In this document: positions 1-64,000 of the stretch, one piece after another
Layout of the letters: every line of letters begins with the position of its first letter
How positions within the stretch are numbered: position 1 is the stretch's first letter
NCBI RefSeq assembly: GCF_030028105.1
Contig: NC_092377.1
Location: 3,911,079-3,975,078, forward strand
DNA length: 64,000 nucleotides
Source: Mobula birostris
Taxonomy: Eukaryota
Reading direction: 5' to 3'
The notes under the pieces: model-generated
The model's database searches: none
Seen by the model: the letters and a program-made list of their open reading frames with translations, nothing else
Told to the model about the DNA's origin: nothing
Made by a program: the position numbers and the translations under genes

Positions 1-372
1 TCTGAACAATCTGGAAATCTGGACTGGGTAAGTAACCCATTTCTTTGCAAAGTGAAAGAACAGGAGGAGAGCTTTCAAGAAGAAATGATCAAAATCCATA
101 ATGATGAAGAAGCAAATATGCTTTTCAAAAATGTCAGCTTTTGTGGTATGTGTCATCACTGCCACAAGAAATTTCTTGGTCTTTGGCAAGCAGCTCTTCA
201 TTGTATTTCCATCCTCCTACCTTGTTGAAAGAGGTTTCTGTACAGTGAACCACATACTTACATAAAAACAGTTGGACTTAGTTTCGTGAGGGGACTTAAG
301 ATTTTTGCTGCCACATCATGAGCCAGATATTTTAACTCTTGCTAAAAACCACCAAGCTCAAGGATCCCGTTG
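1..372 (+). mobile_element. hAT (Buster/Charlie-type) transposase C-terminal remnant
   Basis: Frameshifted translation DWVSNPFLCKVKEQEESFQEEMIKIHNDEE...FPSSYLVERGFCTV...GDLRFLL...EPDI matches the C-terminal dimerization region of ZBED5/SCAND3-like hAT transposases. Contains stops and frameshifts. Confidence 0.7.
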
Positions 373-479
373 ATATCGAAGCTGCTGTACAGCACACAGT
401 TACTGTGTAAGCTAGGCTCCAAGACAAATAAAAATGTAAACCAGAATCATTTTCCTCATGTTAGCATATGGTAGATAAG

Positions 480-1325
480 TTTTGGCGGTGTTGCGAAACA
501 CTGAGGTGGATGAATTTGTAGCAGAGTTACAGATTGGCACGTGATGGGCATCACTGAATTGTGGATGGGAACTTAACATCCAAGGATAAACATTGTATCA
601 AGAAGACAGGCAGGTAGGCAGAGAGAGTAGCTTTGATAATTTAAAAATTAAATCAAATCATTAGAAACTGAAAGGTCTAAAGGTAGATAAATCAACTGGA
701 CCGGATGGTCTGCATCCAAGAATTCAGAAAGAGATGGTTGAACAGACTGTGGAGCCATCAGTGATGTTGTATAAAGAATCAATTGATTATGGCATGGTTA
801 TGGAGGGCTGATAAATGAGAATTGTCACTCCATTCTTCAACAAAGGAAAGGGGTAGAAGAAAGGAAATGATAGGAAAACAAGTCTGACCTTAGTAGTTGC
901 AAACAAATTGGATGTGTCTTTGGGTATTTGGAGGCATGTGATAAATAAGGCAGTAGTCAGCATGGTTTCCTAAAGGGAAAATCTAGCCTGACAAATCTGT
1001 CTGAATTATTTGAAGAAAGGACAAGCAGGATAGACAAAGGAGAATTGGATATTGTGTACTGTGATTTTCAGAAGGCCTTTGACAAGATGCCACACATGAG
1101 GCTGCTTAACAAGTTAAGAGCTGTGGAGGCCAAATTGCTGGTTATTCTTAAGGTAGAAGTCAATAGATTCTAGATTAATCGAGGCATGAAGGGACACAGG
1201 AAGAAGGGAGGAGTCTGGAGTTGAGAGGGAATTGGATCAGCCATGATGAACTGGCAGAGCAGACTCGATGGGCCAAATGGTCTCATTCTGCTCCTATATC
1301 GTATGGTTTCATGGCTGTATTCAGG
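480..1325 (+). mobile_element. Decayed CR1 LINE fragments
   Basis: Remnants of endonuclease and RT motifs (DFQKAFDKMPH) and a CR1 3' end; heavily deleted. Confidence 0.7.
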
Positions 1326-1329
1326 AATT

Positions 1330-1810
1330 CCCACCAGTGTTGGGAGAGGGTTATGCATCTCTGCAGCAACACTAGTGTCTGTGGGACAGCTGGGATCTGG
1401 TGATGTTGTAGTCCCACATTGTGGATCCCCCACCAGAACAAGTGGTTCCTCTCCATCCACCAGAACAAACCCCATTAACATAGGCAGCTCTTAAGTGAGA
1501 TTCACACCGAGTTGTACCACATTCTGGTGTGGGATCTCCAGTGAACAGAAACACAGGAGGCTACAGTTCCATCATGACTAGAGCTTTTCCCATCATCAGG
1601 AGCATCTTGTACCGCATGTATTTCCTCTGTCTCAACTTGTGCTCATGTCATGATGTTTATTTTGTTGTTGGTGTATAACTTATGTTAATTTAATTTTAAA
1701 TTAATTAGTTTTGTCGTGTTTGTAATGGACTGTGCAGGTGCAGTGAGCTGATCTTCATGGTGATTATACCCTGGGTGTGTTCGTCTGTGACAAGACACTT
1801 GAACTTGAAG
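1330..1810 (+). mobile_element. Rex1/Babar-like LINE 3' fragment
   Basis: Similar to the Rex1-type 3' ends elsewhere in the window, with an AT-rich tail. Supplies a minus-strand AATAAA at 1661-1656. Boundaries approximate. Confidence 0.45.
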
Positions 1811-1909
1811 ATGAACTCCTTCACCGTCTAAACTGAGAGCACCGCAATCCAATTGTCAAAATGGTGAGAACATTTAACCCTGCCTCATCTCACCAGTAGA
1901 TCTGATTCA

Positions 1910-2019
1910 CTACAACACTTGTTCAGCCTTGAAACCAATGGAGGTGATGAACAGCACTGGGTCTTTTAGACACTCAGCTTTACCAGGACTGTGAGGATGT
2001 CTGTGCATGGCTGAGCGAC
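1910..2019 (-). CDS. Exon 8 (probable terminal coding exon)
   Basis: Acceptor ccttttactgaatcag|GT is phase-1 compatible and reads RSAMHRHPHSPGKAECLKDPVLFITSIGFKAEQVL to TAG at 1912-1910. An internal donor G|GTAAAG at 1984 could instead make this a 36-bp internal exon. Confidence 0.45.
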
Positions 2020-2206
2020 CTGATTCAGTAAAAGGTGTGAATTCACACCCTGGTCCAATTGGTGATCAGACTGAGCTGCCGCTGACCCATCACCACACGG
2101 GGCTCATTGCTCACTGGCTGTTCCTGTATAAAGACTTCTCCAGTCTCACCACTTCCACAGCAGTTGATATGGTTTAGCCGACCTGTCCAAAGATGTTGCA
2201 ACGTAC

Positions 2207-2249
2207 CTTGGAGATGACCGTAGATGGACTGAGTGGGACATTGCAGAGC
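2207..2249 (-). CDS. Exon 7: cytoplasmic mini-exon, second half of the ITAM
   Basis: Acceptor tttctgttttctctactag|GC, donor CAAG|GTACGT, 43 bp, phase 0-1. Encodes ALQCPTQSIYGHLQ; 90-bp intron from exon 6. Confidence 0.8.
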
Positions 2250-2339
2250 CTAGTAGAGAAAACAGAAATGGTGTGAACAACAGCTTGACAGCTCGTGCTG
2301 TGCGAAAAGCTTCAATGTTCCAGAGGTGACCTTCCTTAC

Positions 2340-2381
2340 CATGTAGGTGTTGTTTGAATCGAGCTGGTGACCTCCTGAACC
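2340..2381 (-). CDS. Exon 6: cytoplasmic mini-exon, first half of the ITAM
   Basis: Acceptor tgttctgttgtag|GG, donor ATG|GTAAGG, 42 bp, phase 0-0. Encodes GSGGHQLDSNNTYM. Confidence 0.8.
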
Positions 2382-2634
2382 CTACAACAGAACACAATTG
2401 AACCATTACATCAGTCTAAACATTGTCAACACTGGCTTTGAGGTGAGAGTGGGACAGTTTAAGGGAGATGTGAAGGGCAAGTTATCTTCACACAGAGGGT
2501 GGTGGGTGTCTGGAACACACTGCCAGGGTGGTGCTGGAAACAGACACAATAGTAGCATTTAAGAGGCATTTAGACAGATGCAGGAACATAGAGGAATAGG
2601 GATTTTATTCAGGGGGATGGGATTAGTTCCATAA

Positions 2635-2990
2635 ACAAGAGATTTTGCAGATGATGGAAATCCAGAGCAACACCCACAAAATGCTGGAGGAACTCAGAAG
2701 GTCAGATAAACTTAGGAAAGGAAGAAGGTGACACCTGCTCCCTGTTCTCTCACTCTCTCACCTCCGTTCAGGGTCCCAACCTATCCCTACAGGTGAGGCA
2801 ACACTTCGCCTGAAAACCTGTTGTGATTGCTAACTGTATCCAGTGCTCCCAATGTGGCCTCCTCTACACCGGTGATACGCGACGTGGACTGGGTGATGGC
2901 TTTCATGAGCACCTTCATTCCATCCGCACAACGAGTATTTCCCGGTGGCCAAACATTCTATTTCCAATCCCATTGTAACATGTCCAATCG
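2635..2990 (+). mobile_element. Penelope-like element fragment (terminal repeat plus GIY-YIG remnant)
   Basis: The atgctggaggaactcag terminal repeat is followed by a degenerate F-x-C...C-x-x-C-G-L-L-Y-x-G-x-T-x-R...EHL GIY-YIG endonuclease motif at about 2790-2920. Confidence 0.65.
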
Positions 2991-3229
2991 TTCAATTCAA
3001 TATCAGAGAATGTAAACAGCATACAACCTGAAACTCGTACTCTTCACAGAGATCCACATAACAGAAAAAACCCAAAGAATGAATGACAGAACATTAGAAC
3101 GCCATTTCCTTCACTCCCTCCAAACTTAAAAAACAGCAAAAGCATCAACCTCCCCTCCCCCACTTACTCTTACAAGGGTGCAAACACCCACTACCCCACT
3201 ACACGCTGTGCAAGTAACAGCAGAACCCC

Positions 3230-4090
3230 ACTGGGGGGGAGAAAGTGGGGGAAAGATAGAAAGCCAGGAGAGAACGTGGGGAGAGAGAGAAGGGGAGAGA
3301 TAGAGAAGGGACAGAGAAAGGGGGCAGTGAAAGGGGGCAGAGAGAGAAAGGGAGAGGAAACGGGAGAGAGAGAAGGGGGAGAGGAAAGGGAAGAGGAAGG
3401 GGGAGAGGAAAGGGGAGAGAAAGGGGGAGAGAGAGAAGGGGAGAGAGAGAAAGGGGGAGAGAGAGAAAGGGGAGGAAACAGGAGAGAGAGAAGGGGGAGA
3501 GGAAAGGGGAGAGGAAGGGGGAGAGGAAAGGGGAGAGAAAGGGGGAGAGAGAGAAGGGGGAGAGAGAGAAAGGGGAGAGAGAGAAAGGGGGAGAGAAAGT
3601 GGGAGAGNNNNNNNNNNNNNNNNNNNNNNNNNNNNNNNNNNNNNNNNNNNNNNNNNNNNNNNNNNNNNNNNNNNNNNNNNNNNNNNNNNNNNNNNNNNNN
3701 NNNNNNNNNNNNNNNNNNNNNNNNNNNNNNNNNNNNNNNNNNNNNNNNNNNNNNNNNNNNNNNNNNNNNNNNNNNNNNNNNNNNNNNNNNNNNNNNNNNN
3801 NNNNGGTAGAGAGGGGGGAGAGAGGGGAGGGAGAGAGGGGGGAGAGGATGGGGAGAGAGAGGGGGAGAGAGAGGGGGGAGAGATGGGGAGACATGGGGGA
3901 GAGAAAGGGGGAGAGATGGGGGAGAGAGAGGGGGATAGATGGGGGAGAGAGAGGGGGAACAGATGGGGAGAGATAGGGGAGAGAGAGGGGGATAGATGGG
4001 GGAGAGAGAGGGGGGACAGATGGGGAGAGATGGGGAGAGAGAGGGGGAGAGAAAGGGGGGAGAGAAAGGGAGGAGAAAAGGAGGGGGAAA
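3230..4090. repeat. Polypurine (G/A) low-complexity tandem array spanning an assembly gap (N 3608-3804)
   Basis: GGGGAGAGAGAAA/GGGGAGAGGAAA-type units left of the gap and GGGAGAGAGAGG/GGGATAGATG-type units right of it. Confidence 0.95.
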
Positions 4091-7020
4091 CATAGAAACA
4101 TAGAAAGCCTGCAGCACAATGTAGGCCCTTCAGACCACAAGGCTGTGCCAAACATATCCTTACTATAGAAATTACCTCCGGTTTCTCAGAGTCTTCCATT
4201 TTACTAAGCCCCATGTACCTATCCAGGAGTCTCTTAAAAGACCCCATCATATCTTCCTCCACCACCGTTGCCGGCAGCCCATTCCCTACACTCACCACTT
4301 CCTGTGTGAAAAAACTTACCCCTGACATCTCCTATGTACGTACTTCCAAGCAGCTTAAAACTGTGCCCTCCCGTTCTAGCCATTTCAGCCCTGGGAAAAA
4401 GCCTCAGAATTAAAGAAAACCCCAGATAAGTGTGAGGTGGTTTATTTTGGTAGGTCAAATATGATGGCAGAGTATAGTGTTAATGGTACGACTCTTGGCA
4501 GTGTGGAGGATCAGAGGGATCTTGGAGTCCGAGTCCATAAGACACGATCATCTACACGATCAATGCCTCTCATCATCTTATACACCTCTATCAGGTCACC
4601 TCTCATCCTCCGTTGCTCCAAGGAGAAAAGGGCAAGCTCACGCAACCTATTCTCATAAGACATGCTCCCCAATCCAGGCAACATCCTTGTAAATCTCCTT
4701 TGCACCCTTTCTATGGTTTCCATGTTCTTCCATTAGTGAGGCAACCAGAATTGAGCACAATACTCCAAGTAGGGTCTGACCAGGGTCCTATATAGCTGTA
4801 ACATTACGTCTCGGCTCCTGAACTGAATCCCATGATTGATGAAGGCCAATGCACCGTATGCCTTCTTCACCACAGAGTCAACCTGCACAGCAGCTTTGAG
4901 TGTCCTATGGACTCGGACTCCAAGATCCCTCTGATCCTCCACACTGCCAAGAGTCGTACCATTAACACTATACTCTGCCATCATATTTGACCTACCAAAA
5001 TAAACCACCTCACACTTATCTGGATTGAACTCCATCTGCCACTTCTCAGCCCCATTTTGCATCCTATCAATGTCCCGCTATAACGTTCCTCATCCAGGTC
5101 AGTTATAAAACTCACGAAGAGTAGGGGTCCCAAAACAGGTCCCTGAGCCACATCTCTGGTCACTGACCTTCATGTAGAATATAACCTGTCCACAACCAAT
5201 CTTTGCCTTCAGGAGGCAATTGAATTCTGGATGCACAAAGCAATGTCCCTTTGGATCCCATGCCTTCTTACTTTCTCAATAATCGTTGAAAAGGGTACCT
5301 ATCAAATGCTTTGCTGAAATCCATATACACTACATCAACTGCTCTACCCTCATCAATGTGTTTAGTCACAACCTTAAAAAATTCAATCAGGCTCATAAGG
5401 CACTACCTGCCTTTGATAAAGCTATGCTGACTATTCCTAATCATATTATGCCTCTCCAAATGTCCATAAATCCTGCCTCTCAGGATCTTCTCCAACAACT
5501 TACCAACCACTGAAGTAAGACTCACTGGTCTATAATTTCCGGGGCTATTTCTACTCCCTTTGTTGAATAAGGGAACAACATTGACAACCTTGCAATCCTC
5601 CAGAACCTCTTCCGTCCTCATTGATGATGCAAAGATCATCGCCAGAGGCTCAGGAATCTCCTCCCTTGCCTCCTACAGTGGCCTGGGGTACATCTCATCC
5701 GGTCCCAGTGACTTATCCAACTTGATGCTTTCCAAAAGCTCCAGCAGATCCTCTTTCTTTATATCTACATGCTCAAGCTTTTCAGTCTGCTGTAAGTCAA
5801 CCCTACAATCACCAAGATTCTTTCTTGTAGTGAATACTGAAGCAAAGTACTTATTAAGTGCCTCTGCTATCTCCTCTGGTTCCATACACACTTTTCCACT
5901 CTCACACTTGATTGGTCCTATTCTCTCATGTCTTATCCTCCTGCTCTTCATTTACTTGCAGAATGCCGTGGGGTTTTCTTTAATTCTGTCCGCCAAGGCC
6001 TTCTCATAACCCTTCTGGCTCTCTTAATTTCATTCTTAAGCTCCTTGCTAGCCTTATAACCTTCTAGATCTCTATCGTCAACTAGCTTTTTGAACCTCTC
6101 GTAAGCTTTTCTTTTCTTCTTGACAAGTTTTGCAACTAGTACCCTACCATTCTTTCCCTGTCTCATTGGAATGTACCTATGCATATCTCCATGCAAATAT
6201 CCCATGAACATTTGCCACATTTCTGTCATACATTTCCCTGAGAACATCTGTTCCCAATTTATGCTTCCAAGTTCCTGGTTGATAGCCTCATATTTCCCTT
6301 TACTCCAATTAAACACTTTCCTAACTTGTCTGTTCCTATCGCTCTCCAATGCTATGGTAAAGGAGATAGAATTACGATCACTATCTCCAAAATAGTCATA
6401 GTCATAGTCATACTTTATTGATCCCGGGGGAAATTAGTTTTCATTACAGTTGCACCATAAATAATAAATAGTAATAAAACCATAAATAGTTAAATAGTAA
6501 TATGGAAAATATGTAAAAAATGCTCTCTCACTGACAGACCTGACACCTGACCAGTTTAATTTCCCAATACCAGATCAAGCACAGCCTCTCCTCTTGGAGC
6601 CTTATCGACGTATTCTGTCAAGAAACCTTCCTGAACACACCTAACAAACTTTATGCCATCTAAAGCCTTTGCTTTTGGGAGATGCCAATCAATATTTGGG
6701 AAATGAAAATTTCCCACCATGACAACCCTGTTATTATTACACCTTTCCAGAATCTGCTTCACTGTCTGATCCTCAATGACCCTGTTACTATTGGGTGGTC
6801 TATCAAAAACACCCAGTAGAGTTATTGACCCCTTCCCGTTCCTAACTTCCACCCACAGAGACTCCTGTGTCCCTCCATGTCTTCCTCCTTTTCTTCATGT
6901 GTGACACTATCTCTGATCAGCAGTCCCATGTCTCCACCTCTTTTGCCTCCCTCCCTGTCCTTTCTGATACATCTATAGCCTGGCACTCCATGTAACCCTT
7001 CCTGCCTCTGAGCCTTCCAA
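4090..7020 (-). mobile_element. CR1 LINE, ORF2 (APE plus RT) pseudogene with (TTCTATG)n tail
   Basis: APE fragment (6556-6852), PGNYRPVSLTS and RT C-terminal motifs in the ORF track; tail at 4090-4107. Interrupted by a short Rex1 3' end at about 6394-6507. Confidence 0.9.
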
Positions 7021-7297
7021 GTCTCTGTAATGGTCAGAACATGGGAGAGAAAGGGGGGTGGAGAGAAAGAGGTGAGAGAAAGGGGTGAGAGAAAGGGGGT
7101 AGAGAAAGGGGGAGAATGGGGAGAAGAATCAGGGGGGGGTGGTTAGAGACTCCTTCAACTTCTCATTCTGGCTTCTGCACCATTCCTTTCAAGGCCTGAT
7201 GAAGGGCCTCGGTCCAAAGCCCCAATCTTTCCATAGATGCTGCCTGAACCACAATGTCACTGGGGAATATCCCTGATGTAAGAAGCCAAGAATAGCT

Positions 7298-7502
7298 GGC
7301 CGGTGGCGTAGTGGCACTAGTGCCGGACTTTGGAGCGAAGACTCCGGAGTTCAAATCCAGCCGGCTCCCTTGCACGCTTTCCATCCGTGCTGGGTTGAGC
7401 GTCGAGCTAGCAACTCGGCCTCGTAAAAATAGGAAAGCCTGCTAAAAACGCCGTCATGACGGCGTCCCGGTGACTCCACTCGGAGCTAAGGGCTTTCTTC
7501 TT
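7298..7502 (+). mobile_element. tRNA-derived SINE (CpG-rich)
   Basis: A box TGGCGTAGTGG, B box GAGTTCAAATCC, pairing ends GGCCGGT/GCCGGCT (7298-7366), non-tRNA body, TTC-repeat tail. The anticodon stem does not pair, so this is not a functional tRNA. Confidence 0.75.
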
Positions 7503-7576
7503 AAGGAGTGAAGAACATACATACCAGAGCGATCCTCACACAATTCTACTTATCTGAGAAAAGCATCAGAACTCAC

Positions 7577-7650
7577 CGGGACATCCCTGGCCATGAAAAC
7601 ATTTTCATAATCTGCCCCTGGGCTCTGGTGATCAGTTTCTGTGGGTGGGT
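7577..7650 (-). CDS. Exon 5: cytoplasmic exon containing YENV
   Basis: Acceptor actctatttcacag|AC, donor CCG|GTGAGT, 74 bp, phase 1-0. Encodes PPTETDHQSPGADYENVFMARDVP and lies 166 bp from the TM exon. Confidence 0.85.
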
Positions 7651-7816
7651 CTGTGAAATAGAGTATAAATTATCAGTAACAGCCGTCTCCGAGCTGTGAG
7701 TCCCACATTGCTGTCACAACACAACGACGGGCTCTTTCACAATCAGTCCCCGACCTTCACATTTTAATAACTCCACACAACAATCGGATCAGAATGAACC
7801 ATTTAGTCACACGTAC

Positions 7817-7936
7817 GGGACGGGTGGTTTCTAAACGCTCTGCGACTGATGAGGAAAATGCCTCCAGTGACAGCGAGAACTCCCAGCACGACAGCCAGAA
7901 TGAGCCAGGCCAGGTACGATGGGGCTTGGGACATCT
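7817..7936 (-). CDS. Exon 4: short stalk, transmembrane helix and basic stop-transfer
   Basis: Acceptor tttccgttcctcaaacag|AG, donor C|GTACGT, 120 bp, phase 1-1. Encodes MSQAPSYLAWLILAVVLGVLAVTGGIFLISRRAFRNHPS. This frame is not in the ORF track. Confidence 0.88.
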
Positions 7937-7999
7937 CTGTTTGAGGAACGGAAAGGAAATCACATCAGTGAGTAAACATCTGGGAAGATCACTGTCAGT

Positions 8000-8760
8000 G
8001 TAGAAGGAATCTGATCGGCCCATCTTCCTGTGCCAGCTCTTTGAAAAAGGTGCTCCCTGATCCCAGTCCCCTCATTCCCCAGAGTCCTGTGAAAAGTTCT
8101 TTCCAAGTATTTACCCAATCCCTGAAGGAATGATGCTGTTCCACCTGCTTGTACCAACTGACCTAGTGGGTGACTGAATAAAGCACTACCCTCAGAGACT
8201 TCCTGTTCCTCGTTGACATCTCACTAGAGACCATAATTCCAGTAAGGCATTGTTACTCTTGTACTCAAATCTGTCCCACAATAATGGACAAGGGGTTCCT
8301 TTCCGAATCACCAGTTGTACCTGCCTGCTGGGTTTGATCTTTGTGTACAAGGCCACCCAGATTCCCCAGGACATGAATATCCCTCAGTCTCTCTCCATTC
8401 AGAAATTACTCTTTGTTTCTATTTTTCCTACCAAGAGAATGATCTCACATTTGTCCACATGATATTCCAACTGTCTTCACCCTGCATGCTCACTCCGTGT
8501 GTCTCCATCCCCGTATGGCTCTGCATCCTCCTCACCGATCACATTGCCAGCACCTCTGCATCCCCGGCAGGCTTGGATACACTTGGTCCCCTCATTGATA
8601 CAGAGTGTTAGAGCTGGGACCCAGCCCTGATCCCAGTCATTACTGACAGTCTTCCAGACAATCACCCTCTCTTCCCATTCCTTGTTCTCTGTCCAGTGAT
8701 CAATCCCAAATCTGATCAATGTACTTTCCCAAATCCCACCTGCTCTGAAATTAATGAAAG
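8000..8760 (-). mobile_element. Decayed CR1 RT fragment
   Basis: Degenerate RT region and 3' sequence in antisense. Boundaries approximate. Confidence 0.55.
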
Positions 8761-8911
8761 GTTTCAAGGTTCAAAGTAAAATTTATTATCAGAGCACATA
8801 CAACCCTGAATTTCTTTTCTTTGTGGGCCAAACTTAGCAGATCTATATGAAACACCCTGGTTTTCTTGGCTGCCTAAGTCTAATGAAGATAATCTCCAGC
8901 CCAGCCAAACT

Positions 8912-9416
8912 TGTGAGATTGAGACGCGATCCCACCCCAAACCACCTGTTTGTGTGAATGCTGTGTAATTCATTCCCCTAATTCACTAATTAGTGCTACG
9001 AAATAACAGACATTACACTGCATACGACTAAAGGATGTACCTTTATAAATATTAATTGATTAAAGGGTTAGTGTAGAAAAGAACTAAAACAAAGAAAAGG
9101 GTCCATTTTAATGAAACAGTCTAATGTGCACAAGTTGGAGCGCACAGTTTCCCCAAGTCACCGATCCTCAATCGATTTCTTCCCGGGCTTCGTCAAATCA
9201 CAATTCCACTCCGGGTTGAATCCTACGACCTCTTCTCTCCAGCGTTTTCCCTCTTCATCTCCTCTTGAACAAAAAAACCCCAACCCCAATCTAGTGTTCC
9301 TCACCAGAGAAACCTCACCTTCAATTCAATCATCCTATTTGGATGACACACATTTCCCCTCATCTCTTATCTTCAACAACACCCCAAACATAAACTGAAA
9401 ACAAGCAGCTCTCACA
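8912..9416. mobile_element. Solo LTR (505 bp)
   Basis: Termini TGTGAG...CTCACA are inverted repeats; flanked by AAACT/GAACT, a 5-bp target duplication with one mismatch. Confidence 0.65.
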
Positions 9417-9599
9417 GAACTACCAAAATGAAATACATACAGCTTAACAGTGAAAATATGAACCAGGGCATTACATATGGAACAGTAACCGTAAAAAGGG
9501 TGACTGAAGAACAAACTGTGTAAATGCAAATATAAATAAATAATGAGCAGGAAAAAATGGCAGAACAGAGTCCTTAAATGAGTGTAGTTATCCCCTTTT

Positions 9600-11750
9600 G
9601 TCCAAGAGCCTGGTGGCTGAAGGCAGTAACTGATCCTGAACCTGGTGGTGCGAGTCCTGGGGCTCTTGTACCTTCCACCGGATGGCAGCAGTGAGAAAAG
9701 AGCAAAGTCTGGGTGCTGAGGATCTCTAATGATGGATGCTGTTTTTCAACCTCAATATTTCATCTAGATGTGCTCAATAGTTGGGAGGGTTTTACCCGTG
9801 ATGTACTGGGCTGAATCCACTACCTTTTGTAGGATATTCTATTCAAAGGCATTGGTGTTCCCATACCTGACCAAGGGATGAAATCCAGGTTCCAATTGAT
9901 AAGGTGGTACTGATTAGTTTTGAGGGGATGATAGTGTTAAATGCTGAGCTGTAATCGATAAAAAGCATCCTGATGTACGCATCTTCACTGTCCAGATGTT
10001 CCAGGGTTGTGTGAAGAGCCAACAATACAGCATCTGCTGTAGACTTGTTGCTTCAGTAAGTGCATTAGAGCGGGTCCAAGTCACCATTCAGACAGGAGCT
10101 GATATGCTTCAACAACAGCCTCTCAAAACACTTCACAACTGTGGATATAGGTGCCACTGAGTGATAGACAGGTTACACGCTCTTCTTGGGCACCAATACA
10201 ATTGAAACCAGCTTGAAGCAGGTGAGTACCACACACTGCTGGAGCAAGGCGTTGAAGATATCCGTGGATACACCAGTCAGTTGGTCAGCACAGGTCTTCA
10301 GTATTCAGCTGAGTACCTGGCCTGGACCGGATGCTCTCCTTGGATTCACTCTCTTGAAAGCAATCCACACACCATCTTCAGATACTGAGACCAAAGGATC
10401 ATTGGGAGACACGGGGGTGTGTGATGGTTCCTCCCTGTTCCGGTGGTTAACGTGAGCAAAGAAGGCTTTGAGCTCCTCTGGAAGTGTAGCTCTGCTGTCT
10501 CCTATTTAGCAAGATTTAACTTTGTAGGAGATTATGACATTCAAACCCTGCCAAAGCTGTCGAGGATCCCTCATTGACTCCAGTCTAGACCGGAATCTCC
10601 TCTTTGCCCAAGAGATGGCTTTCCAGAGATCATACCTGCACCTCTTGTAGCATTCTTGATCTCCAGACTTGAATGCCTCTGATCTGACTCTCAGAAGGTT
10701 CTGGATTTCATTGTTCATTCAAGGGCTTCTGATTGGGGAAAAACATGAACAATTTAATGGGATACACTTGTCCACAGCTGTTTTCATAAAGTCTGTAATG
10801 ACCCTAGTTTAGTCATTCAGGTGGTCAGCTGAGCTCTTGAGGGTGGGCCAGTCCACTGCCTCAAGGCAATCCTGGAACCATTCTCAGCCTCCAGCGACCA
10901 CCTCTTGGTTGTCTTGACCTCTGGATCCTGGACCTTTAGGCTCTCTCTGTTTGCAGGTAACAGGAGTACAGCCAAGTGATCTGACTTGCCAAAGTGTGGT
11001 CTCGGGAGGAACAATAGGTGTTCCTTATCATACTAGAGCAGTGGTCTAGTGTGTTGGGACCGCTTGTGCAACAGGTTCTGTGCTGGTGCAAATTGGCCAG
11101 GTTTTCTTCAAACAGGCCTGGTTAAAGTCACTGACTATAATTTGAAATGCATTGGGTCAGGCCATTTCTTGTTTACAAACAACGTTGTACTGTTTCGCAG
11201 GTGCTTGCTTATGGTCGGACAATGGTGGTACGTAAACTACAGTTAGGATCACAGATGAAAACTCCCAAGGCAAATAAAAAGGTTTACATTTAATCATTAG
11301 CTGTTCTAAGTCAGGGTATCAAGAAGTCAACATAACACCAACGTCCGTACATCAACGAGAATTGATGAAAAAGCATATGCTGCCACCACTTTCTGAAACA
11401 GAATCTGAGGTTCGATCCATTCTGAAAATTGTAAAGCTCCTGCTCAGATAGCTGTGTCTGGTATGTTCACTGTTTTAATGCAGCAACAACTGAGTTCAGC
11501 CTCATCTGCCTCTGACACACCAGTCTTGCTCTGAAATCGTCAATGTTATTTTCAAGTGACTGCACCTTTGCTAACAAGATGGTAGGCAGAGGAGGCCTCA
11601 TCCCTCTATGTTTCAGACTTTGTGAATGTCGGTTCTCCTGCCATCTTTTCAGCCTTGGTGTTGACTCATAAAGGCTCCATGGTTTAAGGCTCCATATTGA
11701 ACTGCTCCACATTTAATTGTCCAAAGTGAGATCTGAACAGTTCTGATTCT
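9600..11750 (-). mobile_element. Rex1/Babar LINE remnant (APE plus RT)
   Basis: SGGSICFFINSR, DLEQLMIKCKPFYLPWEFSSVILTVVYVPP, DFNQACL and [11 protein letters not shown] motifs, with stops and deletions. Confidence 0.85.
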
Positions 11751-11929
11751 CCGGTGCATGAAACTCACTCAATGACCCTCATCATTTCAGACACGTGTGA
11801 CCTTAAAAAACTCAAAGTACATTTGTCACCCATTTTTCCTTTCGTATGTCCACGCTGCCTTAGTAAAGCAGCAACAGCTGTTGTTCAATGCTCCAAACGA
11901 CCCATTTATTTCTTGGTGTTTTTTCAAGG

Positions 11930-13560
11930 AAATTTCGAGGAATTTGATAAAGGACAGGCACTAAATGTTGTCAACATGGTCTTTGACAAGGTCCCACATT
12001 GGAGGTTGATCAATAAGGTTTTGTCATTTGGTATTGAAGATGAGACAGTAAATTGACTTTGCAGAAGAACTGGAGAGTCTTGTCATCTTCAGAAGTTTTC
12101 TGATGACTCTGCCATAGTTGGATGCATCAGCAAGGGAGATGAGGCTGAGTACAGAGCTACGGTAGGAAACGTTGTCACATGGTGTGAGCAGAATTATCTG
12201 CAGCTTAATGTGAAAAAGACTAAGGAGCTGGTGGTAGACCTGAGGAGAGCTAAGGCACTGGTGACCCCTGTTTCCATCCAGGGGGTCAGTGTGGACATGG
12301 TGGAGGATTACAAATACCTGGGGATACGAATTGACAATAAACTGGACTGGTCAAAGAACACTGAGTCTGTCTACAAGAAGGGTCAGAGCCGTCTCTATTT
12401 CCTGAGGAGACTGAGGTCCTTTAACATCTGCTGGACAATGCTGAGGATGTTCTACGAGTCTGTGGTGGCCAGTGCTATCATGTTTGCTGTTGTGTGCTGG
12501 GGCAGCAGGCTGAGGGTAACAGACACCAACAGAATCAACAAACTCATTTGTAAGGCCAGTGATGTTGTGGGGATGGAACTGGACTCTCTGAATGTGGTGT
12601 CTGAAAAGAGGATGCTGTCCAAGTTGCATGCCATCTTGGACAATGTCTCCCATCCACTACATAATGTATTGGGTGGGCACAGGAGTACATCCAGCCAGAG
12701 ACTCATTCCTCCAAGGTGCAGCACAGAGCATCATAGGAAGTCATTCCTGCCTGTGGCCATCAAACTTTACAGCTCCTCCCTTGGAGGGTCAGACACCCTG
12801 AGCCGATAGGCTGGTCCTGGATTTATTTCATAATTTACTGGCATAATTTACATATTACTATTTAACTATTTATGGTTCTGTTACTGTTTATTATTTATGG
12901 TGCAACTGTAACTAAAACCAATTTTCCCCTGGGATCAATAAAGTATGACTATGACTATGACTATGACTGGGAGTGGTAATAAATGATTGCCTCTGACTGG
13001 AGGCCTGTGACTAGTGGAGTACTTCAGGGATCAGTGTTGGGTCCACTGTTCTTTGTCATCTATATCAATGATCTGGATGATAATGTGGAAAATTGAATCA
13101 GCAAATTTTCAGATGGCATCAAGATTAAAGATGTAGTGGACACTGAGGAAGGTTATCAAAGCTTGTTGTGGGATTTGGATCAACTGCAAAAATGGACTGA
13201 AAAATTGCAGATGGAAGTTACTGCAGGCAAGTGTCACATGTTGCATTTTGGAATGCTTACACAATGAGTGATAGGGCACTGAGGAGTGTGTAGAACAAGG
13301 AATCAGGGAATACAGAGAGATGGTTTCTTCAAAGTGGCATCATAGGGTTGTAAAAAAAGCTTTTGTCACAGTGGTCTTCATTAATCAATGTATTGAGTAC
13401 AGGAGTTGTTATGTTATGTTGAAGTTGTATAAGACATTGGTGAGGCTTATTTTGGCAGAATGTGTGCCACTCTGATCATCTACCTACAGGAAAGATATAA
13501 ATAATGTTGAAAGAGTGCAAAGAAAAATCACAAGTATGTTACTGAGATATAAGGTTGGAT
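11930..13560 (+). mobile_element. Decayed CR1 RT/3' fragment, interrupted by a younger Rex1 3' fragment
   Basis: FDKVPH motif before 12056; the element resumes at about 12968. Confidence 0.7.
12057..12968 (+). mobile_element. Rex1/Babar LINE, 5'-truncated, with (TATGAC)n tail
   Basis: FSDDSAIVG and LNVKKTKELVVD motifs, open 199-aa C-terminal ORF (12210-12809), tail at about 12943-12967. Confidence 0.9.
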
Positions 13561-14230
13561 GCTTCAGCACTTGGAGATGATTATGGGGGATAGAGGCAGT
13601 GTGATTGTACCTCGTTGTGAGAAGGTTGCAGGATGCTGCGCAAGCTGATGTCTGACCCCGTTACGCTGATTTAAGCTCCCATTGTTCGCTGATTGAAGGA
13701 ACGAGGCCAATTGAAACATCAAGGCAAGTGTGCAAGTTTGGGTGCTGCAGCGCTTTGCAGTCTCTGAGAGGATTCTGGGAGACAGAGGCAGGGTGTGCGG
13801 ACCTCGTAGTGGGCAGGCTGCAGGACGATGCTTGGTACCACTCCACTGATTAAAGCACCCAGAGTTTGTCGATTAAAGTGTCGAAGTGTGGGCAGAGGGT
13901 GAACGCCGACTGCTTGCCTTTTCATCTATACCAGAGAGGGGAGAGTTTGTAGCCAATGCTTCTTCACTGGAATGTCTACTTTTTGTATTTTGGATTCGGA
14001 CTATGAACTACAGACTCTATTTTTTCAGTTTTTAAGTTTTTATATACTGTGTTTTTCCACCAAATCCTCTCTGTTTTTTTTTGTACGGGCAGAGTGATTT
14101 GGGGGTTGATATGCCCGATCCATTTAGTTCATTTTTTTTTGGTGCAGAAGGAGGAATTTGGGGGTTGATCCATTATTGCCCTCTTTTTGGCTTTTATGCT
14201 AAGCGTAAATGGAGAAACGATAAAGGGAAA

Positions 14231-16881
14231 GGGGACTTCCGCCTGTAGCTCGATGGAGTAATACATAAAATTTGTGGCTGCCTTTAATTCCTCCTTTTCC
14301 CCAGTCTAAACTTTGAATTATTCAACTTTTATTTTTTGGATCTTGCAGGGAAATAGTGGTCATTATGTCGTATCCTTTAAGAAGTGGAAAACAGCTTTTT
14401 GAACCCAGCAATGGAAAGGGAAAAACTTCAAAAGAAAAATTAGAAGACATGCCTGCCTGGGCTGAGCGTTTGTAACGTGCGTTGATGGGTCTCGACAACA
14501 AAATGGATAATAACACTTCTTAGTTGAAGTCGTTCCGACAGAGTTTACAGACTATTCAGGAAAATATTGTTCCCTTGAATACTGAGTTTAAAGAATCGAA
14601 ACGTCAGATTGTGGATATTTCAACCCGATTGTCACAGGCTCAACGCAAAATTGTCGATTTGGAGGCAAAGTCTCGTCGGAATAACATTCATATTGTGGGT
14701 CTTCAGGAAGGCTCTGAAAATGGGAATTTATTGGATTATTTTGCCAATCTGTTTCAATCTTTGTTCCCGGATATTCTATCTCAGCCTCCCGATATTGAAA
14801 GAGCTCGCAGAATTTTCACTTTGTCAAATAAAGCCCGACCAATTTTAGTCAACTTTCTTCACTTTAAAGTTAAAGGCCAAATCATAAAATGTGCAAGAAA
14901 GCAGAAAGTTTTTAAATTTAACGGTTCCGAGACCCGTTTTTATGAAGATTATCCATGGAAAATTATGGAACAACGGATCAAATTCATATCGGCCATGAAG
15001 ATCGCTCATGAAAAAAGACTTTTTCCATCCCTGAGATACCCAGCGAGACTAAAGTTATTTCCTAAAGATTCTACCCCTCGTGTCTTCTTGGATCCCCAGG
15101 CGGCATTGGATTTTGTCAATTCTATTGTGGAATCGGCTGATGTATGAAGGATATTAGAGTTTCTGAATAATTCTCTGAAAGAGAACAGGTTTTGAAGATT
15201 TTGGTATGCTGAAGATATCCTTTGATCGATGGATTACTTAAAGAAGAGGTGATCTTCTTGGTTTGACTAAAGAATGACTTTTTCTTGAAGACTGTTTAGC
15301 ATACGGAGTGAATTAATACAGCGGATAGATTGTGAACTGGTTTGATTATCTGTTTCTAATTTTCTTTTTCTTTATTAGCTAAGTGTTAGTTTGCTTACAG
15401 TTTCTACAGACTTTTTTCTTATATTATGGAGTGTTTAGTAATAGATAATTAGCTTTAGTTCTTTTGTTAAATAAGGTAGTAAGTTAAAGAATAATGGCGC
15501 TGCTTTTCTCTCTTTAGAGATTAACTCTTTGGGTTAGTAGTATTGCTTTGGCGTCTTTGGAGACTGTCTTCGCATTCCCTTAGTTTATTTTCAATGATTA
15601 AGTATAAACATTTTTTTCTTTGTTGAGCTTTCTTATCTTAAGGTTACGTATTTTCGTTGTAAGGGGGAGGGGGGAATTGGGAGAAAAAACTTTTAATCAT
15701 TATTTAAATTGAGCGGCACGCGGAATTCCGTTCTTATCTTTCTCTTCTTGGGGATGCGTTCCGGCTTTTTCTCTCTTTTGCCTGATTTCCTTCTTTGGGG
15801 ATGGTGGGAGGTTTGGGGGTATTTTTGTATTTTAGGGTTTATTGTGGGTTTTTTTTTCACACACACTTCCGGCACTTTTTCCCATTATGGAGTTCCGGAG
15901 CATGCGTGTTTTCTATTTGGTTATATTCATCACCGCCATCTTTGATTAGCCCGCGATGGTATGGGCATATATTGTCGTGTTTAAGAATAATATCCAATGG
16001 TACTTAAACAGATAAACGTTATTAGTTGGAATGTACGTGGCTGGAATCACCCTATTAAGCGAAGGAAGACTTTGAAAGTTATTAATCGATTCCAGCCCGA
16101 TATAATTTTTGTTCAAGAAACGCATATTAGAACGGGCGATCAAAATAGATTCTTTAAAAAATGGAAGGATCTTCAATACCATGCTACTTGTCAAAATAAA
16201 ACTAAGGGAGTATCTATTTTTATTAAATCTAATATTTTATTTATTCAAGAAGACATTGTCTCAGATAATAACGGTAGATTTTTAATTATTAAAGGAACAA
16301 TTTGTAATAGAAAAATTGGCCTGGTTAATCTACACGGACCTAATGTAGATGATCCTTCTTTTTTTAAAAATGTATTTGGTTTATTACCAGACTTAAATGA
16401 ATATATGCTGCTGATGGGAGGTGACTTCAACTGTTGTTTAAACCCTTTGATTGACAAGAGTTCAACCAATCAGCAGCTTCTGAGTCGTTCGGCAACACTT
16501 ATTAATTCCTTTTTAATTGATTATGATGCTTGGGTATATGGATTTGGTTGGCGGTTTGATGTCTTTTTTTTATGGAAGCTTGTACGTCGTATAGCTTTGG
16601 GTTTGTGCTCCAAATGGGTGTTTTTTTCCCCTTTTTTTTTAGTTATTAGGGGTTTTTTCTGTTTTAGTTAGTAGAGGTTCTTTTTTTCTTTCTTTTTTCC
16701 ATAAAAAAAGCTTTAACACTTTGTTTTTTGATTATTATTGATATACTGTTCAGTCTGGTTGATAGTTTAACTCTTATTCTACAAATGGGTATGTTGTCTT
16801 GATTATTTTGATGTATTTTTCTCTGTTGTTGACTTTCAATAATAATTAATAAAATGACTTAAAAAGAAAAAGAAAAAGAAA
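14231..16881 (+). mobile_element. L1-clade LINE, internally deleted (5'UTR-ORF1-APE-3'UTR-polyA)
   Basis: Starts GGGGACTTCC. ORF1 14365-15147 has two stops and RSRRNNI/IERARR/YPARL motifs. ORF2 APE (SWNVRG, QETH, GGDFN) begins at 15997 and switches to a T-rich 3'UTR near 16525. AATAAA at 16848 and an A-rich tail. Confidence 0.9.
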
Positions 16882-17249
16882 GGGGAACATGATGGGGAAT
16901 TCCTTCATTCAGAGGTTGGTGAGAGTGTGGAATGAAATGCCAGCAGATTTCAACATTTGCGAGAAATTTGGATAGTTACATGGATGAAGGGCATATGAAG
17001 GGCTATATTCGGGTGCAGACTGATGGGGTTAGATGGGCCTACAGGGCGACTCCTGTTTCCAATGTTTTGTGATTCTATGACTAATCTAGAACCCATCCTA
17101 CCCCAATCATTCCCTCTTCTCCCCCTCACATTCAGCAGAAGATACAAAATCTCAAGGCCATGTTCCACCTGGCTCCACATCCCATTACCAATCCCTTCAA
17201 TGGGCATCTTAAATAATGAAGCTGAACCATTGATCTCACAGTCTCCCTC

Positions 17250-17455
17250 TTCATGGTCCTTACCACTTCTGGCCCACCCGCACAGCTCTCTCTCAGTAAC
17301 TTCATGGTCCTTACAGCTTCTGGCCCACCCGCACAGCTCTCTCTCAGTAACTTCATGGTCCTTACAGCTTCTGGCCCACCTGCACAGCTCTCTCTCAGTA
17401 ACTTCATGGTCCTTACAGCTTCTGGCCCACCTGCACAGCTCTCTCTCAGTAACTT
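17250..17455. repeat. Minisatellite, 4 copies of a 51-bp unit
   Basis: Unit TTCATGGTCCTTACAGCTTCTGGCCCACC(C/T)GCACAGCTCTCTCTCAGTAAC starts at 17250, 17301, 17352 and 17403. Confidence 0.95.
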
Positions 17456-17949
17456 GTTGAACTGGTTTATTATTGTCACATCTACTGAGACACAGTGAAT
17501 TAGTTGCCTTACACACTGTTCATACAGATTATTCATTACATCAGTGTATTGAGGTAGTTCCACTGAAAATAACGACAGAGTGCAGAATAAAATGTTACAG
17601 TTACAGAGAGGGTGCAGTGCAGGTAGACAACATGGTGCAAGGTCATAGCAAGGTGGATTATGAGGCCAAGAGTCTATTGAATCATACTGAGACTGTTGAC
17701 TAGTCTTATAACAGTTGGAAAGAAGTTGTCCTTCAGCCTGGAGGCATTTGCTTTCAGGGTTTTATATCTCCTGCCTGATGGAAAGTGTGAGAATCGGGTG
17801 ATGGGTGCGTTGAACACGCTGACTGTGGTGCTGGTCAAGACAGTTACACTTGGGACATTTGAGAGACTCTGAGATAGACAGATGGATGAATGAAAACAGT
17901 GAGCTATGTGGGACAGAAGTTTTTGATTAATCTCAGTGTAGGTTATGAG

Positions 17950-18150
17950 GTGTCTTGGTAGCATAACGATTAGCATGATTCTATTACAGGTCAGGGGTTG
18001 GAGTTCAAGGTTCAGTTCCAACATCCCCTGCAAGTTAATTCGTTCCATCTCATGTGTGCATGGGATTTCTCCGGGCTCTCCAGTTTCCTCCCACAATCCA
18101 AAGATGTACTGGTGAGGAGGTTAATTGGTCATTGTCAAATGTCCCATGAC
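17950..18150 (+). mobile_element. V-SINE (HE1-like) copy
   Basis: Central V-domain-like tgggatttctccgggctctccagtttcctcccaca after a degenerate tRNA-like head. Confidence 0.6.
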
Positions 18151-18619
18151 TTGACGAGGGTTAAATCAGTTTGTGACGAGGCCATGCTAATCAAAGGGCC
18201 GGAAGGGCCTATTCCAGGCTGCATATCTAAATAATAAAATCCAAATCATTGATAAAGAAATGTCGGCACAAGACCACGGGCTGAATGCCTGTACTGTGTG
18301 GCATGTTCTAGGTTCTACTTTCGATGTTCCAGAAGGACAGGCCGGATTCCATGACGTACTGAGCTCCACGACTCTGGATAGGATGTTTTCTATGGGGCAT
18401 CTGCAAAAATTGGAGAAGGTCACGGGGGGGGGGGGCATAGCGAGATTGCTCAGCGGTGTGTTCCAGGCAACAACCCCTCTCTCTGTTAAAACATTTGCCT
18501 CAATCTCCTTTTATCATCCCCTCTCTCCAGCTCAATCTGTGCCCACCCCAGGAAGAAGAGTCCGCCTACATCATCTCTGCCTCACATATTTTTAATTTTA
18601 TTTTATACACAAACATACT

Positions 18620-18782
18620 ACAAACCCGGCTGTCTTTGAAATGTGTAAGGAACTGGAACCCCCGAAGGAAACCCACGCGGTCACGGGGAGAACAAACAAA
18701 CTCCTGACACACAGCGGTGGGAATTGAACCTCGATCACTGGCACTGTAAATCATTCTGCTAACCACTACACTACTGTGTCAC
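18620..18782 (-). mobile_element. V-SINE (HE1-like) copy
   Basis: Antisense tRNA-like head (gttcaattcccacc) plus V domain (ccccgtgaccgcgtgggtttcc). Confidence 0.7.
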
Positions 18783-18968
18783 GTGATTGAAAGATCTACT
18801 AATGTTAATGTAGACAACATCCACTTCCCAACCCTCCATTATCTTATCACCTCCTCAGAAACTCAGTCAAGCTGATGAGACGTGACTTTCCCCACACAAT
18901 GTCGTGCTTACTATATCTAATAAATCCATTCAGGAACACACTGCTGAATAAATAGAACTTGTACTCAC

Positions 18969-19313
18969 TGGTTACGATGAGCTGGGTGCTGTTCCCGTCG
19001 ATGTCTCCCCACACTCTGCAGTAATAGACGGCAGAATCACTGTGCACCACGTCTGTGACTGTCAGGGTGAAGCTGCTGTTGGATGAGTCTCTGTAGGGCA
19101 GGAACCTCCCAGTGAAACCCCGTCCCCACTCTGTGCTGCCTCCTGCCCTGTGTGTTAAAACCCACTCCATGTCCTGCCCGGGTAGTTTCCGATACCAGTG
19201 GACATCGGTGTCTTCCAGCCTGGCGTTTCTCAAGGTACACCATAACCACGCCGTGTGACCCTCAGTGACACGCTGTATGCTCGGGGACTGGATAAGGACA
19301 GGAATGTCTGCAC
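18969..19313 (-). CDS. Exon 3: Ig V-set domain 2 with germline-joined, degenerate J-like strand
   Basis: Acceptor ttctcccttacag|GT, donor ACCA|GTGAGT, 345 bp, phase 1-1. Has WLWC, VHWYRKLPGQ, GRF, DSAVYYC and DGNSTQLIVT. Confidence 0.93.
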
Positions 19314-19409
19314 CTGTAAGGGAGAATATCGTCACTTCAACCCCAGTTTGAGGGGTGTCTGGACCGAGGTGCTGTGTGGCGGGGGGCATGGTTTTGAACA
19401 GTGATACCA

Positions 19410-19930
19410 TAAAACCATAAGATAAATAAGCAGAAGTAGGCCATTCAGCCCATCAAATCTGCTCTGCCATGCAATCATCGCTGATCCTATTCTTCCAGTC
19501 ATCCCCACTCCCCTGCCTTTTCCCCATACACTTTGATGCCCTGGCTAATCAGGAATCATTCTCTGCCTTAAATGCACCCAATGACTTTGCCCCCACAGCC
19601 GCTCGTGACAACAAATTCCGCAGATTTACCACCCTCTAACTAAAGTACTTTCTCCGCATCCCTGTTCTAAATGGACGTCCTTCAATCCTGAAGTCGTGCC
19701 CTCTTGTCCTAGACTCCCTTACCATGGGAAATAATTTTGCCATATCTAATCTGTTCAGACCTTTAAATATTCAGAATGTTTCTATGAGATCCCTCCCTCA
19801 TTCTCCAGAACTTCAAGGAATACCCCCCAAGAGCTGCCAGACGTTTCTCATACAGTAACCCTTTCATTCCTGGAATCATTCTCATAAATCTATCTCGAAC
19901 CCTGTCCAATGTTAGAACATCCTTTCTGAA
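19410..19930 (-). mobile_element. CR1 3' fragment
   Basis: RT C-terminal and 3'UTR sequence in antisense, starting about 100 bp from the V2 acceptor. Confidence 0.75.
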
Positions 19931-20762
19931 TAGAAAGAAACACAACTGAGTCAATGAAAAGGCAGACTGACATCCAATGTGAAAAGGACTATAAATTGTG
20001 CAAAAACAGAAGGGTAAAACAATAATAATCATGGTAATAATAATAAATAAATATCAACTACTGAAGATGAAGAGCCCTTGATCTGCTGTGGGACCAGCAA
20101 GTAAATAAGTACCTTTACAAAGAAGGCAGAGCAGCACATCGAGTTGTATTTTTTTAAGGAGTTTGGACAGTTTCAGCATGTTGTCTAAAACTGACCAACT
20201 CCTAATGTTAAGCACAGAAGGGAGTATCCTGACTGGTTTCATGATGACATGGCATGGAAACTGAAATGACCAAGAACAGAAAGCCTACAGAAAGCTGTGG
20301 ATACAGCCCAGCCATCTCGGGATAGGCCCTTCCCACCATTGGGCTAAGAGGCTATTGGACAGCTTCTTACAACAAGCCATTAGACTTTTAAATTTCACCT
20401 GTCTGTACATCACTAAGGAGTCATGATGCAACAATTTTTACTCTCTCACATTGTGGGATGGACATAAGATTTAAACAGATTCTAATTTCGATTCAGAACA
20501 TTTACGAGGAGCACTGCGACAATAAAGAAGCATCTATCATTAAGGAGCACCCCATCCAGGCAATGCTCTCTTCTCACTGCTGCCTTTGGTAAGAAGGTAC
20601 AGCAGCCTCCAATCTTGCACCACCAGGTTCAGGATCAGTTATTACTCCTCAACAATCAGGCACCTAAATCAACTTCACTCACCTCAACACTGAACCGATT
20701 CCACGAACTATGGACTCACTTTCAAGGAATCTACAACTCATGTTCACAGTATTATTGATTTA

Positions 20763-23700
20763 CAGTGAATTTGGTTTAATTATAACTCATCGGAATCAGT
20801 ACATCTTGCCTCAATTACCGGCTGTCCTAATTAGTTGAAGTTTCATAGAAATTGTTAAAATGGGAAAAAAAGCCAAATTACTATTTAATTATGCAACAAA
20901 TTATGTATCCAAATGAAATGCAGAACAAATTATAACACTACGAATACTACCTCAGTACTATAAAACTGAGTTTTAGTTTCGAGTAGTTATCAGAGGGATT
21001 CATCCAGTGTACACTGCTGTGTTCGTTTCATTGACTGTAAATGAACAATATCAGCACAGTTTTCTAAAAAGACCATTGGATATAGGAGCAGAAACAGGCC
21101 ATTTAAATAGGCTGAATCAATTCTTCCAGTCATCCCCACTCCTCTGCCTTTTCCCCATACCCTTTGATGCCCTGGCTAATCAAGAACCTATCTATCTCTG
21201 CCTTAAATACACCCATTGACTTGGTGTCTACAGCCGCTCGTGGAAACAAATTCCAAAGATTTACCATGCTCTGACTTAAGTACTTTCTCCGCATCTCTCT
21301 TCTAAATGTACATCGTTCAATCCTGAAGTCGTGCCCTCTTGTCCTGGACCCCCTACCATGGGAAATAACTTTGTCATATCTAATTTGTTCAGGCCTTTTA
21401 ACATTCAAAATGTTTCTATGAGATTCCCCCCTCATCCTCCTGAACTTCAGGGAATACAGCCCAAGAGCTGCCAGGCGTTCCTGATAGGGTAACCCTCTCA
21501 TTCCTGGAATCATTCTTGTGAATCTTTCCTGAACCACCTCCAATATCAGTATATCATTCCTAAAATAAGGAGCCCAAACTGCACACATACTCCAAGTGTG
21601 GTCTCATGGGTGCCTTATAGAACCTCAACATCACATCCCTGCTGTTATATTCTATACCTCTAGAAATGAATGCCAGCATTGCATTTGCCAACTTCACCTT
21701 GAACTCAACCTGGAGGTTAACCTTTAGGGTATCCTGCACAAGGACTCCCAAGTCTCTTTGCATCTCTGCATTTTGAAATCTCTCCCCATCTAAAGAATAG
21801 TCTGCCCATTTATTTCTTCCACCAAAGTGCATGACCAATCACTTTCCAGCATTGTATTTCATTTGCCACTTCTTTGCCCATTCCCCTAAACCATCTAAGT
21901 CTCTCTACAAGCTCTCTGTTTCCTCAACACTACCCACTCCTCCACCTATCTTGATATCATTGGCAAATTTAGCCACCAATCCATTCATGCCATAGTGCAA
22001 GTCATTGACATACATCATAAAAAACAGCAATCCCAACGCTGACCCCTTTGCAATTCCACTGGTAACCAGCAGCCAGCCAGAACAGGATCCCTTTATTGCC
22101 ACTCTCTGTTTTCTGCCGATCAGCCAATGCTCCACACATACTAGTAACTTCTCTGTATATTCATGGGATCTTATCTTGCTAAGCAGCCTCATGTGTGGCA
22201 CCTTGTCAAAGGCCTTCTGAAAATCCAAGCACACCACATCCACTGCATCTCCTTTGTCTACCCTGCTTGTAATTTCCTCAAAAAATTGCAGTAGGTTAGT
22301 CAGGCAGGATTTTCCTTTCAGGAAACCATGCTGGCTTTGGCCTATCTTGTCATGTGGCTCCAGGTACTCCATAATCTCATCCCTAACATCCAATTCCAAC
22401 AACCTTCCAACCACTGATGTCAGGCTAACAGGGCTATAGTTTCCTTTCTGCTGCCTCCCACCCTTAAACAGCGGAGTAACATTTGCAATTTTCTAGTCAT
22501 CTGGTACAATGCCAGAATCTCTCAATTCTTGAAAGATCATTGTTAATACTTCCGCGATCTCTTCAGCTACTTCCTTCAGAACCCGGGGGTGCATTCCATC
22601 AGGTCCAGGAGATTTATCCACCCTCAGACCATTAAGCTTCCTGAGCACCTTCTCAGTCATAATTTTCACTGCACATACTTCAGTTCCCTGACACTCTTGA
22701 ATGTCGGGTATACTGTAGATGTCTTTCACTGTAAAGACTGATGCAATATACGCATTCAGTTCCTCTGCCATTTCTGCAACTAACATTACAATATCTCCAG
22801 CATCATTTTGTATTTGTTCTATAACTACACTCAACTCTCTTTTACTCTTTATACACTTAAGAAAAGCACTTAGTATCTTCTTTGATATTGGTCGCCAGCT
22901 TCCTTTCATAATTCATCTTTTCCTTCCTTGCAAGTTTTTAAAAGCATCCCAATCCTTTACCTTCTCATGAGCTTTGGCTTCCTTATATGCCCTCTCTTTT
23001 GCTTTTACTTTGGCTTTGACTTCAATTGTCAGCCGCGGTTGTGTCCTTCTTTCATTCGCAAATTCCTTCTTACTTGGAATATATCTGCCTTGCACTTCCC
23101 TCATTTTTCACAGAAACTCCAGCCATTGCTGCTCTGCTGTCCTTCCTGGTGGTGTCTCTTTTCAGTCAAAGTTGGCCAGTTCCTCTCTCTTGCCATTGTA
23201 ATTTTCCTTATTCCACTCAAATACCGACACATTGTAATTCAGTTTTGCCCTCCCAAATTTCAAAGTGAACTCAATCATATTGTGATCATTATTCCCTAAG
23301 GGTTCCTTAACCTTAAGCTCTCTTTATCACCTCCAAATCGTTGCAAAATACCCAATCCAGCAAAGCCAATCCCCGAGTGGCCTCAACAACAAGCTGTTCT
23401 AAAAATAAATCCCTCAGACATTCTACAAATTCTCTCTTGAGGTCCAGTACTGGCCTAGTTTTCCCAATCCACTTTCATGTTAAGATCCCCTAACGATAAA
23501 CATGACATTGCCCTTCTGACATGCCTTTTCTATCTCCTGCTGTAATTTGTAATCCACATCCTGGCTGCTGTTTGGAGGCCTATATACAACCGCCATTAGG
23601 GTCCTTTTACCCTTGTCATTTCTTAACTCAACCAATACAGACGTGACACCTTCTGATCCTTTGTCTTCCCTTTCTAATGATTTAATATTATCTCTTACGA

Positions 23701-25597
23701 CCCCCTCTGCCTACTAACCTATCTTTCTGATACACCATATATCCTTGGATGTTCAGCTCCCAGTGGCAGCCATCCTTTAGCCAGGTTTCAGAGATGGCCA
23801 TAACGTCATACTGGGCAATCTGTAGCTGAATTTCAAGATCATCCATTTTATTTCTTACGCTGCGTGCATTCAAATATAACACTTTCAGTCCAGTATTTGT
23901 TGTTTTCTGTTTTAACTGTACCACGCCTCTATTGCCCTGTACCTTATACAACTGGCTTTGATTAATTCTCATCTCCTGCCTGTTCTTTGTATCATCTCTG
24001 TTGCATGCTATCTTTGATTTATTTCTGTTTTCCCCTTCCTGAGCTCTGTCACTCTGGTTCCCATCTCCCTGACAAATTAGTTTAAACCCTCCCTAACAGC
24101 TTTATTAAATCTGCCTCTTAGGATATTGGACTCCTTTGGATTCAGGGGTAACCTGTCCTTTTTGTACAAGTTAAGGCCCCAGTGATCCAGGAATCTGAAG
24201 CCCCCCCCCTACACCAGTCTCTCTGCCTCGCATTAATATGCCTGTCATGCTATTCTTGCTCTCGCTGGCACGTGGCACAGGCAGCAATCCTGAGATTACT
24301 ACCCTGGAGGTCCTGCTTTTCAGCTTCCTACCCAACTCCCTGAATTTTCTCTTCAGCACCTTCTCCCTTTTCTACCAATGCCATTGTTACCAACGTGTAC
24401 CAAGACTTCTGGCTATTCACCCTCTCCCTTCAGAATACCCTGGCATCTGGGAGGCAACACACTATGCAGGTATCTCTATCAGGCTGACAGAACATCCTGT
24501 CTGTTCCCCTCACTGTGGAATCCCCTATGACTACCACATTCCTCATCTTCTTATCTCCCTTCTGCACCATGGAATCAGGCTCAGTGCCAGAAACCCAATC
24601 ACTGTGGACGTCCTCTGTCAGGTCAACCCCTCAACAGCATCCAAAACGAAATAACGATTACTGAGGGGATGGCCACAGGGGTGATCTCTACTATCTGAGC
24701 TCTTCCCTTTTCTTTGCTGACGGTCACCCACTTGTCTAACTCCTGGAGCCTTGGAATGACTAACTCCTTGTTGCTTCTATCTCTCTCCTGCTCACTTTCC
24801 CTAATAAGCTGTAGGTCATCAAGCCACAGCTCCAGATCCTTTACATGGTCTCTCAGAAGCTGCATCTCCGTGCACCTGGTGCAGATGTGGCCATCAGGGA
24901 GGCTGGAAGATTCCCACGATTCCCACACCTAACACCCAGAGCAAAATACTAACCCTACAGACATGCTCTCTATTCCTCCAAACTTAATGCAAAGGAAAAA
25001 AAAGTCCACCTATCCACTTACCTCACCGAAACCTGAATGAGCCAAAGCCCTACCACACTGACTCAGACCACTCCATCAATGACTGCTCTGCAAGGCATTG
25101 TCTCCCCTTCATGCCTAAACCTTCCCTGCTCTCCATCACACGATGGTGCTCTGGTTAAAGCCGGTTTCCCGCGAAGCTTTCTTCTGTTACACTTCACTCC
25201 CGGAACTGTGCACCACCTCCTCTCTCGGATCTCTCCAATTCACGATTAATCTGGATAATGGACTGCCTTTCTACAATATTTTTGATTGTTGCACCCCCAA
25301 AGCTCCATTTTCATTGAAAGATTCAAGATGATTGTCAATTCCTTTCACAAAACTGATGCTATTTTAAAGCTATTCTTTTGAAGCACACTATCGTGTCTAA
25401 CAGGCACCCAAGCACACGCGATTGAGGCCGGTTAGAAACTGCTCAGCAACAAACTCTTGTCTTAATTAAGTGGCCTCATGTCCCAAACAAATTAAGAGAA
25501 TATTAGCTATTTTCTCAATAGATTTTGTTCTTTAAGTGTTGTTCCAAACAAGCGGCTCTCCCATTTATCAGATGGCCCAATTAACCAGAATCCACTG
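20763..25597. mobile_element. Tc1/mariner-pogo (Tigger-like) non-autonomous DNA transposon split by a CR1
   Basis: TA|CAGTGAATTTGGTTTAATT at 20761 and AATTAACCAGAATCCACTG|TA at 25597 are imperfect TIRs with TA duplications. The internal sequence is interrupted at about 21061-25254. Confidence 0.7.
21061..25254 (-). mobile_element. Near full-length decayed CR1 (esterase-type ORF1 plus APE-RT ORF2)
   Basis: ORF1 Cys motif (HICTRC) and RTSRVVISGLLPVPR; ORF2 YLNARSVRNK, SPGPDGMHP, DFQKAFDKVPH. Many stops and frameshifts. Confidence 0.9.
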
Positions 25598-25779
25598 TAT
25601 TTATCTATTTATAATTATGTGGTTCTTTTTGTTTGTGTGTGTGGGTTTTCACTGATTTTATTGTATTTCTTTGTTCTTCTGTGAATGCCTGGAAGAAAAT
25701 GAATCTTAGGGTTGTACATAGTGACATAGAAGTACTTTGATGATAAATTTACTTTGATATTTGTCTGTGTAAGTTGAGA

Positions 25780-26170
25780 GATTTTGTTGCAGTGGCACAA
25801 GTCACTGCTGAGGCCACACACTGGAGCACCTGTCATGGTTTGGAGGCTTGCGTGCTTCAATGACCCAGAGAACTATGTTGGCTGGAGTCAGAGCTTTATG
25901 CTTTGCCTCTTGGTAGGGTCACACGTGGCAAACAGGTCAAAGGGTAGAGGCCAGACTAAGAGTGGTCTCCTGGTCCTCCAGGTTCAGAGGTTCAGCTCGG
26001 AGCTAACAACCCCGACTGGTAAAGCAAAATCGTTACAGAAAAAGCAATGATGAATCCTTCTATATCCATGTGCAATGGTATGGACAGTCAGAGATGGAGC
26101 ATCTTCATTGCTGCCATAAATGCCAGTGATGTAACAGGAAATAAGTAAGTCGTGGACACAACTCATAAAA
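25780..26170 (+). mobile_element. RTE-clade LINE 5' fragment (probable)
   Basis: ggaggcttgcgtgcttcaatgacccagag...gagctaacaacccc...gtaaa resembles RTE 5' regions. Recognised from memory, not by search. Confidence 0.4.
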
Positions 26171-26179
26171 CCCGAAGAC

Positions 26180-28070
26180 CAGAAGACATAGGAGCAGAAT
26201 TAGGACATGACTGATTCTTTTTTCCCACCCCTCAGCCCTATTCCCTGCTGCTCCCCGGGCTTCTCCGCGTAACCTTTGATGCCACGACCAATCAAGAACC
26301 TATCAATCTCTGTCTTAAATACACCCCAGCAACCTGGCGTCCACAGCTGCCTGTGGTAATAAATTCCACAAATTCACCACCCTCTGGCCAAAGAAATTTC
26401 TATGCACACCTGTTTTAAATGGATGCATGACTTTCCTAAGGCTGTGCCCTCTTCTCCTTGACTCCCCCAGCATGGGAGGTATCCTTTCCACATCTACTCT
26501 GTTTAGGCCTTTCAACATTCAAAAGGTTTCAATGAGATCCCCCCTCATCCTTCTGAATTCCAGTGAGTACAAACCCAAAGCTATCAAATGTTCCTTGTGT
26601 GATAATCCTTCTGAACCTCCTCTGCACCCTCTCTGATGCCAGAACATCTTTTCTTAGAGGAACAGCCCAAAGCAGTTCACGAAACTCAAGAGGAGTCCTC
26701 ACCAGTGCTGTTTCAAGCCTCAGCACCCCATCCCTGCTCTTGTATTCTGCATCTCTTGAAATGAATGTGAACCTGCAAATTAGCCTTCAGAGAATCCTGT
26801 GCAAGGACAGCCAAATCTCTTTGCACCCTAGATTTTTGAATTTTGTCCCTATTTAGCAAATAGTCGACAGTTTTATGTCATGTACCAAAGTACGTGACCA
26901 TATACTTCCCAACACCGTCTACCATCCATCAATTCTTTCCTATTCTGCTAACTTGTTTAAGTCCTTCTGTTGTCTCTCTACTGCCTCAACCTTCTCAGCC
27001 CCTCCACCTAACTTTGTATCTTCTGTAAACTTGACCACAAAGTTATCAATTTCATCATCCAATTTGTTAACATACAACATAAAAATAAGTCGTACCAATG
27101 GAGATTGCTGTGGAATATCTGAAGTCACTGTAGCCAATCTAAAAAGGATCCCATTATTCCCACTCTATGCCTCCTACCGATCAGCCATGCTAGTATCTTT
27201 CCTGTAATACCCTGGGCTATTATCTTGTTCAGCAGCCTCATGTGCAGCAGATTGTCAAAGGCCTTCTAAAAATCCAAGTTCACATCATCCATCAATTCTC
27301 CTTTGTCTATCCTGTTTGACATTTCTTTTAAAATGTCCAACAGACTTCTCAAGCAAGGTATTCCCTAAAGGAAACCATGCTGACCTTGAGGTATTTTGTC
27401 ATGTGTCCTGACACCACATCCTTAACAATTGACTATAACACTTCACTATAACAGTGAGGTCAGGCTAATTGGCCGATAGTTTATTTTCTCATTTCTCTCC
27501 CTTCTTGAAGAGTGAAGTGACAATTGGAATTTTCCAGTCCTCTGGAACCATTCCAGATACTTCAGACATCATAAAGCTTGTGCAGGTGAGGTCTGGAGGT
27601 TTCTTAGGATTCCCACATCCCACAAACACAAAAAACGCAGCCCCAGGAGCCATTCTTACTGCCCTAATTATACACTATCAAATGAAGAATGAGCATCAAA
27701 AAGCTTACCAGATACTTACGTTGGCCATAACTGTTGCTGCCCGAGCCTGTTTGGCCAAAGCAAAAAGTCTCCCCTCTTTATCGCTGACCTGCTCCGACAA
27801 TGCCTATTCCATTTTCTCTTGCCTGTTTATTCAATCTTACCAATAAATCCCAAGCTCCAATTTGTCGCTGTTTAAGCTCTGATGAAACGGCTACAAAGCA
27901 CTCATTTATTAACGCTCCCTTGACCTAAGTAAAGTCACCATTTCTTTTTGCCCCTCAACTCTGACTGGCCACTGTGCAAACTCTGAAAAAAGCAGCTACA
28001 AAGTGCTGATTTTAAAGCTCCCTCCTCGATCTGTGTGAAGTCACTTTTATTATACTCCATAAGACCAAAA
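26180..28070 (-). mobile_element. Decayed, internally deleted CR1
   Basis: 3'UTR, RT motifs (KFTEDTKLGG) and 5'-like sequence, all in antisense. Confidence 0.75.
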
Positions 28071-28342
28071 CACCATAAGAGATAGGAGCAGAATTAAGCA
28101 ATTTGGCCCATCGAGTCTGCTGTGACATTTCATCATGGCTGATCCACATTCCCTCTCAGGCCCAATCTCCAGCCTTTTCCCCGTATCCCTTCCTGCACTG
28201 ACTAATCAAGAAACTATCTACCTCTGCTTTAAAAATACCCAATGACAGCCTCTAAGCTCCCAGTGGCAAAGGATACCACAGATTCACCACTCACTGGCTA
28301 AAGAAATTCCCCCTCATCTCTGTTCTTAAAGGATGCCCCTCT

Positions 28343-29625
28343 ATGGGAAAGCTGTTGGAAAAGATTCTTAGAGATAGGATCTCTGGGCATTTAGAGAATC
28401 ATGGTCTGATCAGGGACAGTCAGCATGGCTTTGTGAAGGGCAGATCGTGTCTAACGAGCCCGATAGAGTTCTTTGAGGAGGTGACCAGGCATATAGATGA
28501 GGGTAGTGCAGTGGATGTGATCTATATGGATTTTAGTAAGGCATTTGACAAGGTTCCACATGGTAGACTTATTCAGAAAGTTAGAAGGCATGGGATCCAG
28601 GGAAATTTGGCCAGGTGGATTCAGAATTGGCTTGCCTGCAGAAGGCAGAGGGTGGTGGTGGAGGGAGTACATTCAGTTTGGAGGATTGTGGCTAGTGGTG
28701 TCCCACAAGGATCTGTTCTGGGACTTCTACTTTTCGTGATTTTTATTAACGACCTGAATGTGGGGGTAGAAGGGTGGGTTAGCAAGTTTGCAGACGACAC
28801 AAAGATTGGTGGTGTTGTAGATAGTGTAGAGGATTGTCAAAGATTGCAGAGAGACATTGATAGGATGCAGAGGTGGGCTGAGAAGTGGCAGATGGAGTTC
28901 AACCTGGAGAAGTGTGAGGTGGTACACTTTGGAAGGACAAACTCCAAGGCAGAGTACAAAGTAAATGGCAGGATACTTGGTAGTGTAGAGGAGCAGAGGG
29001 ATCTGGGGGTACATGTCCACAGATCCCTGAAAGTTGCCTCACAGGTGGATAGGGTAGTTAAGAAAGCTTTTGGGGTGTTAGCTTTCATAAGTCGAGGGAT
29101 AGACTTTAAGAGTTGCGATGTAATGATGCAGCTCTATAAAACTCTGGTTAGGCCACACTTGGAGTACTGTGTCCAGTTCTGATCACCTCATTATAGGAAG
29201 GATGTGGAAGCATTGGAAAGGGTACAGAGGATATTTACCAGGATGCTGCCTGGTTTAAGAGTATGCATTATGATCAGAGATTAAGGGAGCTAGGGCTTTA
29301 CTCTTTGGAGAGAAGCAGGATGAGAGGAGACATGATAGAGGTGTACAAGATAATAAGAGGAATAGATAGAGTGGATAACTAGCGCCTCTTCCCCAGGGCA
29401 CCACTGCTCAATACAAGAGGACATGGCTTTAAGGTAAGGGGTGGGAAGTTCAAGGGGGATATTAGAGGAAGGTTTTTTACTCAGAGAGTGGTTGGTGTGT
29501 GGAATGCACTGCCTGAGTCAGTGGTGGAGGCAGATACACTAGTGAAGTTTAAGAGACTACTGGACAGGTATATGGAGGAGTTTAAAGTGGGGGCTTATAT
29601 GGGAGGCAGGGTTTGAGGGTCGGCA
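28343..29625 (+). mobile_element. 5'-truncated young CR1 RT copy nested in an antisense CR1 3' end
   Basis: 279-aa open RT segment (YMDFSKAFDKVPH, FADDTK) and TTCTATG tail at about 29607-29620. The host CR1 continues on both sides. Confidence 0.9.
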
Positions 29626-29964
29626 CAACATGTATTGTGTTGTACTATTCTATGTTCTATGTTATTCTGAAGCTGTGTCCTCTAGCTTAAGAATCCCATA
29701 GTTTAGAAAGCGTCCTCTCCACATCCACTCTGTCAAGGCCTTTCAACATTCGATAGGTTTCAATAAGGTGACCCGTCCTTCTTCTGAACTCCAATGGATA
29801 CAGGCCGAGAGCAATCAAATGCTCTTCACATGACAAGCCATTCAATTCTAGAATAAACCTTGTGAACCACCTTTGAGACCTCTCTCTCGAATGTCACCAC
29901 ATAATTTCTTAGCTAAGGGGACTAAAGCTGCAATACTCCAAGTGAGTCCTCACCAGTGAACGTA

Positions 29965-32900
29965 GAACATAGAACGTGGAAATTTACAGCAAGTCACAGG
30001 CCCTTCGGCCCACAATGTTGTGCCAACCATGTAAACCACTCTAGAAACTGCCAAGAATTTCCCTACCACATAACCCTTTATTTTTCTAAGCTCCATGTAC
30101 CTATTTTAGAGGCTCTTTAAAGACCCTATTGTATCCACCTCTACCACTGCTGCTGGCAGGGCATTCCACACACCCACCACTCTCTGTGTGAAAAACTTCC
30201 CCCTGAATTCCCCTCAGTACCTATTTCCAAGCACAATAAAACTAAGCCCCCTTGTGTTAGCCATTTCAGCCCTGGGAAAAAGCCTCTGACTATCCACACG
30301 ATCAATGCCTCTCATCATCTGATACACATCTATCAGGTCACCTCTCATCCTCTGTCACTCCAAGGAGAAAAGGCCAAGTTCACACACCTGTTCTCATAAG
30401 GTATGCCCTCCAATCCAGGCAACATCCTTGTAAGTCTCCTCTGCACCCTTTCGATAGTTTCCACATCCTTCCCATAATGAGGCGGCCAGGACTGAACACA
30501 GTACTCCAAATGGAGTCTGACCAAGGTCCTATATAGCTGTAACATTACCTCTCGGCTCTTGAACTCAATCCCGTGGTTGATGAATGCCAACACACCATAG
30601 GCTTTCTTAACAACACTGTCAACCTGCACAGCTGCTTTGTGTGTCCTATCAACATGCACCCCAAGATCTCCCAGATCCTCCACACTGCCAAGAGTCTTAC
30701 TATTTATATTATATTCTGTCTTCAAATTGTACCTACCAAAATGAACCACTTCATATTTACCTGGGTTGAAGTCCATCTGCTACTTCTCAGCCCAGTTCTG
30801 CATCCTATCGATGTCTCACTGTTACGGCTGACAACCCTCCAGACTATCCACAGCACCCCCAACCTTTGTGTCATCAGTAAACTTACTAACCTACCCTTCT
30901 ACTTCTTCATCCATGTCATTTATGAAAATCACACAAAGGAGGGGTCCCAGAACTGATCCCTGCTCAACGACCTCCATGCAGAATATGAACCATCTACAGC
31001 CTCCCTTTGCTTTCTTTTGGCAAGCAAATTCTGGATCCACCAAGCAAGGTCTCTTTGGATCCCATGCCTCCTTACTTTCTGAAGGAGTCTTGCATGGGGA
31101 ACCTTATTAACTGCCTTACTGAAACCCATATACACGACATCCACTGCTCTACCTTCAATGTGTAATTTTACATCCTCAAAGTATTCAATCAGGCTTGTTA
31201 GGTACAACCTGCCCTTGATAAAGCCATGCTGACTATCCCTAATCGTCTCTCCAAATGCTTATAAATCCTGCATCTCAGGATCTTCTCCAACAGCTTGTCC
31301 ACCGCTGAAGTCAGACTTACTGGCCTATAAATTCCAGGGTTATCTCGAACAAGGGACAGCATTTGCAACCCTCCAGCTCTCCGGTACTTCTCCCGTCCAT
31401 ATTGATGACGCAAAGATCATCGCAAGGGGCTCAGAAATCTCCTCCCTCACTTCCCACTGTAGCCTGGGTTATATCTCATCTGGTCCAGGTGTCTTATCCA
31501 ACTTAATGCTTTTCAAAAGCTCCATCTTTCTTAATGTCTATATGTTCAAGCACTTCAGTCTACTGCAAGTCATCCCCTCAATGGCCAAGGTCCTTTTCCC
31601 TGGTGAATACTGAAGCAAAGTATTCATTAAGTACCTCCGCTACCTCCTCCAACTCCATGCACACGTTTCCACTATTGGTCCTGATTGTTCCTTTTCTCAC
31701 ACAGCTCATCCTTTTGCTTTTCATATGCTTGTGGAATGCCTTGGGGTTTTCCTTAATCCTGCTCACCAAGACCTTCTCATGGCCTCTTTTGGCTCTCCTA
31801 ACTTCATTCTTAAGCTGCTCCCTGGCAACCATGCAATTTTCGAGAGCTCTAACAGTACCTGGTTTCTTCAACATTTCATACACTTCTCTTTTCTTCTTTA
31901 CTAGATTTTCTACATACTTTGTAAACCACGGTTCTTTAATTCTACCATCCTTTCCCTGCGTCAATGGGACATACCTATGCAGAACTCCATGCAAATGTTC
32001 CCTGAACATTTGCCACATTTCTGCCGTGTATTTCCCTGAGAACATTTGCTCTCAAGTTCATGCCAAATAGCATCATATTTCCCCCTACCTCAATTAAATG
32101 TTTTCCCAAATTGTCTGCTCCAATTCCTCTGCAGCACTATGGTGAAGCAGATAGAGTTGTGGTCACTACCTCCAAAATATTCTTCCACTGAGAGATCTAA
32201 CACCTGACCAGGTTCCTTTCTCAATACCAGATCAAGTACAAACACTTCTCCAGTTGGCTTATCTAGATATTACTTCAGGAATCCTTCCTGAACACCCCAC
32301 ATCTAAATCTCTTGCTAAGGAGATGCCAATCAATATCAGGAAAGTTAAAATCTCCCATCACAACAACCCTATTATTATTGCAACAGTCCAGAATATGCCT
32401 CCTTATCTGCTCAATATCCCTGTTCCTACTGGGGGTTCTATAAAATACCAGTAAAGTTATTGCCCCTTTCCTGTTTCTGACTTCCACCCACACTGACTCA
32501 GTAGACCATCCCTCCATGACTTCCTCCTTTACTGCAGCCATGACACCATCCCTAATTAACAATGCCACATCTCCACCTCTTTTGCCTCCCTCACTATCCT
32601 TTTGAAACATCTAAAGCCTGCACACTCAGCAACCATTCCTGCTCCTGAGACATCCGAGTCTCTTTAATGGCCACAACGTCATGGATCCACGCTCTAAGTT
32701 CATCCATCTTGTTTATGATTTTCCTTGCCTTAAATAGACACATTTCAAACCATCAGGCTAAGTGCATCTTTGCTCTAACTTCTGCTTTTCCTTCCTCACA
32801 AACTCCCCACACGCTGTCTCTAGTTGTGCTTCAACCTCCCAGTCCTCTCCCTCTTCACTTCAGTTCCCATCCCCGACAGATCTAGTTTAAACCCTCCCCT

Positions 32901-33990
32901 ATAGCATTAGCAAACCTACCCACCAGGATATTGGTCCCCGTTGGATTCAAGTGCAACCCGTCCTAGTTGTACAGGTTATACCTGCCTCAGGAGAGGTCGC
33001 AATGATCTAAAAATCTGAATCCCTGCCCCCTGCTCCAATCCCTCAGCCACACATTTATCCTCCACCTCATTCTATTCCATACTGCTTCATGGCACAGGCA
33101 GCAATCCAGAGATTACTACCTTTGAGGTCCTGCTTCTCAGCTTCCTTCCTAGCTCCCTGTATTCTGCTTTCAGGACCTCCACCCTTCTTCTACCAATGTC
33201 ATTGGTACCATATGTACCACGATCTCTGGCTGCTCACCCTCCCATTTCAGGATATTGTAGACACGCTCAGAAACATCATGAACCCTGGCACCTGGGAGGC
33301 AAACTACCATCCTTGTTTCTTTTTCACATCCGCAGAATCGCCTTCCTGCCCCACTAACAACAGAATCCCCTGTTACCACTGCCCTCCTCTTCCATTCCCT
33401 ACCCTTCTGAGCCACAGGGCCAGACTCAGAGCCACTATTGTTTCCCCCAGGTAGGTCATCCCCCCCCAACTGCACTCAAAGTGGAGTACTTATTGTTAAC
33501 TGTTACAGCCACAGGGGTGCTCTCCACTATCTGATGCCCTCCCTTCCCTCTCCTGACGGTCACCCACTTATCTGTCTTCTCTGGCACCAGGGTGTCGACC
33601 TGCCTGTAGCTCCCGTCTATCACCTCCTCACTCTCCCTAACACGCCAAAGGTCATCAAGCTGCAGCTCCAGTTCCCTATCTCATTCTCTACGGAGCTGCA
33701 GCTGGAAGCACCTGGCACAGTAGTGACCATCGGGGAGGCTGGAAGCCTCCCAGATAGTCCACATCTGACATCCAGAACAGAAAAATGGACTCACAGTCAT
33801 ACCCACTATTCAAGTGCTCTGAGCTCCGTGAAACAATCCTTTTATAAACTTTCCCCCCCCGACCTGTGTGAAGCTTTTCCTCTCTTCGAATCAATTGGTC
33901 TGCCGATAATGCGCCGAGCCCCGCAAAATACTCCCTTTTCAAACTTTCTCTCCTACCTGTGTGAAGCTCTCTCTCTTTGAATTGATGCTG
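29965..33990 (-). mobile_element. Near full-length decayed CR1
   Basis: ORF1 (GDSVVSG, VVCLPGARV), APE (VMGDFNFP) and RT C-terminus in the ORF track; tail near 29965. Confidence 0.9.
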
Positions 33991-34252
33991 GAAATCCAAG
34001 TAACACACACAAAATTCTGGAGGAACTCAGCAGGTCAGCTAACATCTATGGAAAAGAGTGAACTGAAGTGATGATGAAGGGTCCCTGCTCAAAACATCGA
34101 CTGTTTACCCTTTTCCATAGATGCTGCCGGCTTGCTGAATTCCTCCAGTATCTTGAGTGTCTTCCTTGCTTTTATTTTCTCATCCTCTTGAAATGAATGC
34201 CAGCATTGCATTTTCCTTCCTCACCACAGACTCAACCTGTAAATTAACCTTA

Positions 34253-34972
34253 GAAGACCTGGGTGTCATTATACACCAGTCATTGAAAGTGGGCATGCAG
34301 GTAGAGCAGGCGGTGAAAAAGGCGAATGGTATGCTGGCATTTATAGCGAGAGGATTTGAGTACAGGAGCAGGGAGGTACTACTGCAGTTGTACAAGGCCT
34401 TGGTGAGACCACACCTGGAGTATTGTGTGCAGTTTTGGTCCCCTAATCTGAGGAAAGACATCCTTGCCATAGAGGGAGTACAGAGAAGGTTCACCAGATT
34501 GATTCCTGGGATGGCAGGACTTTCATATGAAGAAAGACTGGATGAACTGGGCTTGTACTGGTTGGAATTTAGAAGATTGAGGGGGGATCTGATTGAAACG
34601 TATAAGATCCTAAAGGGATTGGACAGACTAGATGCAGGAAGATTGTTCCCGATGTTGGGGAAGTCCAGAACGAGGGGTCACAGTTTGAGGATAGAGGGGA
34701 AGCCTTTTAGGACCGAGATTAGGAAAAACTTCTTCACACAGAGAGTGGTGAATCTGTGGAATTCTCTGCCACAGGAAACAGTTGAGGCCAGTTCATTGGC
34801 TATATTTAAGAGGGAGTTAGATATGGCCCTTGTGGCTACGGGGGTCAGGGGGTATGGAGGGAAGGCTGGTGCAGGGTTCTGAGTTGGATGATCAGCCATG
34901 ATCATAATAAATGGCGGTGCAGGCTCGAAGGGCCGAATGGCCTACTCCTGCATCTATTTTCTATGTTTCTAA
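34253..34972 (+). mobile_element. 5'-truncated CR1 3' copy nested in an antisense CR1
   Basis: Open RT C-terminal ORF ending at 34882, 3'UTR hairpin region and TTTCTATG tail. Confidence 0.88.
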
Positions 34973-34974
34973 GA

Positions 34975-36710
34975 GTCCTGCATTTGGACTCCCAAGTCCC
35001 TTTGCACCTCAGATTTTTGAATTTTCTCTCCATTCAGAAGGTAGTCTACTCTTTTATACCTTCTGCCAAAGTGCATGACCATACGCTTCCCAACGTTGTA
35101 TTCTACCCATCACTTCTTTACCCATTCTTCTAATCTGTCTGTCTTTCTGTAGTTTCTCTACTCCTCAAAACTAGCTACCCCTCCTAATCCTCGTATCATC
35201 CACAAATTTTGTCACAAAGCCATCAATTCCACCATCCAAATCATTAAAATATAATGTAAAAAGCGGTGCCAACACAGACCCTTGTGGAACATGACTAGTC
35301 ACCAGCAGTCAGTTCTTTACCTCCGGCCAATCAGCCACTGCATTATCCATACTAGTATCTTTTCTGTATTATCATGGTCTCTTAACTTGTTAAGCAGTCT
35401 CATGTGTGGCAACTTGTCAAAGGTTGTCTGAAAATCCACGTACACAACATCCACTGTTTCTTCTTTGCCTATCCTGCTTGTTATTTCTTCAAAGAATTCC
35501 AACAGATTTATCAGGCAAGATTTTCCTTTGAGGAAACCATGCTGATAGGGCCTATTTTATCATGTGCGTCCAAGTTCCCCAAAACCACATCCTCAACAAT
35601 CGAATCCAACATTATCCCAACCACTGAAGTTAGAGTAACTAGCCTATAATTTACTTTCTTCTGCCTCTCTCCCTTCTTGGAGTGGAGTGATATTTGCAAT
35701 CTTTTATTCCTCTGGAACCATGCCAGAATCAATTGATTTTTAATAATCATTACTAATGCCTCCAGAATCTCTTCAACCAACTCTGTTAGAACCCTGTGGT
35801 GTGTACCATCTGGTCCAGATGACTTATCTACCTCAGACCTCTCAGTTTCCTCAGAACTTTTTCCTCTAGTAATGGTAACTTCACAGACTACAGCCCCCTG
35901 ACACCCTCAAGCTCCCAGCATGCTGCTGGTGTCTTCCACAGTGAAGACTGATGCAAAATACTTCTTCATTTTGTCTGCTATTTCCTGTCCCTATTACTAT
36001 CCCTCCAACATCATTTTCCAGCAGCCCAATATTAACTCTCACCACTCTTTTACACTTTATTCATCTGCAGGAATTTTCTTTAATATTATTGGCTTGCTTA
36101 CCTTCATATTCCATCCTTTCCTTCATTATAACCCTTTAGTTACCTTCTGTTGGTTTTTAAAATTTTCCCAATCTTCTAACATCCCATTAATTTTTGCTTT
36201 ACTATATGCTGTCTCTTTGGCTTTTATATTGGCTTTGATTTCCCTTGTTAGACACAGATATTTCATCTTGGTTTTAGAATACTTCTGCTTCTTTGGGATG
36301 TATATATCCTGCACCTTCCAGATGGCTTCCAGAATTTCAAGCCATTGCTGCTCTGCCATCTGCCCTGCCAGTGTTCTTTTCCAATCAATTTTGGCCAGCT
36401 CCACTCTCATGCCTCTGTGGTACCCTTTACTCCACCATAATACTGATGTATCTGACTTCAGCATCTCCTTCTCAAATTGCAGTGTGAATTTTATCATATG
36501 AAGATCTCTGACCCTCATTGTTCGTTGACCTTAAGCTCTCTAATTAATTTCGGTTCATTGCACAATACCTGGTCCAGAATAGTTGATCCGCAAATGGGCT
36601 AAACCAAGAGCTGTTCTAAAAAGCCAACTTGCAGGGATTCCAAAAATTCACCATTTAGGTTCCAGCACCAACCTGATTTTCCGAATCTCCCTGCATATTG
36701 AAACCCCCCT
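34975..36710 (-). mobile_element. Decayed CR1 ORF2 fragment
   Basis: RT (DFQTTFDKLPH) and APE-linker motifs in antisense; continues the piece at 34160-34250. Confidence 0.8.
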
Positions 36711-37135
36711 CAGCTTGGAGGAGCAAGACCTTAGATATCGTCTGAGTTGCCTCTAACCTGAAGCCATGAATATCAATTTTACCTTCCGGTAAAAAAATTC
36801 ATTCCTCCTCCCCTCTTCTTCTATTTCCCATTCTGGCATCTTACCATTTCTCGCCGACCTATCACCTCCTCCTGTATCCCCACCTCCTTCCCTTTCTCCT
36901 GTGGATCACTCTCCTCTCCTATCAGATTCCTTCATCACCAGCCCTTTACCTTTTTCACCCACCTGGCATCACCTGTCACCTTCTACATATCCTTCTTTTT
37001 CAGTCCTGATGAATGGTCTCAGCCCAAAACATCGACTGTTTATTCATTTCCATAGATGCTGCCTGACTTGCTGCATTCCTCCTTCATTGTGTGTGCTGCT
37101 CTGGATTTCCAGCATCTGCAGACTTTCTCATGTTT
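36710..37135 (+). mobile_element. Penelope-like element 3' end with degenerate hammerhead motif
   Basis: LEEQ-LRYRL...LQP--MNI C-terminal remnant, pyrimidine-rich UTR, and cagtc-CTGATGA...AAAAC-ATC-gactg at 37001-37038. Confidence 0.65.
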
Positions 37136-37554
37136 ACCTTTTTGCCTCTGAATGCCGATTGGCCACTGTTGAATCTCTGAAAACATGGCCACGAAGTGGT
37201 GATTTCTAAATCTCCCTCCTCAACCTGGGTGAAGTTGCCTTTACTTTTCAGCTCCAAACTCCAAATGACCACTGTTCAAACTCTGTATAATGACACCACT
37301 ACTCTCGGCTGTCCAAAATTGTACAAAATACTCAGTGTGGTCTTCCCACATCTTGTTACATGATGTTACAACTCTTGCACGCAACACTCTGATTGATAAA
37401 GACTAACGTGCCAAATGCCAACATCATGACTGTCCTATCAATCTGTGTCACCAGTTTCAGGGTTTCAGTTTCAGTTTCAGAACTCTGAGACTTGCAGACT
37501 CAGGCACACAGTAGATTCAACACAGACACCAAAATAGTTTTACATATACTTTAT

Positions 37555-40540
37555 ACTTAATACTTTATTGTCGCCAAACAATTGATACTAGAACGTACAA
37601 TCATCACAGCGATATTTGATTCTTCGCTTCCTGCTCCCTGGATTACAAATATTAAATATTAAAAATAGTAAAAATTAGTAAATATTACAAATTTAAATTA
37701 TAAATCATAAATTGAAAATAGTAAAATGGAAAGTAAGGTAGTTCAAAAAAACCGAGAGGCAGGTCCGGATATTTGGAGGGTACGGCCCAGATCCGGGTCA
37801 GGATCCGTTCAGCAGTCTTATCACAGTTGGAAAGAAGCTGTTCCCAAATCTGGCCATACGAGTCTTCAAGCTCCTGAGCCTTCTCTCGGACAAAAAGTGT
37901 GCTGGCTGGGTGGGTCGTGTCCTTGATTATCCTGGCAGCACTGCTCCGACAGTGTGCGGTGTAAAGTGAGTCCACGGACGGAAGATTGGTTTGTGTGATG
38001 TGCTGCACCGTGTTCACGATATTCTGCAGCTTCTTTCGGTCTTGGACAGGACAACTTCCATACCAGGTTGTGATGCACCCTAGAAGAGTGCTTTCTACGG
38101 TGCATCTATAAAAATTAGTGACGGTTTTAGGGGACAGGCCAAATTTCTTTAGTTTTCTCAGGAAGAAAAGGCACTGGTAGGCCTTTTTGGCAGTGAACTC
38201 TGCTTGGTTGGACCAAGTCAGGTCGCTTGTGATATTAACCCCGAGGAACTTAAAACTTTTGACCTGTTCCACTTGCGCACCACCGATGTAAATTGGGTCG
38301 TGCTGTTTGCTACTCCTTCAGAGGTCAACAACCAATTCCTTCGTCTTGCTGACATTGAGGGATAGGTTATTGTCTTTGCACCATGCCACCAGGTTCTTAA
38401 TTTCCTCTCTCTACTCAAACTCAATATTACCCGAGATACGGTCTACAATTGTTGTGTCATCAGCAAACTTATATATTGAGTTCGATGGAAACTTGGCTAT
38501 ACAATCATGGGTGTACAGTGAGTACGGCAGGGGGCTGAGTACACAGCCTTGTGGGGCACCGTTGCTCAGAGTGATTGTAGAGGAGAGCTTGTCCCCTATT
38601 AATGCAGCCTGGGTCCTGTCTGAGAGGAAGTTGAAGATCCAGCTGCAAATCTGAGTGCTAAGGCCCAGGTTCCGGAGCTTAGGAATCAGTTTATTTGGAA
38701 TGGTGGTATTAAAGGCAGAGCTGTAGTCAATGAAAAGGAGACTTACATATGCGTCTTTATTTTCCAGGTGCTCTAAGGAGGAATGTAGGGCCAGAGAGAT
38801 GGCATCTGCCGTTAACCTGTTGCTCAGGTAGGCGAATTGCAAAGCGTCGAGGTTGACTGGTAGGCTGTGGTTGATGTGTGCCATAACCAATCTCTCGAAG
38901 AACTTCATAGCATTTGATGTCAGGGCCACAGGTCGATAGTCATTCAGGCATGCCACCTTGCTCTTATTCGGCACTGGGATTATCATTGCCTTCTTAAAAC
39001 ACGAGGGGATCTTAGACTGAAGCAAGGAGCAGTTAAAGATGTCAGCAAACACTCCAGCTAGCTCGCTTGCACAGGCCCGGAGAACCCGTCCCGGGACGCC
39101 ATCTGGGCCTGTCGCCTTCCTAGGATTTATCTTCAGGAAGGCCCTTCTAACGTCCTCTTCGGTGACGATGATTCTCGATGCCACCAGGTCCGGTTCATCC
39201 GGAGGGAGTGGGATGCTCCACTTCTCTTCGAATCTTGCGTAGAATACATCAAGTTCGTCAGGAAGAGAAGTGCCACAGTTATTGATATTCCCAGCCTTTT
39301 CTTTGCGACCAGTGATCTCATTTAGACCCTGACATTGTCTACAGGCATCCCTCTGGTTAGCCTGGGCTTCCAACTTGGCTCGATATTGGCTCGATATTGG
39401 CTCTTGGCTCCCTTAATGGCTTTCTGGAGTTCACGCCTGGATTCCGTGTAGCGACTGGTATCCCCGGACTTAAAAGCCACAGCTCTAGCCTTCAAAAGGG
39501 ACTTGACCTCATAATTCATCCAAGGTTTCCGGTTAGGGAATACCCGGATTGTCTTGCGAGACACACAGTCCTCCGTGCATTTCCAAATAAAGTCTGTGAC
39601 AGCTGAGGCATACTCATCGAGGTTAGCTGCCGAGTCCTTGAATAATAACCAGTCCACCGATTCAAAGCAGTCACGGAGGACCTCATCCGTTTCCTCCGTC
39701 CAACGCGACACCACTTTTGACACCGTGACTTCCTGCTTCAGTTTCTGTTTGTAAGCCGGGAGGAGGAGTACGGCCTGATGGTCCAATTTTCTGAAGTGTA
39801 GTCGTGGGACGGAACGGTAGGCATCCTTGACTGCTGTGTGGCAGTGGTAAAGTATATTCGGGCCTCTAGTGGGGCAGGAGACATGTTGGTATAACTTTGG
39901 CAGCACCTTTCTGAGGTTGGCCAGGTTAAAGTCCCCGGATGTAATGAGCAAAGTCTCCGGATACCTGGTCTCAAGTTCACTGATGTTGGCATACAGTATG
40001 TTCACAGCACACTCCACATCCGCCTGGGGGGGGAATGTAGACCGCTGTCAGTATGACCGAGGTGAATTCCCGTGGCAGATAGTAGGGACGACACTTCATC
40101 GACAGGTGTTCCAGGTCCGGGCTGCAGGAGCTTGTCAGTGCCACTGTGTCCGAGCACCACACAGTGTTGATCAGAAGGCAGACACCACCTCCCCTAGTCT
40201 TGCCCGAAGACGCCGTGCGGTCCATCCGATGGATCGAAAATCCCTCCGGTCGGATAGCGCAGTCGGGGGTGGCAGGGGAGAGCCAGGTCTCAGTGAAACA
40301 GAATACACAGCAGTTCTGCATCTCCCTGCACTTGGTGAGTCTCCCTTTAAGATCATCCACCTTGTTCTCTAAGGCTTGCACATTAGCTAGTAGGATGGTG
40401 GACATAGAGACCCCGAAGCCCCTCAGTTTCAATCTGACCAGCAGCCCAGCTCTTTTCCCACGCTTCCCACATATGAAGTTGAACAAGAGATATGGGAAAA
40501 GTGGATTGTGTTCAAACTACAGCCATGTTGCTGCTGAACA
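37555..40540 (-). mobile_element. Near full-length Rex1/Babar LINE (APE plus RT), frameshifted
   Basis: ORFs 39977-40486, 39322-40017, 38411-39373 and 37685-38272 carry [34 protein letters not shown] and FADDTT. Confidence 0.92.
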
Positions 40541-41522
40541 GCAGATTCAGAATGAGGGGCCAAATTGTCTCCAGCTGCTTTTTTCCTCATCTGTAGCACA
40601 AAGAGGGACCTGGACAGAAAAGCAGTTCACAGGAGGCCGTGTACAGGACACATGGTGTAGTGAGAGGTTTGGTTTTCACTGTGGTTGAACATTGTTGTCT
40701 CAGGCTTTAACCTTTCACACCAGGTGGGGACAGATCTCACAGCCTCTTTGTCCAACACCTGCTTCCTACAGGAACATTTGAACATGTCCTGCTAAAATGC
40801 TACATGCCCACACCACTCATCACAATTTTCCTTGCCTGCTTTCACACACACACCAACCAGCCAATTGTTCGACCTTCTCCTCAGACATAATTCCACCTTC
40901 ATTTCCAAGCAAATTCATCAAAGGCTCTCAGATGATATGCTGCTTCCCAGATGGCAACATTAGGGACATTTTGAATCATTCTAAAGGGGGCGTTTGAACA
41001 ACCAGAAGTTGTGGGTACACATTGGTACCAACATGCTTGTGAAAAAGGATCGGTCCAGTGGAAGACAAGCTGGACCAGGACCATCAATCTACAGGCTATG
41101 CCACTCAGGGACTTGGGCTATATTGGACTGTATGTTGTTCTGCTATCATGACTATCTTTGCCGTGTGCTGTTGGCACTGTGTTCTACACCTTTACCCCAG
41201 AGGAACACTGTTTCATTTGGCTGTATTCATGTGACAATTCAAATTGAACTTGAACTGAACTGTGAATGTAGGGAGCTTGGAAGTAAACCAAAAAGGTTTT
41301 CTGCATCACGGGACGTTGATGTCACTGGCAATGCGGATATTTATTCTCCATCCCTAAGTACCCCTCAGCTCGGCAGGCCGTGAATCTTTATCCACATTAA
41401 GATTGGGCCGCTCTTTATAAACTTGTAATAACGGCTGTTTCTGTGAAACTGAACATACAGTATCATCGTTACTCATTGATACAGAGACGTGACAAGAAAT
41501 ACAACCAACATGAAGTACTCAC

Positions 41523-41885
41523 TGGTCACATTCAGCTGGGTTCCCTTTCCAAAGACCGACCCCCAAATGCCACAGATGTAAAGTTTAGGGTCGGTGACCG
41601 TCACGTTGCTGGTGGTCAGTGAGTAGCTGTTAGTGGCGACATTCCTGGAAAGCTGAAATCGATCGGAGAAGCCCCGTGATCTGTAAACTTGGCCATTACG
41701 GGTAAGACCAAGTATTCTTTGATGGTCTTTCAGTTTACTGTGTGATTCGTACCAGTGTACATCATATTTATCCACAGTGTAATCCACGTTGTCACTCTGC
41801 AGAACACACTGTATCTGCACCGTTCCACCTTCACGCACCTTCACAACTCCTGGCGATTGGATCAGGACTGGCTTTGCATTTACGC
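41523..41885 (-). CDS. Exon 2: Ig V-set domain 1 with germline-joined J-like strand
   Basis: Acceptor ctgcccacag|GC, donor ACCA|GTGAGT, 363 bp, phase 1-1. Has B-strand Cys (QIQC), VHWY, DRF, D-x-x-x-Y-x-C (DPKLYIC) and FGKGTQLNVT. Confidence 0.93.
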
Positions 41886-43245
41886 CTGTGGGCAGTAAAC
41901 AACTGCAGGTCAGAAAAGAGCTCGACCCAGGGGAATCCATGTCTGTACCAAACTGGTCTGTGACAGAGTGGGACTGGCCACAGGCTGTGAAGGAATAGTA
42001 TCGATGTGCTGACGGGCTTGACCATGGGCTAGAGACAGGCCTGAAGAATAGTTAGGGGCTGGGGGGTGAGCAGAGTCATAGACTTAAACAACACAGAAAT
42101 GGGCCATTCTGCCCAACACATCCCTGCTAAAAAAGATGTTTATCTGAACAGTTAATAGAGCTTTGACCAGCGACCAGTCTGGATATCAAAGGTTTGGGAG
42201 GAGGGGATTTCACTCAGGTCCATTGCCTGACTAGAAACTGGGAGCACCAGGCCATGGCAGTGCTATGACCAGTGACCAGTTGGCATTTGGGTTTGATTAG
42301 CAAGAGCAAATTAAAGAAAGGCAGGGGCAAGCACAGCGGCCATCGTCTGAATGGACTGAGGCAGAGTGGTGATCTTGAGGATTTAGCTCTTTGAGGCTTC
42401 AATGAAAAGAGGCTTAAGACAGAGAAATCAAAGAAAAGTTTTAGGTGAATTTTTCCCCTTCCCTTCTTTATATCTGTGCAGTTAGGACAGTAGAGATGTC
42501 AGGCTGGATAGGGGATTGCTCCTCTTGTGGGATGTGGGAAGACTGGGAGACGTCCAGTGACCCAGACGACTACGCCTGCAAGAAGCTGTAGCTTCTAACA
42601 ATCTGCATTAAGGAGTTGAAATCCGACCCATTTGTGAGGTTGAAGGGGTGATAGATATGACACGTAGAGGATCAGAAAGAAACGAAAATCTGCAGATGCT
42701 GGAAGTCAAATACACACAAGATGCTGGAGGAACTCAGCAGACCAGGCAGAATCTATGGAAAGCAGTCAACAGTCGATGTTTCAGCCCAAAATTCTTCACT
42801 AGGATGTTAAGTTAACGTTGATGTGGCCTAATCTGGAGTATTATGTGTACTGCGCAGGTACAACAGGAGCGTTCCCGCACAGGTCCGACAAAGAGCTTCA
42901 AAAGGCAGTAACATTTTTGACAGGAGTCGATGATTAGAGTACAGTGCAGATGCAAAAGAAGCATTCCCACACAGGTTATGGCAGAGAGATTTAAAAACCC
43001 AGTCTCTATAAAAGAGAAGTACTGCCTAGTGGAACGGTCATCGTGGGCGCGGTCATTGTTGCAGTAGTTTGAGGCAGACTAGTAAGGCTTTGGCTGAACA
43101 AAGCTTCAGTGGCAACAGGCATAGGGAAGGTAAGTAAATTCATTCATCTCTCTGAGGATCTAACCTGGACCCAGTATGTTGATGCTGCTACAAAGAAGGC
43201 AAGACAGCAGCTAAATTTCCATAGGAGTTTGAGAAGATTTGGTAT

Positions 43246-44376
43246 TGTCATAGTCCGGTCCGTGAAGTCCGTGTTCTGGTTCACGTTCCGGTCCATGGTA
43301 CCTTATTCCGGGGTTTCTGGTTTTCCCCAGTTACTGTTGTGGGCACATGATTCTCATTTTGGGGCTGAGACCTCTGCAAACTAGGGATTCCCTACTGGAC
43401 TGTCCTGTTCCCCTCCCTGTCTTTTCCACCCTCGTCTGACTCTCTGCCTGGATATCTCACCTGACTCTCTGTCTACACACCTAGCCTGGATTCCCTGCCT
43501 GTATCACTGAAGTTTTACCGCTGGAGCAAGACTGGAGCCTGGTTAGGTCTAGATAAGGAGCTGTCTTTTGTTGTGAGGAATTGTCTCTCTGGGTCCACGC
43601 CTTCGCTAGGTAGGTCCGGCCGTGTGCTGCTACCGAGTGTTGGGAACAGTCTCTGTGTCGTCGCATTCGCAAGGTGGGTCCAGCCGTTTGCCACCACCTT
43701 GAGTTGGGATCCATCTCTTCATGTTCAGTGATCTGTGTATGAGTCCCGGCCCTACGTCCTGTTCCCAAGGAGGGGTCCCGGCTCTGTGTTATGTGTGTGA
43801 GTCCCGGCCCTAAGTCCTGCTCCCATGGAGGGATCCCAGCTCTGTGTTCCATGCCCCTGCCTCTTCCAGTCCAAGGCTCCGTGCTCTTGAAGGCCCTCGT
43901 CCAGTCCGTGCCTAGTCCAGTCCTATCCTAGTCCTGTCTATGTGCCTTTACTTGTCCTTGTGTCTCGCCCTACCCAGGAGTTCCTCACCCAAGCCATGAC
44001 CAGTCCTGTAGCCTTGTCTTGGCCTGGTTCTGGAGTCTGAGCCCGAGTCAAGTCCCAGGTTCTGGGTCCTTGCCCAGTCTCTGGCTCGGAGTCCATACCC
44101 AAGCCTCCACATTTCCAGGCCTCAAGCCTCAAGACCCCAGCCTCCAGTCCTGCAGTCATGTCATGTCCATGCCTGGTTCTGGAGCCCGACCCTGAGGCAA
44201 GACCCAGGTTCTTGGTCCTTTTCCAGTCTCTGGCTCGGGGTCCAAGCCTAGTCTACATTCTTGTCCCTGTTCCTTTTCTGTATCCTCTCACGTCCCTACT
44301 CTAGTCAAGTCCTGTTCCTTGTACTTCGGTGTCTGTGTCTTGCATTTGGGTCCGTTCCCATGCCACCTTTGTGACA
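43246..44376. mobile_element. Solo LTR (1131 bp) inserted in a Rex1 fragment
   Basis: Termini TGTCA...TGACA with a perfect 5-bp target duplication GGTAT (43241-43245 and 44377-44381). The host Rex1 sequence resumes across the site. Confidence 0.85.
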
Positions 44377-44453
44377 GGTATGTCACCAAAAGCACTTAAA
44401 AATCTCTGTGGATATATGTGAGGAGCATTCTAACTGGCTGCATCACCATCTAG

Positions 44454-44589
44454 AGGTGGGGCAGCATCCGTGGAAACCATCAGTCAACGTTTCGGGCAGG
44501 AACCCTTCATCAGGACTGACTTGCTGAGTTCCTCCAGCGTGTTGTGAGTGTTGCTTTGACCCCAGCATCTGCAGAGTGTTTTGTGTTTA
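44454..44589 (-). mobile_element. Short Penelope-derived insertion with 15-bp target-site duplication
   Basis: TGCATCACCATCTAG at 44439-44453 and 44590-44604 flanks the gctggaggaactcagc-type terminal repeat. Confidence 0.8.
44481..44518 (-). ncRNA. Minimal type I hammerhead ribozyme motif
   Basis: Minus strand reads CAGUC-CUGAUGA-A-GGGU(UCCU)GCCC-GAAAC-GUU-GACUG: stem I, intact catalytic core, stem II, palindromic mini stem III and an NUH site. Confidence 0.65.
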
Positions 44590-45799
44590 TGCATCACCAT
44601 CTAGTAAGGGAATGGTGTGGAGGGGCTACTGCCTAGGATCAAAGTAAGCTGCAGAAAGTTGTAAACTTAATCATTCCCATCATGTGTACTGACCTCCATT
44701 GTGTACAGGACATTTTCAAAGAGTGGTGCCTCAGAAAGGCGCTGTCCATCGTTCAGGACTCTCACCACCCAGGTCATGCTTCGTTCTCATTGCTACCATC
44801 AAGAAGGAGGTACAGAAGCCCGAAGGCACACAGTCAATATTCATGAACACCTTCGTCCCCTCTGCCATCTGATTTCTGAATGAACATTGAACCTATGAAT
44901 ACCACCTCACTAATTTTTATTTCCATTTTGCACAACTTATTTAACTGTTTAATATGTATATATGCTTGCAGAAATTCACAGTTTTTTTCTCGATTGTTAT
45001 GCGCCTCATTGTGCAGCTGCTGCAAAGTTAACATATTTCACAACATGTGCCAATGATTATAGTTCTGATTCTGAATCCCTTTCCCTTTCTCCTCCCTTCT
45101 CCCTGTAACCTTTGACACCTTCTCTACTTGACAACCCATCAGACTCTATTTTAAACATAGCCAGTGGCCTCTGCAGCCTTCTGAAACAACGAACTCCACA
45201 AATTCACCACCTTCCGGCTCAGGAAATTCCTTCTCATTTCTCTTTTTGAGTGATATCCTTCCATTCTAAGGTTGTGCCCTTTTGTCCTGGTGTCTCTCAC
45301 GAAAGGAAATTCCCCTCAATGTCCACTCTATCTCAGCCTTTGAATATTTGATAAGTTTCAGTGAGATTTTCCCTCCTTCTTCTAAACTCCAGTGAGAACA
45401 AGGCCAGAAGCATTAGACGCTCCTCGTCCATTAGCTCTTTCAATCCCGGGATCACTTTTGTGAACCCCCTCAGGACGCACTCTAATTCCGCTGCATCTTT
45501 TCAGAGACAAAGGGCACAGAACAGCACAGATTACTCCAAATTTGGTTTGACCAATGCCCTTTAAAGCCTCAGCATTACATCCTTGCTTTTATATTCTAGT
45601 CCTCTGAAAATGACTGCTAACATTGCATTTGCCTTCTTTTCCACCGACCTAACCTGCAAATTAATCTTGGCAGAATCCTGCACAAGTCCTTTTGAAAATC
45701 TGAAACCTTAAATTTGCTTCCTGTCTGAAAATAAGTGTGTTCCTTCATTCCTTCTACGAAAATGTTATGTCCATATGCTTCCCCACACTGTTTTCCACT

Positions 45800-48700
45800 G
45801 TTCTTAAAACACTGCTCGGGGAGAAGGGTCTGCACTGCGCAGGCGCGTGATGTAGCGTGCCAAGGTTTAAAAAGAGAAATTTTCAACGGTTCTTGTTTCA
45901 GTCGAAGCAAGCAGCTGAGAAGGAGTGAAGAAATCGGGTAGAAAAAGTCATTTTTTTTAAACATTGCTTGGGGAGAAGGGTCTGCACTGCGCAGGCGCGT
46001 GACGTAACGCCCCAAGGTTTAAAAGCAGACCACCATATACAGCGGCCATCGTCGGAGTGGACTGAGTCAGAGTGGGACAGCTTTGATCAACAGGCTTCGG
46101 CGAGAACAGGCAGAGGCCAGGGTAGGTTCCGGTAAGTTTTTTCTTCAGATTGTCCAGCGTAGAGAGAATGCCAGGCAGGATGTTGGAATGCTCCTCTTGC
46201 AGGATGTGGGAAGTCAGGGAGCCCTCCAGTGTCCCTGACAACGACACCTGCAAGAAGTGCATCCAGCTGCAGCTCCTGACAAACCGCGTTAGGGAACTGG
46301 AACAGGAGCTGGATGACCTGCGGATCATTCGGGAGAATGAGGAGATTATAGATCGTGGCTACAGGGAGGTAGTTACGCCAAAGGAGCAGAGGACAGGAAA
46401 TTGGGTCACTGTCAGGCGAGGGAAGGGGAAAGGGCAGGCAGAGCAGGGTTCCCCTGTGGCCATTCCTCTCAACAACAAGCATACCGCATTGTAACAACAA
46501 GTATACCGCAAGTATTACCTGGGACAAGCTGCAGTAGCCGGATCTCTGGCACCGAGTCTGGCTCTGCAGTGCAGAAGGGGAGAGCGGTAGTGATAGGGGA
46601 CTCGATAGTTAGAGGTGCAGATAGGAGGTTCTGTGGTCGTGACAGAGAATCCAGGATGGTTTGTTGCCTCCCAGGTGCCAGGGTCAAGGATGTCTCTGAT
46701 CGATTGCATGACATTCTGAAGTGGGAGGGTGACCAGCCAGATGTCGTGGTGCACATCGGTACCAATGACATAGCAAGGAAGAGTGAGGAGGTCCTGGACA
46801 GTGAGTATAGAGAGCTTGGTAGGAAGTTGAAAAGCAGGACCTCAAGGGTGGTAATCTCAGGATTGCTACCTGTGCTAGGTGCCAATGAGGGTAGGAATAG
46901 GATGCTCTGGAGGAGGAACAAGTGGCTGAGGAACCGGTGTAGGGGGCAGGGTTTCAGATTTCAGGATCATTGGGACCTCTTCTGGGGCAGGTGGGACCTG
47001 TACAAGAGAGACAGGTTACACTTGAACTACAGGGGGACCAATATCCTTTCAGGGAGGTTTGTTAGTGCTATTGGGGAGGCTTTAAACTAGATTTGCAGAG
47101 GGATGGGAACCAGAGTGCCAGAGCTGACAGTGTGGCTGGGGTGAAAATAAATGATGTTGAAAGTTTAAGCAAATCTGCTGATAGGAAAGTTGTGAGCTGT
47201 GGTAAAAATCTTCTGAGGTGTATATATTTCAATGCTAGGAGTATTGCGGGGAAGGCGGATGAGTTGAGGGCGTGGATTGACACGTGGAATTATGATGTTA
47301 TAGCAATTAGTGAAACTTGGCTACAGGAGGGGCAGGACTGGCAGCTTAATATTCCAGGGTTCCGATGTTTCAGATGTGATCAAGGCAGAGGAATGAAAGG
47401 TGGGGGAGTAGCATTATTTGTTAGGGAAAATATTACAGCAGTGCTCAGGCAGGACAGATTAGAGGGCTTGTCTACTGAGTCCTTGTGGGTGGAGCTGAGA
47501 AACAGGAAAGGTATGGCCACATTAGTGGGATTGTATTACAGACCACCCAATAGTCAACGAGACTTGGAAGAGCAAATCTGCAGAGAGACAGCAGGCAACT
47601 GCAGGAAACATAAAGTTGTGGTGGTAGGGGATTTTAATTTTCCATACATTGATTGGGTCTCCCATACTGTTAGGGGTCTAGATGGTTTAGGGTTTGTAAA
47701 ATGTGTTCAGGAAAGTTTTCTAAATCAATATATAGAGGGAACAACTAGAAGGGATGCAATATTGGATCTCCTGTTAGGAAACGAGTTAGGGCAAGTGACG
47801 GAAGTCTGTGTAGGGGAGCGCTTTGGTTCCAGTGATCATAACACCATTAGTTTCAATTTGATCATGAACAAGGATAGATCTGGTCCTAGGGTTGAGGTTC
47901 TGAACTGGAAGAAGGCCAAATTTGAAGAAATGAGAAAGGATCTAAAAAGCGTGGATTGGGACAGGTTGTTCTCTGGCAAAGATGTGATTGGTAGGTGGGA
48001 AGCCTTCAAAGGGGAAATTTTGAGAGTGCAGAGTTTGTATGTTCCTGTCAGGATTAAAGGCAAATTGAATAGGAATAAGGAACCTTGGTTCTCAAGGGAT
48101 ATTGCAACTCTGATAAAGAAGAAGAGGGAGTTGTATGAAATGTATAGGAAACAGGGAGTAAATAAGGTGCTTGAGGAGTATAAGAAGTGCAAGAAAATAC
48201 TTAAGAAAGAAATCAGGAGGGCTAAAAGAAGACATGAGGTTGCCTTGGCAGTCAAATTGAAGGATAATCCAAAGAACTTTTACAAGTATATTAAGAGCAA
48301 AAGGATTGTAAGGGATAAAATTGGTCCTCTTGAAGATCAGAGTGGTCGGCTATGTGCAGAACCATAGGAAATGGGGGAGATCTTAAATAGGTTTTTTGCA
48401 TCTGTATTTACTAAGAAAACTAGCATGAAATCTATGGAATTAAGGGAAACAAGTAGTGAGATCATAGAAACTGTACAGATTGAAAAGGAGGAGGTGCTTG
48501 CTGTCTTGAGGAAAATTAAAGTGGATAAATCCCCGGGACCTGACAGAGTGTTCCCTCGGACCTTGAAGGAGACTAGTGTTGAAATTGCGGGGGCCCTAGC
48601 AGAAATATTTAAAATGTCGCTGTCTACGGGTGAGGTGCCGGAGGATTGGAGAGTGGTTCATGTTGTTCCGTTGTTTAAAAAAGGATCGTAAAGTAATCCG

Positions 48701-50090
48701 GGAAATTATAGGCCGGTGAGTTTAACGTCTGTAGTAGGTAAGTATTGGAGGGAGTACTAAGAGACAGAATCTACAAGCATTTGAATATACAGGGACTTAG
48801 GGAGAGTCAACATGGCTTAGTGCATGGTAGGTCATGTTTGACCAATCTATTGGAGTTTTTCGAGGAGGTTCCCAGGAAAGTGGATGAAGGGAAGGCAGTG
48901 GATATTGTCTACATGGATTTCAGTAAGGCCTTTGACAAGGTCCCGCATGGGAGGTTAGTTAGGAAAATTCAGTCGCTAGGTATACATGGAGAGGTGGTAA
49001 ATTGGATTAGACATTGGCTCAATGGAAGAAGCCAAAGAGTGGTGGTAGAGAATTGCTTCTCTGAGTGGAGGCCTGTGACTAGTGGTGTGCCACAGGGATC
49101 AGTGCTGGGTCCATTGTTATTTGTCATCTATATCAATGATCTGGATGATAATGTGGTAAATTGGATCAGCAAATTTGCTGATGATACAAAGATTGGAGGT
49201 GTAGTAGACAGTGAGGAAGTTTTCAGAGCCTGCAGAGGGACTTGGACCAGCTGGAAAAATGGGCTGAAAAATGGCAGATGGAGTTTAATACAGACAAGTG
49301 TGAGGTATTGCACGTTGGAAGGACAAACCAACGTAGAACATACAGGGTTAATGATAAGGCACTGAGGAGTGCAGTAGAACAGAGGGATCTGGTAATACAG
49401 ATACAAAATTCCCTAAAAGTGGTGTCACAAGTAGATAGGGTCGTAAAGAGAGCTTTTGGTACATTGGCCTTCATTAATCAAAGTATTGAGTATAAGAGCT
49501 GGAATGTTATGATGAGGTTGTTTAAGGCATTGGTGAGGCCGAATCTGGAGTATTGTGTTCAGTTTTGGTCACCAAATTACAGGAAGGATATAAATAAGGT
49601 TGAAAGAGTGCAGAGAAGGTTTACAAGGATGTTGCCAGGACTTGAGAAACTCAGTTACAGAGAAAGGTTGAATAGGTTAGGACTTTATTCCCTGGAGCGT
49701 AGAAGAATGAGGGGTGATTTGATAGAGGTATATAAAATTATGATGGGTATAGATAGAGTGAATGCAAGCAGGCTTTTTCCACTGAGGCAAGGGGAGAAAA
49801 AAAACAGACATGGGTTAAGGGTGAGGGGGGAAAAGTTTAAAGGGAACATGAGTGGGGGCTTCTTCACACAGAGAGTGGTGGGAGTATGAAATGAGCTGCC
49901 AGATGAGGTGGTAAATGCGGGTTCTTTTTTAACATTTAAGAATAAGTTGGACAGATACATGGATGGGAGATGTATGGAGGGATATGGTCCGTGTGCAGGT
50001 CAGTGGGACTAGGTAGAAAATGGTTCGGCACAGCCAAGAAGGGCCAAAAGGCTTGTTTCTGTGCTGTAGTTTCTATGGTTTCTATGCCAC
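45800..50090 (+). mobile_element. Full-length CR1 LINE with few lesions, in intron 1 and antisense to the receptor gene
   Basis: 5'UTR; ORF1 from 46150 (CSSC...CKKC zinc motif, coiled coil, SGNH esterase GDS/GTND/DRLH); ORF2 from 47093 (APE plus RT) with nonsense codons at 48365 and 48689 and frameshifts; TTTCTATG tail at about 50070-50086. Confidence 0.95.
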
Positions 50091-50523
50091 TTGTTTGTCC
50101 ATTCTCCCAATTTGACCAAGTCTTTCTACAGACAAGAGAGAACCTGCAGATGCTGGAAATGCAAGCAACACTCACAAAATGCTGGAGGAGCTCAGCAGGC
50201 CAGGCAGCATCTACAGAAAAAAGTACAGTTGATGATTCGGGCAGAAAACCTTCGGAAGGACAGGAGGAAAAAAGACAGGAGAGTAGGTATGAAAGGAAGG
50301 TGAGTGAAAAGAGAAACCAGAAAAAAAGGAGAGGGTCATTCTAGTGAGAATGGATGGATCCCAAGAACGTCATCACCAAGCAGATATTCTAGAAACACTC
50401 GTGTTCCATACAGAACGTCTCAATTACAGGATTCACACCGAATGTAGGACTCACACCACAGCTCAAACCACCTCAGATTCTGTGACAGATATTCCAAGAC
50501 CACAGAAGCACACTCTAACTTAC

Positions 50524-50575
50524 CCAGAGAAACACAGATGAAAAGGGTCACTGCAGGAAGGCTTTTATTCCTCAT
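50524..50575 (-). CDS. Exon 1: signal peptide (leader)
   Basis: ATG at 50575 with A at -3, encoding MRNKSLPAVTLFICVSL plus G, then the donor G|GTAAGT (phase 1). Joined to the V1 exon it gives the signal peptide ...ICVSLGVNA/KPVL, the usual split-leader layout of Ig-type genes. Confidence 0.8.
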
Positions 50576-50720
50576 ATTAACAGAGACGTACTATCGCCCG
50601 TTTACAGGATGTGAAGAAAACTGATTCTGACAGTGTGCTGAACTCACTGAACCTCTTTCTTGTAGCTGAAGTTGTGGACACAGAAAGAGGAAGCAGAGGG
50701 TTTAACTTCTCTAGCTACCT
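50576..50720 (-). promoter_or_regulatory. Candidate proximal promoter / 5' UTR of the receptor gene
   Basis: Non-repetitive sequence directly upstream of the leader ATG, with ETS-type cores AAAGAGGAAGC (50684-50694, PU-box-like) and ACAGGATGT (50604-50612). No obvious TATA box. Confidence 0.35.
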
Positions 50721-51079
50721 TGCCTGGGGTCTTGCAAGCTGTGCGGCGTAGTTCACAGACAGATTGCTTCCAATACCCAGCTGCCTCAGCCACTGAGGGA
50801 AGAAACAAGCAGAGTTTAAAATTTGTTCTTTCAGGAAGAAAAAGAAGCTGGCTCCATCAAAGAGGCCATTGTGAGAGTGGTTTTGTCTGAGATCAAAGTG
50901 TGGTATTTGAAGTCAAAGCTTCACTGCAGAGGTGAGGACAATAAACTATTGGCTGAAAAACTCAGTACAACGAGCAGCATCTGTGGGAGGAAGAGTCAGA
51001 GACCTGACCATTGTAACCCAGCAGAGCTTAGTCACAGCGGTCAGTTCTCTGGAACTACATCTGACTCTGCAATACTGAA

Positions 51080-52430
51080 GTGAAGGGAGGAGAGGTGAGC
51101 TGTGGTGATAGGGGATTCATTAGTTAGGGGAAAAAAAAGCGAGGTCCGGTGGATGACAACGAGATTCCTGGATGGCATATTCCCTCCCAGGTACCATGGT
51201 CTGGGATATCTTGGATTGAATCCTTAGTATTCTGAAGTGGGAGGGTGAACAGTGAGAGGTTGTGGTCGATGCAGTTACCAATGACATTGGTAAGAAGAGG
51301 GATGAGGATCTGTAAAGTGAGCTTTGGGAGTTAAATGCTAAGTTAAAGGGCAGGACCTCCAGAGTTGTGATCTCAGGATTGCTACTGATGTCACAAGCTA
51401 GTGAGGCCAGAACTGGGAAGATTATACAGTTTAACTCAGTTTGGTCTTCAGGGTTAAGGAAGGACATCCTGGCTGTGGAGGAGGTGCAGCGTAGGTTCAC
51501 TAGGTTAATTCCTGGGATGTCCGGACTGTCTTACGCAGAGAGGTTAAAGAGACTGGGCGTGTACACGCTGGAATTAAAGAGATTGAGGGGGTATCTGATT
51601 GAGACATATAAGATTATTAAGGGATTGGACAAGATAGAGGCAGGAAATATGTTCCAGATGCTGGGAGAGTCCAGTACCAGAGGGCATGGTTTAAGAATAA
51701 GGGGTAGGTCATTTAGGACAGAGTTGAGGAGGAACTTCTTCTCCCAGAGAGTTGTGGAGGTGTGGAACGCGCTGCCTCAGAAGGCAGTGGAGGCCAATTC
51801 TCTGGATGCTTTCAAGAAGGAGCTGGATAGGTATCTTATGGATAGGGGAATCAAGGGTTATGGGGACAAGGCAGGAACCGGGTATTGATAGTAGATGATC
51901 AGCCATGATCTCAGAATGGCAGTGCAGGCTCGAAGGGCCGAATGGCCTACTTCTCCACCTATTGTCTATTAACATATTGCTAAGGAAGGAAGTCATAATA
52001 ATTTTGGATCATTGAGCTCTCTTCCAGGCAAATGTGACCTACACAGAAGGGATGGTTTGCACCTGAACTGGAAGGGGATAAATATCCGGCGGGAAAGTCT
52101 CCTCATCTACACGATGGGGTTTAAACTGGAGTTGCAGATGGATGGGTCCCGTGTGCCGGAACAGTTGGTAGAGAGGTTGCAGAGACACAATTTGGTAAGA
52201 CCTCAAACAAAGTCAGGAATCGAAAGGTGAAGTATCATAGGAAAGGCAGATAAGATTGAGGCATGGATCAACTTCTGGAATTATAACATTGTAGCCATTA
52301 TTGACATTGGTTGCAGGGGGGGATAGGAATGACTGGCAGCTCAATATTCCAGAATTCCATAGTTTTAGACATGGCAGAGCAGGAAGGAGTAAAGGATGAG
52401 GGGTGATGTTACTAGTCAGGGAAAATGTCT
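51080..52430 (+). mobile_element. CR1 ORF1/APE remnant with a nested younger CR1 3' copy (about 51440-51969)
   Basis: The esterase remnant is interrupted by an open RT C-terminal segment; TTAAC occurs at both junctions. Confidence 0.75.
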
Positions 52431-53344
52431 TTATGCCTTTTGGAAATCAGGTCATCCTTTACTCGCTTAGCTATTCACAATAACAGAAATTTTGACCAGG
52501 GGTGCCTAAACTTTTGCATGCCACTGTATAAATAAATAGCAATAAATAACAAGAACATGAAGTAACAAGATAAAAAGAGCCCTTAAAGTGACATCAGTGG
52601 TTGTGGGAATATCACAGTGAGTGTAGTTATCCCCTTCTGTTCAAGACCTTAATGTTTGCGGGGTATTAACTATTCTTGTGTGAGGCCTGAGGTTCTTGTA
52701 CCTTCTACCTGATGACAGCAGCGAGAAGAGAGCATGGCCTGGGTGGTGACGATCTCTGATGATGGATCAAGCTTTCATGTAGATATTCTCAATGGTTGGG
52801 AGAGCTTTACCCATGTTCAAGCCTTTCATCTGTGGATCTGAATGACTACACCAGGGTAATAACGGACTTTATTAAAACAGTTGTAGATGAGTATGCCCCC
52901 CCGCCCGCTAAACAGTTCAGAGTAAGTAGCCCTGGATGAAGCACAATATTTTAAATGTGATGAGGGCCAGGTCAGAGCCATTCAAGTCTGGAGACCAAGA
53001 AAGCTACAAACAGTTCAGGTATGATCTCCAGAAGGTCATCTCACATGTATCTGGATCAAACTGGAATCAACAAAGGATGCCCTACAGCTGTGGCAAGATT
53101 TGAATGCTGTAACCTCCTACAAAAATTAAATCAAGTGACATGGGGGACAGCAGCGTTTCACTTCCAGATGAGCTCCATGCCTCCTGTGTTCACTTTGACC
53201 ACCAGAACATGGAGGAACCCCAACATAGTGCGCGTGTGCCAGCCATGCATGCAGCCTGTTACAGCCGTTCCAGACCAGTATTCTTACATTTTTCTTCTTA
53301 CCTTTTAACTTACGTTATGTTTTGTATTATTTTTTGCACTGTAA

Positions 53345-54416
53345 CACGTCGAAGCTGCACCCTCTCTAACATGCTGGTAGAGAGAGTTTTACACATCAAA
53401 GTTGCTGCTGAACACAGCAGGCCAGGCAGCATCTCTAGGAGGAGGTACAGTCGACGTTTCAGGCCGAGACCCTTCGACGGAGGGTCTCGGCCTGAAACGT
53501 CGACTGTACCTCTTCCTACAGATGCTGCCTGGCCTGCTGCGTTCACCAGCAACTTTGATGTGTGTTGCTTGAATTTCCAGCATATGCAGAATTCCTGTTG
53601 TTAGAGTTTTATTTGGGTTTTTAGCACTGGAAATAGTTACATTCTGACACGTCTCATTAGCAGGACAGAAGCATGGTCGCATTGTGTATTGCAGGGAGCA
53701 GCTACTTGCGCTTATGCCGGCTGGTTGAGCAAGCAGAGCGGCGGACACCCCGGCTGAAATCTGGAGGAAAACACACAGAGGATGCAGAGGGGGATAACAA
53801 AGTCGAGGAAAGAGGACCGGGTCAAGACAACAGAGACTTATGGAGAAGAGGAGTTCGGTGAGCAATAAAATGGAGGAGTTCACGGCGCTAGCCAGGTGTC
53901 AGAGAACATTTCGGGTGTGCAGTGTTATGTGTTTCACTGGAACGGGGCTGCACGAGGACATACCCGATCAAAACTTTTCCATGGACGGCTTCCAGACCGT
54001 TCGGGCTGACCGGAAGTGCACTGAGAGCGGTAAGCGTAAAGGAGTTGGGTGCTTACTGTTCTGGTGCAATCCTGGTCATATTACGATCAAGGAACGAGTT
54101 TGTAGACCGGATATTGAACTTTTTGCTGTTGGACTCCGGCCATATTCCACCAAGATACAACACAGGGCGTCACGGGAGGTTGTTCCTGCCTGTGGCCATC
54201 GAGCTTTGCAGCTCCTCCCGTGGAGGGTCAGACACCCTGAGCCAATAGACTGGTCCTGGACTTATTTCCATCTGGCATAGTTTGCATTTTGTTGTTTGAT
54301 TGTTTGTGGTTTTTGTATTGCTATATTTATGCTCTATTCTTGGTTGGAGCGGCTGTAACGAAACCCAATTTTCCTCGGGATTAATAAGGTATATCTATCT
54401 ATCTACCTATCTATCT
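53345..54416 (+). mobile_element. Internally deleted Rex1/Babar element (5' end plus partial APE fused to 3' end)
   Basis: APE start (RNKMEE...CFT...VRADR...GLRPY) joins near 54145 directly to the terminal 3' segment shared with the 12057-12968 copy; (ATCT)n tail at 54391-54416. Confidence 0.8.
53391..53602. repeat. Penelope-terminus-derived inverted repeat (83-bp arms, 7-nt loop)
   Basis: 53391-53473 pairs with 53481-53563 with 4 mismatches; flanked by AGAGTTTT at 53383-53390 and 53603-53610. Confidence 0.9.
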
Positions 54417-55130
54417 CCTGATGATCCTTTGGTCTGAATATCTGAAGCTGATGTGCGGGAGGCCTTCAGGCGAGTAAATCCAAGAAAAGCACCTGGGACG
54501 GGCGGGGTACTTGGCCATGTACTAAGGACTTGCCTGACAAACTGGCTGGTGTGTGCACTTAAGCTCTCCCTTTGGCAGTGTGCGGTATCCACCTGCTTCA
54601 AGCAGGCTTCATTCCAACTGGTCCCCAAGAAAAGCGTGCTGACAAGCCTCAGTGACTATTGCCCAATTGCATTTACATCCACAGTGATGAAGTGTTTTGA
54701 GAGGCTCGTGTTGAAACCTATCAGCTCCTGTCACAGAGGTGTCTTGAATCCACTCCAATCTGCCTACTGGAGCAACCGGTCCAGAGCAGATGCCATCTCA
54801 TTGGATCTTCACACAGAACTAGAACATCTGGACAGTGAAGATGCATACATCAGGGTGCTCTTTATCGATTACAGTTCAGCATTTAATACCACCACCTCCT
54901 CAAAACTAATCAATAAACTCCAGGACTTTGACCTCATTACCCCCTTGTGCAATTGATCCTGGATTTCCCTACTTGTAGATCCCAGTCAGTTTGGATGTCA
55001 GAAACATCTCGCCCATGGTCACCATCAGCACCGGTGCACCACAAGGCCGTGTGCTTCGCCCCCCTGCTCTATGCACTTTACAACTATGACTGTGTGGCTA
55101 AGCACAGATCCAAGACCATATTCAAGTATA
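54417..55130 (+). mobile_element. Decayed Rex1 RT fragment
   Basis: PRKAPGTGGV, MKCFERLV and [11 protein letters not shown] motifs. Confidence 0.8.
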
Positions 55131-56740
55131 GGATAGGAATAGAATGAGGTTGCAGATAAATGTGTGGCTAAGGAATTGGGGCAGAGGACAGGGATTCACA
55201 TTTGGATCACTGGAACATCTTCTGGGGGTGGTGTGAAGGGATGGATTGCACTAGAAATTAAAGGGGACCAATATCGTTGCCGGCACATCTGCTTGAGTGG
55301 TTGGGAGTGCTTTTAACTAACATGGCAGGGGGATGGGAACCAGTCTGATATAGCAGAAGATGAGCCAGAAGGTTTACAAGCCGATGATGGGTGTAACACA
55401 AATGTCCAGAAGGACAAGCCAATGATTGGGTACAAATGCAAACAGAGCAAAGAGTTTAATTGTACCACAGAGGCAATATTCAAAAGGGCAAAGGATGCAG
55501 GACTGAAGGTGCTGTATTTAAATGCATGTAGCATTTGGAATAAGGTAGACGAACTCATGGCACAATTAGAGATTGGTCAGTATGATGCTGTGGCAATCAC
55601 TGAATCATGGCTGAAAGAAGGTCATAGTTAGGAGTTTAACATCAAAGGATATACTTTGTATCAAAAGGACAGGCATAGATGGTGGTGTGCCTCGACTGGT
55701 AAGAGAGAATTACATCTTTAGAAAGGTGACGGGTCAGAGAACGTTAGATCTTTGTGAGCAGAATTAAGACAATGCAAGGGTAAAAAAACCATTATGGGAA
55801 TCATATATAGACCTCCAAAGAGTAGCCAAGGTGTAAAGTTGAGATTGCAAAGGGAGCTGGAAAGAGCATGTAATACGCAAGGGGATTGGGAAAATCAGGT
55901 TGGTGTCAGACTGCAAGCGAGGGAATTTGTTGAATGCCTACAAGATGGAGTTTAGAGCAAGTTGTGCTTGAGCCTACTCAGGGAATGGCTAACTGAGATT
56001 GAGTGTTGTGTAATAATCCAGATTTTATTAGTCATCTTAATGTAAAAGAACCTTTTAGAGGCAGTGATTATAATATGATTGAATGCATACTGCAAATTGA
56101 GAGGGAGAAGCATAAATCACATGTATCAGTATCGCAATGGAATAAAGGGAATTACAGAGGCATGAGAGAGGAGCTTGCTCAGGTGGATTGGAGGAGGATA
56201 CTGGCGGGATGACGGCAGAGCAGAGGTGGCTGAAGTTTCTGAGAATAGTTCACAAGGTGCAAGATAGATACAGTATGTCTCACGGAAGAAGTTGTTCTCA
56301 AAAAGAAACTGTGGCTGAGAAGGGGAGTTAAGGACTACATAAAAGCCAAGGAAATGGCATATAATTTGGTAAAAGTGAGTGGGAAGTTAAACGATTGGCA
56401 AGTTTTGAAATTCCAACAAAAGGCAAGCAAATAAAAAAGCTATACGAAGGGAAAAGTCACAATATGAGGGCAAACTAGCCAATAATATGAAGCAGGATAC
56501 CAAGAGTATTTTCAGTTAGATTAAAGGGAGGCGAAAGTTAATATTGGACCACTGGAAAGAGATGCTGGCGAGGTGGTAATGGGGTACAAAGAAATGGCAG
56601 ATGAACTTAATGGGTACTTTGCATCTGTCTTCACTGTGGAAGAATCTAGCTGTCTGCCAGAGGTCCATGAGTGTCAGTGACCTGAGGAAAAAGTGTGAGG
56701 CAAACTGAAAGGTCTTAAGGGGGATAAGTCACCTGGGCTG
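55130..56740 (+). mobile_element. Decayed CR1 ORF1-end/APE fragment
   Basis: LKVLYLNACSIWNK, AITESWL and GSDYNMIE motifs. Confidence 0.8.
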
Positions 56741-57414
56741 GGTGGTGGCATAATAATAATAGCCACTCACTCAATGTCAGCCAAACCAAAGAACTGATTA
56801 TAGACTTCAGGAGATGGAAACCAGAGGACCATGAGCCAATCCTCATCAGAAGATCAGAGGTGGAGAGGGTGAGCACTTCAAATTCCTTGGTGTTGTCATT
56901 TCTGAGCCCTTTTCCTGGACTCAGCACGTAAATACAATTGCAAAGATAGCAGCAGTGCCTCTACTTCTTTAGGAGTCTGCAAAGGATCAGCATGACATCA
57001 AAAACTTCACAAAACTCGTCTTGCTGATTGGTAGAGAGTGTATTGACTGGCTGCATCACGGTCTGGTATGGAAACACCAATGCCTTTGAAAGGAAAATCC
57101 TACAAGAGGTAATGGATTCGGCCCAGTACGTCATGGGCAAGGAGCTAATGTCAAACAGAACCCTGAGAATTATAAAGAGTCTGGAGAAGAATTCAAGAAG
57201 GAGAGAAGGAATGGCCATGAAAAGTCTTTGACAAGGAGGGTTATAGACATTCTATACAACGTGTGGAGAAGGGGAGACTGATACACGGGTAGCAGCTCGC
57301 TCTCCATATCGTACTGACCTGGCTTGTGTATCCTTGGCACTGCACTAAAAATGTAGACAGTTAGGATGCAACATCCTTGGTTGACCCTGACCAATGAAGG
57401 CCTCATGACAATCC

Positions 57415-57710
57415 CAGAGGGCAGCACGGTAGTGTACTGGTTGGCTCAATGATTTACAGTGCCGGCTGTGAGGTTGGGGTTCAAATCCCACCACTGTCTG
57501 TGAGGAGTTTGTACGTTCTCCCTGTGACCGTGTGGCTTTCCTCCCACATACCGAAGACGTACAGTTAGGGTTAGTGAGCTGTGGGTGTGATATGTTGGTG
57601 ACGGAAATATGGGGACACTTGCCCAGCACAATCCTCGCTGATTTGATTTGATACAAACAATGTATTTCACTGTATATTTCAATTTACATGTGACAAATAA
57701 AGTGAATCAT
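57415..57710 (+). mobile_element. V-SINE (HE1-like) copy
   Basis: tRNA-like head (ggcagcacggtag...ggttcaaatccc) plus V domain (gtctgtgaggagtttgtacgttctccctgtgaccg). A truncated copy also lies at about 59210-59440. Confidence 0.75.
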
Positions 57711-60399
57711 TTTAATCAGAATGTTCGACTCCTCCTCTCCTCACCGAGCTGCCATCCGGGAAACCAGTTCTGTGAAACTTCACTGCACTGTCTTCATAGC
57801 AACCATCTCCTTTGTTAGGTCAGGACCCCACAGGGCTGTGTATTGTAGGAAGGTCTCTCGTACTCAGATTGCTTGCAATAAAGGCCAACATGTCATTTGC
57901 CTTCCTAAATGTCTGCTACATGTACAGGTTGTCCTGGAGTGGGGAGATTTAAAGAAGATCTGAGGTTTTCCACACAGAGGGTGATGAGGATCATTGAGAT
58001 TTCCATCCCCTCTTTTGTGACATTTACCGGGCGTGCTGCAGACGAAGGGCTCAAAGCATTGTTGAGGATCTCCACCACCCATCCCACAATCTCTTTGACC
58101 CACTACGGTCAGGAAGGAGGGACAGGAGCATCAGGACTGGGACTGTCAGACCGGGTAACAGCTTCTTCCCTCAGGCTGTGAGACTAATGGATACCCTGTC
58201 ACCACTGAGGTCTCATCACCAGGACAGTGTACTGTTTATTGTTTACCTGTGCTGTACTCTACACAGATTCTGAATGATATTTTATTAACATATTGATGGT
58301 AATATTTGGTTTATGTGCTGTGTGATAAATGTTTTGTGGGTGCACCATGGTCCGGGGGAACATTGTTTCATTTGGTTGTATACATGTACAGTCCGATGAC
58401 AATAAAATTGAACTAGAATGAGCTGCCACAGGATATGGTCGGGTCAGCTACAATTACAACATTTGAAGACATTTTGACAGGTGCTTGGATAGGAAAGGCA
58501 CTGAGGGATAGGGACCCAATGTATGCAAAAGTGATTGCTGCAGATTGGGAACGTGGTCAGGATGGGCAAGATGGGCCTAATGGCCAGTCCTGTAACACTG
58601 TGCTTTACTGTGAGTCCACAATCACACAGAAGGTCATCAGTATGTTCCTGACTGTATATCTGCAAAGCTCTCTTGCCCTTCTTTCTATTTCCCAATTTTA
58701 CCACAAACCAACATATGGAGTCATCATGCTTTCCTCTTGCTTGACCACATCTCTGCATTTACCATCTCACAATCTCCCTTCTGCTCGCCCAGTGAACAAA
58801 TCTGCACGCATTTACCAACCACTCTCTTCCTTCCTCACAGTAAAATCTTGTAATCTACAACCTGCAGTTCCCCTCAAACCAAAATCCAGAAGTTCTGTTG
58901 AATGGATAACTGCCAGGGGCCATTAACCCTGATGTCTGGGCATCACCGTACTCAGTGTCACGGACCAGACTGCTATTATCCACAGCACACTCACCCTGTC
59001 CGGTGGACCACGTAGTTATTTGTTCTCACATTCTCACATCTCCTGGAGAATCTCCCTCCACAGTAATTACTGTCATCTCTGTCCTCTGGTGTTGTAAGAC
59101 TCCTTCAGCCCTATTCTGTACCACTTCCAGCTGCAGTAACATTGTGGTTGTAACTGGACTTGTATCCAGAGAGCTGATCCATTGATCCAAGAACATGGGA
59201 CTTCCAGCCACTGTCTGTGAGGAGTTTATACATTCTCCCTGTGACTGTGTAAGGCTTCCTCCGGGTGCTCTGCTCTCCTCCCACGTTAGTGAGTTGTGGG
59301 CATGTTATGTTGGTGCCAGAAACGTGGTGACAACTGCGATCAGTCTCAGCACATCCTCACACTGTGTGGATTGTTGACACAAATGATGTATTTCACTGTA
59401 CTTCTCAATACTTTAATGTATGTGTGACAAACAAAGCTAATCTATCTTTTAGGAATTACATTTAAGGATTTACTTGAATCGGGGGTTTAAATATAAAAGC
59501 TGGTATAAGTGGACACTGGACTGATGTCTTTCTAGGGAGTAATCAACCTTCCATACCCAGCTTGGCCTCTGTAGGACTCCAGTCCCACCGACATGTTGGT
59601 TCTTCATTATCTCCTCAATCTTCTAAAAACTGGTGGGGAAGCAACGATTGTGAACAAGAACAATTCTATCTCCCCTCCACCCTCCACAGATGCTGCTCGA
59701 CCCACTGAGTTCCTCCCAGATCGTTTGTTGCTCGACCTTCCAGCATCTGCAGTCATGTATCTCCAATGTAGATAATTAAAGTCTAATTCCAATATCTGTT
59801 ATAAAACTTGTACGTAACACTCAATATTGTTGATGAATCTTCATTTCTTCTCTTTAGCTTGACTGAGCACAATATTCTGTCAGTCCAGCTGACCACCCAT
59901 GGTGTTCAGAAGATGCAGCACTCTCCTGAAAAATGTGGTCATTCCATGTCTTGTCAACAGAATGAGGGACAGCTGAGAGCTAGTCATTGTAACCAAGTGC
60001 AATCACAGAATACTCAAGTACAGTCACAGGGAACAGGAGCATAAACAACCCCTCTAATCTGTATAGGGCAGCAGCAAGGTCATGGACCTGATACAGATTA
60101 CAGGGGAGGACATGTTTGCTACCTTGGGGCAAATTAGGGTGGACAGATCACCAGGGCCTGACATGGCGTTCCCTCAGATTCTGTAGGAGGCAAGTGCAGA
60201 AATTGCAGGGGCCAGTGCCAACATATTTAATTCATCCTTCACAACATGTGAGATACCAGAGAACTGGAGGATTTGCCACATACCCCATGCATCTTAATCT
60301 TCTGGATTCACAGTCTGTCACAGGTAAATCTCTCCCCACCATTGAGCACATCCACATGAAGCATTGTTGCAGGTAAGCAGCATCCATTATCAGGGAGCC

Positions 60400-61560
60400 C
60401 TATCACCCAGGTCATGAGGGACCTTGTCAAACACTTTACTGATATCCATGTAGACAACATTGACTGCTCTGCCCTCACCAATCTCTCTCATCATCTTGTC
60501 AAATAGCTTTAGAGTTAGTAAGGCATGACATAATATCATGCTGGCTCTCCCTAATTAGGCCATGGGTCTCCAAATGCTCAAATATCTTATCCTGAAAACT
60601 TTTCTCCAACAATTTCCCTACAACTGATGTGAGACTCACTGGTTTATAGTTCCCAGGATTTTCCTTTATTCTTTTCTTAAAAAGAGGTACCACACTGGCC
60701 ACTCACCACTCCTCTGGGATCTTGTCTGTGGTTAGAGAGGACATGGAGGTTCTGCTCAAGGGGCCAGAAATCTCACCTTTTGCTTCCTTCAATAACTTGG
60801 GGTCAATCATATCAGGCCCTGGGGATGTATCCACCTAAAAACTCCTTATGAGGCCCAACACTTCCTCCTCCTTGACCTCAAAATGCCCAAATGTATTTAT
60901 ATACTCTGCACTGATCTCCTGGTCCTCTATATCTTATTCTTTGGTAAATGCTGAAGCAAAGTACTAAGTACCTCACATACAGTCTCTGCATCCAAGCAAA
61001 TGGTGCCCACTTTATGCTTAAGTGGTCCTACCCTCTACACACTTATCCTCTTCCTCCTGATGTTTCTATAGAATGCTTTGGGATTCACCTTAATCCTACT
61101 TGCCAAGGACTTTTCATGGCCCCTCCTGTCTTTCCTAATTCCCTTTAGTTCTTTTCTGGCTTCTATACACTTCTAATACTCCTCGTGTGCTTTGTTTGAT
61201 CCAAACTTCTAAACTTTACGTACTTTTGCTTTCCCTTCTTGACAAAATTCATCAACTGTCTGGACATCCAAGGTTCTCATATCGTTCCATTGCTGTCCTT
61301 CTTTCTAACAGGAACATGCCCCTCCTGTTCTCTGTGAAATTGATCTTTAAACGACCTCCACATGTCTGATGGGACTAGCCAGGGGAAAAAGGTGTCCCAA
61401 TTAAGACCATAAAACCTAGGAGCAGAATTAGGCCATTTTGCCCATCTGCTCTGCCATTTCATCATGGCTGATCCATTGTTCCTTTTAGCACTAATCTCTT
61501 GCCTTCTCCCCATGTCCCCTCATGCCCTAACCAACCTGTAATTTATCAACCTCTGCCTGA
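60400..61560 (-). mobile_element. Decayed CR1 ORF2 fragments
   Basis: NPGNYKPVSLTSVVGK motif and linker region, plus a second CR1 3' end at about 61400-61560. Confidence 0.7.
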
Positions 61561-61569
61561 AGTATACGT

Positions 61570-64000
61570 AATGGGATTCTCCTGCTGGTTGTGAATGGAG
61601 TAACAGCTTCTTGCAGTTGCTCCTATGTCACTTATTTTACTGTTTCCAATCTGTTTTGAAACCTCACTTTTAAAGGTGATATTTTTTATTATGAGAATGA
61701 GGGGTGCCAAAAGTACTGAGGAAGAAGAAGAAACTCCTGCATCCTTGGATTCTATCATGGATTTGCTTTGAAAACACAGAAAAGAATCTTCCGACGAGTT
61801 CCAACAACTTAGATCTGAACTTAAACTAACGGTTGCAAAATTGGATTCTTTTCAAAAAACCTTAACTGAGCATGATAAATGAATTGAAAAAAATGAAGAA
61901 ACTCTGATGATTTTGAATGCAAGAGTGGATGACCTGCAAAAGCTCTGTGAAAAGCAATCGAAATCTAATGAGAAATTAAGACAGAAGATTATTGATTTAG
62001 AAAACAGAAGTAGAAGAAATAACCTACGAATTCTGGGTCTTGAAGAGTTAATGGAAGGTGATCATCCTACTGAATTCTTTGCAAGCTTTTTGGTACAATT
62101 ATTTCCTAAAATCTTACTGTCTGCACCTATGATCCATCGAGCTCATAGATCGCCTGTGCCTAGACCTCCTCCGGGAGCCAAACCCAGTTCAGTTATAATT
62201 TGTTTTTATCAATTTCAAACAAAGGAATGTTTAATTTGTGAATCTCGTCGAAGAGGAATGATTGATTACAAGAGTCAGAAGATTAGATTGTCGAAGAATT
62301 TTCACCTGAGGTCATGAATGAGCATGCTAAATTCGAAGAGGTTATGTTGAAACTTTTAAACAAAGGTTTAAAGCCGTCTCTTCATTATCCTGCTCGTCCT
62401 AGAATCACTCTGCAAGATGGTGCTGAAGAATGGTTTCGCTCGAGTGAAGAAGCCCAGGAGTTCTTAAAAACAATGGATTGACTGTTTAGTATCTTGCTAT
62501 ATGAATAATTGCTTCTCTTACTTTTGGTGAACCTTCGCAGCTAAACTTCCTTGTGATTTAAATGCTTTATTTAGAGAATAAGATTTTACTGGGTTAGTAC
62601 CGAGTGTGATTATATGTTATGAATTTTGATAAGTTTTTTATTATTTTATACACTTTTTTCAAGGTTTTTTAAAAATCAAAATGGCTTAGTTTGGGTATTT
62701 TTCATTCTATTGTTTTGAAACTGTAATAATTAATCTATTTGTGTTCTTGTTATGAGGGTTAAGTTGTTTTTTGGCTGTTATTTAGTCTAGCTTGGAATAC
62801 ACTTGACCTTAGAATTAATTTGGAGTCAAATTCAGCAGGTTGTTTTGGGAAGGTGATGTCATTAGCTGTAGCTGCCAGCTTCCTTTTTGGCTGGCCTTCT
62901 GACTTTGGGAGGGGAGTGGGGTGTCTCTTTCTGGGAGCTGTTTTGGGTTGTTAGCCAAATCTGTTGCTTGGTTACCCCATTTCAAGGCTTATTGTTTGGT
63001 TTTAATGTTCATTTTATGGATTATTACTTTAATTTCTCTATTAAATAGTATTAATGATGGGTTATACTATTTACGTACTCAGTCTTAACGTGAAAGGATT
63101 AAATCACCCTGTGAAGCGGAATAAGATTTTTGCCTATTTTAAAAAACGTAAGGCCCCAATTATTATTATTATTTTTTTTTTTACAAGAAACACATGTATG
63201 TAATTGTGACAACTTACATCTTTTCAGTTGATGAAATGGACAACATTTTTACTCCCCGTTCCAGGCTAAGTCTCGGGGAGTTTCAATCTTTATGGTTAAT
63301 ACAGTTCCCTTTGTCCAACATAAAGTAGTGTCTGATACTAATGGGAGTTTTGTCATGGTGTCAGGAAAATTAGATAATAAATTAATGGTATTTGCCAATC
63401 TGTGTGCTCTGAATACCGATGATCCAGGATTTTTTAGCGTTTTTCTGTTTCTGCCAGATTTGAACCTTTACTCATTTTAATTGCTGGTTAGATCCAGTTT
63501 TAGATGGGTCATCCTTTAAAAGAGTGTTCACCTAATAAATCAGCTTTGTTTATTTAATCTTTTTTAATGTAATGTGGTATTGTTGATGTATGGAGTTTCT
63601 TAAATCCACCAGATAGGGAGTATTCATTTTTTTCTCATGTCCATCATATGTCTTACAGGATTGATTAATTTTTTTATGGATAGTCAAATGATTCCTTTAG
63701 TTTGATCCTGTGAATATAAAGAAATTGCTGTTTCAGATCATGCTCCGGTGTTTTTATCTTTGAATCTCTCTGGTCTTCCTCAGATAAACAGATCTTGGCA
63801 TTTTAATTTAACTTTGTTATCTGATAAAGATTTCTTAAAATTTCTGGAGAGACAAATTATTCTTTTTTTTTTGAAGAGAATACTTCGGAAGAGCCTGCTA
63901 GTCTTATTAGATGGGGTGCCTTTAAGGTTTTTATTAGAGGTCAAATTATTTCCCATACTGCAAGTGTCAAGAAAAAAAGCTAATAAAGAGAGAATTGAGT
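61570..64000 (+). mobile_element. L1-clade LINE (ORF1 plus APE), decayed, runs off the window end
   Basis: ORF1 RSRRNNLRILG and HRAHRS; ORF2 start SLNVKGLNHP, QETH and SDHAP, with stops and frameshifts. Confidence 0.88.

Follow-up and report, generated by a model that had tools for sequence, protein, structure and literature searches.

Two very short exons in a transposon-laden stretch of manta-type ray DNA raise the question of whether they encode a true ITAM divided by an intron or a chance combination of tyrosines and leucines and, if the former, what kind of receptor carries it. The window examined in the present study comprises 64,000 nt of Mobula birostris contig NC_092377.1 (all positions below are those of the window). 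A reading of its letters had proposed that exon 6 ends in N-T-Y-M and exon 7 begins with A-L-Q-C-P-T-Q-S-I-Y-G-H-L across a 90-bp phase-0 intron, giving a YxxL-x7-YxxL motif. Read directly on the minus strand, exactly this arrangement is present, and the spliced exons 6 and 7 yield ...LDSNNTYM|ALQCPTQSIYGHLQ, that is, NxxYxxL-x7-YxxL. We consider it probable that the two are coding exons of an eight-exon manta-type ray receptor gene (leader, two V-J domains, uncharged transmembrane (TM) helix and four-exon tail) with a canonical receptor-borne ITAM, acting as the activating partner in a paired family.

The split ITAM and its gene model

The classical ITAM (Reth motif) consensus is D/E/N-x-x-Y-x-x-L/I-x(6-8)-Y-x-x-L/I (PMC4536121), and the exon 6/7 peptide N-N-T-Y-M-A-L-(QCPTQSI)-Y-G-H-L conforms to it, with N at -3 and a spacer of seven residues. 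Two exons code for the motif, with a phase-0 boundary inside the first YxxL, intron 6 lying between the M and A of YMAL. An exon boundary inside the first YxxL is also described for classical ITAMs (PMC4536121, PMC2110893, PMC2832619, PMC5112662), and in CEACAM-gene ITAMs the first YxxL is cut by a phase-0 intron (PMC5112662). The table of Xenopus Ceacams prints ...PYM | GLQ..., the same Yx|xL point as in exons 6 and 7 (Additional file 1, PMC5112662). The proposal that the intron occupies the classic ITAM position thus agrees with the literature, which places the split in the first YxxL, and with Xenopus Ceacam, which has it at Yx|xL. In the minus-strand reading, exon 6 is bordered by the acceptor tgtgttctgttgtag|GGTTCA and the donor TACATG|gtaagg, and exon 7 by the acceptor tgttttctctactag|GCTCTG and the donor TCCAAG|gtacgt; both exons were also matched by tblastn with P0004 and P0005.

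Upstream of these exons, a leader, two V-set domains, a stalk/TM exon and a first cytoplasmic exon were located on the same strand (Table 1). The TM helix YLAWLILAVVLGVLAVTGGIFLI is hydrophobic and 23 residues long, none of them charged, and is followed by an RRAFR stop-transfer. The ITAM lies in the cytoplasmic tail, 3' of the TM exon and in frame via cyt1, which places the YxN motif DYENV (YENV) upstream of it; DYEN is invariant in rays and sharks. Intron phases after the seven exons are 1, 1, 1, 1, 0, 0 and 1, all borders are AG/GT, and leader-V1-V2-TM-cyt1-exon 6-exon 7 splices without a stop, V1 to exon 7 giving 328 aa. This spliced V1-exon 7 product matches Mobula P0004 with 89% identity over 252 aa and aligns colinearly along its whole length with the shark proteins P0019 and P0018, while V2 is 85-92% identical to proteins of rays (Mobula, Hemitrygon, Hypanus), the group in which the proteins of the window have their nearest matches. 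The original prediction took the ITAM as support for the whole gene model, and the fit of the phases and the colinearity with annotated homologues sustain that view. For annotators, this provides a safe rule for two ~42-nt exons that gene finders easily miss among transposons.

Table 1 Exons of the receptor gene, the intron that divides its ITAM, and a candidate last exon, in window coordinates
Feature	Position	Strand	Length (nt)	Phase	Content and support
Exon 1, leader	50524..50575	minus		1 (end)	MRNKSLPAVTLFICVSL-G; donor G|gtaagt; parallels Mobula leader MFAAIITTLTLSVCAVG
Exon 2, V1	41523..41885	minus			V-J type V-set (...KLYICGIWGSVFGKGTQLNVT); Pfam V-set E 3.4e-11; tblastn to P0004, P0002
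Exon 3, V2	18969..19313	minus			Germline-joined V-J type V-set (...DSAVYYCRVWGDIDGNSTQLIVT); Pfam V-set E 1.9e-12
Exon 4, stalk/TM	7817..7936	minus	120	1-1	KMSQAPS-YLAWLILAVVLGVLAVTGGIFLI-SRRAFRNHPS; hydropathy scan, alignment to P0004
Exon 5 (cyt1)	7577..7650	minus	74	1-0	HPPTETDHQSPGADYENVFMARDVP; carries conserved YxN (Grb2-type) motif
Exon 6 (cyt2)	2340..2381	minus	42	0-0	GSGGHQLDSNNTYM; first ITAM half, ends after Y-M
Intron 6	2250..2339	minus	90	0	GT..AG; splits first YxxL as Yx|xL
Exon 7 (cyt3)	2207..2249	minus	43	0-1	ALQCPTQSIYGHLQ plus one base; second ITAM half
Candidate last exon	1912..2123	minus			Acceptor AG 2125-2124, 83 nt after exon 7; G|GA ACA GCC AGT GAG CAA TGA (GTASEQ, stop), then UTR

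Conservation, transcript-like contigs and the 3' end

A YxxL-x7-YxxL may also arise by chance wherever intronic or repeat DNA offers convenient GT/AG sites, and the bare motif is as common in the window as in shuffled sequence: the six-frame translation contains five matches to the loose motif Yxx[LI]-x6-8-Yxx[LI] versus 7.05 in shuffles, and the bare motif is therefore not significant. A chance origin is nevertheless next to impossible here and is refuted by the conservation of the motif across rays and sharks together with the transcript junction; matching phases and annotated homologues with the same tail also speak against it. It is context, conservation and transcript junctions, not the motif alone, that make the ITAM real, in four independent lines: the gene model, the conservation, the transcript-like contigs and an isoform from another gene copy.

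The same tail occurs in NCBI-annotated proteins of Mobula, Hypanus, Hemitrygon, Heptranchias, Heterodontus, Pristiophorus and Chiloscyllium. Both ITAM tyrosines, on whose conservation the original prediction had staked itself, are retained in the tails read from these seven genera (three rays and four sharks). An alignment of tails from three rays and two sharks has invariant D-Y-E-N, D-S, T-Y-M-A-L-Q, Q-S-I-Y and L, which belong to the YxN motif and to the core of the ITAM. Neither of the tyrosines and neither +3 Leu/Ile residue varies in this alignment, and all four are kept also in P0019, P0020 and P0023, including the sawshark protein (P0019) and the bamboo-shark protein (P0023), the latter with YTTL-x7-YSNL. 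A Mobula isoform from another gene copy (P0021) ends in ...NNTYM|LTINHRLAAEPQRV, exon 7 being skipped and exon 6 joined to the last exon; LTINHRLAAEPQRV is that last exon (ADNKPPSRS and stop in P0004) read in phase 0. In that copy too, Y-M is therefore followed directly by an exon border.

Several annotated 'isoforms', namely P0006 and P0007 of Hemitrygon, P0021 of Mobula and P0010 of Heptranchias, are frame-shifted or exon-skipped products; the types seen among them are cyt1 donor read-through, exon 7 skipping and TM exon skipping. These products are helpful as exon-border markers and are unlikely to be functional proteins.

The exact 2249|2340 junction, which the original prediction had made a test of the exon pair, is carried by contigs of three runs from two studies (X4 and X6 from one, X1 from the other). 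It skips 90 bases with CT..AC on the plus strand, the cut being shifted by +1 (GT..AG), and no base differences are listed for exons 6 or 7 in these contigs. Depth arithmetic indicates that the contigs span ~42-44 positions on each side of the junction, and therefore they also end at 2207 and 2381, the outer borders of the exons. Words of 7577-7935 (51% exonic) are present in X4, X6 and X1 at fractions of 0.55, 0.55 and 0.42, respectively, and words of 1900-2700 (10.6% exonic) at 0.11, 0.09 and 0.25; none of the three runs has depth on unique intron sequence. These word fractions and the absence of intron depth point to RNA as the source of the three runs. The junction validates the splice pattern but does not single out this copy, since the contigs end on either side of exons 6-7.

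At the GT donor that closes exon 7 the phase is 1, and in homologues a further exon supplies ADNKPPSxS or GNKQTADx. The X1, X4 and X6 contigs cover 1912-2169, 1912-2082 and 1912-2102, respectively, that of X1 with 1 mismatch in 258 over 1912-2169, and every one ends sharply at 1912. A GT is found on the minus strand at 1910-1909, just past this point, and the 1912-2169 block could be a last exon with a spliced 3' UTR or could reflect a structural difference between assemblies. Beyond 1912 the three contigs continue into sequence absent from the window (236 more bases in X1). Among the joints listed for the contigs, none connects 2207 with 2123. The usual ray ending, ADNKPPSxS and stop, was not found as a translated pattern in the 2.2 kb downstream of exon 7, and nucleotide strings deduced from two overlapping frames of Hemitrygon and Mobula proteins, when aligned downstream, scored no better than background. 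A by-eye likeness to the ray ending near 2182-2090 was dropped, its alignment scores being at background.

As the usual ray last exon was not found, the 3' end of this copy could be damaged, and a family ITAM that is real might here sit in a decaying or silent copy, the contigs deriving from near-identical neighbouring genes. Apart from the missing ending, such a reading would accommodate the length of the gene (~48 kb, stretched by transposon insertions), the assembly gap in intron 5, the fact that among the protein matches listed none is marked as the window's own, and the breaks in the contigs at both ends of exons 6-7, which are expected if paralogues share these exons. We nevertheless regard it as unlikely, given good splice sites in seven intact exons, a stop-free reading of 328 aa, contigs that match exons 6 and 7 without listed differences, the near-perfect X1 match downstream and the presence of TM-cyt1 words in the same runs.

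A paired receptor family and the possible origin of its tail

The V domains combine a canonical Cys...YYC pair with a J-like motif (FGxGT/GNGT), and V2 matches antibody V domains in a PDB sequence search. Antibodies dominate these matches, which accordingly do not place the ectodomain family. Among the Atlas clusters that bear a name, the nearest include 'natural cytotoxicity triggering receptor 3-like' at 0.95, and other neighbours are CD7, CD226 and BTLA, all to be taken as leads only. Two Mobula proteins, P0003 and P0004, are ~91% identical in V2, a similarity that stops at ...QLIVT; thereafter the ITAM tail follows in P0004, and in P0003 a tail of the ITIM/ITSM type, ...MFYADIQF...TEYAIIKR. 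Further ITIM/ITSM-tailed members are P0012, P0014 and P0016. Such near-identical ectodomains with opposite tails make the family of the window gene a paired activating/inhibitory one. The window itself contains neither tail exons of the ITIM/ITSM type nor a third exon of the V type. Given that the family already has ITIM/ITSM-tailed siblings, the window tail would be the activating counterpart. The gene exemplifies a family, large in sharks and rays, of antibody-like V-J receptors that do not rearrange and that have an ITAM built into the receptor, intron-split as in classical ITAMs; signalling through it is predicted for the family.

In the mechanism that we propose, ligand-driven clustering would allow a Src-family kinase to phosphorylate the YMAL and YGHL tyrosines, a Syk/ZAP-70-type kinase would dock by its tandem SH2 domains on the doubly phosphorylated motif and the cell would be switched on. 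The upstream YENV, when phosphorylated, would recruit Grb2-type SH2 domains, and siblings with nearly identical V domains and ITIM/ITSM tails would be the inhibitory counterparts in the paired family. Phosphorylation, recruitment of Syk and Grb2, and the activating outcome are inferred. S-I-Y-G-H-L, around the second tyrosine, agrees also with the ITIM consensus (I/L/V/S)xYxx(L/V), and S-I-Y-x-x-L is invariant in the tail alignment; partial phosphorylation of SIYGHL could accordingly recruit SHP-1/2 and make the motif an inhibitory ITAM or a dual switch. With dedicated ITIM/ITSM-tailed siblings carrying the same V domains already in the family, such a role seems very improbable, and we retain the activating reading.

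The classical ITAM subunits (FcR-gamma, DAP12, CD3 chains, CD79a/b and TCR-zeta) have a tiny or single-Ig ectodomain and act as small adaptors, an acidic residue in their TM pairing with a separate chain that binds the ligand. In the window gene the ITAM is instead on the ligand-binding chain, the TM is uncharged rather than acidic and the ectodomain comprises two V domains; the sequence likeness to the classical subunits is shown for the motif only. Human Fc-gamma-RIIA (CD32A) is a ligand-binding Ig receptor with an activation motif in its own tail and an ITIM-tailed sibling, Fc-gamma-RIIB. The window gene likewise pairs an own-tail ITAM with ITIM-tailed siblings, but Fc-gamma-RIIA differs in its non-canonical 12-residue spacer, C2-type Ig domains and unrelated tail. 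NKp30/NCR3-like receptors and teleost NITRs share with the window family non-rearranging V-J type V domains and the existence of activating and inhibitory forms. NKp30 and activating NITRs signal via a charged TM and a separate ITAM adaptor, whereas the window family has a built-in ITAM and two or three tandem V domains.

The closest resemblance of the tail lies elsewhere. When an ITAM-tail profile was searched against 1.84 billion representatives, it reached beyond the family members to a horn-shark 'pregnancy-specific glycoprotein 22-like' protein (P0024, Heterodontus francisci, XP_067874551; E 1.1e-5). This protein has three CEACAM-N-like domains, the N-terminal one matching CEA, CEACAM1 and CEACAM6 in PDB. 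Its tail, ...AAYENF...DKNSTYMDLKLEDQSIYHDLRK, is 39% identical to a sawshark V-J receptor tail (E 2e-10) and follows the pattern YENx...STYM.L...DQSIY..L, as in the V-J receptor family; the ectodomains of P0024 and P0019 are unrelated (E 2.9). When the tails of P0017 and P0024 were used in word-based protein searches, only shark proteins or only the query itself came back.

Among described genes, the tail is of the same kind as those of Xenopus group-2 Ceacams (Ceacam368, 351 and 387) and mammalian CEACAM3-type tails, in that a receptor-borne ITAM is attached to an Ig receptor with an uncharged TM. A Xenopus group-2 Ceacam ITAM tail reads, for example, ...IYDNIPNTAV | AHPAKEEGPYM | GLQRPSQDTYSELKL and stop, with phases 1-0-0 (PMC5112662). 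Shared with the Ceacam tails are the cytoplasmic exon phases (1) Cyt1 (0) Cyt2 (0) Cyt3, the YxN in Cyt1, a phase-0 intron at the Yx|xL point of the first YxxL, and overall a pattern resembling Xenopus group-2 tails of YxN followed by YM|xLQxPxQxxYxxL. In the core, Ceacam ...PYM|GLQRPSQDTYSELK and window ...TYM|ALQRPDQSIYSDLK are identical at 11/16 positions. A shuffle test of the Xtr_Ceacam368 tail against elasmobranch tails (3000 shuffles, Y/N/L motif residues fixed) gave similarity beyond the motif residues at p <= 0.0003 (P0011) to 0.004, with 0.0037 for the window tail. Compared directly with Xenopus Ceacam368, the horn-shark CEACAM-like tail was not significant (p 0.05-0.2), and the apparent link between these two runs through the V-J family tails. 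The ITIM/ITSM sibling tails resemble those of Xenopus Ceacam301 and opossum CEACAM1 (p <= 0.0003-0.01), a pattern that is common in other ITIM families too.

The tail apart, the CEACAMs differ. The window family has canonical disulphide-bonded V domains with J-like FGxGT/GNGT versus cysteine-less N and C2 domains in CEACAMs, and ectodomain similarity is lacking, as judged from CEACAM-like P0024 against P0019 (E 2.9). Elasmobranch tails add a phase-1 intron and a short last exon, whereas Xenopus Cyt3 runs into the stop; the coding sequence of the window gene accordingly does not end in Cyt3 just after the ITAM. Genes that mark the CEACAM locus (LIPE, CD79A, BCL3 and others) were not seen in the ORF/open-frame lists of the window, which hold mostly transposon-type frames. 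The tail is probably homologous to, and probably works like, a CEACAM-type ITAM cassette, but we do not file the gene as a CEACAM because its ectodomain differs and an extra intron follows the ITAM.

In human CEACAM3, which belongs to the family with the closest known tail type, the ITAM-like motif signals largely without Syk. The window motif might by analogy serve as an endocytic motif, driving uptake or phagocytosis via Vav, Nck, PI3K or Grb2 on single phosphotyrosines, or YxxPhi/AP-2 sorting, rather than docking Syk. The shared CEACAM exon phases, YxN and YM|xLQxPxQxxYxxL core would suit this use, as would the same tail on a CEACAM-like shark protein, and the Kammerer/Zimmermann papers term such motifs endocytic. 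The CEACAM3 motif is, however, deviant (YxxL-x7-YxxM), whereas that of the window is a full consensus with the canonical 7-residue spacer, and both YxxL units are retained in all ray and shark tails read. We therefore hold a CEACAM3-like use to be improbable and favour docking of a Syk/ZAP-70-type kinase.

The original prediction further held that the cassette had been acquired by exon shuffling, and for this the evidence is suggestive: a CEACAM-like protein of a shark joins the same tail to an unrelated ectodomain, and the ITAM- and ITIM-tailed Mobula proteins share ~91% of V2 and then diverge completely. The presence of one tail on V-J receptors and on a CEACAM-like shark protein suggests a cassette shared or exchanged between families. 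More tentatively, and with considerable doubt, we raise the possibility that the ITAM and ITIM/ITSM cassettes of CEACAMs and of the V-J family are the same ancient modules, at least ~450 million years old, which either were moved by exon shuffling in early jawed vertebrates or are shared because the cysteine-less CEACAM N domain descends from such a V-J receptor. Were the latter true, CEACAMs would have their missing canonical-V relative in the V-J family of elasmobranchs. The split ITAM of the window gene reveals no new signalling principle, the intron-split design itself being known; what is new is the likeness of the tail to Xenopus group-2 Ceacam tails and its presence on a horn-shark CEACAM/PSG-like protein. 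Together these make up a concrete case, open to testing, in which immune receptor families at the base of the jawed vertebrates would share signalling-tail modules.

Genomic surroundings

The window is vertebrate DNA rich in LINE-type transposons. Introns of the gene contain LINE-type elements or fragments at 46400-49900 (+), 28343-29182 (+), 38411-40486 (-) and 4400-6900 (-), with long reverse-transcriptase-like and endonuclease-like frames, as identified from translations alone; in the copy at ~46.4-49.9 kb the frames are long and almost uninterrupted (424, 206 and 215 aa). Intron 5 includes a ~900-nt CT-rich low-complexity tract (3200-4100, ctctcccc variants) around a 197-N gap (3608-3804), and this tract gives long spurious ORFs on both strands. 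A tandem repeat at 16950-17563, whose minus-strand ORFs contain the peptide unit VTERELCRWARSCKDHE four times over, probably represents an intron 3 minisatellite. Finally, the segments 2626-2730 and 946-1365 are very abundant in transcript-like contigs (summed depth ~1e5 and 1e4, respectively), with many joints between 1266-1307 and 2670-2677, which suggests that an expressed interspersed repeat has copies on either side of the ITAM exons.
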